A DNA stretch of 64,000 nt from an uncultured archaeon (lineage in GTDB: Archaea > Asgardarchaeota > Thorarchaeia > Thorarchaeales > Thorarchaeaceae), in NCBI GenBank assembly GCA_964473825.1, contig CAYYQL010000003.1:10627-74626 (forward strand). Direction: 5' to 3'. The notes beneath the pieces are model-generated. The model ran no database searches. It was not told the DNA's origin and saw nothing but the letters and a program-made list of their open reading frames with translations. Positions 1-64,000 of this stretch are shown one piece after another (position 1 is the first letter of the stretch; each line of letters starts with the position of its first letter). The position numbers were made by a program, and so were the translations under genes.

Positions 1-20
1 TGAACGACAACGATCCTCTC

Positions 21-431
21 ATGGACGCTCTTAAGAAGATGGATGATGAGTTCTTAGCGGCAATGCTTGACGCCTTCCCAATGGAGTTCTCAGTCATCGA
101 TGCTGACGATAAAGTGCGATTCTGGAATCAGCACGAAACCCGCATCTTCCGTCGTGGATATGGGGTACTTGGCAAGGATGTGCGTAATTGTCATCCCAAG
201 AAGTCGCTGGACAAGGTCTTGGAGGTGATTATGTCTCTTCGTTCGGGAGAGAAGGACCATGTCGATTTCTGGATTGACTTACCTGCGGAGGGAGAACCGC
301 GAAAGCTCCTCATCAGGTATTTTGCGATTCGGGATGAGGATGGAAAGTATCTTGGCACTCTGGAGGCGACTATAAATCTCACTCCTCTTCAGAAGATAAC
401 CGGTGAGAATCGACTGGGCGACTTCAAGTAA
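21..431 (+). CDS. PAS-domain protein (PAS_10/DUF438-associated type); start may lie 1 nt before the window
   Basis: Motifs VIDADDKVRFWN, GKDVRNCHP and RDEDGKYLGTLE; the frame is open to the window edge. Confidence 0.8.
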   Translation: MDALKKMDDEFLAAMLDAFPMEFSVIDADDKVRFWNQHETRIFRRGYGVLGKDVRNCHPKKSLDKVLEVIMSLRSGEKDHVDFWIDLPAEGEPRKLLIRYFAIRDEDGKYLGTLEATINLTPLQKITGENRLGDFK

Positions 432-528
432 GCTTATGGCTCCTCGCGTTTCTCCTCTAAGAACACATTCATAAGGGATTCATTCACGATTGTTAAATAT
501 CAATTGTAGGACTGAGGTGTAGAATCAA

Positions 529-696
529 ATGGCTAAACTTGTTTGTGAATTGTGTGGGAAGGAAGTGTCTGTTCCTGTTCATTGTGGTAAAGAGATGCAC
601 CAAGAAGGCGACCAACTGGTCTGCTGGATGGGCAAAGCCTGTGGACATCAGGATATGCCCAGTCACTGCGGCCAGACCATGTCATTAAAAGACTGA
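529..696 (+). CDS. 55-aa Cys/His-rich metal-binding protein (below the ORF-track cutoff)
   Basis: Translates to MAKLVCELCGKEVSVPVHCGKEMHQEGDQLVCWMGKACGHQDMPSHCGQTMSLKD; GAGGTG SD upstream; two P-x-HCG-x2-M units. Confidence 0.8.
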   Translation: MAKLVCELCGKEVSVPVHCGKEMHQEGDQLVCWMGKACGHQDMPSHCGQTMSLKD

Positions 697-736
697 CCGG
701 TGCTAAGTATACCAACGAGAAGATGGAGAGATATCA

Positions 737-1285
737 TTGGTAGAGATACTAGAGGAGATCATGGAACGCCACAGCGGTCGAGCCTATTCTGAGAAACCTG
801 TCAGTAATGAAGCTCTCAAGTCCATACTTGAAGCCGGGCGGTGGGCCCCTTCGTGTTCAAACACTCAAGCATGGAACTTCGTAGTGCTCAAAGATGAAGC
901 TGCATTGAAAAAAGGTCATGAACATCTGAGTCGTGGGAATGCTTGGGGGAAGGTGGCTCCCGTTATGGTGATTGTTGCTGCAAAGGAAGACGCCGGTTGC
1001 CCTTCCCATGGTCTACCCTACTTCATGATGGATGTGGGACTGGCTGTTCAAAACATGCTTCTTCAGGCAGTTCACATTGGTCTGATGGGCCATCCAACTG
1101 CAGGATGGGACGAAGATGGGCTCAAAGCAGCGGCGGGTATGCCTGATGATTACCGTATCGTGACTGTAGTCTTCTTCGGTTATCGGGCGGACTTGGATAG
1201 CCTTGATGAAGAAACGCAAGAAAAGGAAACGACTCGCACAAACCGTCGCCCCTTTGATGATATTGTCCACTGGAACAAGTGGTAG
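737..1285 (+). CDS. Nitroreductase family protein
   Basis: RHSGRAYS, WAPSCSNTQAW and DVGLAVQNMLL motifs. Confidence 0.9.
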   Translation: MVEILEEIMERHSGRAYSEKPVSNEALKSILEAGRWAPSCSNTQAWNFVVLKDEAALKKGHEHLSRGNAWGKVAPVMVIVAAKEDAGCPSHGLPYFMMDVGLAVQNMLLQAVHIGLMGHPTAGWDEDGLKAAAGMPDDYRIVTVVFFGYRADLDSLDEETQEKETTRTNRRPFDDIVHWNKW

Positions 1286-1362
1286 ATCGGCATGCCGCAA
1301 CGCAGCGCCCCCTCCACAATGCTCTAATGTGGCACTGCTATCAACGATATAGGTGCATCAAA

Positions 1363-1728
1363 TTGCAGTACACCCTAGACCCCCTTCTCATGCTATTCCT
1401 TGTTCCCTCTCTCCTGGTCGGACTGGGTTCCGGTTACGTCATTGGGGGACAGGGACAACTCAGTGTTAGAGATAGGTTGGCAATCATCTCATCATTCGGT
1501 TTCATAGGCGGGCTGATCATGGGGATGTTTCTTGTCGCTTTCTCTACAGTGACAGGCACCTATTTCTTCGGTCTACAGATTTTATCTTGTATCGGGGGTA
1601 CTGTAGTTGGTGCTGCATCTAACTGGGTTCCTGTTGGAGAGAGCGGATTAACCAGCTACGTGGTCTTCGACCCAGATGATGACGAAGAGTTCGACAGACA
1701 GATAGATGAGGCACTGGGAAAGAGATGA
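1363..1728 (+). CDS. Small membrane protein (about 3 TM helices, acidic tail)
   Basis: Hydrophobic helices; start moved from 1279 to the TTG at 1363, which avoids the overlap with the nitroreductase gene. Confidence 0.6.
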   Translation: MQYTLDPLLMLFLVPSLLVGLGSGYVIGGQGQLSVRDRLAIISSFGFIGGLIMGMFLVAFSTVTGTYFFGLQILSCIGGTVVGAASNWVPVGESGLTSYVVFDPDDDEEFDRQIDEALGKR

Positions 1729-1819
1729 CTTGATGCCGGAAAATTTGCAAGTAAGCTCACACAATGAATTAAAGCGATTCTGCAGATACACATTCAGACA
1801 ACTCTAGGAATGAGAAACG

Positions 1820-3043
1820 ATGAAGCGTAATCTACCGCTAGCAGCCCTTATTATGATGACCCTCTTCATGTGGTCTGTACTCCTTACTCCGATAGACGCT
1901 CAACCCCCGGGATGGAGTGGAGACGGAAATCTTGCATTTCAGATGGAGATTAATGGAATATCGATTGCAGACTCTGATGCAGAGAATCCCATAGATGTGG
2001 GAGCGGATGCTGATCTCGGCATAGAGCTTCGAATCAATGTTGGAGCTGACATCATCCTGAAATCAGGTACCTTCGTGATGCGATACCTAGGGTTTCCCAT
2101 CATTGACCAGGCTTTTCCATTTGGCGTTCCCGTTTCATCGGGTACAACTCAAGAGCTGATGAACGAATCCCTGCCGCTGGGATCCCTTCTGAGTGTTGGA
2201 GGTCTCCCTCTGGTCACGGGAACAATCAATGGCACGTTTTCATTTGTGTACGCCTTATCCAGCAGCCCTGACACCAATGTCACGGTATCCGACTTCTTCA
2301 TCCTAAGGCTCGGAGGAACAGGATTCGGAGCCGTCTATTCGGTAACAGGACTTCTCACAGTTGGCTTCACGCTCATGTCAGTGTTCGGTCTCCTTATGGC
2401 ACTTGACGATTTCCAGCAGGGCATTCTTGCGGCAAGTAAGGTGCGTCGTGCGGGCAGTGCATCAGGCATTGGAATCTTTCCACGTGCGGTGGTCCTCCGC
2501 AGGCACAAGAAGGATGGCTCAGAGAAGGTAGAGAAAGATGAGCTTGTAAGGCGGGTGGCCCAAGCCGCCAGCAAGTCGTGGGACAAGACTCGCTGTCCAC
2601 GCTGTGGCAAGAAGTGGAAGGAAGACTCAGACAAGTGCTCTAAGTGTAATCTTCGGGTGTCAGAGGCGACTGATTTCTTCTCGAAAGACATAGGTAAGTA
2701 TGCTCCAAAGGCTCTGAAGGCCGTACCGTACGGCTCCAAGGTACCTGTTGGCAAGTTCGCCAAACGTCTAAAGCTCAAGCCCGATAAGGCGGGTGCGCTT
2801 GCTGCAGCTCTCACGGAGATGGGTGTTTTCCAGACGAAGAGCGTCAAAGTTCCCTTGAAGAAAGTTGCATTTTCTGGCATGACCTTGGCCGGAACTTATT
2901 GGAGCTGGATGCAACTGATCAGCGGTGCGATTCCGTCATGGGTAGATGTCCTCCTCACAACCGCAATGGGGCTTGTGGTATCCGTGCTGATTGGGTATTG
3001 CATGAATTTTCTTGCAAGAATGCCCAAGTTGGGATATGATTAG
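1820..3043 (+). CDS. Membrane protein with signal peptide, extracellular domain, TM helix, Zn ribbon, putative wHTH and C-terminal TMs
   Basis: N-terminal hydrophobic leader; CPRC...CSKC; basic helical segment. Confidence 0.7.
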   Translation: MKRNLPLAALIMMTLFMWSVLLTPIDAQPPGWSGDGNLAFQMEINGISIADSDAENPIDVGADADLGIELRINVGADIILKSGTFVMRYLGFPIIDQAFPFGVPVSSGTTQELMNESLPLGSLLSVGGLPLVTGTINGTFSFVYALSSSPDTNVTVSDFFILRLGGTGFGAVYSVTGLLTVGFTLMSVFGLLMALDDFQQGILAASKVRRAGSASGIGIFPRAVVLRRHKKDGSEKVEKDELVRRVAQAASKSWDKTRCPRCGKKWKEDSDKCSKCNLRVSEATDFFSKDIGKYAPKALKAVPYGSKVPVGKFAKRLKLKPDKAGALAAALTEMGVFQTKSVKVPLKKVAFSGMTLAGTYWSWMQLISGAIPSWVDVLLTTAMGLVVSVLIGYCMNFLARMPKLGYD

Positions 3044-3052
3044 TCTGCAGCT

Positions 3053-3100
3053 GTTCGGGGCCATCATGGGTTCAGGCGACTCATCTGTCAGGCCCCGAAC
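3053..3100. terminator. Stem-loop just downstream of the 1820..3043 gene
   Basis: 10-bp perfect inverted repeat GTTCGGGGCC/GGCCCCGAAC plus inner stem ATGGGTT/GACTCAT. Confidence 0.45.
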
Positions 3101-3321
3101 TCCCATTTTCTGATTGACAATGCCTCAGAAGGGTTGTTGCCCTCTCGTTCCAGATAGTCAAGTCATGCACATGCTATGGTCATATCGTCGCTACAAGAGC
3201 CTGCTTGCCTGGTAGCCCCCTGAAATCACAGGAACGTGACATTTTTCTCTCCTTATTCCTTCACCTAGTGTAGGCAAAGACCTATCATCTAGGTTGGGCC
3301 GTCAGTTAGTGGTGAATCGAT

Positions 3322-4074
3322 ATGAGTGAGTCCCGGTTTTCATACGGATGGGAGAATGATGAAGTTAGAGTAGAGATTCCTTATAGCGCAGCCGGCGTCA
3401 GTACGACGATTAGAGTCTCTTCCAAGTTCACCGGAAAGCTTATGCTCATGGACACTGGGGACGGTGCCTTGAGGGATTTGCTGGCAACAGAAGGGCCCAA
3501 GTTTGTGAACGAAACGGATCTCATTGCCCTAACCCACGGGCATTTCGATCACATTGGCGGTCTCTATTCACTGATAGGGTTCATGCGAATGATGCAGCGA
3601 AAGAAAACCCTGAACATCCTAATCCCCAGTGGATGTGTTGAAGCACATAACCTGATTGCCGATTATCGCAGATGTCATCGGGATTCGATGCCCTTCCATA
3701 CCTTCTGTCATGAAGTAGGACATGGCTCAGGATTTGACACTGACTTCTTCAAGGTGAGAGCAGAAGAAGTTGAGCACTTCGGTATGGAAAACATATCGGG
3801 GGAGGATAGGTTTATGCCGGCTCTGGGTTATAGAGTTCGGATTGGTCAGACGGAAATTGGATACACGGGGGACACTCGTATGTGTGACGCAGCAAAAGAG
3901 ATTGTGCGCGATGTTGACCTTGCCATCATCGAGGCCACTCTTGGTGAGGAATCTCCTTCAGAACCCCGTGTGCATCTCGCCGAGTCTGAAGCCAAGGAAC
4001 TTGGAGCTCTCGCAAAGGAGTCATTGTTGATTCATCGAATCCCCAATGTAGAGGGCTGGACTCAGCGGGAGTGA
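3322..4074 (+). CDS. MBL-fold metallo-hydrolase (RNase Z/BN-like)
   Basis: THGHFDHIGG, MDTGDG, YTGDT and IIEAT motifs. Confidence 0.85.
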   Translation: MSESRFSYGWENDEVRVEIPYSAAGVSTTIRVSSKFTGKLMLMDTGDGALRDLLATEGPKFVNETDLIALTHGHFDHIGGLYSLIGFMRMMQRKKTLNILIPSGCVEAHNLIADYRRCHRDSMPFHTFCHEVGHGSGFDTDFFKVRAEEVEHFGMENISGEDRFMPALGYRVRIGQTEIGYTGDTRMCDAAKEIVRDVDLAIIEATLGEESPSEPRVHLAESEAKELGALAKESLLIHRIPNVEGWTQRE

Positions 4075-4081
4075 CTGTGTA

Positions 4082-4975
4082 TTGGTCGCATCTGTCCATG
4101 TGGAGATAGACATCTCACTCTTGGACGATCTACTAGCTTATGTTCGGGGTACCAACTCAGGCATCCTAGATGCCATCATCCAACATCCGGCAGCAGTCAA
4201 GACGTACAATCATGCGGTAAGGTTTGGAAACACAACCCAGACGATGCGATCCTTCTGGGAGAGCATTCTTGAAACCAAACGCAGTCAGAGCATTGAAACA
4301 CTCGTGGCTGCAGAGAGTTCTCTTAGTCATCTGAGGCAAAACCGTGATATGTACGAAGACCTCTTCAATGAGCTCGAGATGTATCTTCCTGACGGATGTG
4401 ACCTTGAAACTGTTCTATATGCGATAATTGGCTACGATGTTGGAATAGTTTCTGAAGGTTCGGCTATTGTGAACTTTGCACACTCGTGGTTTCGAAAGGA
4501 TCCCCGTGAGATACCATTCATGGCCATGCACGAACTCCACCATGTTGGGTTTACCAGCTATAATCCCATATTCAAAATGAACGATGTAAAGACAATCACT
4601 GACCTTCTCGAAGTGATTCGTTATGCCACTCATCTTGAGGGGCTTGCTGTACATGCTCCTCTTCAGAAGCGCATCGAGTCCGGAGTCTTGGGTAACACAG
4701 ACTATCGAGTACTCCTTGATACATCGCTGCGTGACAGACGGGTGACGGAATACTTCGTTACGGTCAATAATCTCGAACAGGAGGGCCACCGCCCACTTGT
4801 TTCCAATGATTTGGAGGTACTAGAAGACATGTCTGGTCGAAATCGCCGACTCTGGTACATTGCAGGGGCTCATATGGCCATGCGTATTGATGAAGAACTT
4901 GGAAGACGGGCCCTGGTTCAGACCATAGTAGACGGGCCTGATGCTTTCTTTGACAGCTATAACACTGTGGTCTAG
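4082..4975 (+). CDS. Putative Zn-dependent protease (DUF5700/DUF2268-like)
   Basis: HELHH zincin motif with downstream EGLA. Confidence 0.7.
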   Translation: MVASVHVEIDISLLDDLLAYVRGTNSGILDAIIQHPAAVKTYNHAVRFGNTTQTMRSFWESILETKRSQSIETLVAAESSLSHLRQNRDMYEDLFNELEMYLPDGCDLETVLYAIIGYDVGIVSEGSAIVNFAHSWFRKDPREIPFMAMHELHHVGFTSYNPIFKMNDVKTITDLLEVIRYATHLEGLAVHAPLQKRIESGVLGNTDYRVLLDTSLRDRRVTEYFVTVNNLEQEGHRPLVSNDLEVLEDMSGRNRRLWYIAGAHMAMRIDEELGRRALVQTIVDGPDAFFDSYNTVV

Positions 4976-6000
4976 AAGAAGGGCCGAACTATTGCAAACA
5001 CACCTACAGCAAGAATTGCAGAAACAGGCACGGTCACAATCCATGAGATGACGATGTGTCTAATCTGGCGCTTCTTGACTGGTTCGCGAGATATCCATCC
5101 TACCGCGACCAGTGCCGCAACGAGAACATGGGTACCACTCAAAGGGAAGCCCAACCATGTACCAACAAACATCACCGTGCTCGTTGCGATGCTTGCTGAT
5201 AGAGCAGAAGTGGGTGAAAGAGTAACAACCTCTGTTGCAAGCGTCTTGAGAACTCGTCGTCCGACTACTGTCAGTCCCAGTGCCATCCCGATTCCTCCAA
5301 CGAGAAGCGGGACATATCCCATCGGGATGACAAGTGGGCCAAGAGCCGTTACACCCTTAAAAACCGGCAATCCGATGAGCGGAGCTACTGCATTGGCAAC
5401 GTCATTCCCTCCTCTGCTCAATGATGTTATAATCAGGAATACAGCCAAGCCGTAAGCTGCGATCCTCTCCTGTTTCTCTCTCGATGTCAGCCCAGTTGCG
5501 CTTTTCTGCAACCTCCTGACTCCAGCATAGACCAACCCACTGATGATAAAACCAATTGCAGGTGACACAATCCAGCCCGCAAATATCTGGCCGACAACCA
5601 CCCAGTCTACCAGATACGATTCGCCGTTGGTCAGGCCCAAGAACGGTCCTATGGCAACCACACCGATTACAGATCCTACAACACTCTGTGTTGTGCTGAT
5701 TGGCAGCCCGCGAGTAATAGATGCAACAAGAAGCCAGATTGCCATGGAGAGAAGAACAGCAAAGGCCATTGCCAGTGTGAGTGGACTTCCGCTTGCTATG
5801 TCTGAGGCGACTCGCTCTGATACGTTGGTTCCTAGGGTAAGTGCGCCAATGATGTTGATTGCTCCCCCAATGACAACCGCAGCATTAATGGTAAAGACTC
5901 TTGCACCAACTGCAGGGCTCATGGTTTCATCGTTACTTCCCACAGCGAAGGCGACGAGAAAACCTATGACGAGTAGCAAAGATAGGAGGAAGATATCCAA
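4972..6000 (-). CDS. PiT-family inorganic phosphate transporter
   Basis: GSND/GGNDVANA and GLPISTT/GFPLSGTH signature repeats; many TM helices. Confidence 0.9.
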   Translation of the reverse strand: MDIFLLSLLLVIGFLVAFAVGSNDETMSPAVGARVFTINAAVVIGGAINIIGALTLGTNVSERVASDIASGSPLTLAMAFAVLLSMAIWLLVASITRGLPISTTQSVVGSVIGVVAIGPFLGLTNGESYLVDWVVVGQIFAGWIVSPAIGFIISGLVYAGVRRLQKSATGLTSREKQERIAAYGLAVFLIITSLSRGGNDVANAVAPLIGLPVFKGVTALGPLVIPMGYVPLLVGGIGMALGLTVVGRRVLKTLATEVVTLSPTSALSASIATSTVMFVGTWLGFPLSGTHVLVAALVAVGWISREPVKKRQIRHIVISWIVTVPVSAILAVGVFAIVRPFF

Positions 6001-6017
6001 TGGGATGATTCCTCCGA

Positions 6018-6701
6018 CTAAACGTACCTGACAGCAATTGCTCGAATGAGGTCCGCGGTTTCCTCCGCTCGGATTGCCACTTCGAGTATCTCTGTTGAGA
6101 CCAGATGATAGTACATCGCATTAATCGGTCCGTACTCACCTGCGCATATCTTCCTGATGAGGTCGAATCTTGCATCTCGAGCCTCTTCTCTGATATCTTC
6201 GATCTTCCGTGAGTATTTGATGGACTCCTCGAAGTCAGTAAATATGTATTTTATAGCATCCTGCAGCATATCTGTACAATTCCAACACCTCTCAGATATA
6301 GTCACAATCTCCTTCGGAGGGTTCTTTCCACATCCCGCGAGAATGCTTCGAGCTCCTTCTTCTGCTGCATCGATAACGTGGTCCATCATGGTGATAAGGT
6401 CATACCGTTCCTGTGTTTGCTGAGGAAGATATGCATGCTTAGCGAAGACGCTATTGATCAGAGCGTCTTTGGTGTCATCCGCCTTTCGTTCTATCTCGAT
6501 TATCTCATCAGCAATCTCTCTTACCTTCTCCTCATCACCTTCGGCCCAGCACTCGACCTGGGCATGCAGCTTTGCACATGCCTTCTGGAGTAGCTTACTG
6601 AGACTGAGAAGAAGCCTCTCTGCTTCCTCCTGTAGTTCTTTGTCACCCAACCCAAATATCCGCGAGAAAGTTCCCATGATATCCTGCTCCCGTACTGTCA
6701 A
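6018..6701 (-). CDS. DUF47 (PhoU-like) phosphate transport accessory protein
   Basis: IEIERKADD motif; helical bundle; operonic with the PiT gene. Confidence 0.85.
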   Translation of the reverse strand: MTVREQDIMGTFSRIFGLGDKELQEEAERLLLSLSKLLQKACAKLHAQVECWAEGDEEKVREIADEIIEIERKADDTKDALINSVFAKHAYLPQQTQERYDLITMMDHVIDAAEEGARSILAGCGKNPPKEIVTISERCWNCTDMLQDAIKYIFTDFEESIKYSRKIEDIREEARDARFDLIRKICAGEYGPINAMYYHLVSTEILEVAIRAEETADLIRAIAVRYV

Positions 6702-6757
6702 TAATCATCTGCTCGATATCTTGCTGCCAGATATGACTTGCGTTCGTTCCGAGTTTC

Positions 6758-8536
6758 TTATTCCAAGACAGCTCTGATTCTCATTATACCTGAGCCAATG
6801 TTCTCTTGCTTTTTGATTTTGAACCGACCAAGAACAGCTGTATGGTCCACATGTGGGCCTCCACAGAGTTCCATACTGAAATCGCCAACGGAGTAAACGG
6901 AGACCTCATCTCCGTAGTTCTCCTTGAAGAAGGCTAGGGCCCCCCTCTCAATCGCCTCATCATATGACATGAATTCATGCTTCACTTTCATGTCTCTCTC
7001 TATGACATCATTTACCAACTTCTCTACACTCTCAATCTCGTCTGGTGTAAGCTTCCGATTGAAGCTGAAGTCGAATCTCAGCCTCTCCTTGGTGATATTG
7101 CTACCCATCTGCTTCACAGTGTTCCCTAGTACTCTGCGAAGAGCTTCCTGCAGAAGGTGCGTGGCCGTGTGCAGCTTGGTGATTGCTTCACTGTGGTCAG
7201 CAAGTCCTCCTTTGAATTTCCCTTGGCTCTCAGCACGAGATACTTCTCTGTGATGTTCGAACTCCTCTCTGAACTCATCCATGTCTATCTTGAGGCCACG
7301 TTCTTGGGCAATCTCTCTTGTAATCTCAATAGGCAAGCCATAGCTGGTGAACAACAAGAAGGCATCCTCGCCTGTTATATCTCCAGTATCATCGAGAATC
7401 CTTTCGAGTTTTCTTAGTGCACGTCGCAAAGTTCGCTTGAACTTCTTCTCCTCTCGTCTTAGATTCTCCATGACGAACCCGCGATTCCGTTCGACCTCTT
7501 CGTAAACATCTCTGTATACATCAATGACCATCTGTGCTATATCTTCCATGAAACCCCGCCTTAGTTCTAGTCGGTCTGCGCTCAGTATGGCCCTTCGGAG
7601 CAGCCGACGAACGACATAGCCGTGTTCAGTGTTCGAAGGTGCTATTTTTCTATCATCGGCCATTATCATGGTCGCGGCTTTCACATGGTCTGCCACAACT
7701 CGGACCTCGTGTTTATCAGATTCATTCAAGTCTCTCTGAGAGAGATTTTTGGTCTTGTCTACTATCGGGGTGAAGTTTTCCAATTCATAGACTGTTGAGA
7801 CCCCTTGTAGCATAGCGGCGGTTCTCTCCACTCCCATCCCCGTATCAACGTTCCTCTGTTCTAGTTTGGAGTAGGATCCGTCCTGTTCCTTGTTGTACTC
7901 CATAAACACATCGTTCCAAATCTCGAAGTAATGGCCACAGTTGCATCCGGGCATGCACTCGGGACCGCACTTTGGCACATTATCCACTTCCATGAACATC
8001 TCAGTACACGGACCACAGGGGCCGGTGATGCCTGCTGGACCCCACCAGTTATCCTTCTTCGGAAGGAAGTATATTCTCTCTTCGGGAATTCCCATCTCTT
8101 TCCATATTCTGGCTGATTCCTCATCTCTTGGAGCGTCTTTATCGCCGGCGAAGAGAGTAACAGACAGTCTCTGAGGGTCAAGACCAAGCCACTCCTTGGA
8201 GGTCAGAAACTCGAAACTCCACCTGATTGTTTCTTCTTTCCAATAATCCCCCAAGCTCCAGTTTCCTAGCATCTCAAAGAAGGTGAGATGACTTGGGTCA
8301 CTTACTTCTTCTATATCAGTTGTTCTGATGCATTTCTGACAGTTAGCAAGCCGTCTTCCCATGGGGTGTTTCTGCCCAAGCAAATAGGGTACAAGGGGAT
8401 GCATGCCTGCAGTGGTGAAGAGTACCGTCGGGTCGTGTTCAGGAACTAGCGATGCTGATGGGATTATGGCATGCTCCTTCTGCTTGAAAAACTGAAGATA
8501 CTTTTCTCTTAGCTCGTCGATACGCATCCGCCTCAC
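6758..8536 (-). CDS. alaS: Alanyl-tRNA synthetase, short form (aminoacylation and editing domains, no C-Ala)
   Basis: FTTAGMHP, FFEMLGN, DTGMGVER, HTATHLL and ELCGGPH motifs; ends at RIRAVLE. Confidence 0.95.
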   Translation of the reverse strand: MRRMRIDELREKYLQFFKQKEHAIIPSASLVPEHDPTVLFTTAGMHPLVPYLLGQKHPMGRRLANCQKCIRTTDIEEVSDPSHLTFFEMLGNWSLGDYWKEETIRWSFEFLTSKEWLGLDPQRLSVTLFAGDKDAPRDEESARIWKEMGIPEERIYFLPKKDNWWGPAGITGPCGPCTEMFMEVDNVPKCGPECMPGCNCGHYFEIWNDVFMEYNKEQDGSYSKLEQRNVDTGMGVERTAAMLQGVSTVYELENFTPIVDKTKNLSQRDLNESDKHEVRVVADHVKAATMIMADDRKIAPSNTEHGYVVRRLLRRAILSADRLELRRGFMEDIAQMVIDVYRDVYEEVERNRGFVMENLRREEKKFKRTLRRALRKLERILDDTGDITGEDAFLLFTSYGLPIEITREIAQERGLKIDMDEFREEFEHHREVSRAESQGKFKGGLADHSEAITKLHTATHLLQEALRRVLGNTVKQMGSNITKERLRFDFSFNRKLTPDEIESVEKLVNDVIERDMKVKHEFMSYDEAIERGALAFFKENYGDEVSVYSVGDFSMELCGGPHVDHTAVLGRFKIKKQENIGSGIMRIRAVLE

Positions 8537-8604
8537 CTTTGACTCGAGATGTTATTGAATCGCCACCTAAAAGGCGATTTTAACGCTTTCGTAGCATCGA
8601 AGTC

Positions 8605-9120
8605 CTATGATAGAATCAGACCTGCAGGCGTCATCCTATACCTCCTTAGTCGAGAAGTAAGCCATGGAAAGCGGTCCTGCCAGTCAAGGAACCTGTCGTT
8701 GCTCAGTATTTCTGCGTTTCTTTGCTGCGCAAGTCTGATTATGGTCAAATCGTCGTTCATTCCTCGGGGCGATTCGATGACAGAGATGCCATCTACCATA
8801 TTTCCCAGTACTTCAGGTCGATCAATCTTATGAATCAGTGCAGCCGACACCACAATGATGGGTCTGTATCCCACCTTTTTCAGACTCTGCAGCGCTAGAA
8901 TCAGGTTGTTTATTTTCGGTATGCCTCTGCTTGACAAGTAGTATGCCACGTTGTTTCCGTCTACAATCATGATACGCCGATGGCTAGGCTTGCTCGTCTT
9001 TGTCTGGACAATCCTCATCCTGCAGTGGCTAACATGGTCGTCCAGACGGTCTCGAGCGAAGAGTCTGTCACAGTAGGGGCATCGAGCTCGTTTGGGCACT
9101 GCACTTGTCTCCGATGACAC
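8605..9120 (-). CDS. Zc3h12a/NYN-like PIN ribonuclease with N-terminal C2HC zinc finger
   Basis: CPYC...HVSHC; IVDGNNVA, NDDLTII and ILSNDRFLDW acidic active-site motifs. Confidence 0.8.
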   Translation of the reverse strand: MSSETSAVPKRARCPYCDRLFARDRLDDHVSHCRMRIVQTKTSKPSHRRIMIVDGNNVAYYLSSRGIPKINNLILALQSLKKVGYRPIIVVSAALIHKIDRPEVLGNMVDGISVIESPRGMNDDLTIIRLAQQRNAEILSNDRFLDWQDRFPWLTSRLRRYRMTPAGLILS

Positions 9121-9612
9121 CGTTCTTCTGGAGTTTTCACAACATCATCTGACGACCTTCAAGCGCTGGCACAACCTAGGTGACCATGAAGAACCTCTCT
9201 ATCGAACGGGTCTAGGGTGTTGAGAGGACCTCAATTCATTAATGTACCGACCGCGTTCTTCATCCTTCATCAGCAAATCTGCTATTGGCTCCGAAACTGG
9301 ATGTAAAGGCGTCAATGCTCCCTATTCCCATGTTGAGCAGCAATGCCGCCGCCCTGTTGGTCTTGGCCTTACTGACGATTCTGCAAGCCACAGCAGACGC
9401 AATCAATGGAGCAAGACCGTTCACTGTAAGTTGGACAATTTTGGACACCTAATGTCCTGTCCGTTCAAGAGAGGCACTGGGTGGTCTCCATTGTGGTCAG
9501 CAATGCTGTGTGAGTGACCAGCTCTCAGTCGTGGTCTGGAGGATGCGGACTCCTAAGCTGAGATCTCCAACTTTATCTGGGTGTTCTGTAGATATTGCTA
9601 TACCCATTGCCA

Positions 9613-10512
9613 TCATCTCGTATACGGCAATCCTCTGCAAATGTCACCCTCAACGAAGCCCGGTATTTCGACGTTTTGTCCTTGGATTGCGATCTCCGCT
9701 ACAGCATCTTGGACAAGGTCTGAATAGTCGTTATCGGGGGGTCTGCCATAGCCCAGGGGTACTGTCACCGCCGTTACAGATCCCTTCTGGATTCTGTTTC
9801 TGATGTGGCTGTGGCCCGATATGGAGAGTATCACGCGCTCATCATTCAGTAGTATCTCTCCAGTCTTAATCGAACCCATATAGGCTGAGAAGAAATCCCA
9901 AGGCATCTTATTCTTGTAGACTGTCAGTTCCTTGAAGGGCAGGTGGTGAGAAACATAGACAACTCTTGTGACCTCCTCAGGCAAGATACTGAGGTCGTAT
10001 TCCAACTTCCGGTTGAAGAGGTCTGTAGCCTCTTTGTCTGAGAATTCCCAGTCTATATTGAACATGTCGTACCAGAAAGCGCCTCGATACTCCTTCTTTT
10101 CATACTGCTCTTCTGAGATATCCAAATCGGTGCGTCTGAAGGTATAGTCTGACCAGCCAATGCTCCCAACAAATGCAAGTGTTCCTTCGATATGTGATCT
10201 GTCAGGAAGGTGTATGAATCCGTTGTCTCTACAGATATTTCCCACCAGATACGAGTATTTCCTTAGCGAGCTCAGCCCCGCCTCACTCTCAAACCAGATG
10301 TCATGATTACCTGCGACATATAGACAAGGTATTTCTTCGATATGCAATTCGGCAAGAGTCTCTGATAGTACCGCACTATGGTCACTTATGTCCCCAGCAA
10401 TTATGAAGATATCAGGTGCAATCTCCTCTACACGACATCTAATCTCCCGAATCAGGGGTGCATCACTCCCGTCAGGACGTACGTGTATGTCAGAGATTGC
10501 TGCTATTCTCAT
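9613..10512 (-). CDS. Calcineurin-like metallophosphoesterase
   Basis: SDIH, AGD, GNHD, HH and GHSH motifs. Confidence 0.9.
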   Translation of the reverse strand: MRIAAISDIHVRPDGSDAPLIREIRCRVEEIAPDIFIIAGDISDHSAVLSETLAELHIEEIPCLYVAGNHDIWFESEAGLSSLRKYSYLVGNICRDNGFIHLPDRSHIEGTLAFVGSIGWSDYTFRRTDLDISEEQYEKKEYRGAFWYDMFNIDWEFSDKEATDLFNRKLEYDLSILPEEVTRVVYVSHHLPFKELTVYKNKMPWDFFSAYMGSIKTGEILLNDERVILSISGHSHIRNRIQKGSVTAVTVPLGYGRPPDNDYSDLVQDAVAEIAIQGQNVEIPGFVEGDICRGLPYTR

Positions 10513-10633
10513 CTTGCTTCGACATCCTCCATTGCGTATCGCCCACTATACACCGACTTACCTAAGACTTGATAACATAATCCATGTCACTGTTCTCAAG
10601 ACCTTTTGGGTGAAGACTTTGGGCACGAACCGA

Positions 10634-12271
10634 ATGAAGGCTGAACAGGCGAAGCATGTCGATCTCTCTGGCACAAAGACGATTACGAGTCAGGCTGATA
10701 TCAAAGATACCTATGCACTGTACTTGGACGACGAGTCTCACTCTTTCGATGGCACGGCTGACCAGCTTGTCTTTCCTTCCACCGAAGCTGAGATATCAAC
10801 AATACTTCATAATGCAACTAGGAGGACAACGCAAGTCACAATACAGGGAGGACGAACAGGGCTTACAGGAGGAGCTGTCCCGGTGGGGGGAATTGCTCTG
10901 AACCTTGAGAAGCTCGATCAAATGCTGTACATTAACTACTATCCGGATGAGAACATGTACACGGTCGCCGCAGAAACCGGAGTTCTTCTGGAGGACTTGG
11001 TTGACGTCATTCAGAAGAAGAACCTGGATATGCTTAAGGACAAAGGGACATCTGAGCAGGAGTCAGCTCTTGAGCGCTTCCTATCAGAGCAGTCCAGGTA
11101 CACCTTTCCTGTTGACCCAACGGAAACCAGCGCTTGGCTTGGAGGAGTTGTGGCCTGCAATGCCTCTGGTGCCCGAACTTTTCGGTACGGTGCTACACGT
11201 GACTGGGTCAAGCGCATCCGTGTAGTGTTGGCTAACGGGGACATCCTAGACATTACTCGGGGAAAGGTACTGTCTGAGGAAGGCGTCTTCCAGATCGAGC
11301 TTTCAGACGGTGAGGTGATCCAAGTGCCTATTCCGACATATGAGATGCCGAACACGAAGAACGCAGCTGGTCTCTATGCAAAACCGGAGATGGATTTGAT
11401 TGATCTCTTCATAGGTTGCGAGGGTATTCTCGGTGTCATCACTATGGTCGAACTGGGGCTGATTCCTCTCCCTGAGAATCTCATGACCGTTATGGCATTC
11501 TTTCCCAGCGAAGAAGACGCCGTCGATTTCGTCTATGAAGTTAGAGCTCCGGACACTCCCGTTCCTATGGGGTTCCTCGAGTATTTCGGTCCGAACGCTC
11601 TCAACATGATCAGGGAAAAGGCATCCAGCGCCGGTCTGACCGTACCTGCAATGACTGATGAGACTCAAGCCATTGTGTTCTTTGAGTTCTCCTACACTGA
11701 AGAACAGATGGAGGAGAAGGTGTTAGGCCTTGAGGAGATCCTGAATAGACACAATTCATCATCTGAGTCGAGCTGGGCAGGTCTGGACTATACCGAACTC
11801 GAAAAGATGAAGACTGTTCGCCACTTTGTTCCAGAGACAATCAACGGATTGATTGCGCAGCGCAAGCAGGAGTATCCGGAGATACACAAAATAGGCACTG
11901 ACATGGCTGTTCCTGACCCAGCTCTCAGGGACTACCTGGAGTTCTGTAGAACCACACTTGAATCACAGAGTATGGAGTATGTGATTTTTGGACACATAGG
12001 TGACAATCATCTTCACATGAACATGATTCCTCGTAACTCTGAGGAGGTTCAACAGGGCATGGAAAACTATATGCTGTTTGCACAACGCGCGGTAGAACTC
12101 GGAGGCACTGTGGCAGCTGAGCATGGGATTGGGAAACTCAAACGCCAGTTTCTCAAGGTCCTTTATGGCGATGAGGGCATAATGGAGATTCAGAATGTGA
12201 AGAGGACACTGGACCCCTCTTGGTTGCTAAACCGGGAGAATATGGTGCCGGTGCCTCCCGAATTCGAATGA
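10634..12271 (+). CDS. FAD-linked oxidoreductase (GlcD/D-lactate dehydrogenase family)
   Basis: GGRTGLTGGA, GCEGILGVIT, GHIGDNHLH and AEHGIG motifs; start reassigned to ATG 10634. Confidence 0.9.
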   Translation: MKAEQAKHVDLSGTKTITSQADIKDTYALYLDDESHSFDGTADQLVFPSTEAEISTILHNATRRTTQVTIQGGRTGLTGGAVPVGGIALNLEKLDQMLYINYYPDENMYTVAAETGVLLEDLVDVIQKKNLDMLKDKGTSEQESALERFLSEQSRYTFPVDPTETSAWLGGVVACNASGARTFRYGATRDWVKRIRVVLANGDILDITRGKVLSEEGVFQIELSDGEVIQVPIPTYEMPNTKNAAGLYAKPEMDLIDLFIGCEGILGVITMVELGLIPLPENLMTVMAFFPSEEDAVDFVYEVRAPDTPVPMGFLEYFGPNALNMIREKASSAGLTVPAMTDETQAIVFFEFSYTEEQMEEKVLGLEEILNRHNSSSESSWAGLDYTELEKMKTVRHFVPETINGLIAQRKQEYPEIHKIGTDMAVPDPALRDYLEFCRTTLESQSMEYVIFGHIGDNHLHMNMIPRNSEEVQQGMENYMLFAQRAVELGGTVAAEHGIGKLKRQFLKVLYGDEGIMEIQNVKRTLDPSWLLNRENMVPVPPEFE

Positions 12272-12307
12272 TTCCCAGAAATGCCCACCACCCGCAACCG
12301 GACATCT

Positions 12308-12595
12308 TCAGGTGTTAGAGGTAGCAATCTCCTCAATCCGTCGTATTTTGGAGCAGAGCTCTGGTTCTTCTTCGCAGAGTCTATTCATATCTCTGATTCC
12401 GACCTGTGACCAGTAGGTTCTGATGGCATCATCCAAAGTCTTACCGTCGCGTGCATTGCATATCTTTATTGCTTCTTCCAACTCCTCAGCGGCAGTGCAG
12501 ACTGACTTCTTTTTCAGTCTGACTCTGGCCCAGAAGTCACATTTCTTGCCTCTGCAGGGGCCTTTGACCATGACACAGTATGACAAATAGACCAA
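12308..12595 (-). CDS. Small Cys-rich hypothetical protein
   Basis: 95-aa ORF with YCVMVKGPCRGKKCDFW cluster; fills an intergenic gap. Confidence 0.6.
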   Translation of the reverse strand: MVYLSYCVMVKGPCRGKKCDFWARVRLKKKSVCTAAEELEEAIKICNARDGKTLDDAIRTYWSQVGIRDMNRLCEEEPELCSKIRRIEEIATSNT

Positions 12596-12744
12596 ACTCT
12601 CTGCTTGAGTTGAGGTCCCCCGTCCGCAGTTTCTTAAGGATTGTCTTATGGCCCCTCAATTAAGATTCAGATGTTGATGTTAAGGCGCGTCATCTTTTTC
12701 TGTACATTAGTTCTCCGCATGTCAGACATGGAGGCAGCACCAAC

Positions 12745-14235
12745 TTGGACCTAAGAATTCGTGATTCCCTCACAACACAGGAGCGAGAAGACGCACTCGA
12801 CGATCTCCTGAAGCACGGCTTCTTCACGCAGATTCGTCTGACACTGACAGAGGGAGTTCTTCTAGTTTCTTTCGCTCTTCTGCTCGGAGCCTCAAACGTG
12901 GTCATTGGAATCCTTGCTGCTATCCCATCTCTTGCGCAGTTACTACAGATTCCTTCTGTCTTTCTCGTAGAGAAGTATCACGAGAGGAAGAAGCTCGACT
13001 TGATAACAACCTCCCTGAATCGCTTTGCGTTGTTGCTCATGGCACTGATTCCGTTCATTGCAGAATCGGCTGCTGGCCTCCTCCTTCTTATCATATCTGT
13101 ATTCCTCCAAGCCACATTTGTGGCCATTGGATCGCCAGCATGGAACTCGTGGTTAAGAGACTTGGTTCCACAGGACCGTCTTGGTTCGTACTTCTCAAAG
13201 CGACTCTCAATCTCTACAGCAGTGGGAGTTCCAGTTTCTCTTCTGGCTGGAGTATTTGTGGACTATTGGGCGCTACAGAACACATCGGCTCCCCTAGTTG
13301 GTTATTCGGTTCTCTTCTTGGTAGCCATCCTAAGCGGAGTCTTCGCTATATACTACATCTTCAAAATACCAGAGCCCAGACTGTACACTGCTGACTTCAA
13401 ACGCTCTTTTCGCGAGTCCATCACTCAACCATTTCAAGATGAAAACTTCGGAAACTTGATGCGTTTCTCCTTTGTCTGGACTCTCTCGACAGCACTTGCT
13501 GCTCCATTCTTCTCTGTTTATTTACTCTCCCAGTTGGGCTTGAGTGTCCCCTCTGCAATCTTCTTTACGGTCTTGACACAGACTGCTAGCATCGGGTTCT
13601 TCAGGCTCTGGGGCAGGCTCTCTGACAGATACAGTAACAAGTCGGTTCTCCAGGTCACCGTCCCCATGTACATGATTGGGGTTCTACTCTGGACCTTCAC
13701 AACACTCCCCGGATATCATGTATTCACAATCCCTCTTCTACTGGTTATCCATACCTTGACCGGAATATCTTCTGCAGGTGTAGTCCTCACATCCGGTAAC
13801 ATCGGACTCAAGTTGGCACCCCGTGGTGAGTCCACGTCGTACCTTGCGGCGAGGGGTATTGTGATTGCAATCGCAGGAGCCATCGCCCCATTTGTTGGAG
13901 GCATGCTTGCAGACTTCTTCTCACTACGCCAGCTGTCATTCACTGTGATTTGGACAGCGCCCGAGGGAGTCGTGCAATTTTTCACCTTTCACCTCGGTGG
14001 GTTAGATTTCGTCTTTGTGATCTCAGTCGTTGTTGGTGTGTACGCTCTCCATAGACTCGCCCTGGTGAAGGAGACTGGCGAGGTAGATGAGCGTATCGTG
14101 TTGGACGCAATACTTGAGGAGACCCGTCGTAGTGTCAAGACGTTGTCAACGGTAGACGGCCTCCGCCAGACATTCCAACTACCGATACGTCAGAGGAGGG
14201 AGGACCAGAAGAAACGCAAGGCCAGATTCGAATAG
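12745..14235 (+). CDS. MFS transporter
   Basis: About 12 TM helices; WGRLSDRYSNK MFS loop motif. Confidence 0.9.
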   Translation: MDLRIRDSLTTQEREDALDDLLKHGFFTQIRLTLTEGVLLVSFALLLGASNVVIGILAAIPSLAQLLQIPSVFLVEKYHERKKLDLITTSLNRFALLLMALIPFIAESAAGLLLLIISVFLQATFVAIGSPAWNSWLRDLVPQDRLGSYFSKRLSISTAVGVPVSLLAGVFVDYWALQNTSAPLVGYSVLFLVAILSGVFAIYYIFKIPEPRLYTADFKRSFRESITQPFQDENFGNLMRFSFVWTLSTALAAPFFSVYLLSQLGLSVPSAIFFTVLTQTASIGFFRLWGRLSDRYSNKSVLQVTVPMYMIGVLLWTFTTLPGYHVFTIPLLLVIHTLTGISSAGVVLTSGNIGLKLAPRGESTSYLAARGIVIAIAGAIAPFVGGMLADFFSLRQLSFTVIWTAPEGVVQFFTFHLGGLDFVFVISVVVGVYALHRLALVKETGEVDERIVLDAILEETRRSVKTLSTVDGLRQTFQLPIRQRREDQKKRKARFE

Positions 14236-14280
14236 AAAAAGAAGAGGGATGGGAACGCAATATGAATGAGCATTCCCATC
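14236..14280 (-). terminator. Hairpin plus U-tract after the subtilisin gene (convergent gene pair)
   Basis: Minus strand GATGGGAATGC...GCGTTCCCATC followed by CCTCTTCTTTTT. Confidence 0.6.
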
Positions 14281-14296
14281 GTGAGAGGCTATCGTT

Positions 14297-16405
14297 CTAT
14301 GGCACATTCAGGCTCTCAGAAGTCTGAACATTGTCATCTGGGACATAGGTGTAGCCACTCTTGACAAGATTAGTCACGGTCGATGTGTACGTACCTTTCT
14401 GACTGGAACTCGCCTCATAGACGAACGTGACACTTCCGTCCGCTCCTGTATTTGCACTGCCCGTTGCGATTCCGCCACCGGGTAGTTCCATCTCAAGGTA
14501 TACAGTCACGCCTTCCAAAGCATTTCCGCTTCCATCATGTACCGTTACCTTTGTGAAGACATCGTAGCCAATGACGAACCACCACCATCTCACTGTTTGA
14601 TACCACATGTCGATAGATGCAACATGCATCGAGTTCTCGCCATAAGTGGTTGCAGAGGCGGGGTCAGACTTCTGCCCCTCGTTGCCCGAGGTGTCCACAG
14701 CTGAGACTTCGTAGGTGTAGGTTGTTTCCGAGGACAGACCACTGTCTGTATAGTAGTTGTTGATCGTTTCCGCGATTTTGACACCATCACGGTATACGTT
14801 GTAGTGGCTGAGATCCTCCTCGGTATTTGCATTCCAGCTAAGGTCTATCTCCGTTTGCGAGATGGCATTGGCTGAGAGGCCAGTCACCTTATCGGGCGGG
14901 GTTGTATCGGGTGGTTCAGGGTCGGTTGTTGCTGAAGCCGAATCCGACTTCTCTCCCTCATTGCCTGAGGTATCCACAGCAGATACCTCGTATGTGTAAG
15001 TCGTTTCGGGTGAGAGACCTGTATCGCTGAAGTATGTATTGGTGGCTTCTTCGATTTTTGCTCCATCGCGATAGACGTTGTAGTGGCTGAGGTCTTCCTC
15101 GGTATTTGTATTCCAGCTTAGGTCTATCTGAGAATGGGAAGCTGCAGTAGCTGTTAGGCCAGTGACTTTTGCAGGTGGTGTGCTGTCCGGTGGCGTACCG
15201 TCACCTGCCTCATCAACAGCTGCCTTAGCGTTAACGAGGCCATAGCCATAGTACTGATCCCATCCTTGCTGTCCAAGGTCAACTGAGGTTGTATGCAAGA
15301 TGTTCCTTACCTCGGGTGCAGTCAAGTCTGGGTTTGCTTCACGAATGAGGGCTACAGTACCAGCCACCATCGGGCAGGCCATTGATGTACCGCTCATGGT
15401 ATCGTAGTTCTTGCTATATCCGCCATACCACCAGCTGTTCATTGTGACAGTGTATGTGGGCATAGTTGAGTATATGTCAACACCTGGCGCCACAACTTCC
15501 TGTTCGGGTCCGTAGTTACTGAAGCTAGCTAGCTGATGATTCTTGTCGATGGCTCCCACAGCAATGGCATTCTCGTATTTTGCAGGATAGGAAATAGTCC
15601 CCTTTCCGTCATTCCCCGAGGCTGCAACAACAACTATGTTGGCATCATATGCACGATTGATGGCAGCGTTGAAGGCACTGTCGTAGCTACCTCCGCCGAG
15701 GCTCATCGAGACGACGTGCATGTTATTATCCACCGACCAATCAATACCGGCAATTATGTCGCTGGTATAGCCCGAACCCTGATCGTCCAAAACTCGTACA
15801 GCGTAAATGGACGCCATTGGGGCAACACCTATGACTCCCTGATCATTATCTTCTGCCGCAACAATTCCTGCACAGTGGGTTCCGTGCCCGTGACCATCTC
15901 TTGGATCGTTGTCATTGTCTACAAAGTCGTAACCACCTGCGTAGACACCGTCCAAGTCTGGATGACCGTAGTCAATGCCCGTATCCAGTATCGCTACCTT
16001 GACACCACTCCCGGCAATATTGCCCGGAATGACATTTGTGGCACCTTCGGCTCCACCCCAGACTTGTTCCGCGTCCACATCATCAACACCCCAGTCAAGT
16101 GTGTCCTGAAACAGACTCATCTCCTCGTCGAGAGCAATGGCATCGACAAACCACATCGACTCAAGCGATTTATAGAGCCAGAGCGGCATCCTTGCTGCTA
16201 TCCCGTTTAGAGCACCGTATCGATGAACGATATCTGCATCGCGCAGATTCACATCGACACCAGGCTTGAACAGGATGACTGCATCGACTATCTTCTGTTC
16301 ACCAATAGTACCGGCCAGTGCGACACTTGCACTTGAAAAAAGAAGCAGTGGTACTAGAATGGCTGAGAAGAGCATAATTCTCTTTTGACTTCTCATCACA
16401 ATCAC
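14297..16405 (-). CDS. Secreted S8 subtilisin-like protease with propeptide, two FN3 domains and a C-terminal beta domain
   Basis: ILDTG, HGTH and GTSMA catalytic triad motifs; signal peptide; two YTYEVSAVDTSGNEG FN3 repeats. Confidence 0.95.
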   Translation of the reverse strand: MIVMRSQKRIMLFSAILVPLLLFSSASVALAGTIGEQKIVDAVILFKPGVDVNLRDADIVHRYGALNGIAARMPLWLYKSLESMWFVDAIALDEEMSLFQDTLDWGVDDVDAEQVWGGAEGATNVIPGNIAGSGVKVAILDTGIDYGHPDLDGVYAGGYDFVDNDNDPRDGHGHGTHCAGIVAAEDNDQGVIGVAPMASIYAVRVLDDQGSGYTSDIIAGIDWSVDNNMHVVSMSLGGGSYDSAFNAAINRAYDANIVVVAASGNDGKGTISYPAKYENAIAVGAIDKNHQLASFSNYGPEQEVVAPGVDIYSTMPTYTVTMNSWWYGGYSKNYDTMSGTSMACPMVAGTVALIREANPDLTAPEVRNILHTTSVDLGQQGWDQYYGYGLVNAKAAVDEAGDGTPPDSTPPAKVTGLTATAASHSQIDLSWNTNTEEDLSHYNVYRDGAKIEEATNTYFSDTGLSPETTYTYEVSAVDTSGNEGEKSDSASATTDPEPPDTTPPDKVTGLSANAISQTEIDLSWNANTEEDLSHYNVYRDGVKIAETINNYYTDSGLSSETTYTYEVSAVDTSGNEGQKSDPASATTYGENSMHVASIDMWYQTVRWWWFVIGYDVFTKVTVHDGSGNALEGVTVYLEMELPGGGIATGSANTGADGSVTFVYEASSSQKGTYTSTVTNLVKSGYTYVPDDNVQTSESLNVP
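14650..15190 (-). repeat. Intragenic tandem duplication encoding two FN3 domains (279-bp period)
   Basis: Near-identical blocks starting gtagtggctgag at 14801 and 15080; end coordinates approximate. Confidence 0.8.
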
Positions 16406-16574
16406 CGCTAGTCCCTCTCTCTCCAGAAGGGACTCTGTAGGGTAGAACTAATCCCCTGATAGCTATGCACGTACAACAAGCAGATATATAAATGATTCTG
16501 GAAAAACAGTACGCACGACTTCCCAAAACCGATAAATGCCTTCTTTGCTACCATGCAGAGGAGAGATATAGGCC

Positions 16575-17078
16575 ATGAGAACCATTAGCTGCAATATCCG
16601 GTGGAATCCGAGAAGAACAGCTGCAGTCATGGCAGTACTCTTCTCCGTGTTTCTGGTGATGGCGACCACTCCCGTTGCTCACGCTGCGTCGTCCGACTCT
16701 ACAGACTACACAGCAGAGATCAAGGTGACAATTGAAGACGCATGCTATCTGGACCTAGATCAGGATCTCATAGAGAACGATGTCCTTGTTATCGTGCGGT
16801 TCGACCTTGCTGACTTCCCGTACTATGAGTTTGCCTATGTAATTACTCTTCAACTACCGTCAGGCATCCAGTATTCATATCTGGTCTACGTATTTGCATG
16901 GGTTCACACTGTCCGTCTCCACAACGTGTTCTTTGATCATGCAACGGAGAGCGGCGATTATACGGTCTTCGTGGACGCTTTGATGGTCTACCCTGCTATT
17001 GCCGAGGACTCGGGGGAGTATGTGTTTGACCCACCTGGAGGAAGTGAAGGCGGAAAACCGGCCTTTGGAGTCTATTGA
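16575..17078 (+). CDS. Secreted hypothetical protein
   Basis: Signal peptide ending AHA; acidic beta-rich mature domain. Confidence 0.7.
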   Translation: MRTISCNIRWNPRRTAAVMAVLFSVFLVMATTPVAHAASSDSTDYTAEIKVTIEDACYLDLDQDLIENDVLVIVRFDLADFPYYEFAYVITLQLPSGIQYSYLVYVFAWVHTVRLHNVFFDHATESGDYTVFVDALMVYPAIAEDSGEYVFDPPGGSEGGKPAFGVY

Positions 17079-17081
17079 TAT

Positions 17082-17116
17082 GAGAACCGGCGGTGCGAGT
17101 GCGTTGACCGGTTCTC
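17082..17116 (+). terminator. Stem-loop after the 16575..17078 gene
   Basis: 9-bp inverted repeat GAGAACCGG/CCGGTTCTC with G-U-extended inner stem. Confidence 0.5.
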
Positions 17117-17156
17117 TTGATTATATGACGCTTGTTTCAAGAAGGCGTGACTGAAT

Positions 17157-18356
17157 ATGGTGGCTTGGAGTAGTTATGGTCTAGACCTCAAGGACTATCT
17201 CATTTTTCTTAGCCACGAGAGAGACCCATCTCTAAGCAACAGCGCGATTAGCAAGGAGGTGAGTGAGAGAGTACCCATCTCCTCGGAGTCTGTCAGGATC
17301 CGAATCCAGAGGATGAAAGACTCGGGTTTCTTGCGTCCAGATCGTACAATCGAGGATCCTGTTTTGGGCAAGAGGACTCAGACAGAAGTGGAAGGCGTCT
17401 ACAGACCTCACCAATTGGGTCTTCTGCGTCAGCATGTACTCTTCGTGGGTGTTCTTGGGCGTTCATCGCTCGACAATCTCAAGACTCTCTGTGACGTCCA
17501 TCCCTACACGCATTTCCGTACAATAGGCTACAGCAGTGGAGCCACGCTCTATGCCCAGTTCGACATACCCCCAGCTGCTACCGAGCTGATGGCCAAGATG
17601 TATGCGGAGCTCAAGGAACGTAATCTGTTCCGTGGATTCCAACTCTACGAAACACAATCATTGGCAGAGCACGAAGCGGACTTTGACAAATGGAGTCTTG
17701 TTGAGAACAAATGGGCTGTAGAATATGGTACAAAGTCAGGAAGAGGCAGCCACCTGAGTCGCATTGAGAGCCTTTGGAGGAGATTTCACGACACATATGA
17801 TGGTCGCCCTCTTGAACCGTCCCAGCCTGAGATGGCATTCGGTTTCGATGAAATAGACCTAGCTCTCTTGAGAGAACTCACTATCAACGGAAAACCGGAT
17901 ATCAAGCCGCTGGGTCCAGTCTACAATCGAGATCCAACTACAATCTCAAGGAGGCTCAAGCGACTTAGAGAGAGTGTGGCACCAGATGTCATGCTCTACT
18001 ATGACAGGTCAGTCTTCGATCTGACCTATCCTCAACTCATGACCGGGCAGTTCAAAGAGGATGACGACCTCGATTCCGACAGCCTGTATTGGTTCGTACA
18101 ATCTGGAGGTATACCGTTTGAGTCTAAGGCTAGCATAGAGGAGAAACGCTTTGTTCTTTTCATCACGGCTCCTCCCTCAGTGGCCCCTGAAGTATCGGAG
18201 TTCATATGGGAACACACTCACAATCTAGATGTGTTTCAGCTGCAGCTTGATTCATCATTCACCTACTTCTTCTATCACAAGAACTATCTCGGTGATGGTG
18301 AGTGGAGAGCAGACGAAGAATACGTGCTCGATGAGCCCCTTGGAGAGGTATTCTGA
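17157..18356 (+). CDS. Tandem wHTH Lrp/AsnC-like transcriptional regulator
   Basis: Two HTH units: ISSESVRIRIQRM and DEIDLALLREL...PTTISRRLKRL. Confidence 0.75.
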   Translation: MVAWSSYGLDLKDYLIFLSHERDPSLSNSAISKEVSERVPISSESVRIRIQRMKDSGFLRPDRTIEDPVLGKRTQTEVEGVYRPHQLGLLRQHVLFVGVLGRSSLDNLKTLCDVHPYTHFRTIGYSSGATLYAQFDIPPAATELMAKMYAELKERNLFRGFQLYETQSLAEHEADFDKWSLVENKWAVEYGTKSGRGSHLSRIESLWRRFHDTYDGRPLEPSQPEMAFGFDEIDLALLRELTINGKPDIKPLGPVYNRDPTTISRRLKRLRESVAPDVMLYYDRSVFDLTYPQLMTGQFKEDDDLDSDSLYWFVQSGGIPFESKASIEEKRFVLFITAPPSVAPEVSEFIWEHTHNLDVFQLQLDSSFTYFFYHKNYLGDGEWRADEEYVLDEPLGEVF

Positions 18357-18542
18357 CCAGTTTCCATATGGCGTTTTTCGTTCAACTCTCCCGTGAAAAC
18401 GCTTTAGTAGAGGTTCTATCATACAATAAGGCGGTGGGTTGCTTGCAGGGAATCACGGTAAGTATACCACACCCAATGTATTGATGCCTTGCTGGCTCCC
18501 ACCTCTTGCTCATGGGCTGGCAGTGACGACCCCCGATAGTTG

Positions 18543-18571
18543 AAAGAGAGGGAGCATCATTCCCTCTCTTT
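18543..18571. terminator. 11-bp perfect hairpin just downstream of ahcY, probably bidirectional
   Basis: AAAGAGAGGGA-GCATCAT-TCCCTCTCTTT. Confidence 0.7.
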
Positions 18572-18579
18572 AGTTTCTT

Positions 18580-19867
18580 CTATGTTCCTTCAGCGTAGGC
18601 CTTGGCGTAGGCCTCCTGTTCGGGTGTCCACTCATCGATTTCGATGCCCATGGTTTCGAGCTTATCTCGCGCTGTCTTCTTATCGAGATCCTCCGGGAAC
18701 TCGTAGACGGCCGGCTTGAGATCCTTACCGTGTTCAGTGAGCCAGAGCATTGCGTTCAATTGGCCAGCGAAGGACAGGTCCATTACCTTTCTAGGAAGCG
18801 GCAACGAATGCCAACTTCTCGCTAGGATGTCCTTCAGCTGCCACCAGATTCACGAGTCTGCCCTCACCCAGCAGGTAGAGTCTGTGCCCATCCTTGGTTG
18901 TGTACTGGTCCAGAGCAGGGCGAACTCGCTTCTTATCCGTGGCAATCTTGTCCAGATCAGGTTCGTTGATCTCCACATTGTAGTGGCCAGCATTCCCCAT
19001 GATGGCGCCATCCTTCATCATCTTCATGTGGCGCCCCACAATCACATCTCTCATACCGGTGGCCGTGAGGAACAGGTCTCCCTTGGGAGCTGCCTGGTCC
19101 ATCTTCATGACCCGGAAACCGTCCATCCGTGCTTGAAGCCCTCGGACAGGGTCGACCTCTGTCACGATCACGTTTGCGCCGAGGCCTCTTGCCCGCTCCG
19201 CCATTCCTCTGCCGCAGAATCCATAGCCAGCAATAACCACGGTCTTTCCAGCAATTAGGATTGCCGAGGCTCTCATCACGCCGTCGAAGACACTCTGTCC
19301 AGTTCCGTACACATTATCGAACAGGTGCTTCGTGTCTGCATCGTTCACAGCCATAATCGGATACTTCAGCGCACCATCTTCTGCCATTGCCCGTATCCGG
19401 ATGACACCTGTTGTAGTCTCTTCAGACCCTCCATAGAGGTTCGGAATCAGTTCTTGGTGTTTGTTGTGCAATGTGAAGATGAGGTCTGCGCCATCGTCGA
19501 TGGTCAGGTTCGGTTCCTGCTTCAGTGTCTGTTCTATGCACCAGTAGTACTCCTCATTGTTCAGTCCATGCCATGCAAAGATAGGAATATCATTTGCTGC
19601 GAGCGCTGCCGCCACCTTATCATTGGTTGATAGCGGATTGCAGCCTGACCAGGCCACTTCTGCTCCTGCTTCTCTAAGAGTCTCGACGAGCACCGCCGTT
19701 TCCTTCGTCACGTGAAGGCATCCGGATATTCTCATTCCCTTCAGTGGTTTTTCCTTGGAATATCTCTCTCTCAGATGCATCAATACAGGCATGTGTTTCT
19801 CCGCGTAATCTATTAGACCCCTGCCTTCTTCGGCAAGTTGTATGTCTTTCACCTTATAGTCTGTCAA
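18580..19867 (-). CDS. ahcY: S-adenosylhomocysteine hydrolase split by a 31-nt intron: complement(join(18580..18788,18820..19867)), 418 aa
   Basis: CLHVTKET, CNPLST, DDGAD, EETTTG, KHLFDN, GYGFCG and GRLVNL motifs; spliced junction gives GHPSEVMDLSF; exons total 1048+209=1257 nt (419 codons including stop). Confidence 0.93.
18789..18819 (-). other. Bulge-helix-bulge (tRNA-type) intron in ahcY mRNA, 31 nt
   Basis: AUC-CUAG-CG^A-GAAG...CUUC-CUAG-AA^A-GGU: two 3-nt bulges around a 4-bp helix; canonical cuts restore the frame and the consensus motif. Confidence 0.88.
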
Positions 19868-19942
19868 GTGATTCTACCCACCGGTTTCTTTCAGTAGGAC
19901 TTATTTGAATCCTCCATATCTTACCGTAATGAAACGAAGATT

Positions 19943-20896
19943 ATGTGGCTGAATATAATGCAAATCATAACCGACGATGAGCAGAAGTTATTATGTGTCC
20001 TAGTTCGTAACTCTCGGGCTGATATCAAAGAAATCGCTTCTCAGATTGAAAAGGGACGCAACTGGGTTGCAAGAAAGATGAAACGGCTGGCTCAAAACAA
20101 CATAATCAGAGCATATACAACAACGGTCAATCCCTCCCTTGTATACACTGAGCGCAATACAATCCTACTCATCAAGTCGAATCCCCGTGAATTAGATGTC
20201 AGCAAGGCTCTCCTCGAAATAAAGGGCCTCGAGTCGCTTGACGGGGTATCTGGAGACTATTCTCTCCTTGGCCTGTTTCGATTTCGGAGGAATCAGTCTT
20301 TTGAACAATTCCTAGACAAGGTTGACCGTATTGTTGCTGCGTCTGATAGCAAGTCCTACCGGCTTGTGCAGGTATTGACGACATACAAGTCCGGAGGTTT
20401 TGTAATTGAGGAGCAAGATTCGGTCCGGCCACTCACATCTTCAGAACACGAGCTGATTCAGGTGATTCGTCGCCAATGGCCATCCGATGACCACCCCTAT
20501 CCCCCCTCTCAGAAGGAGATTGGTGAGAGAATGAGTCAGCCAATAACACAGCCCGCCGTTTCCAAGGCGATTAGTAGGCTAGAGGGCCGGAGTATCATCG
20601 TAGGTTATTCCCTCGGCCTGAATTTCGCATACTTGGGACTACCCATCAAATTCTTTCTTGAGATCAAGGTTCGGCCTGGAAAGATGCGAGCGACTGCGCG
20701 CTCCATTACAGAGATGGATGCAGTATGGGCTCTTCATCGGACAAGTGAACCCTACAGCCTCTTTGCAACGGTACGTTCCTCAGATATACAGCAATACAAC
20801 CTCTTCTTGCGGGAGCTCTATCAGAACCAAGATATCCTCGATACTCGTTCGCAGATCTCTCTTGAGGAGTGGTTCGTACCGCCTTACCAGGAATAG
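19943..20896 (+). CDS. Tandem (double) Lrp/AsnC family regulator, divergent from ahcY
   Basis: Two HTH plus RAM modules: NSRADIKEIA...VSGDYSLL and QKEIGE...QPAVSKAISRLE...TSEPYSL. Confidence 0.85.
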   Translation: MWLNIMQIITDDEQKLLCVLVRNSRADIKEIASQIEKGRNWVARKMKRLAQNNIIRAYTTTVNPSLVYTERNTILLIKSNPRELDVSKALLEIKGLESLDGVSGDYSLLGLFRFRRNQSFEQFLDKVDRIVAASDSKSYRLVQVLTTYKSGGFVIEEQDSVRPLTSSEHELIQVIRRQWPSDDHPYPPSQKEIGERMSQPITQPAVSKAISRLEGRSIIVGYSLGLNFAYLGLPIKFFLEIKVRPGKMRATARSITEMDAVWALHRTSEPYSLFATVRSSDIQQYNLFLRELYQNQDILDTRSQISLEEWFVPPYQE

Positions 20897-20915
20897 AACA
20901 TTGACCTTGTTTGCC

Positions 20916-22649
20916 TCACACTAACTGGAAGGTGCCCGCAACAACAAGTGCGATGAGGAAGGCATTGAACACCACAGCTGTAACACGGTTACCAGATATC
21001 TGCCCCATCCAAAGTGTATAGAGCGTGTTCAACCCGATAAGAAGGACGAAGGGGAGCATGAGCAAGGCGACGAACATGATGAAGCCCAGTCTGATGCCTG
21101 CAAGAAATGGGACATAGAGGAATCCTAGGACAATCAGAAGTCCCACCAATCGGAGGGCTAGCATGACAAGAAACGAGCGGATCCAGTCCTCTGCTGAAGA
21201 TGGTCTGGAAGAGATGTCGTAGATGTTATTCAACCAGAGGTCTTCGGCGTAGAACAGACATAGCAAGGGTAAGGTCAGGAGGACAGAGTATACCAGTCTG
21301 AGCTGTCCCACCGTCATGGTTATGCTGACCCCTATCATCGACTGAAGCCCGAAAATCTCCGAACCAAACCAAGACCAGAACAAACACCAGAGAGCCAGCA
21401 CGAGTGAGCTCACGAGCCCCACCAACATCTCCTTCTTGCTAGGTACTAGTGCATTCTTCAGGAACGTTTCTCTGCCCAGCAGAAGGCGACTAACCAATCC
21501 AATAGTGAGGAGCATCAGTAGCGAGTACAATATAATCGAGGTTCCAAATGAGACGGGAACGAGTCGGATACCCGCAAATTCGAACCCGAATCCGCCAAGG
21601 AACGATAACAACAGGAGACTCCCGCCGAGCAGTCCAAGAACAAGGCTGTACACGTGTTTCTTCTCAATGCTCTCCCGGTGATTACTTTCAAGAGTCGTTA
21701 CCGCTGATCTTGAAGATAAGACGCAATGTGTGAGCGAGAAGAGGGGAAACACTGCTAGGAGAACGGAGGCCGAAACAAGGGCGTTTCCGATTTCACGATA
21801 GCCGTAGATGTGTTCGCTTGGGTCAAGGGTTGAATTGGCTCTGTTGTTTCCCTGTAACGATTTAATCAGCCAATCGATAGATGAACTGACCAAGACCGGG
21901 TCACTCACCTCGAAGAGATGATTCGTTTTACTGAATACCAGTTTCCTTGCACTGCCATCAGTGAAGCTGCCATATGTGACACCGGCTTCAGCAGTCTCTA
22001 TTCCTGTGGCATTCCTTAGAGTCTGCAATGCCAACTCGGTAGATACCAGTTCATCAAAAGTCCCAGTAGCAATCAGAAGGTTCTCTGGCGTAGTAGTATT
22101 GATGACTGGCCCCTCAGAGCCGAAGTCTTGACCCATTCCCCCTCCGATGATCACGGTGCTAGTCGGTTGTATTGGTGCATTCTGTAGATAGAGAGCAATT
22201 CCTGCTCCTAACGAATGGCCCAGTACACCGTAGTTGGTCGAATTGACATTGGGACTTGCCTGGACATACTCCACAGCAGCATATACATCATCAATGATAT
22301 CAGAAAACGTAGAGAAACCAAATCTCTCGGTCGAGGTTCCATGCCCGGCAAGATCAACGGCAATAACAGTGAAGTTACGCCTAGCGAGCTCGATGCTATA
22401 GGGGGACATCATGTCCCGAGAACCAGATATTCCATGAATTGTGACAACACAGGGAAGAGGACTCCCGTACTCTGAGATGCGTGGTTGATAGACGGAGAAA
22501 TGGACTTCTCTTCCGTCTGGTTTCTCAATAATCCAATCCTCAATATTCACTTCGCCGAGACCGCGCTCTGTTGACCAGCTTAGATACATCGAAGAGAGCA
22601 TCACTACTACTAGAATGAATAGCGTGAATCTGGTTGCCAACTTGGACAT
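20916..22649 (-). CDS. Membrane-anchored alpha/beta hydrolase with polytopic C-terminal domain
   Basis: IHG, DLAGHG and GHSLG nucleophile elbow; about 8 C-terminal TMs. Confidence 0.85.
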   Translation of the reverse strand: MSKLATRFTLFILVVVMLSSMYLSWSTERGLGEVNIEDWIIEKPDGREVHFSVYQPRISEYGSPLPCVVTIHGISGSRDMMSPYSIELARRNFTVIAVDLAGHGTSTERFGFSTFSDIIDDVYAAVEYVQASPNVNSTNYGVLGHSLGAGIALYLQNAPIQPTSTVIIGGGMGQDFGSEGPVINTTTPENLLIATGTFDELVSTELALQTLRNATGIETAEAGVTYGSFTDGSARKLVFSKTNHLFEVSDPVLVSSSIDWLIKSLQGNNRANSTLDPSEHIYGYREIGNALVSASVLLAVFPLFSLTHCVLSSRSAVTTLESNHRESIEKKHVYSLVLGLLGGSLLLLSFLGGFGFEFAGIRLVPVSFGTSIILYSLLMLLTIGLVSRLLLGRETFLKNALVPSKKEMLVGLVSSLVLALWCLFWSWFGSEIFGLQSMIGVSITMTVGQLRLVYSVLLTLPLLCLFYAEDLWLNNIYDISSRPSSAEDWIRSFLVMLALRLVGLLIVLGFLYVPFLAGIRLGFIMFVALLMLPFVLLIGLNTLYTLWMGQISGNRVTAVVFNAFLIALVVAGTFQLV

Positions 22650-22766
22650 ACGTCCTACACCTACTAGCTCAGCAGTTAGTCAGTCCATTAACGGAGTTCG
22701 TGATATATCTTGAGGATATTTCTCCAATCCTGATATGACACGCATCAACACTATTAAGCAGGAAAG

Positions 22767-23306
22767 ATGATTCGTGCGAAGGTGCATTCATTGACACTAC
22801 ACAAGTTCGAAGACAAGTATCCCACGGTCGATTCTGAGGCATACGTGTCAGATCGTGCTTCAGTCATCGGGGATGTTGACATTGGCCCGGAGAGTAGTAT
22901 ATGGGAGTTCGCAGTGTTGAGAGCTGACATGAACAAGATTACCATCGGGAGAGGTACATCCATTCAAGATAATGCTACGGTCCACACTGAGTTCACACAT
23001 CCCACCCGTATTGGGGACTATGTGACTGCAGGTCACAACTGTGTCATCCATGGCTGTGAGATAGGCGACCGTTGCGTCATTGGTATTGGTTCAATCGTTC
23101 TCACTGGTGCAAAGATTGGAGATGACTCTGTTGTGGGAGCTGGCGCCGTAGTGACCGAGGGTTCTGAGATACCACCTAACTCGCTCGTATTGGGCGTCCC
23201 CGGCAAGGTAGTTCGAGAAGTTCCAGAGGACCTCAAGGAGGCCTTCATGATGGGTGCTAGGTCGTATATTGAATTGGGGCGGGTCTATCGTGGGCAATCC
23301 GACTAA
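22767..23306 (+). CDS. Gamma-carbonic anhydrase-like (YrdA/PaaY family) hexapeptide-repeat protein
   Basis: IQDNATVH and GHNCVIHGC with three His ligands; true start may be TTG 22791. Confidence 0.9.
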   Translation: MIRAKVHSLTLHKFEDKYPTVDSEAYVSDRASVIGDVDIGPESSIWEFAVLRADMNKITIGRGTSIQDNATVHTEFTHPTRIGDYVTAGHNCVIHGCEIGDRCVIGIGSIVLTGAKIGDDSVVGAGAVVTEGSEIPPNSLVLGVPGKVVREVPEDLKEAFMMGARSYIELGRVYRGQSD

Positions 23307-23377
23307 GAACACCCGGACCCTACTTATGTCAAGTCTTAATACTAAGAAAACGGCCTTTCTAACAAGAGGCTCAAGAG

Positions 23378-25093
23378 TTGGATGAAGTTTCAATTGTTCT
23401 TGCTGGTGCCGCTGGGCAGGGTATAGAAACTGTTGCCGATTTTATGGCCACGGTCTTGAAGAATACTGGCTATCACGTCTTCGCAACCCGCGAGTTCATG
23501 TCGCGTATCAGGGGAGGCACTAATTCATTACAACTCCGTGTTTCTACTCAACGGCGGACAGCCTATCGCGGGCGTACTGATATCATGGTGCCGCTCAATG
23601 AAACTGCAATACCCCATCTCGAGAAGTACTCCCGTCTCGATGATGACACGCTTGTGATTGGAGAGGATGAGTTTGTCAGTGACCGAGCTAAGCGGAACCC
23701 AGAAAGGACCGTTATCATGCGTTTCACTGAGATTGCGAAGGATGTTGGTGGCAAGATATATTCCAATACCGTCGCTGCAGGCTCGATTCTGGCCCTCTTC
23801 GATGTTGAAGACGAAACGGTGTATGAGTATCTGACTGAACGATTCGGCTCAAAGGGCAATGATGTCGTAGAGCAGAACAAGAACGCCTATCATCGAGGTG
23901 TAGACGAGGGCAAGAGAATCGGTTCCAAACGCTTTGCTGTGGACATGCAACCGAACCAGAAGATTGCCGCTGAGATGCTCATCAGCGGCACGGACTCTGT
24001 GGCCATGGGTGCAATCGCTGGGGGATGCAACTTCATTGCCTCCTATCCGATGTCTCCCTCGACCGGTGTGCTCGTGTTTCTCTCACAGCAGGCAACAGAG
24101 TTCGGGATTGTGGTGGACCAGGCCGAAGATGAGATTTCAGCAATGAACAAGGGTCTAGGGGCTTGGTATGCTGGCGCCCGGGCGATGGTGACCACTTCAG
24201 GAGGGGGATTCGCTCTGATGTCCGAGGGGCTGAGCTTGGCCGGCATCACGGAGACTCCAATGGTAATCCATCTCGCGCAGAGACCTGGTCCTGCTACAGG
24301 ACTACCGACACGAACTGAACAGGGCGACCTGCTTCACGTGATCCGGACCGCACACGGTGACTTTCCAAGAATCGTGCTGACTCCGGGGACGCTGGAGGAT
24401 GGGTTCTTCCTGACTCAGAGGGCCTTCAATCTAGCCGACAAGTATCAGGTGCCAGTCTTCGTACTAACGGACCAATACTTTGTGGACTCAACATCGAACA
24501 CACCTGTCTTCGATCTCAGCAGCGTGGAGGTTCAAAAGCACATTACGAAGACAGAGGCCGGATATCAACGCTACAGGCTCACTGAAAACGGAATCTCTCC
24601 TCGGGGCATCCCTGGCCATGGTGAGGGGCTTGTCTGTGTGGACAGCGATGAACATGATGAGGATGGACACATTACGGAAGACCTTCATATTCGAGTGGAT
24701 ATGGTCCAGAAGCGATTCATGAAGAAAATGCAGGCGATCCGCAAGGACTTCATCATGCCCGAGCTGGTTGGGTCCGAGGACTATTCGACCCTAGTGGTCA
24801 CGTGGGGGTCAAACTACCATTGTGTCCGTGAGGTAATCGAGAAGATGGATGGCAGGGGTATATCCATGCTTCATTTCAAACAGACATATCCCCTCTTAGA
24901 GGATGTCTTAGAGTACCTCGAACAGGCAGACACCGTGGTGGCCATTGAGAATAACGCGACTGGGCAGTTCACAAAGATCTTACGGGACGAGCTGGGATTC
25001 GCCATCTCACCTGATGATATGTTATTGAAGTACAATGGACTACCCTTTGCTGTGGAAGAGATAGAGGAGTTCCTGAGCAATTATGGAAGGTAG
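23378..25093 (+). CDS. 2-oxoacid:ferredoxin oxidoreductase, fused gamma-alpha subunit
   Basis: GAAGQG, SRIRGG, YPMSP, QAEDEI, TSGGG and QRPGPATGLPT motifs. Confidence 0.93.
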   Translation: MDEVSIVLAGAAGQGIETVADFMATVLKNTGYHVFATREFMSRIRGGTNSLQLRVSTQRRTAYRGRTDIMVPLNETAIPHLEKYSRLDDDTLVIGEDEFVSDRAKRNPERTVIMRFTEIAKDVGGKIYSNTVAAGSILALFDVEDETVYEYLTERFGSKGNDVVEQNKNAYHRGVDEGKRIGSKRFAVDMQPNQKIAAEMLISGTDSVAMGAIAGGCNFIASYPMSPSTGVLVFLSQQATEFGIVVDQAEDEISAMNKGLGAWYAGARAMVTTSGGGFALMSEGLSLAGITETPMVIHLAQRPGPATGLPTRTEQGDLLHVIRTAHGDFPRIVLTPGTLEDGFFLTQRAFNLADKYQVPVFVLTDQYFVDSTSNTPVFDLSSVEVQKHITKTEAGYQRYRLTENGISPRGIPGHGEGLVCVDSDEHDEDGHITEDLHIRVDMVQKRFMKKMQAIRKDFIMPELVGSEDYSTLVVTWGSNYHCVREVIEKMDGRGISMLHFKQTYPLLEDVLEYLEQADTVVAIENNATGQFTKILRDELGFAISPDDMLLKYNGLPFAVEEIEEFLSNYGR

Positions 25094-25981
25094 GTGTCAG
25101 ATTTGAAACCAGAAGACTTTGAGATAATGGATGACGTGGACTACGATATTGCCTGGTGCCCCGGATGCGGCAATTTCAGGATACGCAAGGTCCTGATGCA
25201 GGCATTGGCTGAACTGGACATGAAACCCCAAGAAGTTGTTATGACATCGGGAATCGGTCAGGCCGCCAAGACGCCACACTATATTCGTGTGAACTTCTTC
25301 AATGGCCTTCATGGCCGTTCATTGCCTCCGGCTTTGGCAATCAAGGCGGCAAATCCAGAACTGACCGTCATTGCCGAGAGTGGCGATGGCTGCATGTACG
25401 GCGAGGGTGGCAACCACTTCGTTCATACCATGCTACGCAACCCCAACATCACGGTCCTTGTACACAACAATATGGTCTATGGACTGACGAAAGGGCAGGC
25501 ATCTCCTACGAGCGGAGAGGACTTTGAGACACCCGTACAGACTGCAGACCGCGGAGGAGTGACTAACACACCCTTCAATCCCATAGCCCTTGGCATCTCG
25601 ATGGGGGCAACCTTTGTAGCGCGTGCTTTCATCGGTGACGAGGAAGAGTCCAAGGAACTCATGAAGAGGGCAATCCGTCACAAGGGCTTAGCCTTTCTAG
25701 ACATCTTCCAACCATGTGTCACCTACAACAAGATAAACACCTTTGGTTGGTTCCGGAAAAACACCTACTACTTAGATGAGAGCCACGACACAGGTGATAG
25801 GGTTGCTGCTTTCAAGAAGGCACTTGAAACTGATAAGCTCCCTCTCGGTGTGTTCTATTCGAAGTCGAAACAACCGACTTTCGAGGAGGAGTCGACGGTG
25901 TATCAAGTTGACGAACGTCCCCTCTTCCAACGTGATGTTGACTTCGATCGGTTGAGGAGTCTTCTGAAGTCCAAGGTTTAG
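25094..25981 (+). CDS. 2-oxoacid:ferredoxin oxidoreductase beta subunit
   Basis: WCPGCG, HGR, GDG...GGNH (TPP motif) and QPCVTYN. Confidence 0.93.
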
Positions 25982-26057
25982 GGCTGAGCTACTTCAAATC
26001 CTAGAAAATGGATATTATGGTATGATCTCAGGATTTGGCTGGTCTACTAGGAGATTC

Positions 26058-26618
26058 TCACCCGATACTCTCGGGTTCAGCTTCTTCTCCAGCCTCGAAA
26101 CCGTATTCTAAGGCCTGTAAGTTGGTCTTTACAAAGCGTGGCCAACGATCTTCGATTTGGCGCTTGAGACCCTCAACCGAGAGGGCACCCGTGATAGCCG
26201 TAAATGCACCCAGCATCACGACGTTTGTTGCGAGTTTGTTGCCAACTTTCTCGTCTGCAATCCTCGTGGCGGGAATCTTGTATATTTTGACCCCCTCAGG
26301 TATATCGCCCTCGATGTTGACAAGGTCTTGGTCTATAATGAGAATTCCATGCTCCTTGAGACCGCCGATATAAGACAGAAATGCAGCTCGACTCATGGCA
26401 ATGAAGACATCGGGATTTTGTACCTTGGGATAGTCAATCTCCTGATCCCCCATAACAACCTCGCTCTTTGATGCACCACCTCGTGCCTCTGGGCCATAAG
26501 ATTGAGTTTGTACTACGTACTTGCCATCGTGTAGCGATGCGGTCTCTCCCATGACAACGGCCATGGTCACAATCCCTTGGCCCCCGAACCCTCCAATTCT
26601 GATTTCGTATCTATCCAT
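26058..26618 (-). CDS. korC: 2-oxoglutarate-type ferredoxin oxidoreductase gamma subunit
   Basis: GFGGQG and QSYGPEARGG motifs. Confidence 0.88.
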   Translation of the reverse strand: MDRYEIRIGGFGGQGIVTMAVVMGETASLHDGKYVVQTQSYGPEARGGASKSEVVMGDQEIDYPKVQNPDVFIAMSRAAFLSYIGGLKEHGILIIDQDLVNIEGDIPEGVKIYKIPATRIADEKVGNKLATNVVMLGAFTAITGALSVEGLKRQIEDRWPRFVKTNLQALEYGFEAGEEAEPESIG

Positions 26619-26622
26619 CAGA

Positions 26623-27465
26623 TCACCCCTCGATTTTGCTTCGCATCCGACTTATCACGTCTGTGTATTCTGGCTTATCAACATCCACGAACTCCCCACA
26701 GACGATTCTAGTGTCATAGTCGAGTTCTGCCTCGTGAGGTGGCAAGCCATTCTGTATTTCTGCGACTTCGAGCAGGTGTTTGTGCATGGTGACGCCATCG
26801 CCGAGGCGATTGCTCCTACCGAAGGCCGTTGGGCAAGCTCCGATGATTTCGATGAAGGAGAAACCTTCCTTCTTGATTCCCCTCTGAATAGAACGTGCAG
26901 CTCTTCTTGCCTGAACGGCAGTCCAACGAGCAACAAAAGACGCTCCCGAACTCGCTGCAAGTTTCACGAGATTGAATGGGTGTTCGTAGTTTCCAATCGG
27001 GGGTGGACTTGTCTGTGAGTACCTCTTGTGCTCAGTGGTTGGCCCGAACTGTCCTCCGGTCATGCCATAATTGAAGTTATTGACACATATCACTGTCATA
27101 TCGATATTCCGTCTACATGCATGGATTAGATGATTTCCGCCGATTGCAGCAATGTCCCCATCACCGCTTATGACTATCACTTCAAGGTCTGGATTTGCAA
27201 TCTTCACGCCTTCAGCAAATGCAATGGCTCTACCATGAGTGGTATGGAAGGTTCCAGTCTTAAAATAGCCAGAGGTTCGTCCGGTGCAACCAATACCTGA
27301 TACTATGACAACTTTGCTGAAATCTATCTCTAACTTGTCGATTGCACGTGCGACCATGTTGGTCACAATACCTATGGAACATCCGGGGCAGTATATCCAA
27401 GGAAGTCGGTCTTGTCGGATATACTTGGCCATTGGATGGCTTAGTGTCTTCTGAGTGGTTGTCAT
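26623..27465 (-). CDS. korB: 2-oxoglutarate-type ferredoxin oxidoreductase beta subunit
   Basis: CPGC, SGIGC, GDGD...GGNH and YGMTGGQ motifs. Confidence 0.88.
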   Translation of the reverse strand: MTTTQKTLSHPMAKYIRQDRLPWIYCPGCSIGIVTNMVARAIDKLEIDFSKVVIVSGIGCTGRTSGYFKTGTFHTTHGRAIAFAEGVKIANPDLEVIVISGDGDIAAIGGNHLIHACRRNIDMTVICVNNFNYGMTGGQFGPTTEHKRYSQTSPPPIGNYEHPFNLVKLAASSGASFVARWTAVQARRAARSIQRGIKKEGFSFIEIIGACPTAFGRSNRLGDGVTMHKHLLEVAEIQNGLPPHEAELDYDTRIVCGEFVDVDKPEYTDVISRMRSKIEG

Positions 27466-28607
27466 TGGGAATCAATCTCCTTGATTTTCTGAGTTATCTC
27501 CTCTGGTAACTGAGGCATCCCTGCGGGTTTTCTCATGAGCGTAATAGGTGTCGGTGCTGCAGCCGCTCTCACCATGTGGTATATCTGCCCCATGTTCTGT
27601 TCGGCCACAATTATATGTTCGACTTCAGTGCCAAGCCGTGCCACTGCCTCCTCTGGAAATGGCCAGACTGTCTTGAGTCTGAGCAGCCCGACCTTGATAC
27701 CTTCTTCTCGGGCGATGGCAATAGCTCTTCTAGCACTCCGTGATGGTGTGCCATAGGCTATGACTGCAATCTCTGCATCATCGAGCTGATATCTCTCAAG
27801 ATCAATGATATCGTCAGCATTCTTGAGAATCTTATCATTCAGTCGAGTGATTAGATCAATCTGTATGTCTTCCTTGTCACTTGGATATCCGCGCTCGTCA
27901 TGAGTGAGTCCTGTGGCGTAGAACTGATACTTGGAACCCAATAGCGCCATTGGTGGAACGAGGTCATCGTCCGCCTTGAACGGGAGGTACTCGCTCGGAT
28001 CTCCTGTTGGCTGTTTCCTGTTGACTATCTTGATGTCCTTTTGGTCAGGAATAACTAGTTTCTCACGCATGTGTCCCACGGTTTCGTCTGCAAGAACAAA
28101 GACAGGTGTTCTATACTTCTCAGCAAGATTGAATGCCTGAACAGTCTGATCAAACATCTCTTGGACTGAGGCGGGGGTGAGACCGATTATCTGATAGTCT
28201 CCATGACTTCCCCACTTTGCCTGCATGATATCTCCCTGCTGACCCCTTGTGGGTTGTCCTGTACTCGGTCCTCCACGCATGATATTGATGAGAACGAGCG
28301 GCGTTTCTGTCATGACCGCCAGACCGATGGCTTCCAACATGAGGCTGACTCCCGGTCCGGATGTTGCCGTCATTGACTTCGTTCCTGTCCATGACGCACC
28401 AATCACGCTGGTGATTGATGCAATCTCGTCCTCATACTGAACATATGCCCCCCCAAGCTCCGGCATACGAAGTGACATCCACTCCGCAATCTCAGTAGCA
28501 GGGGTGATCGGATATCCACCAAAATACCTGCATCCAGCACTGAGCGCACCTTCAGCTGCAGCAATGTCTCCCATTGTAAACATAACTCTCTCGGGCACTG
28601 GTTTCAT
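27462..28607 (-). CDS. korA: 2-oxoglutarate-type ferredoxin oxidoreductase alpha subunit
   Basis: GYPITP, EDEI, TSGPG and [10 protein letters not shown] motifs. Confidence 0.88.
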
Positions 28608-28957
28608 TCCTCCTTGGACCCTTCCTCTTCATCCTTCTCAAATTCCGGGATGAGAGTGTTTTCTTCCAGCTTCCCTTCTTCGTATGCCTCGCGTGCCTCA
28701 TTGCTATCAGATAGGAAGATGGCCATATCTGGACAGATTCTCTCGCAGAACTCGCAGTTCACGCATGCCTCGATATCACACGCTGTAACGGGATGATATC
28801 CCTTGCGATTGTACTTTTCCATATCAAAACACAGGACATTCTTCGGGCAGAACTCCACACAGAGTCCACACTCTTTGCATTGCTCTTGAAGAATAACGAG
28901 AACCTTTTCTCGTTTTCTCGGTGGTTTCGGTGTTATCGGCTTGCGAGCACTTGACAT
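28604..28957 (-). CDS. korD: 2[4Fe-4S] delta subunit
   Basis: [12 protein letters not shown] and [12 protein letters not shown]; first gene of the operon. Confidence 0.85.
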
Positions 28958-29167
28958 ATGATATTACTCCGTGGCCACTGCGGTTACCTTGGACCGCATA
29001 GGAGTTGTTCTGTGAAGCAACCAACAATACTGCCGGTCTACACACGAGTGGGCTGAATTCTCAGCTATTTAGGCGTTACTTTAAGGGACCTTCGAAATCT
29101 GTCGAACGACCAAAGCTTAAGAGCAACCGAGTCAAGAAAAGAGCTGACGAAACTGGAGAGGTAAGTC

Positions 29168-29644
29168 TTGCCCAAGAAAGCCGAGCTCTCGGAAGAAGAA
29201 CTTTCCAAGTCTCTCAAGGGCAAGACCTTGCGTGTGTACTGGTATATGCTCCGTCATACTGAACCTATGACAGCCAGAGAGATACAGCGCGGCGCACGTC
29301 TTTCCAGCCCGTCGTTGTCAATGCACCATCTGGAGAAGCTAAAGGGCTGTGGCTTGGTAGACAAGAATGTTCATGGTCAGTACAGCATCCGACGCGATGT
29401 TCGCGTTGGTGTGTTGAACCTGTTCATTGGAAAGGGGCGTCTGTTGGTGCCTCGGTTTCTGTTCTATGCCACATTCTATAGTTCCATTCTCGCTGCACTA
29501 TCTACCACAATGATCCTACTGGGAGCCCTTTCCGACTGGTTTACATTGGTCATGCTCTTGCTGCTTTCTTCAGTCTGTGTTGTATTATGGTATGAAGCTT
29601 TCAGAATATGGAGGGAACAGCCATTTCCAGAGGAAGAGGAATAG
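29168..29644 (+). CDS. Membrane-anchored wHTH regulator (ArsR-like HTH plus 2 TM)
   Basis: AREIQRGARLSSPSLSMHHLEKL followed by two hydrophobic helices. Confidence 0.75.
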   Translation: MPKKAELSEEELSKSLKGKTLRVYWYMLRHTEPMTAREIQRGARLSSPSLSMHHLEKLKGCGLVDKNVHGQYSIRRDVRVGVLNLFIGKGRLLVPRFLFYATFYSSILAALSTTMILLGALSDWFTLVMLLLLSSVCVVLWYEAFRIWREQPFPEEEE

Positions 29645-29727
29645 GTTCTAAGATTAGAACTATGTATACACCTGACAAGATACAGTCATCTGAAACGCAC
29701 CGAACCAATTACATGAGGAATGTCAAA

Positions 29728-30639
29728 ATGAGCGAGAGAGATGCTATCTGCCTTCTAGTTTTCATCGCCCTGCTCTTGTCTGCTCAGGGTGCAGTTCTAG
29801 GAGGTATGCCCTCCTCAGTCTTGACTGCTCTTGATAAATCAGCTTCATATAGCCCGAGTGCGGAGAATCCCACCGCACAGGTCTTCTACTATTCGCGTTG
29901 GAACACAACACCAACGCTTCTTACGAGTGGAAGTCACATAGCGGGAGATAACATCATCATCTTGGTCAAGTGGACCCATCCAGACCAGGTCAATGAATCG
30001 ATAATTGAGGTCAATGCCACGGTCGTTCCAAAGGCGATCTCAAACCGGAACATCTCTCATATTGTGTCCATTAATACTCGGGCTCTGGGCAACAACTTCA
30101 CCTGCCTTGTGAATGCGTCAGCACTGCTCACTAATGGCACTGTCATCACAGAGCTGGTCCCAGATGTCTTCTTGGGTAACTTCTTCGCCCCCCATATCGA
30201 GATAATGTCTCCAGAACCCGGTGACATATGGACAGGAGTCAATAACATCACTTGGTTCGGCTATGACAACAACACCGATGAAGTCCTGAGTTATGAGGTT
30301 CTACTCTCCCAAGATGGTGGCATCACTTTCCAAATCCTCGCTTCAGGTCTCAACCGTACTTGGTTCGAATGGAATAGCACCGGCTTCATCCGTCATGGAA
30401 ACTATTCAGTCGAAGTACGGGTAACCGATGGCATTTATACGACGTCTGCAGTGATGGATGGCACGTTCACAGCGGGGAGTATCATCCCAACGTCTACCAC
30501 AACAACCACAACAACTACCACCACATCAACAACCGTGGCTCCTCCTCTAGACACAACAGCTGCTTTCTTGGCTGCAATGGTTGTTACAAGCGCCATCATG
30601 GCACTCATTGTCTACTTCGCTGCCAAGAGGTGGCTTTGA
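29728..30639 (+). CDS. Cell-surface glycoprotein-like protein with Ig/FN3-like domain, poly-Thr linker and C-terminal TM
   Basis: Signal peptide from MSERDA, many N-x-S/T sequons, Thr run, TM ending AKRWL; start reassigned. Confidence 0.7.
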   Translation: MSERDAICLLVFIALLLSAQGAVLGGMPSSVLTALDKSASYSPSAENPTAQVFYYSRWNTTPTLLTSGSHIAGDNIIILVKWTHPDQVNESIIEVNATVVPKAISNRNISHIVSINTRALGNNFTCLVNASALLTNGTVITELVPDVFLGNFFAPHIEIMSPEPGDIWTGVNNITWFGYDNNTDEVLSYEVLLSQDGGITFQILASGLNRTWFEWNSTGFIRHGNYSVEVRVTDGIYTTSAVMDGTFTAGSIIPTSTTTTTTTTTTSTTVAPPLDTTAAFLAAMVVTSAIMALIVYFAAKRWL

Positions 30640-30640
30640 A

Positions 30641-31537
30641 CTAAGACAGAAGCCGATCAAGAAGGCTCTCCGTACTGACAACATGCTTGTGGAGTCCCAG
30701 TGTCTGTGGATCCATACCCATTGCCAAACCCAACAGCTGTGTGTAATAAAAGACTGGTATCTTGTATCTCTGTTCTCCAATCTCCTTGTTCAATTGCGCC
30801 TGTGAAACCTCAAACTGTAGATGACAGAAAGAACAGACATTGACTATTGCATCGACATCTGCCTCTATCATGTTGTCAAGCTTTTCCTTGGCAATGTCTA
30901 CACTGACTGGGACATTGCTTCCTCGTACGCCTCCACCTGCACCACAACACATGAACTTGTCTTTATACGGAATACTCTTTGCCCCCGTGACATCTACAAG
31001 TTCATCCAGAAATGTATGCCGCTGTGTCTTTTCCCATGGTCTGTTGTTACTAGGCTTCAGAAGATGACATCCATAGTGAACTGCTACTTTGAGTCCCTCC
31101 AATGGGCGTACAATATGTTTCTTGATTTCTTCAAGTCCAATCTCATGGATGACCTCGATGATGTGCTTCGCATCTACTTCGGCCTTGAATGGGATTCCTA
31201 GTCCATGGAAGTACCCCTTCACTTCCTTCAGCCGTTCGGGGTTTTCCCTGAGTTCGGCTAGTGTTTCCTTGAAAGTACCGTAGCAGCCATTACACCCCGT
31301 TATCAGATCGTTACCTGCCTTCTCAGCAAGTGCAAGGTTTCGAGAAGCCAGTGCCAACCAAGTTGGCTCATCAAATGAACGAATGACTCCTGGGGCTGGG
31401 CAGCAGCTGGCACCCTCAAGTTCCTCTAGCTCGATACCGATCCTCGGCAATACCTCTCTGATGCTCTTTTCTACATTCGGGAATCGGTTCGGCATCACAC
31501 ATCCCAAGAAAAACGAATACTTCTTAGCCTCAGTCAT
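30641..31537 (-). CDS. hdrB: Heterodisulfide reductase subunit B (copy 1)
   Basis: CCG domains: FLGC, CCPAPG, CNGC, HYGCH, CCGAGGG and CSFC. Confidence 0.93.
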   Translation of the reverse strand: MTEAKKYSFFLGCVMPNRFPNVEKSIREVLPRIGIELEELEGASCCPAPGVIRSFDEPTWLALASRNLALAEKAGNDLITGCNGCYGTFKETLAELRENPERLKEVKGYFHGLGIPFKAEVDAKHIIEVIHEIGLEEIKKHIVRPLEGLKVAVHYGCHLLKPSNNRPWEKTQRHTFLDELVDVTGAKSIPYKDKFMCCGAGGGVRGSNVPVSVDIAKEKLDNMIEADVDAIVNVCSFCHLQFEVSQAQLNKEIGEQRYKIPVFYYTQLLGLAMGMDPQTLGLHKHVVSTESLLDRLLS

Positions 31538-32121
31538 TCTTTCTCTCCTCCCTCTTCCTCTTGAATGAGCTTGTCAAAGCCAGTTCTCCTCATGATCTCC
31601 TTGACATCTTCCAGTGCATCTTCATGAGCATGAACAGTGGGTGGTATTTCTGGGATTTCCAATTCCTTTCGCATCTCTTGGTTTGCCTCATCTAGAGGTA
31701 CAGCATGGCCTGTCTGGAGCAGTTTCTTTGACACCTTTCTGTGTTGAGGAAGCATGAATCCCTCTTCAACGGCCATGTTCCTCATGATGACAATCGCATC
31801 TGTCACCTTGATCTGCCTCGGGCATCGTTCGAGACAGGTGAGACATGTTGCGCATAACCACAAGTCTGAAGAGCTCAACACCTCTTCCTTTAGCCCCAGG
31901 ACTGCCTTCCTCATGAGCTCTCTGGTTCTGAACGCAGTCCGTCGACCACTCGGGCAAACACTTGAGCATGTTCCACACTGAATGCACGTTCTGATGCGGT
32001 CCGCTCCTGCTTGAACAATTCTCTCGACAAAGTCTGGGTCAATAGACTTGTTCTCTATCGTTTCTCTTGAGATGGAGTCATTCATGGGGGAGTCCTCAAA
32101 GCTACGGCTGTATGACGACAT
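31534..32121 (-). CDS. hdrC: Heterodisulfide reductase subunit C (copy 1)
   Basis: CIQCGTCSSVCP and LWLCATCLTCLERCP; start may be about 12 codons later. Confidence 0.93.
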   Translation of the reverse strand: MSSYSRSFEDSPMNDSISRETIENKSIDPDFVERIVQAGADRIRTCIQCGTCSSVCPSGRRTAFRTRELMRKAVLGLKEEVLSSSDLWLCATCLTCLERCPRQIKVTDAIVIMRNMAVEEGFMLPQHRKVSKKLLQTGHAVPLDEANQEMRKELEIPEIPPTVHAHEDALEDVKEIMRRTGFDKLIQEEEGGEKE

Positions 32122-32175
32122 CTGGCAGGATTCGAAGGATATAAGGATTCAGTCACTGGCGGCGCACTTTTGTTT

Positions 32176-33273
32176 TCAATCTGTAAGATAATCTGCAGCT
32201 GAAAGCAGTCCGCGATTGCCGATACGCACATTCTTCAGCCCCACCTCTTTTGCAATGCTCCTGGCTCGCTCGGCATGTTCTTGACTGGTTCTTGGCAAGT
32301 CTCTCATCCAGTGGTGGGGTTGGAATCCTAGGAGCGCAGTGGGGATTGCATCGTCACAACTAGCTATGAATTCACAGATCTTCTTCACCTCTCTAGTTCC
32401 GACGTACCCAGGTATCAATAAGATGCTGGCAACTAGACCCCCTCCATCGCGATTCAGCCCTCTCTCGGCCAAGAGCCTGAAGTTTTGAAGAACAGTGGTA
32501 TTTGAGATGCCCGTCAGAGCTGTGTATACCTCCTTGCTCACAGCCTTCAAGTCAAACTTGATAGTACCTCCATAGTTCTGCACGACATCTGCAATGGGCT
32601 GAAGCCACTTCCGAGAGATATTTCCGTTTGTCTCATAGCAGATGGTTACTCTTGCCCTTTCGTTGGCTATACGCGATGTCTTGATAGTGTGTTCAGCATT
32701 GCAGGACGGGTCCCCTCCGAAATAGCAGACACATGCTGTAGTTTCGTTCACCATGGAGGCTAACTGTTCAGGAGTCATCAGCGGATGCCCATCTCGCATC
32801 ATGTCTTTGTAGTTCGAGTTCTGACAGAACAGACAATCAGAGTTGCAGGACCCGTAGAACACTGCAAGATTATGTCTTCTCTTTCCGTTTGGTGCATATC
32901 GCTGTTCACTGACAGGACAGACCCAGTCCGCGACGCAGTTCGTCGGGAGGGGATCGCGATACCAGGATACGATTGCAGAGTCCTGGTATATCTCGACGAC
33001 GGTTTCCTCTTTCGCAGTACGTAATCCACAGAAGCCAGTCTCGCCATCCTTGAGTCTGCAGTGGTTTCCACATTCAGTACATGTAGTATTTCCGTCTGAT
33101 GGCACCGCTGGCACAAGCTCCATCTTCTTTCTTAGAGCTTCATGCGATAGTGAGGCCATTCGGAGTAGCCCGGGATTATCGATGAGGCACTCTCCGCAAT
33201 AGCCCACGGTCTTGGAGGCAACACGTTTTTCCTCTGAGTGATTCGGGCAGTTCATCAAGAGGAAGACATCCAT
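32176..33273 (-). CDS. Radical SAM protein (PFL-activating enzyme-like/AmmeMemoRadiSam-like) with Cys-rich N-terminus
   Basis: CNSDCLFC, YFGGDP, ETNG and FDLKA motifs. Confidence 0.85.
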   Translation of the reverse strand: MDVFLLMNCPNHSEEKRVASKTVGYCGECLIDNPGLLRMASLSHEALRKKMELVPAVPSDGNTTCTECGNHCRLKDGETGFCGLRTAKEETVVEIYQDSAIVSWYRDPLPTNCVADWVCPVSEQRYAPNGKRRHNLAVFYGSCNSDCLFCQNSNYKDMMRDGHPLMTPEQLASMVNETTACVCYFGGDPSCNAEHTIKTSRIANERARVTICYETNGNISRKWLQPIADVVQNYGGTIKFDLKAVSKEVYTALTGISNTTVLQNFRLLAERGLNRDGGGLVASILLIPGYVGTREVKKICEFIASCDDAIPTALLGFQPHHWMRDLPRTSQEHAERARSIAKEVGLKNVRIGNRGLLSAADYLTD

Positions 33274-33376
33274 CTTACTCGGATGAATCTTTGGACTCCT
33301 CTGTCATCTTCTCACTCACGAAAGACGTCATTCGATACTGCCTTAGACAAATGGATTTAAGGCCGCATTCAACGCT

Positions 33377-33952
33377 ATGACGAGAAGTCGGTGGACAAAC
33401 TTGACCAGTGCTGAGGAAAAGGCCCCCATTGTTCTTGATGAGCCCGACACTGAGTTCGTCGAGATGATCAAAAGGACCGGCGGGCCTAATATCCAGAGTT
33501 GCTATCAATGTGGGACATGCAGCGGTAGCTGTCCTGCTGGTGCCAGAACCAATTACCTTGTGAGAGGCATCATCCGGAAGGCCTTACTTGGCCTGAAAGA
33601 GGACTGCATCTCTGCTCCGGAGCTATGGTACTGCACCACCTGCTACACCTGTACAGATCGGTGCCCTCAGGATGTCAAGCCTACAGATGTTATTAAGGCA
33701 ATCCGCAACATTGCTGTTCAGGAGGGCTATATGCTGGAGCCTCATCAGAAAGTTGCTCAGAAGGTGCTTGAGGCTGGACATGCAGTTCCTCTTGACAAGG
33801 AATCTTGGCAGAAGTTACGAGAGAAGGTGGGACTTGAACCAATACCCCCCAACGCCAGTCGATTTCCCGAGGCTATCGCAGATGTGGTCAAGATTGCGAA
33901 GAAGACCCATTTCGACAAACTCGTTGAAGAAAAAGAGAAGGATGAGGAGTGA
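33377..33952 (+). CDS. hdrC: Heterodisulfide reductase subunit C (copy 2)
   Basis: CYQCGTCSGSCP and CTTCYTCTDRCP. Confidence 0.93.
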   Translation: MTRSRWTNLTSAEEKAPIVLDEPDTEFVEMIKRTGGPNIQSCYQCGTCSGSCPAGARTNYLVRGIIRKALLGLKEDCISAPELWYCTTCYTCTDRCPQDVKPTDVIKAIRNIAVQEGYMLEPHQKVAQKVLEAGHAVPLDKESWQKLREKVGLEPIPPNASRFPEAIADVVKIAKKTHFDKLVEEKEKDEE

Positions 33953-33958
33953 TTTGAT

Positions 33959-34876
33959 TTGCCCAAGAGACCTGCTTTCTATCATTTCCTAGGATGCATC
34001 ATTCCGCATAGATACCCCAGTATTGAGAAGGCAACCCGACTGGTCTTCGAAGACCTTGATATGGACCTTCTGGACATGGAAGGTGCGACTTGTTGCCCGG
34101 CACCCGGCGTATTCGGATCATTTGACCGGATAACTTGGGCAACCATTGCTGCACGGAATCTCACCATTGCAGAGGAGACAGGTGATCCGATTACAACGGG
34201 ATGTAACGGTTGTTTTGCCAGCCTCTGGGATGCCAACCACGAACTGAAGCATGATGAAGAACTCCGCGAGGCTGTGAATGCAGGCCTGAAAGAAATCGGT
34301 CGTGAGTTCAAGGGCACCATCGAAGTTACTCACTATGTGGATGCTCTCTATAACACCGCGGGTCTGGAGAAGATACGAAAGCGCGTCGTTCGCCCCATGA
34401 AGGGCGTGAGAATGGCCTTACATCCCGGCTGCCACTGGATGCGTCCGAAGCTGCTGAAACAGAAGGACGACTCTGAGCGTCCCCACATTTTCCGTGAAGT
34501 CTGTGAGGTCAGCGGTGCTGAATACGTCCCGTATAAGGACGAACTCATGTGTTGCGGTGCCGGCGGAGCTGTTCGAACGGCCGATATCAAGGTCGCTCTT
34601 GACTTCACCAAACAGAAGTTTGACAGCATCATCGAGGCAGGTGGTGCTGATATGATTGTGACGCCCTGCCCGTTCTGTGAGTTACAGCTTGACCTTGGAC
34701 AGGTGGAGATACAGAAACACTTCGATGCCGAATATGTCTTCGACGTACTTCATGTCACCGAGTTGCTTGCACTTGCATTTGGCCATGACCCTGACGAGTT
34801 CGGTCTGAATACGCATCTTCAATATATGCAGAGAAAGAGTCAGCCCAACTGGCAAGTCCTTGGACTCAAGGCCTAG
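33959..34876 (+). CDS. hdrB: Heterodisulfide reductase subunit B (copy 2)
   Basis: CCPAPGVFGS, CNGC, HPGCH, CCGAGG and CPFC. Confidence 0.93.
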   Translation: MPKRPAFYHFLGCIIPHRYPSIEKATRLVFEDLDMDLLDMEGATCCPAPGVFGSFDRITWATIAARNLTIAEETGDPITTGCNGCFASLWDANHELKHDEELREAVNAGLKEIGREFKGTIEVTHYVDALYNTAGLEKIRKRVVRPMKGVRMALHPGCHWMRPKLLKQKDDSERPHIFREVCEVSGAEYVPYKDELMCCGAGGAVRTADIKVALDFTKQKFDSIIEAGGADMIVTPCPFCELQLDLGQVEIQKHFDAEYVFDVLHVTELLALAFGHDPDEFGLNTHLQYMQRKSQPNWQVLGLKA

Positions 34877-35022
34877 AAGACCTGTTTCTTCACTATTCAT
34901 CCTGCGATAGGTCCTGCCCTCAATCAGGCATTCTCTTGAGCAGTTAATTAGCCATCCGTCCCATGACTTGAGAAAGAAGTTTAAGGTGCGTTTCCACTCA
35001 GCTTGTACCGAGGTTGCATTGA

Positions 35023-35739
35023 ATGCGTCGTCGCCATTTGTTGATAGGTCTTGTCTTTCTTTTGGTGTTGTTTTCTCTTCCGAGTGCAAGGGCTCAATTT
35101 GGAGCTAGACTCTATCCGAACGAAACCCGAAGCCTTGAACACCTATGGGGGAACAGAAGAGGATACTATTTCGCGAATCTCACCGCAGGGAGTTGGACTG
35201 TGGTTGTCAAGAGTGACGCTTTCTGGGGAATGACTTTTGCTCTCACAGTATCAGATGCGAATACCTCGGAGGTGCTTGCAGAAACTGAAGGCCCCAGCAA
35301 GACAAGTGCTTCTCTGCAGTTCGCACTTGAAGAAGACACACTTGTCAACATCCTAGTCGATGAGGAGGCTGGTGAGGCTGGGTATTTCGATATTGGTGTA
35401 TACGATGATTTCAGTGCTTTGTACGCCGCCCACGGTGTCTTGCTGATTATCGCCCCCGTGCTTCTCGTTGGCTTGCTGGTCGCTATTGCATACGGGGTGA
35501 AATCCAGAGGACGTCGTTCTACCGATCAAGGCATGCAAATAGAAGCTCCTGCGTTCGTGATTCCCAAGAGCTATCGTCAGAAGCCTGAAGCTGCTGACAT
35601 TCGAACAGTCCGTCTCCCGACCAAGTGTCCTTCGTGTGGTGCGTCGCTATCGCAGGAGGGCATTGACTGGACCGGACCACTTGAGGCGAAGTGCAACTAC
35701 TGTGGTAGCGTAGTCAGGGCACGGCTGGAAAGGCTCTGA
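35023..35739 (+). CDS. Single-pass membrane protein with extracellular beta domain and cytoplasmic Zn ribbon
   Basis: Signal peptide, TM helix, CPSCG...CNYCG. Confidence 0.7.
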   Translation: MRRRHLLIGLVFLLVLFSLPSARAQFGARLYPNETRSLEHLWGNRRGYYFANLTAGSWTVVVKSDAFWGMTFALTVSDANTSEVLAETEGPSKTSASLQFALEEDTLVNILVDEEAGEAGYFDIGVYDDFSALYAAHGVLLIIAPVLLVGLLVAIAYGVKSRGRRSTDQGMQIEAPAFVIPKSYRQKPEAADIRTVRLPTKCPSCGASLSQEGIDWTGPLEAKCNYCGSVVRARLERL

Positions 35740-36139
35740 AGTGTGACGTGCAATCAAGTGTAGTTCAAACGGACATTTGGAAAGGCTCAGACGCTCGACG
35801 CAACCACTTAGAAGTTAGGACAATTGTAATCTCAAGTGGCTTGTTTGGGTGTAGAAACCACGATTTCCATGTTGGCTATCTCTTCGTACGTATCCACATC
35901 GTTCTTGGAATGTGAGTGGTTTCTAGAAATATATGCACGGGTGTACAATCTTGTGGCCTTCATCTGCGTCCCACCAAAGTATTATCCCTGTAATATTAAT
36001 GCTCATCGGTGAATGGGCGCCGGTGAAACATCAGCGATGTATTTCGCGCCAATCGGCTCGTGGTACGTTCCCGCCTTGTTAACGTCACACAACTAAGCTT
36101 TTATCATCGGTTTCAGACCAACGCGATAACGCCAACGGA

Positions 36140-39100
36140 GTGAACACGGTAATGGCAGGAAAGCCAATCGTAATCATCGGTGCAGGTATTGCAGGCATCC
36201 GCGCATCCCTAGATCTAGCAGATATGGGTGTCAAGGTATTCTTGGTGGAGCGTGAACCCTCCATAGGAGGCCATATGGCTCAGCTAGACAAGACCTTTCC
36301 AACGTTGGACTGTTCCATGTGTATTATGGGGCCATGGATGGTTGATGCAAGCCGTCATCCTAACATCGAGATATTGTCCTATTCCGAGGTCAGCGAAGTC
36401 ACCGGTGATAAGGGCGATTTCACAGTGAAAGTGTTGAAGCATACCCGCCGAGTTGACCCGGAGAAGTGTACTGGGTGTGGTGACTGCCAGCGTGTATGTC
36501 CCATCGAAATACCGAATGAATATGATGTGGGCCTGAAGATGCGCAAGGCTTCGTATATTCCGTTTCCACAGGCAGTACCCAATGTCGCAACCATAGATAT
36601 CGAGAACTGTATTCAGTGCATGACTTGTGTGAACAGCTGCAAGGCAGAAGCAATTGATTTCTCGATTCCAGATGAAACCCTTGAGATCAATGCGGGTGCA
36701 ATCATTCTTGCTACAGGCTATCAGCTTCTTGACCCATCTGAGGTCAAAGAGTATGGTTATGGTCGATATCCCAATGTGGTCAGCGCTCTTGAATACGAGA
36801 GGATGGTTTCAGCCAGTGGTCCAACCGGCGGGGTCATCATGCGCCCCTCGGATGGCATTGAACCCCACCGGATTGCCTTTATCCAGTGTGTAGGCAGTCG
36901 CGATGTGAATCATTGTGCTTATTGTTCAAAGATATGTTGTACCTATGCCACGAAAGAAGCAATAATCACCAAGGAGCACACACCAGAGGTACATATCGAT
37001 CTGCTCTATAATGATATGCGTGCCTTTGGCAAGGGATTTGAGGAGTTTCTTGTACGGGGCGAAAACGACTATGGAATCAATTACGTGAAGGGTCTTCCCA
37101 GTGAGATCATCGAGGACCCAAAGACGCGAGGACTGATTGTTCGACACAGCGATGCGAAAGGCCATGAAGTCTTGGATGACCATTATGACCTAGTGGTTCT
37201 CTGTCCAGCCATGGTACCAAACGAAAATGCAGAACTGCATGAGACTCTGGGAATCGATGTGGATCAATACGGCTTTGTGCATGGGCCTGCTGGACACATC
37301 GAGAGTGTGATGACCACGGTTCCAGGGATCTACATGTGTGGCTCAGTGAATCAACCCAAAGATATCCCTGATTCTGTGGCTCAAGGTAGCGCCGCTGCTG
37401 CATTAGCGATACAGGACATCGACCTTCCTGAACGGCGCGAAACTGAGGAGCTGACAGAGGCTGACCTTGATATGATGACGGCTGAACCCCGTGTCGGCGT
37501 TTTCGTCTGCTCTTGTGGTATCAATATTGCAGGAACAGTTGATGTTGATGAAGTGAGAAACTATGCAGATAGTCTTCCGGGCGTGGTCTATACCGAGAAC
37601 CTACTCTATTCCTGTTCCTCTGACGCTCAAGTTGTGATTAAGGATGCTATCAAGGAACACGACCTCAACCGTGTCGTAGTTGCATCTTGCACACCCCGTA
37701 CGCATGAACCGCTGTTTCGGTCAACTATCGAGGAGGCAGGACTAAACAAGTACCTCTTTGAAATGGCGAATATCAGAGAACACTGCTCGTGGATTCATCA
37801 GGGCGCAAAGGATGAGGCGACATCAAAGGCGATGGATCTTGTCAGAATGGCTGTGGCGAAATCTAGGCTACTGGAGCCGCAGGAAGAGGCTGTCACTGAT
37901 ATCGAGCCGAGTGCTCTTGTCATCGGTGCTGGCGTGGCGGGGATGTCTGCTGCGAAGGCAATTGCCGAGAAGGGCTTCAAGGTCTATATTGTCGAGAAGG
38001 AAGATGAAGTCGGTGGATATCTGAACAATCTTGTCAGTGTCAACTTCGATTTCAGGTCGGCCTCCGATGTTGTTAAGGAGCTTCGAGATGAGATATCTAG
38101 TATCGAAACCATCGACTTGATGCTCGAATCGGAGGTTGTCGACGCTAGGGGCTCTATTGGCGACTTCGAGGTGACCATCAAGACTGGCAAGAAGAAGACA
38201 GACCTCAAAGTGGGGGTTGTAATCGTTGCAACCGGAGCACATGCATTGGAGGAAGAGGGTCTGTATGGATTCAAGAAGATTCCCGAGGTTATTACTGAGG
38301 AAGAATTCAACCATAGGATCAATGAAGATGCTCTTCCTGCCGATGCGACCTATGCTGTGATTCATTGCGCTGGCTCCCGCGAGGATGAGTCCCTTGAGGG
38401 CGCTCGAACTTGGTGTTCAGGGATATGTTGTACAGTGGCTCTTGAACATACACTAGAGCTCTTGGAAAAACACCCCGGATCCCGAGTCTTCCATCTCTAT
38501 CGCGACCTGAGGGTCCACTATGCGGGTGAAGACAAATATCGGGAGGCCCGAAAGAAGGGAGTGGTATTCATCCGATTCGACAAGGATAGCCCTCCTGAGG
38601 TGAAGAAGGGTCATTCTGCTGCGATACGTGTTGAGGTATTGGACCAGATTCTCGGCGCGAAGCTCAACTTGGACGTTGATTATGTTGTTCTGGCAACCGC
38701 AATGATTCCTCCTGAAACAAACAAGCATTTGGGTGAGATTTTCAAGATTCCAACGAACATGTCGGGATTCTTCATGGAGGCACATCCAAAGCTCAGGCCC
38801 GTTGACTTCCAGACTGATGGTATCTATGTGGCTGGGACTGCAACTGCTCCAAAGCCCATTGATGAAGCCATTGCACAGGGTCGAGGTGCGGCCGCTCGTG
38901 CTCTCATACCTCTTGTTAGTGGCATAAGGAAGGCTGAGGCGATTGTATCAGTGGTTGACCCCGAGGTCTGCGTTGGCTGTGGTACCTGCGAAATCAACTG
39001 CTCGTACAATGCCATTGAGGTGATTCCCGGCGACGGTGGTCATGACTATGCCATGTCAAATCCTGTACTCTGTCAAGGATGTGGGAAGTGTGCTGCTGGT

Positions 39101-39592
39101 TGTCCCGCCGGTGCCATCACAATGAAACACTTCACAGATGACCAGATTCTGGCCCAAATCCGCGCAGCTCTCTCTGACATGCCTGCGAACCAACCGCGAA
39201 TCCTTACAATAGTCTGCAACTGGTGCTCGTATGCCGGGGCGGATAGCGCTGGTGTATCGAGGTTTCAGCAGCCCCCTACCGTCCGCGACATCCGTGTGAT
39301 GTGTACCGGGAGAGTAAGCGTCACCCACATATTGGAGGCATTTCGACAGGGAGCTGATATGGTCTGGATATCGGGTTGTCACTTCGGCGACTGTCACTAC
39401 GTTGATGGAGTTTCCGCATTTGAACGTAGATATCTCATAGCAAAGAAGATCATTGAGAAAGCGGGATTGGAGCCGGAGCGATTACAGTTCACTCATATTA
39501 GCGCAAGTGAGGGTGCTATCTGGGCGGAGAAGGTCAAGGAACTCTCTGAACTGGTTGAACGACTGGGGCTCACCCCCCTGAGAAAGAGGTAG
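36140..39592 (+). CDS. hdrA: Large HdrA-type flavoprotein (two FAD modules) fused to C-terminal MvhD
   Basis: Two GAGxAG motifs, DKTFPTLDC, CVGSR...CSKICC, ferredoxin motifs, MvhD CNWC/RVMCTGR/GCHFGDCHY; ATG 36152 is the likely start. Confidence 0.93.
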   Translation: MNTVMAGKPIVIIGAGIAGIRASLDLADMGVKVFLVEREPSIGGHMAQLDKTFPTLDCSMCIMGPWMVDASRHPNIEILSYSEVSEVTGDKGDFTVKVLKHTRRVDPEKCTGCGDCQRVCPIEIPNEYDVGLKMRKASYIPFPQAVPNVATIDIENCIQCMTCVNSCKAEAIDFSIPDETLEINAGAIILATGYQLLDPSEVKEYGYGRYPNVVSALEYERMVSASGPTGGVIMRPSDGIEPHRIAFIQCVGSRDVNHCAYCSKICCTYATKEAIITKEHTPEVHIDLLYNDMRAFGKGFEEFLVRGENDYGINYVKGLPSEIIEDPKTRGLIVRHSDAKGHEVLDDHYDLVVLCPAMVPNENAELHETLGIDVDQYGFVHGPAGHIESVMTTVPGIYMCGSVNQPKDIPDSVAQGSAAAALAIQDIDLPERRETEELTEADLDMMTAEPRVGVFVCSCGINIAGTVDVDEVRNYADSLPGVVYTENLLYSCSSDAQVVIKDAIKEHDLNRVVVASCTPRTHEPLFRSTIEEAGLNKYLFEMANIREHCSWIHQGAKDEATSKAMDLVRMAVAKSRLLEPQEEAVTDIEPSALVIGAGVAGMSAAKAIAEKGFKVYIVEKEDEVGGYLNNLVSVNFDFRSASDVVKELRDEISSIETIDLMLESEVVDARGSIGDFEVTIKTGKKKTDLKVGVVIVATGAHALEEEGLYGFKKIPEVITEEEFNHRINEDALPADATYAVIHCAGSREDESLEGARTWCSGICCTVALEHTLELLEKHPGSRVFHLYRDLRVHYAGEDKYREARKKGVVFIRFDKDSPPEVKKGHSAAIRVEVLDQILGAKLNLDVDYVVLATAMIPPETNKHLGEIFKIPTNMSGFFMEAHPKLRPVDFQTDGIYVAGTATAPKPIDEAIAQGRGAAARALIPLVSGIRKAEAIVSVVDPEVCVGCGTCEINCSYNAIEVIPGDGGHDYAMSNPVLCQGCGKCAAGCPAGAITMKHFTDDQILAQIRAALSDMPANQPRILTIVCNWCSYAGADSAGVSRFQQPPTVRDIRVMCTGRVSVTHILEAFRQGADMVWISGCHFGDCHYVDGVSAFERRYLIAKKIIEKAGLEPERLQFTHISASEGAIWAEKVKELSELVERLGLTPLRKR
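39416..39592 (+). repeat. Left copy of diverged direct repeat (last 58 codons of hdrA-mvhD)
   Basis: 50/58 aa identical to 44879..45055. Confidence 0.85.
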
Positions 39593-39795
39593 AATGAGGC
39601 CATTTCTGGCACCAACCTATCTTGAGCCAATTCCCTGGCATACTCGTGAAATAGGAAGTATAGGAGTACTGCCACCGCAGATTATTCCTTGCGAATGCTA
39701 ATGAGCCTTTCTGATGCTGTTCCATGTAGTACAGGTTCATGCATAACATGAACGATTTTGAAAGAGTATAATAGAGACTGCCGAAACTGAATCGT

Positions 39796-40332
39796 ATGTT
39801 TCCGGGGGTATCAGTCAAGGCACAGGGCGGTACAGTTTCTTCTTCAAGACTCGAAGAGCGGCGAAACCGCAGAGCATGGCACACGTACGAAGTCATCCCC
39901 ATCCGACGCACGGGGACCATCAAGACCGAGAAGTCCCCCTACTGCAAGGAGTACGGCCGGCGACACATCACCAAGGGCGGCAACCTGGTCGATGTGGTAC
40001 GGGGCTGTCGTGGTGGAGTTCTGTACGGTAACAGAGGGCACTTCGGGGACTGTTATGCGAAAGAGGCCTCTCGGCGATTCCCAGTCCTCTTCAATCAGCC
40101 CCAGCGCATGGAGTTCAAGGAAGACCTGCTGGCAAAGGATGTGGACCGGCTCGATGAGGAGGGTGTCCGGATGGGCATGGCATTGTACGAGTACGTGGAA
40201 TTCCCCATGCTTCCCTTGGACACGAGACCCCCTACAGAGCTATACCTGACGCCCAGGAGGAAACAGGAGTTAAAGGGAGGTGTCCCAGATGTTGTGAAAC
40301 AGTGTCTTGTATCTCCTCCGATTTCACACTAG
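39796..40332 (+). pseudogene. Probable remnant of a radical SAM (SPL/DUF5131-like) gene
   Basis: DVVRGC-x-GHFGDCYA resembles an extended Cys triad with one Cys lost; similarity ends abruptly after VRMG. Confidence 0.35.
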
Positions 40333-40405
40333 AGCCCAACCAATGGAAATGTTTAAGAAAGAGCTATTCTATTCCATGCTTGGTTGACTGGTGGGTTGAA
40401 GGAAA

Positions 40406-40572
40406 TGGCAAGATACACTGCAATTCTGTTATTGATATCCCTGTTTCTATCACCTGCTTTGACCCCAGCGGTTACGGCTACAAGACCTGAGCTACAACCC
40501 GCCGAGGTTCCGGTGAAGGTCGAAGATACTGGAGATCCAGCTAGCTTTGGCAATTCGGGCCCTGTAAAATAA
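40406..40572 (+). pseudogene. Detached signal-peptide/N-terminal fragment, probably of the downstream metalloprotease
   Basis: MARYTAILLLISLFLSPALTPAVTA leader terminated at an A-run (GTAAAATAA); start approximate. Confidence 0.5.
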
Positions 40573-40715
40573 ATCGAGTTCACATGGCTTAGATAAAGGA
40601 AAACTTGTATGGAGCAACTCAAAACTATCAGAAGAGACCCATTTCGTTGTTCACAGAATTCATTTCGTGAACAATATGAGAGTTATTTTACAGAGCCGGC
40701 AATTCGGCAACAGAT

Positions 40716-42152
40716 TTGTTCATGAAGACAGATTGGCAAACTGAAGTACCTACATACTCAGAGATTGTCAGGAATAATGGAACTCTCGGAACACAGGAGA
40801 AGAAAGAATCTCTGATGACTTCACCTTTTAGGAAAGCACCAAGTATTGAGAACGATTCGATTTCTCTCTTATCTTCAACAGAGTGCGAGAGTTCGTCAAC
40901 CATGGGTTTCTCTGGTCATACATGGTCTTGGGAACTCGGAACAGATGACCGACATGTTGAGGCCGCAGAAGTGACTCGGCCAATGGAGGGAAATTGGTTT
41001 CCGAAGGAATCATACGCAAGAATAGTATACCAGGAGAGACTGACTTGGGATGACGAGTTCTATTACTACATTGAACGAGGAGCAGATACCTATGCTCGAT
41101 ATTTCAGGCTGTATCTCGCGGGTTATCTGCTAGAGGAGAAGGTCATATACGGCTCATCTTGTTCTGGTTTTGTTGAAGTCCCTGATTGGATTCGGACAGA
41201 TTATTACTTCATCACGCTTGAAATCACCTACGGCGGATACGTAGAGCATGGCTGGAAACTAAGATATTGGACTCTCATGGATCCCGATTCGGAAGGTTAC
41301 TTTCAACCTGTTCGGACTCCGTATCAACAGTTTCGCAAAAAAGGGTACTCAGAATTGGAGTTCAGGGTTCCAATGGGGCCCATTACTAAACTCAATATTG
41401 AAACCCTCAACTGCCATGATTACTATACCCGCCATTTGTACGTCTATGTTGATGGAGTACTTAAGGACACATTGTACTCACCGGGATCATATGAAGTAAC
41501 CATCGCAAACTTCGCCAACCCAGGAATGCATGATTTAAAACTTGTATTGCACTGGGGAGATAAATTCACTGGTTCGTATCCGAAATCCATTAAACAGCTC
41601 TACGTTTCGCATAAGTACAGAACGGTGGAGGCGGATTCCATGGAGGGGCATTCACAACCTCAAGATGTGTTTGACTATATCGAGGCCTATTATAGAACAC
41701 ACGATTACAGACGAGTTCATTTTGTCCCTGATGACTTACACATTCCACATCAAGATGTGATAGATGAGCATGAATGGGATTCGCTGTATAACACCTATGC
41801 AAGCGGCGAATGCAAGACCAATCCAAGGTGGACTTGGGGACTTTATTGCCACGAATTATACTGGACAGTGGCCGACTCGTATCCGTGGGGGTTGGGTGAA
41901 GTTGGAGGAAAGAAGTATGTTGTGGCTGACCACCTTAGCTATGATCCTTGGCCGCCACATATGCTGGAGAAACAAACCTGGATTACAATGCACGAATACG
42001 GCCACACAGAGGCTATGACCGATCACACCGGATATAAGACGGACTGTTATGCTGAGAAACAATACGGATTTGACTACATGGATTGGGCGACTCCGCATTA
42101 CGCGTCGAGTAGTTGGACAAGTCACCTTTCTTGGGTCTGTGGTTGGTGGTAA
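40716..42152 (+). CDS. Putative extracellular Zn metalloprotease, probably frameshifted at the 5' end
   Basis: C-terminal HEYGH-x6-H motif; Tyr/Trp-rich beta domains; lacks its own signal peptide. Confidence 0.6.
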   Translation: MFMKTDWQTEVPTYSEIVRNNGTLGTQEKKESLMTSPFRKAPSIENDSISLLSSTECESSSTMGFSGHTWSWELGTDDRHVEAAEVTRPMEGNWFPKESYARIVYQERLTWDDEFYYYIERGADTYARYFRLYLAGYLLEEKVIYGSSCSGFVEVPDWIRTDYYFITLEITYGGYVEHGWKLRYWTLMDPDSEGYFQPVRTPYQQFRKKGYSELEFRVPMGPITKLNIETLNCHDYYTRHLYVYVDGVLKDTLYSPGSYEVTIANFANPGMHDLKLVLHWGDKFTGSYPKSIKQLYVSHKYRTVEADSMEGHSQPQDVFDYIEAYYRTHDYRRVHFVPDDLHIPHQDVIDEHEWDSLYNTYASGECKTNPRWTWGLYCHELYWTVADSYPWGLGEVGGKKYVVADHLSYDPWPPHMLEKQTWITMHEYGHTEAMTDHTGYKTDCYAEKQYGFDYMDWATPHYASSSWTSHLSWVCGWW

Positions 42153-42307
42153 TTGGGCATCGTTGAAACCAAATCTCATTCCATAGAATGGGGTTATTCC
42201 ATTATGACACTTGTAGATTGTGTAAATCCTAGATGGGGGCTTATTATCCCCTCAGGATTATTTGGTTATGAACTGATGCTAAACTAGACTTCTGTCTAGG
42301 TGCAAGA

Positions 42308-42895
42308 CTACCTGTTCTTCAAGATTCTTCTGACAACAATAGCAATTACAAGTACTACAGGCACCAGCGTCATCCAGAAGAGTGGATTCAGCAAGATAGA
42401 CTGTATAGGGGAAGGCATCCCGCCACCGGAGAAGCTATAGAAATATACAGATGAGGAGTTCCAGTTATCTAGCGTATCATTGGCGTAGAACTTGAAGTAG
42501 AACACTACCCCCCAGTTTCCGGGCCCCAGGGTGTAGTTCATCACAAAGGTGGAATACAGATTGGGATATTCTTCCCTTGGCGTGTAAGAGAGCGTCTTGT
42601 TGAGCCATTCCGTTTCTTCATCCAACCGATAACTGCCAATGACAGTATCTACATCGTCAGGGTCTGTGACTTCTACTCGTAATGTGAGAGAGATATTCAC
42701 GGGGCCGGATTCAGGGGGATAATCGACAGACAAATTTCCGAATGGTACATCAAATTCGGGTCCATTGGTATCTGCAATCGATTGCTGTGCTTCTCCTATT
42801 ACAGGAAGAGAGATGCTTACCTTTCCCGGAACTAGTAAGAATCCAGCCACGAGAAGAGAGAGCACCATGAAATTGAGAACTTGCTTTCGACTCAA
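42308..42895 (-). CDS. Surface protein with signal peptide, Ig-like domain and C-terminal TM
   Basis: EVTDPDDVDTV...FKFYANDTLDNWN; TM followed by RRILKNR. Confidence 0.7.
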   Translation of the reverse strand: MSRKQVLNFMVLSLLVAGFLLVPGKVSISLPVIGEAQQSIADTNGPEFDVPFGNLSVDYPPESGPVNISLTLRVEVTDPDDVDTVIGSYRLDEETEWLNKTLSYTPREEYPNLYSTFVMNYTLGPGNWGVVFYFKFYANDTLDNWNSSSVYFYSFSGGGMPSPIQSILLNPLFWMTLVPVVLVIAIVVRRILKNR

Positions 42896-43135
42896 TACAA
42901 TCCCGCCCAGTCATCATTAGATGAAACCACTTTACTCTTAAATTTTGCTGCACCTAGTGCAATTTGAATAAGTGAACGAGAATTGCATCATCATAGCGTA
43001 GCAATGGTTGATTCACTCTGCCTAGACAGACAATACATAGCCGCACATATTAGTTAAAACACTGCGTGAAGTATATCAGAGCAATCCGACTTTAGATAAA
43101 ACCTTTCTATGGCTGGTACTAAGCCAAGGGCGCTT

Positions 43136-43340
43136 TCACTCCAGCAGGGTTTCTATGGGATATCCATCAATTGTGTCCATTAGATAGTCATCTCCCATCC
43201 CTTCTGGCAATTCATCAAAGAGAGGAATCAAGAACTGTGAGTTAAGCATTACCTCAAAGTCATCGAATCCGTGATGTGCCTGCAGTCTTGCTCAGATTGC
43301 ATCAAAGTCAAGACCGTGAGTTGTACAGAACGCCTTGGGA
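43136..43340 (-). pseudogene. Possible DUF2695-like gene remnant with internal stop
   Basis: Frame reads AFCTTHGLDFDAI*ARLQAHHGFDDFEVMLN; in-frame TGA at 43292-43294; family assignment by eye only. Confidence 0.25.
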
Positions 43341-43451
43341 GGTGTGGAGTTCGAGGGGATACCGGTCTTTGTGGGAGATCATATCAATGTGCTCTAGGGT
43401 TCGGGCAGCTGAGCTTATATCGGGAGAGGAGAAAGAGAGGTATGTGGTGCT

Positions 43452-44198
43452 ATGATGAGGTCTCTATCAAGGAAGCAGCGGGGCTTGGTTGTGATTGCCA
43501 TGGTTGTGGTTGCAGGTGGAGGGTTCTTCTGGTATTATGATTCAACCCGTACCACCTTCCATTTCGAGGAGAGATACCCAGAATCCAACAGGCCAATTCT
43601 AGTACCTCTGCGCCGTCTGAGAGATACCAACCTCTCCATCTCCTTTGTGAACGACACCTCGCTGATGTGTCGTGTGGACGTAGAGCTCTACGACTCGCAG
43701 TCCGGGTCAGTGACCTGGTACCGTGGTCCGAACAACAACGTTGCGCTTGAGGCGACCGGCCGCCAGAAACGAGTGGATGTTGTCCTAGGAACCGGCGCGA
43801 GTTACCACCTGTACATCTTGCTCGGCGAGAACCTGAACACCACAATCCGGTTCGGGAACGGTGCTGTTCTGAATGACACATCTCTTGAGGCATACCAGAC
43901 CGGTATCATCAGAATCGCCGTGGACGAGGATGATGGTCTTACCACCCATGGTGGCATGGGCATCAGTGCATGGATTCCCGAGGGAATCAATGGGCCTCTA
44001 CACGTCCTTCTGAACATCGACCTTCCCACCGGCTATCTCGGCAAGCTATGGACAAATGGAGCACCCATTTCTTTCGTGGAACGGGTGGGCTGGGGCTACT
44101 ATGGTGATGGGGTCTATGCCACGGTTGGCATGATGGAAGAACCCTGGATCGGGATTGGATGCGTCTGCACATCCATCATTGCCCGCCTCATCGACTGA
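43452..44198 (+). CDS. N-terminally anchored hypothetical membrane protein
   Basis: Basic N-terminus plus TM, beta-rich extracellular region. Confidence 0.65.
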   Translation: MMRSLSRKQRGLVVIAMVVVAGGGFFWYYDSTRTTFHFEERYPESNRPILVPLRRLRDTNLSISFVNDTSLMCRVDVELYDSQSGSVTWYRGPNNNVALEATGRQKRVDVVLGTGASYHLYILLGENLNTTIRFGNGAVLNDTSLEAYQTGIIRIAVDEDDGLTTHGGMGISAWIPEGINGPLHVLLNIDLPTGYLGKLWTNGAPISFVERVGWGYYGDGVYATVGMMEEPWIGIGCVCTSIIARLID

Positions 44199-44727
44199 TT
44201 ACCTAACCGACCCTCATCGAGTACATACGGGCATGGATTGCCGACACGACACAAGACAGCACATGAGGCATGTATCGTTACTCAAGAAGCACGGTTTCAG
44301 CCCGACTGACACACAGCGGGCGGTCTCCCGCATCGCCCACTTGGAAGATGTGACGGAGAGGGGCGACTTGGCGGTCTTTCTCTATCAGGAACAGGTCATC
44401 GCACAGCACTGCGACAGATGGTACTCAGTGAGCACAGACGAGCCCCGCAGGGTCTTTCTCAATCTGAGCCATGACTTGAACCCCAAGAGCAGGGAGGGTC
44501 TTGTCCCGCCCAGACAGGTGATCGACTCCCTCAAGCACTGGTATGACTGGGTCTACATGAAATATGACAGGCTGTTTCCGATTAAGGAGGGTGAATTCGT
44601 CGTAACAGCTGACTTCAGGAACCTGACCGTTGTGCATCTCCCCGGTGACTATGCTAACTTTTTTTTGCGGCTCGGCCCACGGAAACCTATCTGGCAATTG
44701 GACAGACTGCTGACCACAGGATACTGA
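44155..44727 (+). CDS. Hypothetical protein (start probably downstream, e.g. MRHVSLL)
   Basis: Open frame with coding-like composition; no motif recognised. Confidence 0.5.
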   Translation: MDASAHPSLPASSTDYLTDPHRVHTGMDCRHDTRQHMRHVSLLKKHGFSPTDTQRAVSRIAHLEDVTERGDLAVFLYQEQVIAQHCDRWYSVSTDEPRRVFLNLSHDLNPKSREGLVPPRQVIDSLKHWYDWVYMKYDRLFPIKEGEFVVTADFRNLTVVHLPGDYANFFLRLGPRKPIWQLDRLLTTGY

Positions 44728-44878
44728 GATTTGAACGGAGCTCTTCACGCCTACGGTTCCTCAGTGTGTTGCCGCACAGGAGAAGACAGGGAATCTTCCT
44801 TGAGTAGTGGGCGCATACCATTCGAAGAATCAAGGAGGTCTACGGACCTGAGTAGTGGAGATAGATACCAGTTTCATC

Positions 44879-45055
44879 GCCTTTGAGAGAAGATATGCAA
44901 TAGCCAAGAAGATAGTTGAAAAGGCTGGCTTGGAACCAGAGCGTCTGCAATTCACACAGATTAGTGCCAGTGAAGGCCCCATCTGGGCTGAGAAGGTCAA
45001 GGAACTCTCCGAGCTCGTTGAGAAACTCGGACCGAGCCCGCTTAGAAATAGGTAG
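44879..45055 (+). pseudogene. Orphan 3' fragment of mvhD domain (right copy of the direct repeat)
   Basis: AFERRYAIAKKIVEKAGLEPERLQFTQISASEGPIWAEKVKELSELVEKLGPSPLRNR; lacks all [2Fe-2S] Cys ligands. Confidence 0.85.
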
Positions 45056-45128
45056 AGAAATCGGCCAGCCTTCACTGGCCTTTATGCTCCAAGTATTAGC
45101 AGATCAATGGAAAAAACCAGAGGTGTCG

Positions 45129-45191
45129 TTATTTCTTTGGTTTCTTCTTCTTCTCGTCGGTGGTCTTCTTTCCCTTCTTGTCCTTTGCCAT
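45129..45191 (-). CDS. 20-aa Lys-rich micro-peptide, copy 1 (MAKDKKGKKTTDEKKKKPKK)
   Basis: ATG..TAA; GAGGTGA SD 8 nt upstream; conserved paralog 506 bp away. Confidence 0.75.
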   Translation of the reverse strand: MAKDKKGKKTTDEKKKKPKK

Positions 45192-45634
45192 TATTATTGT
45201 CACCTCTGTGGCAGTCGTGTTGCCCCTAGTAGCGTGCTGCAGTTCCCCAATCCCTTGAAGAGATTGTGGACACAGTCTGCTTGCGAGCAACGTAACAGAA
45301 ACACTGCGAATCGTATACGCTGTCGTCCCTCAATTTACGCACCCAATAATGCTCAAGCAACTCACTATAGACTGCATATTGTTGTATTCTAGGTCTTCAG
45401 CAGAATCCTCTATTGTAGGTTCAGAATCACACTAATCATATCTGATATTGACTCAATCAGAGCAATACTATGCCAGTCAATCTGTCACTAAGAATAGCAG
45501 ACTGGGTGGAGAATGACCATTCTATTCTATCGCTGAACCGCCCTCTATGGATGTTAGATAGAGAGATTGGCCAGTTCATGCCGGCCTCCCTCCTCTATGT
45601 TGTTCTGAGTGATGTGAGAACATCGCATCTGCCG

Positions 45635-45697
45635 TTACTTCTTCGGTCTCTGCTTTTTCTCGTCGGTGGTCTTCTTTGCCTTGTTGTCCTTTGCCAT
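45635..45697 (-). CDS. 20-aa Lys-rich micro-peptide, copy 2 (MAKDNKAKKTTDEKKQRPKK)
   Basis: Same length, same SD spacing, 16/20 aa identical to copy 1. Confidence 0.75.
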   Translation of the reverse strand: MAKDNKAKKTTDEKKQRPKK

Positions 45698-46074
45698 TGT
45701 CAGTGTCACCTCTCTGGCAGTCGTGCTGCCCTGATTCGCCTCCAGATCACTAATTCAGCTGTTTGAAATCCTATGACAGGTCGCGTCAGAGCAATCTTCT
45801 TGAGAAATGCGATTCCTATACGCCATTTCCCCAAGATTACAAGGGTCCATTGAGTCACGTTGACTTTGAGAAGGTACGAAATCTCTGTAGTGTGTCATTC
45901 TAAGAGAATCATCACGAATCAGAACTGGACGAGTTCAATGTTGACAACGGAATGGAGCATCGAGAGAATGCCCGCTCGCGGATTCTGTCACCTATGAGCT
46001 AACTGCATCTGCCTCCGACGCTATTGATATAAGCGGAGCAAGAAACGAGACCTGAGTGTCAGCAGACCCAAGAA

Positions 46075-46608
46075 GTGATATGCATGACAGAGACATGGGG
46101 TCAGTTCAAGAGTTTCGAAGGCAAGGAGTTCTCTACTCTAGACAAAGAGTTTACCCGGGAGACCGCGAAACTACTGGGCGGGCAAGATTTGACTACCTGT
46201 TTTCAATGCGCGAAATGCAGTGCTGGGTGTCCAGTCAGCGACAAAGTTAACGTTCAGGTCCATGAGCTCATGAGGATGCTCGTATTTGGACTGAAGGAAG
46301 TCCTCGAGACCGATATGGTCTGGCTCTGCACTACCTGTTATACATGCCAAGAGCGTTGTCCTCAGGGAATCGACATAACTGACATCATTTTTGGTCTCAA
46401 GAATATGGCATTCAAGAGGGGCATTGTTCCCCATGGGTATGTTGTATCTCGAAAAGGTCTCTATGACACTGGGAAGCTCTATGAACCAACGGACTGGGAA
46501 CGGGAGGATTTAGGGCTCGAAGACGTTCCTGCACTGAACACTGAGGACACTCAGAAGATCTTCGAAGAAACGGGTCTCATGAAACTGAAGGAGGATGATG
46601 AAGAATGA
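46075..46608 (+). CDS. hdrC: Heterodisulfide reductase subunit C (copy 3)
   Basis: CFQCAKCSAGCP and CTTCYTCQERCP. Confidence 0.9.
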   Translation: MICMTETWGQFKSFEGKEFSTLDKEFTRETAKLLGGQDLTTCFQCAKCSAGCPVSDKVNVQVHELMRMLVFGLKEVLETDMVWLCTTCYTCQERCPQGIDITDIIFGLKNMAFKRGIVPHGYVVSRKGLYDTGKLYEPTDWEREDLGLEDVPALNTEDTQKIFEETGLMKLKEDDEE

Positions 46609-47480
46609 CCCAGAGCTATGAAGTCTTCTTGGGATGTGCAATTCCTAATCGTTTCAATAACTATGAGAGTTCCATGAGGGCCGTTGCTAAAGCCCTTGAC
46701 ATCAAGTTGATTGACTTTGATGGGGCCTCTTGCTGTGGCACTGTGGTCTTGAAGTCTATTGATGAACGAAGCTGGTTGGCTCTCTCAGGGCGCAACATTG
46801 CGCTTGCAGGGAGTCGTGGCCATGACATCGTTACTCCATGCAATGGATGCTTCGGTTCTCTCAGGGATGTAGACCATGTTCTACACAATCACGAAGAACA
46901 GAAACAACAGGTGAATACGGCACTTGAGACACTAGGTCTGAAATACTCGGGCGATGTGAAAATCAGACACTTCGTAGATGTTCTTTACGATCTCAGGGAT
47001 CAGATAAGAGATAGCATTGTGCACCCCCTTGATGGTCTAAAGATAGCATTCCATCCGGGATGCCACCTGATACGGCCATCGCAAGTGGCTGCGTTTGATG
47101 ATCCAGAACTACCACGCAAGGTGGACGAGTTACTGGAGATTACAGGAGCGAGAAGTGTTTCTTGGGGGCTGAAGCTCAGATGTTGTGGTTCTCCCCTGCT
47201 CATTTCTAGTGAAGAGGTGGCCACGAGCATATTAAGAGAGAAGATGCTGTCTGCAAGAGAAGCAGATGCAGACTGTGTTGTTACCAACTGCCCTGCCTGT
47301 CACACGCAGTTTGATGTGCAAGTCCTAGGCATGGAGGATGACAAAGGTGAGTCGCTTGAACTCCCGGCACTCTTCGTTACTCAGATTCTGGGTGCTGCTA
47401 TGGGACTAGACGCAGAGGCTCTTGGATTTGAACTCAACCGTGTCTCTCTAGATCCTGTGGCGGAGAAGCTCGGAATATAG
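46605..47480 (+). CDS. hdrB: Heterodisulfide reductase subunit B (copy 3)
   Basis: FLGC, SCCG, CNGC, HPGCH, CCG and CPAC. Confidence 0.9.
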   Translation: MTQSYEVFLGCAIPNRFNNYESSMRAVAKALDIKLIDFDGASCCGTVVLKSIDERSWLALSGRNIALAGSRGHDIVTPCNGCFGSLRDVDHVLHNHEEQKQQVNTALETLGLKYSGDVKIRHFVDVLYDLRDQIRDSIVHPLDGLKIAFHPGCHLIRPSQVAAFDDPELPRKVDELLEITGARSVSWGLKLRCCGSPLLISSEEVATSILREKMLSAREADADCVVTNCPACHTQFDVQVLGMEDDKGESLELPALFVTQILGAAMGLDAEALGFELNRVSLDPVAEKLGI

Positions 47481-47528
47481 CAGCTACTGTACGAGTAGTG
47501 ATGTATCTCGGCAATACGAGTCAGATTG

Positions 47529-48104
47529 CTAGTTTTTGATTTGGTTCTTCCCGTAGAACGTTTCTCCGAGTAGTATCATTGCTCTTCTGACACAGTCTTT
47601 CTTTCCGCTCACTTGCAGGTGGCGTTCGCCATCCAGTGAGATGAGTACATTGCAGTGCTCAGCAATCTCGGAGACTACCTCAACAGGAATCCCCTCTGGC
47701 AGTCTCATTCTGAAGAAACTGACTTCCTTCTCTCTGGGAAGATCACTGATAGGCACAGGAGTTTCCGTTTCAGGAAGGTCAATCTCCTCTCTCAGGCCGC
47801 TTCGTATCTCCTCTTCCCATTTCTTGCGATACTCAACGCCAATCTCGGCTTCCGCCCAAGAGAGCAGTGTTTCACGGAGTCGGAGTATTTTGTCTTCCAT
47901 ATCAACTCTCAGCTTCTCATCTGCGTTGTCAGAGGCACGAAGGTCTTCTTCTAGCGATCGGAGATACTCAAGGAGCATCTTGCTATTTCGGAAGTCTGTG
48001 TATGTCAAATCGGGGATATGCACTCCCTTCTCTCGCAGGTCGCCCAACAAGTCATTAAGAACCATCCATGCGGAATACAGTCCGTCGAGTGTAACCATCT
48101 GCAT
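47529..48104 (-). CDS. DUF2096 family protein
   Basis: WMVLNDLLGDLREKGVHIP N-terminus; starts 2 nt after the hdrA stop. Confidence 0.7.
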   Translation of the reverse strand: MQMVTLDGLYSAWMVLNDLLGDLREKGVHIPDLTYTDFRNSKMLLEYLRSLEEDLRASDNADEKLRVDMEDKILRLRETLLSWAEAEIGVEYRKKWEEEIRSGLREEIDLPETETPVPISDLPREKEVSFFRMRLPEGIPVEVVSEIAEHCNVLISLDGERHLQVSGKKDCVRRAMILLGETFYGKNQIKN

Positions 48105-48105
48105 C

Positions 48106-51100
48106 CTACTCCCGGAGCATCTCTTCTATCTGATCCAAAAAGCTGTTCTCCCGCCACCATCGCAGGTCCCTTGCACCAGTTGGACATATCGCACAGCATG
48201 CACCACACCCCTCACATCGCATCTCATCGGTGACGCTCTTCTTAACCCCGGGTGACACCTCAACCATTGATACAGCATCGTATGGGCAAATCTCAGAATA
48301 ATGGCAGAGGTCACAGCCGACACAGAGGTCTTGGTCCACTTCTGCAACCAGTAGCTCGATCTCCACGGTGCCCATATTCAGGGGTGCAGTGGCTTCGCTG
48401 GCCGCTCCCCGTGCTTGATTGATGGAGTCACTGACATTCTTTGCGTAGGTTACACCGAGGAACACTCCTGGAACCGTAGTTTCTACAGGTCTGAATTTCA
48501 TGTGCATCTCTGCCAGGAAACCGTCTTGGCTCCTGTTGATTCCAAGTGCTTTCACAAGCTCGTTCACATCGTGTGGCGCCTCAAGTCCTACAGCAAGAAT
48601 GACCATGTCTGATTTTATCTTGAAGGTTTCCTGAGAGAGGGTATCATAAACGGTGACTATTGCCTCATCCGAATCTTCGGCTTTCTCCACTATCACAGGT
48701 CTCTCCCTGACCCATCGCAGGTAGGTGACCCCCTTCTGCCGATTTTCTCTCCACATCTCTTCCATGCCATTGGCAAAGGGACGGATGTGTTCTTTGTATG
48801 CGGAGAAGATCTTGATGTCTGGAAACATCTCGTTAAGCTCGTTTTGCATGGCTATCACAGCCGAGCAGCAAACACGGGAGCAGTACCGATTGCCCTCTCC
48901 AGGACTCTGTCTTGAACCAACACAATGGATGAAGACCGGGTTCTTTGGTGGTTTCTTCAGCTCGCCATTCTTCATCATTCTTTCAAGGTCAAGTGTGGTT
49001 ATGACATTGTCAAGCTTGCCCCATCCATATTCTCCCTCTTCGGGTTCATATGTGTCCGTTCCGACCGTAATCACCATTGTACCTATATTGTATGGCTTTC
49101 TCTCTCCAGTTTCCACATTCTCAATCATGATCTCGTAGCTTCCATACGCTCCATCGCGATCTACCACTTTGGAGTTAAGAAGTACGGTGATCAGATCCTC
49201 CTCATTCACCCTCTCGATAAGGTCGTCCACTATCTCCTGAGCGGATTGCATGTCGGGGAATATACTATAGAGCTCGTTCAGTCGTCCGCCGAGGCAGTTC
49301 GTCTTCTCCACGAGTATCACCTTGAAACCCTTTCTGGCTATATCCAGAGATGCAGTCATCCCGGAAACTCCTCCCCCGACGACCATGACGGTTCTTACCA
49401 CATCTACTGACTTCACGGGCACCTCTTCATTGTTTATCGCCTTGGCAACACCACTTCGAATCATATCCTGAGCCTTTTCCTGTCGCTCATCAGGTGGTGC
49501 ATTCTTGTTGACCAGTGTGAGCTGCTCGCGGAGGCCGACGGGGCCAACTAAATAGTACCCTGACAGACCTGCCCTTTCAAGCGCTCCTCTAAAGGTCCCC
49601 TCATGTTGGAGGGGTGAACAGGAGCCGACAACTACACGGTTCAAGTTGTGCTCTTTGATGGCCTCGGTGATGAGTTCCTGGCCGGGGTCGCTACACATGA
49701 AGATGTAGTCAGTGCTGTATGCAACATTTGGAAGGTCCTTCGCCCATTCAGCCAGAGCTGGAGAATCAATGACATCTCCAATGATTCCGCCGCAGTGACA
49801 GATGAATACCCCAACACGTGGTTCATCGCCTACTTCAATCGGGGTTATCTCTTCCTCCTGCTTTGGTTCAGGCAAGGGCAGAATCGAATGCGCCGCCATT
49901 GCTGCACCTTTCCCTTCGTTAACAGTATCTGTACCGTCCTTGGGACCATGAATGCATCCAGCCATGAATATGCCCGGCCGGCTCGTTTCCAGTGCTGCAG
50001 AGTTTGCCTGTTTCTCCTTCACCCAACCAGTGGCTTCGTCCAAGTCAATGTTCAGTTTCTTCATCAACTCCACATGGCCATCATTCGGTCTGAAACTACC
50101 GTTGAGAACCACCATTGAAACCCCCTCGAGTTCCTGAATCTCACCGGTGTCCGTATCTTCAATTTTGACAAAGAGGTCGTTTGTGCTTGGATCCTCCGAT
50201 ATCTCGGCCACTCGTCCGCGAATGAAGTTTATCCCCTGATTGTGTTGTGAGTCCCAGAGGAACTCTTCTAGAGCCTTTCCCGCGGTGCGGAGATCCATGT
50301 AGGTGTAGATTATTTCACAGTGCTCCTCGGGATAGTGCATCCTCGTGACCTGTGCAAGTTTGAGGCCAAAAGAACAGCAGACCTTGTTGCAGTGGTCGCT
50401 GTACCCCTGAATATTCTCGCGAACATCACGGCTTCCCACACAGTTGACAAATAGGATTCTCTCGGGCTCTCGTCCATCAGAGGGTCTTACCATATGGGCA
50501 TCTGTGGGTCCAGTTGGATGGGTCTGCCTGTCGTATTCTAAGGATGTCACTACATTAGGAAACACACCATACCCGTATTCACTGTAGTCATAGGGTTTGT
50601 ATTCTTGGAACCCGGATGCGACTATGATGGAACCAACATGGAGGTCATAGAGCTCGTCTTCATCCTCATAGTTGATGCAATCCTGAGGACATACTCCTGC
50701 GCATGTTCCACATCCAATGCAGGCCTCCTTATCGATTGTCGCCACAAGCGGAATCTGCTGAGCGAAATTCATGTAGATGGCCTTTCTCAAAGATTGTCCG
50801 AAGTCATACTCATTCGGCACCTCGACCGGACAAGCTTGGATACAGGTCTGACAACCAGTGCAGGTTTCTTCGTTGACATATCTCGCCCTTTTTCTAATTG
50901 TGACTGTGAAATCACCAGCCCTGCCTCTGACTTCTTCAATTTCGGACAGTGCATGGATCGTGATGTTTGGATGCCGCCCCACGAATGAGGTCAACGGCGT
51001 CATAACACAGGCTGAGCATTCAAGTGCTGGAAAAATCTTGTAAATCGCAACATAGTTACCTCCTATGTTGACGGTTCTCTCAATCAAATGGGCTTGGTGT

Positions 51101-51213
51101 CCTCCGGCGGCCAAGTCAAGAGCCGCACTGATTCCAGCCATTCCTGCACCTATGATGAGCACGTCTGTTGGTTTGCTATCGGAAGTTGACTTCTTTGCTG
51201 GTTTATTGACCAT
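48106..51213 (-). CDS. hdrA: Second large HdrA-type flavoprotein (two FAD modules, no MvhD)
   Basis: GAGMAG and GGGVSG motifs, CVGSR...CNKVCC and CSRVCC, VFICHCG, ferredoxin motifs. Confidence 0.92.
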   Translation of the reverse strand: MVNKPAKKSTSDSKPTDVLIIGAGMAGISAALDLAAGGHQAHLIERTVNIGGNYVAIYKIFPALECSACVMTPLTSFVGRHPNITIHALSEIEEVRGRAGDFTVTIRKRARYVNEETCTGCQTCIQACPVEVPNEYDFGQSLRKAIYMNFAQQIPLVATIDKEACIGCGTCAGVCPQDCINYEDEDELYDLHVGSIIVASGFQEYKPYDYSEYGYGVFPNVVTSLEYDRQTHPTGPTDAHMVRPSDGREPERILFVNCVGSRDVRENIQGYSDHCNKVCCSFGLKLAQVTRMHYPEEHCEIIYTYMDLRTAGKALEEFLWDSQHNQGINFIRGRVAEISEDPSTNDLFVKIEDTDTGEIQELEGVSMVVLNGSFRPNDGHVELMKKLNIDLDEATGWVKEKQANSAALETSRPGIFMAGCIHGPKDGTDTVNEGKGAAMAAHSILPLPEPKQEEEITPIEVGDEPRVGVFICHCGGIIGDVIDSPALAEWAKDLPNVAYSTDYIFMCSDPGQELITEAIKEHNLNRVVVGSCSPLQHEGTFRGALERAGLSGYYLVGPVGLREQLTLVNKNAPPDERQEKAQDMIRSGVAKAINNEEVPVKSVDVVRTVMVVGGGVSGMTASLDIARKGFKVILVEKTNCLGGRLNELYSIFPDMQSAQEIVDDLIERVNEEDLITVLLNSKVVDRDGAYGSYEIMIENVETGERKPYNIGTMVITVGTDTYEPEEGEYGWGKLDNVITTLDLERMMKNGELKKPPKNPVFIHCVGSRQSPGEGNRYCSRVCCSAVIAMQNELNEMFPDIKIFSAYKEHIRPFANGMEEMWRENRQKGVTYLRWVRERPVIVEKAEDSDEAIVTVYDTLSQETFKIKSDMVILAVGLEAPHDVNELVKALGINRSQDGFLAEMHMKFRPVETTVPGVFLGVTYAKNVSDSINQARGAASEATAPLNMGTVEIELLVAEVDQDLCVGCDLCHYSEICPYDAVSMVEVSPGVKKSVTDEMRCEGCGACCAICPTGARDLRWWRENSFLDQIEEMLRE

Positions 51214-51759
51214 GGGGCCTAATCTCCGACTTGGTGCTATATCGAGGGGGAGAGCCTAGCAGGCGATATAATACTTGTGTCATGTCCATGAATCAGAAAT
51301 CGACTGTGAATCCCATTCGTCGCTCGTCTAGAGGCAACAGATAGAAGATTTGCTGCCCGTTCATTCCTAGTTCAACTGACAGAAATATCACGTTATCGAT
51401 ACAGGTGTACTGGCAATGACGCTTGTGACATCTGACAGGATGCTTAATACCGAGTGCGGTAATCCAATTGAATCAGATTGCCGACAAGTGCCCGAGTTAG
51501 CCCTCAACTGTTCACTGCCGGTTGGACCGCAGAATATGCCCGTCCAGAGATGGCACTGGTGCAACTCTGTGGAACCATGATATCTACCAGTTCACCCCTA
51601 GTCTTATGCTTTCAGATGGAGCGATAAGGATCTTGTCAGTCTTCTTAGAGAGCTAGCCGCGTACTACCCAGCTTTACCCCAGTTCAAGGCAGCTATCCCA
51701 TACCCTCGATTTTATTACCAAAGTAACTATCCCTTAGCCATCAACCGATACTTGACGAG

Positions 51760-52800
51760 GTGCTAGGACATTTGAGATATGTCAAGATTTCCAAGGCAAA
51801 CACATACAAGTTCCTTGATTGTTTGAAAACAAAAGGGACTCTCTATGCCCCAACAAGAATATCGGAGAGATTCTATGACTTCTGTGAGGTTGACGATGTC
51901 AAAGATGTTGAGTTCCATTACGACCGAACGATACGTCCTCCTCGTCGTTTTTTTTATCCAGCTAAAGAAACAATGTTCACCTTCGACACTACAGAGGTAC
52001 AGCTCTATGAGAATGTTCCAAAAGACACAAAGACAATTCTTTTTGGAGTACACTCCTGCGACATCGTCGGACTCCGCATCGTGGACTCCGAGTTCATAGA
52101 CGAGAATCCCGATCCATACTATAAAAAGCGACGCGAGAATGGCATCATAATCGGCCTCTCATGTCTGCCGGATGAGTACTGTTTCTGCAATGTTCGACGT
52201 GTGGACCTTGTCGACGCGGGCTTTGACCTGTTTTTCCATGAACTGCCTGATGGCTTCTTGGTTCGGGTGGGAACCGTGACGGGCCACAAACTTATCGATC
52301 CCAACATGGAGATGTTTGATGAGGTTACAAAGGAAGACGTTGACTACTTGAGTGCCTTCAGTGAGAAGAGGACCAAGATGTTTCCCATCCAAGGGAACTG
52401 GGATGACCTCAGGTACTTCCTTGAGCTTCGCCGTGATCATCCCATGTATGATCGCGAGAGTGAGGAGTGTCTTGGTTGTGGAAACTGCACTCTCACTTGT
52501 CCCACATGTCGTTGCTATGATGTGACGGATATACCAAGCATTGATGGAATGACTGGAGAACGGGTGCGAATCTGGGATTCTTGTCAATTTCGATCCCATG
52601 GGCTTGTCGCTGGCCCGCACAATTTCAGACCCACTAAGAAATCGCGCTTTGTGAACCGGTATATGTGTAAGAACGCGTACAACAAAGACACGACTACGGC
52701 CTATTGCGTGGGGTGTGGACGTTGTACCTATTTTTGTCCTGCAGATATCAATTTCAGAAAGAATCTGATGGAGATAGGTGGCTACAAGGAGGCGGTTTAG
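51760..52800 (+). CDS. hydB: Group 3b [NiFe]-hydrogenase (sulfhydrogenase) beta Fe-S subunit
   Basis: FGVHSCD, CLGCGNCTLTCPTC and CVGCGRCTYFCP. Confidence 0.9.
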   Translation: MLGHLRYVKISKANTYKFLDCLKTKGTLYAPTRISERFYDFCEVDDVKDVEFHYDRTIRPPRRFFYPAKETMFTFDTTEVQLYENVPKDTKTILFGVHSCDIVGLRIVDSEFIDENPDPYYKKRRENGIIIGLSCLPDEYCFCNVRRVDLVDAGFDLFFHELPDGFLVRVGTVTGHKLIDPNMEMFDEVTKEDVDYLSAFSEKRTKMFPIQGNWDDLRYFLELRRDHPMYDRESEECLGCGNCTLTCPTCRCYDVTDIPSIDGMTGERVRIWDSCQFRSHGLVAGPHNFRPTKKSRFVNRYMCKNAYNKDTTTAYCVGCGRCTYFCPADINFRKNLMEIGGYKEAV

Positions 52801-52801
52801 T

Positions 52802-53659
52802 ATGAGAACGACTGAGAAATCTGTGTATGATACTCACAAATGCAGACTACTGAGGAAGTACAGTCTCACTGATTTGGAGACTCTGTTTCTCTTTCGTTTT
52901 GAGGACTCGGAAGTTGCACAGAACTGGCGTTTCAAACCGGGCCAGTTTGTGGAGGTATCTCTTCTGGGTCTTGGTGAGGTTCCGATATCGATCTGTTCGT
53001 CCGCGCGGCGGATGGGCTTCTTCGAATTATGTATCAGAAATGCGGGGCGTGTCACCTCTGCAATCCACAAGCTGGCGCCAGGTACCTTAGTAGGTATCAG
53101 GGGGCCTTATGGAAACGGTTTTCCCATGGAGGAGTTTCACGGTCGTGATTTGCTCTGTGTTGCAGCTGGACTCGGTATGGCTCCACTACGATCGGTCTTT
53201 CTGTATGCCATCGACAACAGATGGCAGTTCGGAAACATCACCATCATCAATACCGCGAAGTATGGCAAGGAACTTCTCTTCGAGAAAGAACTCGAGGCAA
53301 TGAAAGATATCGCCACTGCTGAAAACATCGCCATAGTTCAAAGTGTCACTCGTGACCCAGACTATCCGGGCCTTCACGGTCGCTCAACCGAACACATGGA
53401 TAAGGCAAATGTTGACCCGGAGAACTGCGCTGTTGCAATGTGCGGTCCTCCTGCAATGTACCGAGGTATGTTTGATTATCTTGTTGAGAAGGGATACGAC
53501 CCGCGCTACATCTTCGTCACCCTTGAGAGACGGATGAAGTGTGGAGTAGGAAAATGCGGTCACTGCAACATAGGAACCGCAACGTCGTGGAAATATGCCT
53601 GTAAGGATGGGCCAGTCTTCGACTATTACGCTATTACTTCCATTCCGGGGTTGATCTAA
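52802..53659 (+). CDS. hydG: Group 3b hydrogenase gamma (FAD/NAD(P)) subunit
   Basis: KPGQF, RGPYGNGF, GLGMAP, CGP and MKCGVGKCGHC; start set at ATG 52802. Confidence 0.9.
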   Translation: MRTTEKSVYDTHKCRLLRKYSLTDLETLFLFRFEDSEVAQNWRFKPGQFVEVSLLGLGEVPISICSSARRMGFFELCIRNAGRVTSAIHKLAPGTLVGIRGPYGNGFPMEEFHGRDLLCVAAGLGMAPLRSVFLYAIDNRWQFGNITIINTAKYGKELLFEKELEAMKDIATAENIAIVQSVTRDPDYPGLHGRSTEHMDKANVDPENCAVAMCGPPAMYRGMFDYLVEKGYDPRYIFVTLERRMKCGVGKCGHCNIGTATSWKYACKDGPVFDYYAITSIPGLI

Positions 53660-54475
53660 ATGGCTATCATCGAAGAGTGTGGGGATATCTGCAGGCCAAA
53701 GATGGCGGTCTATGCTCTGACTTCCTGTTATGGTTGCCAGCTTAAGCTTGCTACGGTTCAAAAGATAGTAGAGATCGTACAGGCAGTGGAGATCGAGAGC
53801 TTCTACATGATATCAAGCGCCAGCCAGATGGGCTCTGATGTTGATGTAGCCTTTGTTGAGGGTTCTGTTTCCACTGAGAAGGACCTCGAGGAACTCAAGG
53901 AGATTCGGAGGCATTCACGGATTCTCGTGGCTCTTGGGGCCTGTGCTGTCAACGGAGGTGTCCAGAGTTGGGCTGAGGGTGACAAAGACTACGATGAACT
54001 CTATGCAGAAGTGTATGGTGAGAACAGAATAGACATGCAGGGGCTTCAGGCCACTCCTGTCTCTGACCACGTCAAGGTGGACTACTTCCTCCCTGGCTGC
54101 CCTCCTGAGGAGGACGAACTTCTATATTTCATTTCGGCCTTCCTTTTTGGTACTTTTCCAGAACCCAAGGACTACCCGGTATGTGCAGAATGCAGGCTCG
54201 CAGGGAACTCCTGTATTCTGATCGAGAAGGGAGAACCTTGTCTTGGTCCCGTGACTACCGCCGGGTGTAAGGCACGATGCTTAAGCTATAATGTACCTTG
54301 TATAGGATGCAGGGGGCCAGTCCCACATGAGACTGCTTGGTTCGATTCCCTTGCAAAGCTGTTCAAGAAGAAGGGTTTTGATGAGGAGTACATACGTAAT
54401 CGAATGAAGATATTCGGAGCGCATGATGAAAATCTGGAGCCGATGCTTGAGAAGATTTTTGGAGGGAAGAAGTAA
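53660..54475 (+). CDS. hydD: Group 3b hydrogenase delta (small) subunit
   Basis: TSCYGC, GACAVNGG, PGCPP, CLGP and CIGCRG. Confidence 0.92.
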   Translation: MAIIEECGDICRPKMAVYALTSCYGCQLKLATVQKIVEIVQAVEIESFYMISSASQMGSDVDVAFVEGSVSTEKDLEELKEIRRHSRILVALGACAVNGGVQSWAEGDKDYDELYAEVYGENRIDMQGLQATPVSDHVKVDYFLPGCPPEEDELLYFISAFLFGTFPEPKDYPVCAECRLAGNSCILIEKGEPCLGPVTTAGCKARCLSYNVPCIGCRGPVPHETAWFDSLAKLFKKKGFDEEYIRNRMKIFGAHDENLEPMLEKIFGGKK

Positions 54476-55809
54476 TGGCCAAGACTAAGAGCAAGAAGAG
54501 ATCGGTAAAGCATCCAATATCCATAGACCACATTGCAAGAATAGAGGGAAAGGCTGGAATCGAGGTATCCTATACAGGTAAGGGAGTAGATGTCGTCCAG
54601 TTCAACGTATTCGAAGGCCCACGCTTCTTCGAGTCAATAACTATTGGCAAGCCAATTGATGAGGCAGTTGCCGTATATCCCCGTGTATGTTCCTTCTGCG
54701 CAGCAGCGCACAAGATTACTGGCGTGCAAGCCGCCGAGAATGCCATTGGGCTCAACTCCACTGGGCAGACAAAGCGTCTTCGTGAGATTCTCTATATTGG
54801 GGACTATATCGAGAGTCATGCGCTTCACCTGTTCCTACTCGCGCTACCCGATTTTCTTGGTTACCATGACGCCTTCACCCTCGGAGAAGAACACCCTGAT
54901 ATCCTCAGGGCTGGTATTGCATTGAAGGATATAGGTGCCGATATTCAGACGGTCTTAGGTTCTCGTTATATCCACCAAGAGAATGTCCTCATAGGAGGAT
55001 TCGGGCGGCTACCAACAAAGACTCAGCTGGAGAAGATAGCCCAACGGCTCAGAGATCTTAGAAATGATGCTGAAGAGGCACTGGAGAATCTGGTGAGCTA
55101 CAGGAACTGGCCCGAAGTAGATGCAGAGCGGGTGCATCTGGCTCTGAAACCTCATGATGGTACTTATTCGATGCTCGGCGACACTGTGCAGGGTACTGAC
55201 GGTAGTGCCTTCCGTGCAGATGCATACAAAATGAGAATCAACGAATCGGTGGTACCACACTCTTTTGCAAAACACAGTCACTACAACAGTGAGCCGTTCA
55301 TGACCTCAGCTCTATCAAGGTTTACGCTCTTCGGAGGTGGGTTGGATGGCAGAGCAAAGGAGCTTGCCGAGATGTATTCAGCACATCTCGACCCCAGTAA
55401 CCCAATGTCAAACAACTTTGCCCAGGCTGTTGAGCTGATCTATTATGTGGATCGGGCCGAGAGGATGTCTCGAGAGTTGGCAGGTGAGTTGAAGCCTTAC
55501 GAACGGCGGATTAAGCCCAAGATCGAGAAGGGCGGTACCGGTGTATCGCTTTCGGAGGCCCCCCGTGGCCTGCTAGCTTACACTATAAAGATCAACAAGG
55601 CAGGCAGGGTCACCGCAGCAGACATTGTGACTCCAACCGCGATGTTCTTACCAATGCTTGAGACTGACCTTCGACGTCTTGCTGAAGCTCTGGCGGAACA
55701 GGGAGTCAAGGACCCTAAGATTATTGGCTCAAAGCTGGAAACTGTTGTCCGCGCCTATGACCCCTGTGTTTCATGTAGCGTCCATGTTGCAGACGTGAAA
55801 CAAGCCTGA
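54475..55809 (+). CDS. hydA: Group 3b hydrogenase alpha ([NiFe] large) subunit
   Basis: RIEG, L1 RVCSFC, EAPRG and L2 DPCVSCSVH with a 7-aa extension. Confidence 0.93.
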   Translation: MAKTKSKKRSVKHPISIDHIARIEGKAGIEVSYTGKGVDVVQFNVFEGPRFFESITIGKPIDEAVAVYPRVCSFCAAAHKITGVQAAENAIGLNSTGQTKRLREILYIGDYIESHALHLFLLALPDFLGYHDAFTLGEEHPDILRAGIALKDIGADIQTVLGSRYIHQENVLIGGFGRLPTKTQLEKIAQRLRDLRNDAEEALENLVSYRNWPEVDAERVHLALKPHDGTYSMLGDTVQGTDGSAFRADAYKMRINESVVPHSFAKHSHYNSEPFMTSALSRFTLFGGGLDGRAKELAEMYSAHLDPSNPMSNNFAQAVELIYYVDRAERMSRELAGELKPYERRIKPKIEKGGTGVSLSEAPRGLLAYTIKINKAGRVTAADIVTPTAMFLPMLETDLRRLAEALAEQGVKDPKIIGSKLETVVRAYDPCVSCSVHVADVKQA

Positions 55810-55945
55810 AACCGTACAGCCCTCTACCGTCAGTGTAGTATCACAGAGAGGGCATTCACTTGTTGGCAGGCAACGCTTCGTGCTCACAGGTGCTATCGTT
55901 CATAAGAGTGAGGCATGCACAGATTCCCTAGGAGCTGAATGTTAC

Positions 55946-57748
55946 TTGACACTGTCTGGCTACGCAGGAGGCATACTTCATGTCAATCTGACAAATAACA
56001 CAGTCAAGCGTGTCCCTCTCGAAAAGACTTGGATTAACGATTTCATTGGCGGGAGCGGTTACGCTTCAAGAATGCTCTATGAAATGGTCAACTTTGAAGC
56101 CATTCCTCTTGCCTCCATGAATCCGCTGCTCTTTATGACAGGGCCATTGACCAATACTTTGGCACCGTGCAGCGGAAGAGGTGTCTTCTGCGCGAGGTCC
56201 CCTCTTACCGGGTTCTGGGGAGAGTCCAATATTGGGGGTCACTTTGGAGCTGAACTCAAGTCTGCAGGTTTTGACGGAATCATCATTGTCGGCCATTCTG
56301 ACTCTCCCTGTGTTCTAACGCTTTTTGATGGGTATGCCGAAATCATCTCCGGAAGTGACGTCTGGGGACTGAAGACGGAAGATGTCCAGACGGAGTTGAA
56401 AAAGCAGTTCGGCCATTGCGAGATCGCGTGCATAGGACCTGCAGGAGAGAATCTTGTTCGTTTTTCAAGCATCGTGCACAGAGAGAGAGTCGCGGCCAGA
56501 TGTGGACTTGGTGCCATGATGGGTCAAAAAAAACTGAAGGCGATTGTAGTACGTGGGAACAAACCCATCGAGCTTCACAATCCGAAGGGTTTCCTGAAGC
56601 TGACCAGAACCGAGTCCAAGCATCTGCAAGCAGAGAACGAGATATTGAGCAACGAGGGCACCCCCATGTATGTAGATCGTGCTATGTTGCATAATGATAT
56701 GCCGGTCAAGTACTTTCAGTTACCCGAGTTCGATGTGTCATATCTGAACGCCACAGCTCTCGGATCATTCGTTACGGGAAGTACTGCATGTCACTCTTGT
56801 CCTATCGGGTGTGGGAAACGGATTACAGTTCCAAGTGAGGGAGAGAAGGACTATGGCGCGCCAGAGTTTCAGACCATTGCAGCATTTGGACCGAATCTTC
56901 TACTCTCCGATATCCGTGAGGTATCTCTCCTCGGTCGCCTCTGTAACCAGCTTGGAATGGACACGATAAGCACTGGTTCAATAATTGCTTTTGCCACCCA
57001 TCTCTCTGAACAGGGTCTCGTCGACTATGACTTGGAATGGGGCGACTTTGACAAGATACAGCAGGCCATAAGGGCTATTGCATATAGAACAGGATTTGGT
57101 TCAGACCTTGCAGATGGATCACAAGCATTAGGAGAGAAATATGGCTGTGAGAGCGAGGTTCTTCATGTCAAAGGGCTGGAGGTTCCAAATCATGATCCTC
57201 GTGCTTTTGCAGCGATGGCTGTCGTCTACGCAGTATCATCTAGAGGCGCAAGTCATACGGAGGCGGACGCTTATGCTGTAGACATGGGTGTTGAGTTTCC
57301 CGACCTGGGAGTGGTTGCTGGCAATCGATTGAGTGACTCGGGGAGAGGTGTGCTGTCGGCAAGAATACAGGATATTCGAGCATTCTACGATTCATTGATT
57401 CTATGCCACTTTGCCACATTCCCATCCAATACTCTGACAAAGATGCTGGAATATGCGACCGGGATTGCGTTGCGTCCCCTTCAGGTACTTGAGTACGGAT
57501 CGCGTGCAGTCACGATGAAACGCCTGTTCAATCTTAGTTGTGGCCTCACACCGGATGCCGACAGGCTTCCCCCAAATTTGCTCCGTCCTCTCAAAGGTGC
57601 AATAATTGATGGGCATGCGCCTGATCTGCGCCGTCAACTGCACGAATACTATGAATACAGAGGATGGGATGCTGTTTCAGGATGGCCCACTAACAACACA
57701 CTCAAGAATCTACGTCTGGATGCGCTCAAGAATAGCACCCACCGTTAA
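55946..57748 (+). CDS. aor: Aldehyde:ferredoxin oxidoreductase (W/Mo AOR family)
   Basis: GYAGGILHVNL, SPLTG, IGPAGE, MGQKKLKAI, CHSCPIGC and GMDTIS; start reassigned to TTG 55946. Confidence 0.9.
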   Translation: MTLSGYAGGILHVNLTNNTVKRVPLEKTWINDFIGGSGYASRMLYEMVNFEAIPLASMNPLLFMTGPLTNTLAPCSGRGVFCARSPLTGFWGESNIGGHFGAELKSAGFDGIIIVGHSDSPCVLTLFDGYAEIISGSDVWGLKTEDVQTELKKQFGHCEIACIGPAGENLVRFSSIVHRERVAARCGLGAMMGQKKLKAIVVRGNKPIELHNPKGFLKLTRTESKHLQAENEILSNEGTPMYVDRAMLHNDMPVKYFQLPEFDVSYLNATALGSFVTGSTACHSCPIGCGKRITVPSEGEKDYGAPEFQTIAAFGPNLLLSDIREVSLLGRLCNQLGMDTISTGSIIAFATHLSEQGLVDYDLEWGDFDKIQQAIRAIAYRTGFGSDLADGSQALGEKYGCESEVLHVKGLEVPNHDPRAFAAMAVVYAVSSRGASHTEADAYAVDMGVEFPDLGVVAGNRLSDSGRGVLSARIQDIRAFYDSLILCHFATFPSNTLTKMLEYATGIALRPLQVLEYGSRAVTMKRLFNLSCGLTPDADRLPPNLLRPLKGAIIDGHAPDLRRQLHEYYEYRGWDAVSGWPTNNTLKNLRLDALKNSTHR

Positions 57749-57791
57749 CTTCTTTCGTGGTGGTACTATCGTCGCACCCGGAGAAAACAAG

Positions 57792-58724
57792 ATGCAGCCC
57801 TGGTTTGACCTCCTTTCGCAACTGGCTCTCTTCTATCTACTTATCCTCTTAGGGTTTCTCATATCTCGTCACTACAGAAGAGCCCCTCGTATCAACGAGC
57901 TGGTCACGGGTCTGCTCATCAATATTTTACTCCCGATTCTCATAATGTATACCTTTCTCGGTGCAACTGCAACCGCTCTTTCGGAGCTACCGCTAGTGGT
58001 CTTCGTCACAGTATTCATTCATCTCTCAGGTCTTGTGATGATACTCGTCTTCAGGAGGTCCAGCACCATTGAGAGGAGACGACTCGGGGCAGAGGCCCTT
58101 TCTGTGACTTTCAATAACGGCATATTCCTTCCAGTTCCCCTGATACTGATGTTTATTGGACCGGAGGGCATTCCAATAGTCGCACTCTATTCCATTACCC
58201 AGATGACGCTCTTTTCGACGGGTGGTGCACTTATTGGTTCAGCATACAGTGAGAGTCATGCCAGTCTACGAAAGACAGTCAAGAAGGCGGTTCTATTTCC
58301 TCCATTCATCGCGGCAATCATTGGCATTATTCTTCTCTTGTTCTCTTTCTCTTTGCCAGTACAGCTAGAACCTGTATTCGCTCTCAACGGAACAATGACC
58401 AGCTACCTCTCATTGTTTGTAGTGGGCCTGGGTCTAGGAGAACGATTCAGGTTGGCAAGCTTACGCGAAAACCTGCCGCCTCTCTCTATACGACAACTCC
58501 TTGTCCCAACGGCTACATTCTTGCTACTGACTATTGCGCCTCTCTCACCGGTTGCCAAGAGTGTCCTTTTGCTTGAGGCCATGATGCCTCCTGCTGTCAT
58601 CACTGTCATCTATTCCTCGAACTTTGGGCTGGAGTCCGAAACGGCTGCAGCACTGGTGACTGTGGGAACAGTCCTTCTGTTACCGGTTGTTCCTCTCATG
58701 CCGCTGATGCTGGGTATATGGTGA
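57792..58724 (+). CDS. AEC (auxin efflux carrier/malate permease) family transporter
   Basis: About 10 TM helices; NNGIFLPVP and EAMMPPA motifs; start at ATG 57792. Confidence 0.85.
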   Translation: MQPWFDLLSQLALFYLLILLGFLISRHYRRAPRINELVTGLLINILLPILIMYTFLGATATALSELPLVVFVTVFIHLSGLVMILVFRRSSTIERRRLGAEALSVTFNNGIFLPVPLILMFIGPEGIPIVALYSITQMTLFSTGGALIGSAYSESHASLRKTVKKAVLFPPFIAAIIGIILLLFSFSLPVQLEPVFALNGTMTSYLSLFVVGLGLGERFRLASLRENLPPLSIRQLLVPTATFLLLTIAPLSPVAKSVLLLEAMMPPAVITVIYSSNFGLESETAAALVTVGTVLLLPVVPLMPLMLGIW

Positions 58725-58784
58725 TTTCACTCCATTAACTATCGAATCTCAATGCATATATCACTTCTAGCAGCAACCGTGTAA

Positions 58785-59123
58785 TTGGTGTCCATATTGA
58801 ATGAGAACGAGTCAGAGAGCGAAAAGACCCCAGAGGAGATTCGCAAATCCCTCAATGATATGGTGAGGAGGTTGGACCAAGTATCTGAGTCTAGTGAAAG
58901 TTGGCGAGCCTCTGTGGACCAGAACAAGACACGGTGGGAGGAACTCAAGACCAAGATACATACTCGGCAGAAGGCACTCAAGCGGCTGGTCATGGATAAG
59001 AAGGCCGGTCTGATCGGCTCTGAGGAGTTTGACCGCAAGTATCGGGAGATTCAAGACGAACTGACTGGTCTGGAATTTGAAGTGTACAATCTCCGCCTTG
59101 GAACATCGGCGAAGTCTGAGTGA
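58785..59123 (+). CDS. Small coiled-coil protein
   Basis: Charged heptad helices; KAGLIGSEEF turn. Confidence 0.65.
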   Translation: MVSILNENESESEKTPEEIRKSLNDMVRRLDQVSESSESWRASVDQNKTRWEELKTKIHTRQKALKRLVMDKKAGLIGSEEFDRKYREIQDELTGLEFEVYNLRLGTSAKSE

Positions 59124-59135
59124 CTAGGTTACCGT

Positions 59136-60227
59136 CTATTCCTCTCTTGCTCTTCTGTAGATTACCACACCCTCTAGCACTGCTATCAGGCCAAAGACAC
59201 CAGCTAAGCCTCCGAAGAGGATTGGAAATACAGAATCTGTACCTGCTCTTTCTCTGAATTCAAGTGCAGATGTAAGCGCACCAAGATTGTATGTCATCAC
59301 CGCCAAGTAGTCCGCCAAGCCTTCAAAGAAGACCGCTCTCCACCATACTAAGGTCCCTCCATAGTCCTCCACCATTTGCAACGCAAACTCTCCAGCAGCC
59401 TGCAGACGAGCAACATCGGAACCTAGGATCAACGAGATCGACCCATTCCTTAGAGCGTCCTGTACCTGAAGAAGTTCTTTTCCAGAGATCTGGATGTTTC
59501 CTTCTTGCAGATAGGCCACAGCCTCTATACCAAATGCTTCCGCCACGTAGGCCTCCGCTGGAAATACAGTGATGGCTTTCATGCTTGCGAATCCGTAGTC
59601 GCCATTGGTGGTTTCAACGAGGTTCTCGAAGGCTGTGACATCCTCCACAAAGCTCTCGAAGTTGTTATCAAAGAACCCTGATAGGCTGTCATCTATTGCC
59701 GATAACGCAACTCTCGTCGCATTGGCAATGGCTAGTGCATTTGTCGGAAGCAACCAGTACCCATGTGGATTCCCCTCGAGTTCGTGTTCTTCATGATCAT
59801 GCTCTTCATCTTCGTGGACCAATTCGAGGTCTCCCGGAAGAGGTGATAGTCTTGCACCGTAGTCGGTATAATTCTCAATTGCATCGGCATTTTGAAGGCT
59901 TATGAAGGGGTTTTCAGTCTGCTCGGACAGACTATCCTCCCATGGAAAATGTCCAGTGAAGACAAGTAGGTCGGCATTCTGAGCAGCGGCTACAGCCTCA
60001 GTTGGAAGCTGAGACGCATGAGGCTCCACCCCTTCTGGCAGAATGATGACAGTCTCGACAGAACCACCGCCTACTCTCTTGACAATGCCTCCAAGTGGGG
60101 CTATGGAGACCGCCACAGAATACGTGGGATCTTCTTGTGCTTCCACTCCCGATAGCAGGCCCAGCGGTCCTAGTGTTACCAGTATCATGATTAGTATGAC
60201 AGATCTTCGCTTTCTCATGAAGGACAC
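59136..60227 (-). CDS. ZnuA/TroA-type metal ABC substrate-binding protein with His-rich loop and C-terminal TM anchor
   Basis: GVEPH, HEDEEHDHEEHE and NPHGYWL motifs. Confidence 0.9.
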   Translation of the reverse strand: MSFMRKRRSVILIMILVTLGPLGLLSGVEAQEDPTYSVAVSIAPLGGIVKRVGGGSVETVIILPEGVEPHASQLPTEAVAAAQNADLLVFTGHFPWEDSLSEQTENPFISLQNADAIENYTDYGARLSPLPGDLELVHEDEEHDHEEHELEGNPHGYWLLPTNALAIANATRVALSAIDDSLSGFFDNNFESFVEDVTAFENLVETTNGDYGFASMKAITVFPAEAYVAEAFGIEAVAYLQEGNIQISGKELLQVQDALRNGSISLILGSDVARLQAAGEFALQMVEDYGGTLVWWRAVFFEGLADYLAVMTYNLGALTSALEFRERAGTDSVFPILFGGLAGVFGLIAVLEGVVIYRRAREE

Positions 60228-60233
60228 TCCATT

Positions 60234-60311
60234 TTATTAACTTCTCTGCATTGGTTAATAACACTGTGTCATGGATGCGCAGGTTATTAAGTGTTACGTC
60301 ATAGTTAATAA
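60234..60311. promoter_or_regulatory. Two palindromic putative NikR operators TTATTA-N16-TAATAA (60234-60261 and 60284-60311)
   Basis: Identical half-sites and spacing, 50 bp apart, in the divergent SBP/nikR intergenic region. Confidence 0.7.
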
Positions 60312-60366
60312 TCACGGGATTGCACTTTGCAAGTCAACGCTAGTAGAAATTGAGGTTGTGAGATAG

Positions 60367-60759
60367 TTGCCTATAGTAGCAGTATCAATGTCTGATGCTG
60401 ATTTGGAAGACCTAGAAGACCTTCAGTCAGAAGGAGGATTCTCCAGCAGGTCTGATGTTGTTCGGCATGGGATAAGGTCTCTCTTGGCAGAGCATAGGGA
60501 CCTTGAGGAACTGAGGGGTGAGATTAGCATAGTAATGACAGTGAGCTATGCATCGCAGGGCAAGGATGCTGTATGCAATCGCGTGCAACATGCCTATAGC
60601 AATCTCATCACTGCACTGATGCATTCTCATGCGTCAGACGGCCGTTGTGTCGACGTCTTGATGACCAAGGGGTCTGCTGAGAAGGTCAGAGAGTTTGTCA
60701 AGAACCTTCGTAGCCAGAGGCATGTAAACCAGATACAGATCACAGTCCTTGGGAGCTGA
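60367..60759 (+). CDS. nikR: NikR-family ribbon-helix-helix regulator
   Basis: IVAVSM...SRSDVVR RHH domain; QH...HSH...C metal ligands. Confidence 0.85.
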   Translation: MPIVAVSMSDADLEDLEDLQSEGGFSSRSDVVRHGIRSLLAEHRDLEELRGEISIVMTVSYASQGKDAVCNRVQHAYSNLITALMHSHASDGRCVDVLMTKGSAEKVREFVKNLRSQRHVNQIQITVLGS

Positions 60760-60765
60760 CAATAG

Positions 60766-61572
60766 TTGCGTGAGAATCATGTTCTCTTCGAGTCAGAGAA
60801 CCTCTGGGTCAAATACCCAAATGGCGAAGTTGCCCTTCACGATGTCACATTTCAAATCCAAGAACCAAGCTTTGTTGCAGTCATCGGCCCCAATGGATCC
60901 GGGAAGAGTACGCTGGTAAAGACAGCTCTTGGCCTGCTCAATCCATTTCGTGGGCGCATCGGATTATTTGGATATGACTCTGTGGAACAACCTGGCGAAA
61001 TTCGGAAAAGAGTTCGCTACTTACCCCAAAGAGATCGCATCGATGTTAACATCCCGATGAAAGTCATTGATATAGTCTTGATGGGCCGACTTCTGAAGAA
61101 GCGCCCCCCTCGCATAGCTTCTTCGACAGACAAGAAGATCTCAATGAGAGCACTGGAGAAGGTGAATATGGAGAAGCTCTGGGAGAGGCCATTTCCCGAG
61201 CTCTCCGGAGGGCAACGGCAGCGTGTCCTTGTTGCCAGAGCTCTTGCCAGCGAAGGCAAACTCCTACTGCTTGATGAGCCTCTCGCGGGGACTGACGTGG
61301 AGAGCCAGAATATGATTGTGGAAGCTCTCAAGGCTTACCATGAGGAGAACGACGTTAGCGTTATCATGGTGACCCACGACCTGAATCCGATACATACCTT
61401 GGTGCAAGATGTTCTATTGCTACAGAACACTGTGATAGGGGTTGGCACTCCATGTTCGATCATGGATCCGGAGCTTCTTCAGAAGGTGTATGGTCCAGAT
61501 GCGCGAGTTGTGGAATATGCGGGCCATCGCTATTGTGTGACGAGAGACTCGGGAGTTGACAGACATGCTTGA
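60766..61572 (+). CDS. Metal ABC transporter ATPase (ZnuC-like)
   Basis: GPNGSGKS, LSGGQRQR, LLLDEP and VTHD. Confidence 0.92.
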   Translation: MRENHVLFESENLWVKYPNGEVALHDVTFQIQEPSFVAVIGPNGSGKSTLVKTALGLLNPFRGRIGLFGYDSVEQPGEIRKRVRYLPQRDRIDVNIPMKVIDIVLMGRLLKKRPPRIASSTDKKISMRALEKVNMEKLWERPFPELSGGQRQRVLVARALASEGKLLLLDEPLAGTDVESQNMIVEALKAYHEENDVSVIMVTHDLNPIHTLVQDVLLLQNTVIGVGTPCSIMDPELLQKVYGPDARVVEYAGHRYCVTRDSGVDRHA

Positions 61573-62524
61573 GATAATTGAAATCATATTGACTACACCC
61601 TTCTTGCAGCGGGCTCTGATTGGTGCTGTTCTAGTTGCCCTAGTGGCATCGGCTAGTGGGACGTTTCTTGTATTCAGAGGTCTCTCCTTTATGACGGCGG
61701 GAGTTGCACATGCAGCATTGGGGGGAGCTGCGCTGGGTCTTTTCCTTCAAGAGAGCGGACTCGTCCCATGGTTTGATCCGATTCTGGGCGCTCTGTCTTT
61801 CGCAGTGTTTGTCGCTCTTGTCACTGGTCATGCTGGAGAATCAGGTATTGCACAGAAGATGGAGGTTGCCGTGGGTGTATCATTCGCCCTCTCTATGAGC
61901 ATCGCGGTCTTCTTGATGTACTATATCCCCCCAACCCAGGTTCCTCAAATCTGGGGCTATCTTATCGGCGATATTCTGCTGCTCAATAACTTTGACGTAG
62001 TTATGCTCGCTCTCACGGCACTGATTCTAGTTGTCATCACGGCGGTCTTCAACAAAGAGTTCATCTATGTCAGTGTGGATATGGAGGGTTCGTTGGCCCA
62101 CGGGATGAATGCGCGGGCGTATCACTATCTCATGCTGATTACATCTGCTCTGGCAATTGCACTTGCCACAAAGGCGGTTGGGGCGATTCTTGTCTATGCG
62201 ATTCTTGTTGCTCCGGCGGCAGCAGCAAATGAGCTTCTTAATTCGGTTAGGGGTGTTGTGCTCGGAGTCTTCACAGTAGCTCTTCTCTCGGAGCTAGTCG
62301 GGATTGTTTCCTCGTTTGCATTCAGAGCATCACCAAGTGCGATTGCCGGGATTCTAGCCGCAATGTCATATGTTGTTGCCATGCAGGTGAAACGCCATCG
62401 GGAGAAGGTCCGCGTATCTAGAGAAACAAAGATGAAGCATCCCATGATAGATAGATTCCTTTCGGAACGCAATGAAGTCACGGCTACAGGCTCGTTTCAC
62501 GACGATAAGACGACTAGCAGTTGA
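61556..62524 (+). CDS. Metal ABC transporter permease (ZnuB-like)
   Basis: AGVAHAALGG, YLIGDIL and KAVGAILV motifs. Confidence 0.92.
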   Translation: MTDMLEIIEIILTTPFLQRALIGAVLVALVASASGTFLVFRGLSFMTAGVAHAALGGAALGLFLQESGLVPWFDPILGALSFAVFVALVTGHAGESGIAQKMEVAVGVSFALSMSIAVFLMYYIPPTQVPQIWGYLIGDILLLNNFDVVMLALTALILVVITAVFNKEFIYVSVDMEGSLAHGMNARAYHYLMLITSALAIALATKAVGAILVYAILVAPAAAANELLNSVRGVVLGVFTVALLSELVGIVSSFAFRASPSAIAGILAAMSYVVAMQVKRHREKVRVSRETKMKHPMIDRFLSERNEVTATGSFHDDKTTSS

Positions 62525-62898
62525 CCGTTTCGTCATACAACTGCTTGTTCTATACTGCATATGGGCCTCTCTTGATACAGTGGATACATGGATGTCCCCT
62601 GTATTGATATCCGATCCCTATTCCAGTTCCCAGTGCGCAAGTTGGATGGGCTGGTCATAGTCTGTGAAGGGTATCGTTTTGTTTCTGGGCCCAATACTGA
62701 CGGGTTGTATGGTAATGCTTGGTGCGTCTGTTCCATTTTACTTCAAGACAGGGGAGAATCTAGTTTTGTTGCTGTTAATACTGAAGCTACCTAATCCTAG
62801 TGCGGAGGTGGCCTCCGAGGTCTGATACGCGAGTCGGTCTGTCGGTATCTTTAAGTAAGGTACGTAGATTTGCCGACTTACGTTCGGTGAGAGCGATA

Positions 62899-63297
62899 AT
62901 GAGTGACAGAATACCCGAGAGAAGCGAGATTGTACGCTCTAGTGTTATCACCATCATCTTTGCGGTGGTGCCTCTCATTTTGGCTATTGCCTTCTGGGCT
63001 TGGTCGTCACCAGATATCATTAATCAGACGATTGTGGGAACGATAAACAACATCAACCCGTATATCACCTATGTCCTTGAGATTGTCTTCATGGCTTTCT
63101 TCTTCTTCTTCACGACGGTCACCATAGTCAATCTCAGGCTCTTCGTGACAACAGTAAGATCGGGTTGGGCAGAGGTCCTGCTCATGCTCATCGTCACTGG
63201 CGTGCTGTCATATGCAATGTTTGGAGCCGGGGTAATGGGAGCAACAATTGTGTTCTGTCTTGCTTTCATAGTGTACCTCTATCTACTACAAGAGTAG
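62899..63297 (+). CDS. Small membrane protein (about 4 TM helices)
   Basis: Hydrophobic helices; start reassigned to ATG 62899, which follows GGTGA. Confidence 0.65.
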   Translation: MSDRIPERSEIVRSSVITIIFAVVPLILAIAFWAWSSPDIINQTIVGTINNINPYITYVLEIVFMAFFFFFTTVTIVNLRLFVTTVRSGWAEVLLMLIVTGVLSYAMFGAGVMGATIVFCLAFIVYLYLLQE

Positions 63298-63516
63298 ATT
63301 ATAGAGAGTTCTTCCCGCTATGTCCGATAAATTTTCATCAATACCAGAAGCTTTATGTGGCTACTGCAGAGCTTACCGAATTGAGCTTGGTCAGCCAAAG
63401 AGCTGCAGGCACAAATACCAATACCGGTCTATATCGTCATTCCTGAATTGACAGATTAGTTCAATAACCAATCTTCTGTCTTCCGGACTGTCACAAGAGA
63501 CCTTGGAGGAACGACT

Positions 63517-64000
63517 ATGTTTGGAATTTCGGGCGGCCAGGGATATGATATGTCAACTAGCATCTTCAGCCCTGAAGGACGCATATTCGCCGCAGAATAC
63601 GCAAAGAAAGCTGTAGAGCAGGGGGCCACATCTATAGGCGTCCTTGTTGATGAGGGTATCGTCTTGCTTGCAGAGAAGCGAGTCATGCCTCTTCAAGAAC
63701 CGGACAGTGTAGAGAAGATTTCCAAGATTGATGATCACATCGGTGTGGCGACCTCGGGGTTCATGGCTGATGCAAGGCGTCTCCTTCAGGAGGCCCGTGT
63801 CAAGGCTCAGTCGTACTGGCTCACTTACGAGGAGGAGATCCCTGCAGAGGCTCTAGCAGATCATATCTGTGACATAAAGGCGAAGTTCACCCAGGGTGGT
63901 GGTGCACGACCCTACGGTGTAGCCATGATAATTGGCTCAGTTGACTCTGATGATTCTCCACGACTGTTCGTCACTGACCCTGTGGGCACCTCTTGGGGAT
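63517..64000 (+). CDS. psmA: Proteasome alpha subunit, partial (runs off the window end; absent from the ORF track)
   Basis: MFGISGGQGYDMSTSIFSPEGRIFAAEYA...EKISKIDDHIG...GFMADAR...RPYGVA...LFVTDP; GGAGG SD. Confidence 0.92.
   Translation, partial: MFGISGGQGYDMSTSIFSPEGRIFAAEYAKKAVEQGATSIGVLVDEGIVLLAEKRVMPLQEPDSVEKISKIDDHIGVATSGFMADARRLLQEARVKAQSYWLTYEEEIPAEALADHICDIKAKFTQGGGARPYGVAMIIGSVDSDDSPRLFVTDPVGTSWG

Follow-up and report, generated by a model that had tools for sequence, protein, structure and literature searches.

A candidate bulge-helix-bulge intron in the ahcY message of a Thorarchaeote encodes a conserved C-terminal peptide that may tag the unspliced product

Archaeal mRNA introns and the ahcY insert

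Within the searchable literature, a coding sequence spliced through a motif of bulge-helix-bulge (BHB) type is known in print for one archaeal gene, cbf5, whose pre-mRNA carries such an intron in Desulfurococcales and Sulfolobales and for which a role as negative regulator of expression has been proposed (PMC2738675). The cbf5 intron has been described as the only coding case, and as the only mRNA case beside the 5'-UTR intron of Haloferax HVO_1309, an EndA mRNA substrate that affects expression (PMC7714728). Asgard lineages are rich in introns, reported for tRNA genes only (PMC11291895; bioRxiv 10.64898/2026.10.13.758758), and the preprint among these sources makes no mention of mRNA or cbf5. 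In yeast, the unspliced product of HAC1 carries a 10-aa intron-encoded tail that acts as a degron (PMC5114014), and the RqcH/NEMF family adds Ala tails to proteins (PMC10591846). No report of introns in ahcY or in Asgard mRNAs was found in the literature searched, from which subscription journals are mostly absent.

We analyzed a stretch of 64,000 nucleotides (the window) from an archaeon whose close homologues are named Thorarchaeota, which identifies the host as a Thorarchaeote and agrees with an earlier note on this DNA that had called it a probable Asgard archaeon. In this window ahcY runs on the minus strand from 19867 to 18580, interrupted by 31 extra bases. The earlier note had read these bases, 18789-18819, as a BHB intron in the mRNA of this SAH hydrolase gene; the insert is indeed present, and on re-reading the sequence we found the proposed scheme of helices and bulges to be correct. 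The gene is otherwise intact and is single copy in a genome that is 96% complete. The features of the locus are as follows.

18820 to 19867, minus strand: ahcY exon 1, codons 1-349 and the first base of Glu350 (Pfam AdoHcyase and AdoHcyase_NAD)
18789 to 18819, minus strand: candidate BHB intron in ahcY, 31 nt (cut-register test and BHB test)
18580 to 18788, minus strand: ahcY exon 2, from the remainder of codon 350 to the stop, 68 more residues (AdoHcyase profile positions 226-291)
18785 to 18828, minus strand: full BHB motif including a weak outer helix (18828-18826 with 18787-18785) that is absent from the minimum-energy fold
18822 to 18825, minus strand: 5' strand of the central helix, 4 bp, exonic, in Pro and Ser codons
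18819 to 18821, minus strand: 5' bulge CGA, predicted cut 18820/18819 (sequence and EndA rule)
18795 to 18818, minus strand: inner hairpin, 9 bp with one bulged U and a 5-nt loop; three pairs changed on both sides
18791 to 18794, minus strand: 3' strand of the central helix, holding an in-frame UAG (18793-18791) of the unspliced RNA
18788 to 18790, minus strand: 3' bulge AAA, predicted cut 18789/18788 (sequence and EndA rule)
18791 to 18820, minus strand: read-through frame of the intron, a 9-residue tail (EKLAFVAAS) and a stop, predicted to end a 358-aa truncated AhcY
18543 to 18571, no strand assigned: terminator-like hairpin of 12 bp directly past the ahcY stop, between convergent genes (consensus match only)
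19943 to 20896, plus strand: divergent Lrp/AsnC-type regulator, which adjoins ahcY in several relatives too

Regulators of the AsnC/Lrp type lie on both sides of ahcY (19943-20896 and 17157-18356, both on the plus strand), and by inspection of the open reading frames the window also holds a subtilisin-like secreted protease with two fibronectin-III-like repeats (14297-16405, minus strand).

In archaeal splicing EndA cleaves each bulge behind its second base and RtcB ligates. The claim that this rule turns the two gene fragments into a 418-aa AhcY with the motif GHPSEVMDLSF was reproduced: 13 removal registers were tried, and this motif and length came from 0, +1 and +2 alone, all three with an identical product, and register 0 is the cut of the EndA rule and leaves the correct mature sequence. 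The central helix consists of four Watson-Crick pairs (CUAG 18825-18822 with CUAG 18794-18791). The two 3-nt bulges sit on opposite strands, each 3' of the central helix, and the 3' bulge hangs on the weak outer helix, which has three pairs (AUC/GGU, one of them G-U) and is retained in relatives. In the minimum-energy fold the central and inner helices were kept, and in place of the outer helix exon 2 formed a hairpin of its own and the exons paired in a distal stem (z = -2.1). A strict BHB at register 0 arose in 0.05% of 20,000 shuffled inserts; since 1,643 BHB-like shapes occur by chance in the genome, the shape counts only together with a register that restores the frame. Rfam covariance models (group I/II introns, riboswitches and others) gave no match near threshold in 18300-20300 of the window. 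In its sequence the ahcY insert has everything expected of a BHB intron apart from a firmly formed outer helix.

The genome encodes RtcB and two EndA paralogues. In our reading of the sequences, paralogue 1 has the Tyr/His/Lys catalytic residues and paralogue 2 is without the His, and as a catalytic and a structural subunit the pair would fit the two-subunit type that has been reported as common in Asgard archaea (bioRxiv 10.64898/2026.10.13.758758). The cbf5 gene of the host is an open frame of 346 codons. Many tRNA introns in this same host genome (G000) are about 30 nt long (many of them 29-31 nt, e.g. at C2:149443-149550), a size like that of the ahcY insert, and a tRNA-Sec gene was also called there. 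The further BHB introns in other genes for which the earlier note had proposed a scan did not emerge: a genome-wide scan of low sensitivity, blind to multi-intron genes, returned 129 frame-joining candidates against 97-120 in displaced controls, which is no excess. In its filtered list ahcY ranked second. A search for the donor of the ahcY intron among the tRNA introns and elsewhere in the genome found none, with no significant look-alike.

Like the cbf5 intron, the ahcY insert is a short BHB intron in a protein-coding gene with gains and losses, and EndA cutting is predicted for it. It differs from cbf5 in belonging to another gene and another phylum and in lying close to the gene's 3' end, at a site that has unrelated introns in four Asgard families, in genes with up to five introns, and it encodes a conserved C-terminal peptide; in ahcY, moreover, we infer the splicing from sequence. 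The HVO_1309 intron is located in an untranslated leader and leaves the frame unbroken, whereas the ahcY insert breaks it. With the tRNA introns of Asgard archaea the insert has in common the motif, a similar size, the lineages and a two-subunit EndA.

Inserts at the same junction in relatives

The 31 nt are genomic, as gap-free contigs from two studies (contigs of X1 and X3, which are possible sources of this DNA; a divergent relative in X1; and a relative in X5, which is another study) cross the insert and a second genome of the same genus carries it letter for letter. Of about 76 family genomes in which ahcY was matched, 13 have an insert at the same junction, which follows the first base of codon Glu350; as about five-sixths of the family genomes are without the intron, it is not essential. 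Outside the family, Atabeyarchaeia have same-site inserts of 34 nt, and two more Asgard families have them at 20-21 nt and 191 nt; the introns that the four families hold at this one ahcY site are unrelated. There were 29 distinct junction sequences, with inserts of 20, 21, 28, 31-35, 37, 38, 57, 59, 62 and 191 nt, of which 27 passed a relaxed and 14 a strict BHB test (nulls below 1%); in several relatives the central helix contains a mismatch, and two junctions fail even the relaxed test.

The compensatory changes that the earlier note had thought of for same-position inserts do occur in these relatives, central and inner helix pairs changing jointly. The central helix covaries over the exon-intron boundary (CUAG/CUAG versus CCAG/CUGG or CCAG/AUGG), and in eight aligned 31-nt introns three pairs were altered on both sides, with a covariation score that was reached by none of 500 shuffles, a result that relatedness inflates. 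Glu (GAG or GAA) is invariably encoded at the junction and Val directly after it, with third bases that vary synonymously; part of the set was collected with a pattern that requires this constancy, and the other sets were not so selected. Five pattern matches were dropped as chance hits outside ahcY (L031, L037, L041, L050 and L061), and a sixth (L043) as a gapped duplication. The full-length proteins P0168 and P0103 were rejected as spliced products, as they derive from DNA assemblies and represent intron-less alleles (near-twins), and so was P0002, which matches the intron-less genome G002 over the part compared. About 17 full-length Thorarchaeia AhcY proteins (P0011, P0027, P0036, P0076 and others) had no match to GHP[SAP] by script, and so have a variant active-site loop.

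Some relatives carry several inserts in the gene. In L090 and L091 (genomes G328 and G330, of one Asgard family; minus strand) ahcY has five BHB inserts of 28, 32, 27, 30-32 and 20-21 nt, the last two of which flank a 15-nt exon, and excision of all five gives a continuous frame. The ahcY of the complete genome G149 (L089), which belongs to another family, has three: a 56-nt insert near residue 153, a 29-nt one near residue 181 and a 191-nt one at residue 350. Its sister genomes (locus L094 in G153) have only the residue-181 site in common, where the inserts measure about 27-30 nt.

Judging by its anatomy, its conservation and the gene content of the host, we consider it very likely that the 31 nt are spliced from the ahcY mRNA. 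EndA would cut after the second base of each bulge and RtcB would join the exons, and only the spliced message would give full AhcY. The conserved His-Pro-Ser and Glu-Val codons would provide the outer helix and half of the central helix, and because exon codons supply these helix parts the site would be a ready landing place for introns.

To explain where the intron is present and absent, a fast AhcY tree with 142 rows needs 30 changes; shuffling gave a mean of 41.7, and branches with good support force at least 16. Intron types were discordant with the gene tree. Two near-identical pairs of genes differ by the intron. Synonymous differences at the junction versus upstream were 10/30 versus 4/161 in one pair and 17/56 versus 4/183 in the other, and this clustering at the junction disfavours precise, cDNA-mediated intron loss for both twin pairs. 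In about 15 family genomes the 3' end of ahcY recurs as an orphan copy, which frequently lies 1-4 kb downstream and frequently begins near the GHPS codons; at L020:3040-3253, L034:3983-4198 and L007:2707-2787 the identity is about 80%, and a single cargo gene separates the copies. The gene looks like an insertion hot spot with 3'-end replacement. The data suggest, two pairs being few, that incoming DNA replaces the ahcY 3' end and brings or removes the intron, which would be gained and lost between close relatives by recombination that exchanges this region.

The intron-encoded tail and what it may do

The earlier note makes no mention of a conserved C-terminal peptide encoded by the intron. 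The unspliced host message encodes nine intron-derived residues, EKLAFVAAS, and a stop within the central helix. Among 150 homologues classified by script, 50 end just after GHPS, with 23 distinct tails, and all 50, which were chosen without regard to the tail motif, carry A-F-x(0-2)-A-A-[S/A/L/F]-stop or a near variant. In the four core codons of 23 Thorarchaeia introns we counted 17 synonymous versus 3 non-synonymous substitutions (17:4 with one filtered-out F-to-L case), where a synonymous share of 0.275 is expected (p about 1e-7 for 17:3; the counts come from a spanning tree of related sequences, and p-values are optimistic), and the two codons upstream of the core gave 6 versus 23. Before the stop, length has changed at least six times (+3, +3, +6, +9, about +30 and -3), in each case by a multiple of 3, and the stop lies 2, 6, 7, 24 or 28 nt from the splice site. 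Identical peptide ends fall in different stem registers across the 28-, 31- and 32-nt classes, and in the 57-nt intron the end of the peptide lies in a loop insert. The 59-nt intron resolves into a hairpin of 32 nt and, nested inside it in frame, a cassette of 27 nt that gives a fresh tail, and by eye the 57-nt intron can be read as this nested type too, with its stop in the loop. The long introns at L071:1475-1533 (minus strand) and L101:1752-1808 resemble a 32-nt intron with a nested insert of 27 or 25 nt that renews Ala-Ala-Ser-stop. The introns of the three non-Thorarchaeia families do not encode the tail. From these patterns, the tail is very probably under selection at the protein level.

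We then considered what such a tail could do. The intron lies 1 kb into the message, and some ribosomes would therefore arrive before it is excised. On unspliced RNA, ribosomes of Thorarchaeia would read 8-18 intron codons and then stop, and the product would be AhcY minus its 68 C-terminal residues and with an Ala-rich tail. By Pfam, exon 1 holds the whole of the catalytic and NAD domains, and the truncated chain is without the helix after GHP and without the C-terminal part. This part of AhcY completes the adenine pocket and the subunit contacts; with its loss the truncated protein should be inactive and could poison oligomers. The tail would then remove an inactive subunit able to poison the oligomer.

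The motif is anchored at the C-terminus, and linkers of 2-13 residues between GHPS and the motif are tolerated, which is how terminal degrons behave and fits a degradation tag. PAN is encoded by the host, and GFP with an ssrA tag is degraded by archaeal PAN (PMC3493965). The C-termini of the proteome are mildly poor in Ala (0.67-0.75 fold); for xAAx ends the depletion is slight (6 seen versus 13.8 expected), which speaks against the tag. A gene of the RqcH/NEMF family is present in the host, and a tmRNA was not found in its genome. Like the ssrA and RqcH/NEMF tags, the tail is rich in Ala, hydrophobic and sits at the very C-terminal end of a protein left incomplete. The ssrA and RqcH/NEMF tags come in trans, from tmRNA or RqcH, whereas that of ahcY would be encoded in cis, and the tails end in AAS, AAA, AAL or AAF (usually AAS) and not in the ALAA of ssrA. 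As in HAC1/XBP1, where a tRNA ligase acts, the proposed splicing would be a protein-only cutting and ligation of mRNA, with a short intron-derived C-terminal tail if the message stays unspliced; in HAC1/XBP1, however, Ire1 cuts two stem-loops under stress regulation and the target is a transcription factor, and the ahcY motif is one BHB. The likeness to HAC1/XBP1 is best seen as analogy, not homology. By membership ahcY belongs neither to the HAC1/XBP1 system nor to the ssrA tags, and it would resemble both in logic.

We put the chance that the tail serves as a built-in degradation tag for the unspliced product at roughly even. The complete proposal, EndA/RtcB splicing of mRNA in Asgard archaea combined with an intron-encoded C-terminal degron in Thorarchaeia ahcY that destroys the unspliced product, is more tentative, its chances being somewhat below even. 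Taken as a whole, the best explanation of the locus, which we hold to be very probable, is an EndA/RtcB intron whose tail is under protein-level selection, a built-in degradation tag being the likeliest role of that tail.

Three other readings accept the spliced intron. In the first, the tail would act as a nascent peptide that pauses the ribosome at the intron stop, perhaps depending on SAH, SAM or homocysteine, and thereby opens or blocks the BHB as a metabolite-controlled splicing switch. Arrest peptides that sense metabolites exist, as in TnaC and plant CGS1, the ahcY peptide is conserved right up to a stop that lies within the splicing helix, and the 3' side has an alternative fold. Tolerance of linkers of 2-13 residues and of three different stop codons, and the free loss of the intron, make such a switch rather improbable. 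Slightly less probable still is that the conserved peptide is a by-product of RNA structure and the tail has no role. Within the hairpin, third codon positions do pair with each other and the bases of the stop codons belong to helices, UAG in the 31-nt class to the central helix, so that the stop codon is partly set by pairing. Such a by-product is at odds with the synonymous bias, the in-frame indels and the occurrence of the same peptide in differing stem registers, and also with a pairing-only simulation, which retained the motif in 2-62% of runs per sequence. In the third, which we regard as unlikely too and the least favoured of these, the truncated 358-aa protein would be a useful isoform, an SAH sensor or an inhibitory subunit comparable to eukaryotic AHCYL1, in which the tail replaces the lost helix. 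Animals have inactive AhcY-like regulators, the catalytic and NAD domains of exon 1 are whole, and a predicted model renders the tail as a helix; the tail has a pLDDT below 50 in what is a mediocre model, and the motif is fixed to the C-terminus, not to GHPS.

Readings without splicing, and implications

Without splicing, ahcY might be a split gene, in which the 358-aa piece and a 67-aa piece starting at a Met codon after the insert form one enzyme. Gene callers do predict the 67-aa piece and AGGU immediately precedes its AUG, but a split would leave the BHB, its covariation and the Glu and Val codons retained at the junction unexplained, and five inserts in one ahcY cannot be split points, which makes this reading very improbable. 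A programmed, antizyme-like +1 frameshift at UCC-UAG, giving a long protein with a 10-residue insertion, is hardly credible. The 31-nt class has this sequence and requires +1, but same-site inserts of 32, 35, 38, 59 and 62 nt would require -1, those of 33 and 57 nt keep the frame but contain a stop, none of 100 full-length homologues has an insertion at the motif, and the two solved relatives shown align with it gap-free. Unlike the antizyme/prfB type, with its constant offset and shift site, the insert lengths cover all three classes modulo 3, and this removes +1 frameshifting despite the suggestive UCC-UAG. An assembly error or a decaying pseudogene, as a frameshift in a metagenome-assembled genome might suggest, has next to no probability, since this is the sole ahcY copy, its exons are whole and two studies have contigs with the insert, as do dozens of genomes. 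As far as sequence comparison goes, the same-site inserts, their three frames and the compensatory helix changes reject artefact, pseudogene and +1 frameshifting.

Beyond introns of the cbf5 kind, the new element is an intron that appears to be dual-coded, which as far as we searched is unpublished. Gene callers truncate these AhcY enzymes. If the intron is spliced, then in the closest relatives of eukaryotes the tRNA machinery would splice mRNA as a functioning step of gene expression. How introns can exist without a nucleus is a long-standing question of eukaryote origin, and a dual-coded intron may indicate how a cell with coupled transcription and translation tolerates them. The tail may also reveal a natural archaeal C-degron. 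If that were true, ahcY would be a prokaryotic counterpart of the HAC1/XBP1 logic in the lineage closest to eukaryotes, and the clearance of SAH would possibly be tied to the RNA-processing capacity of the cell.
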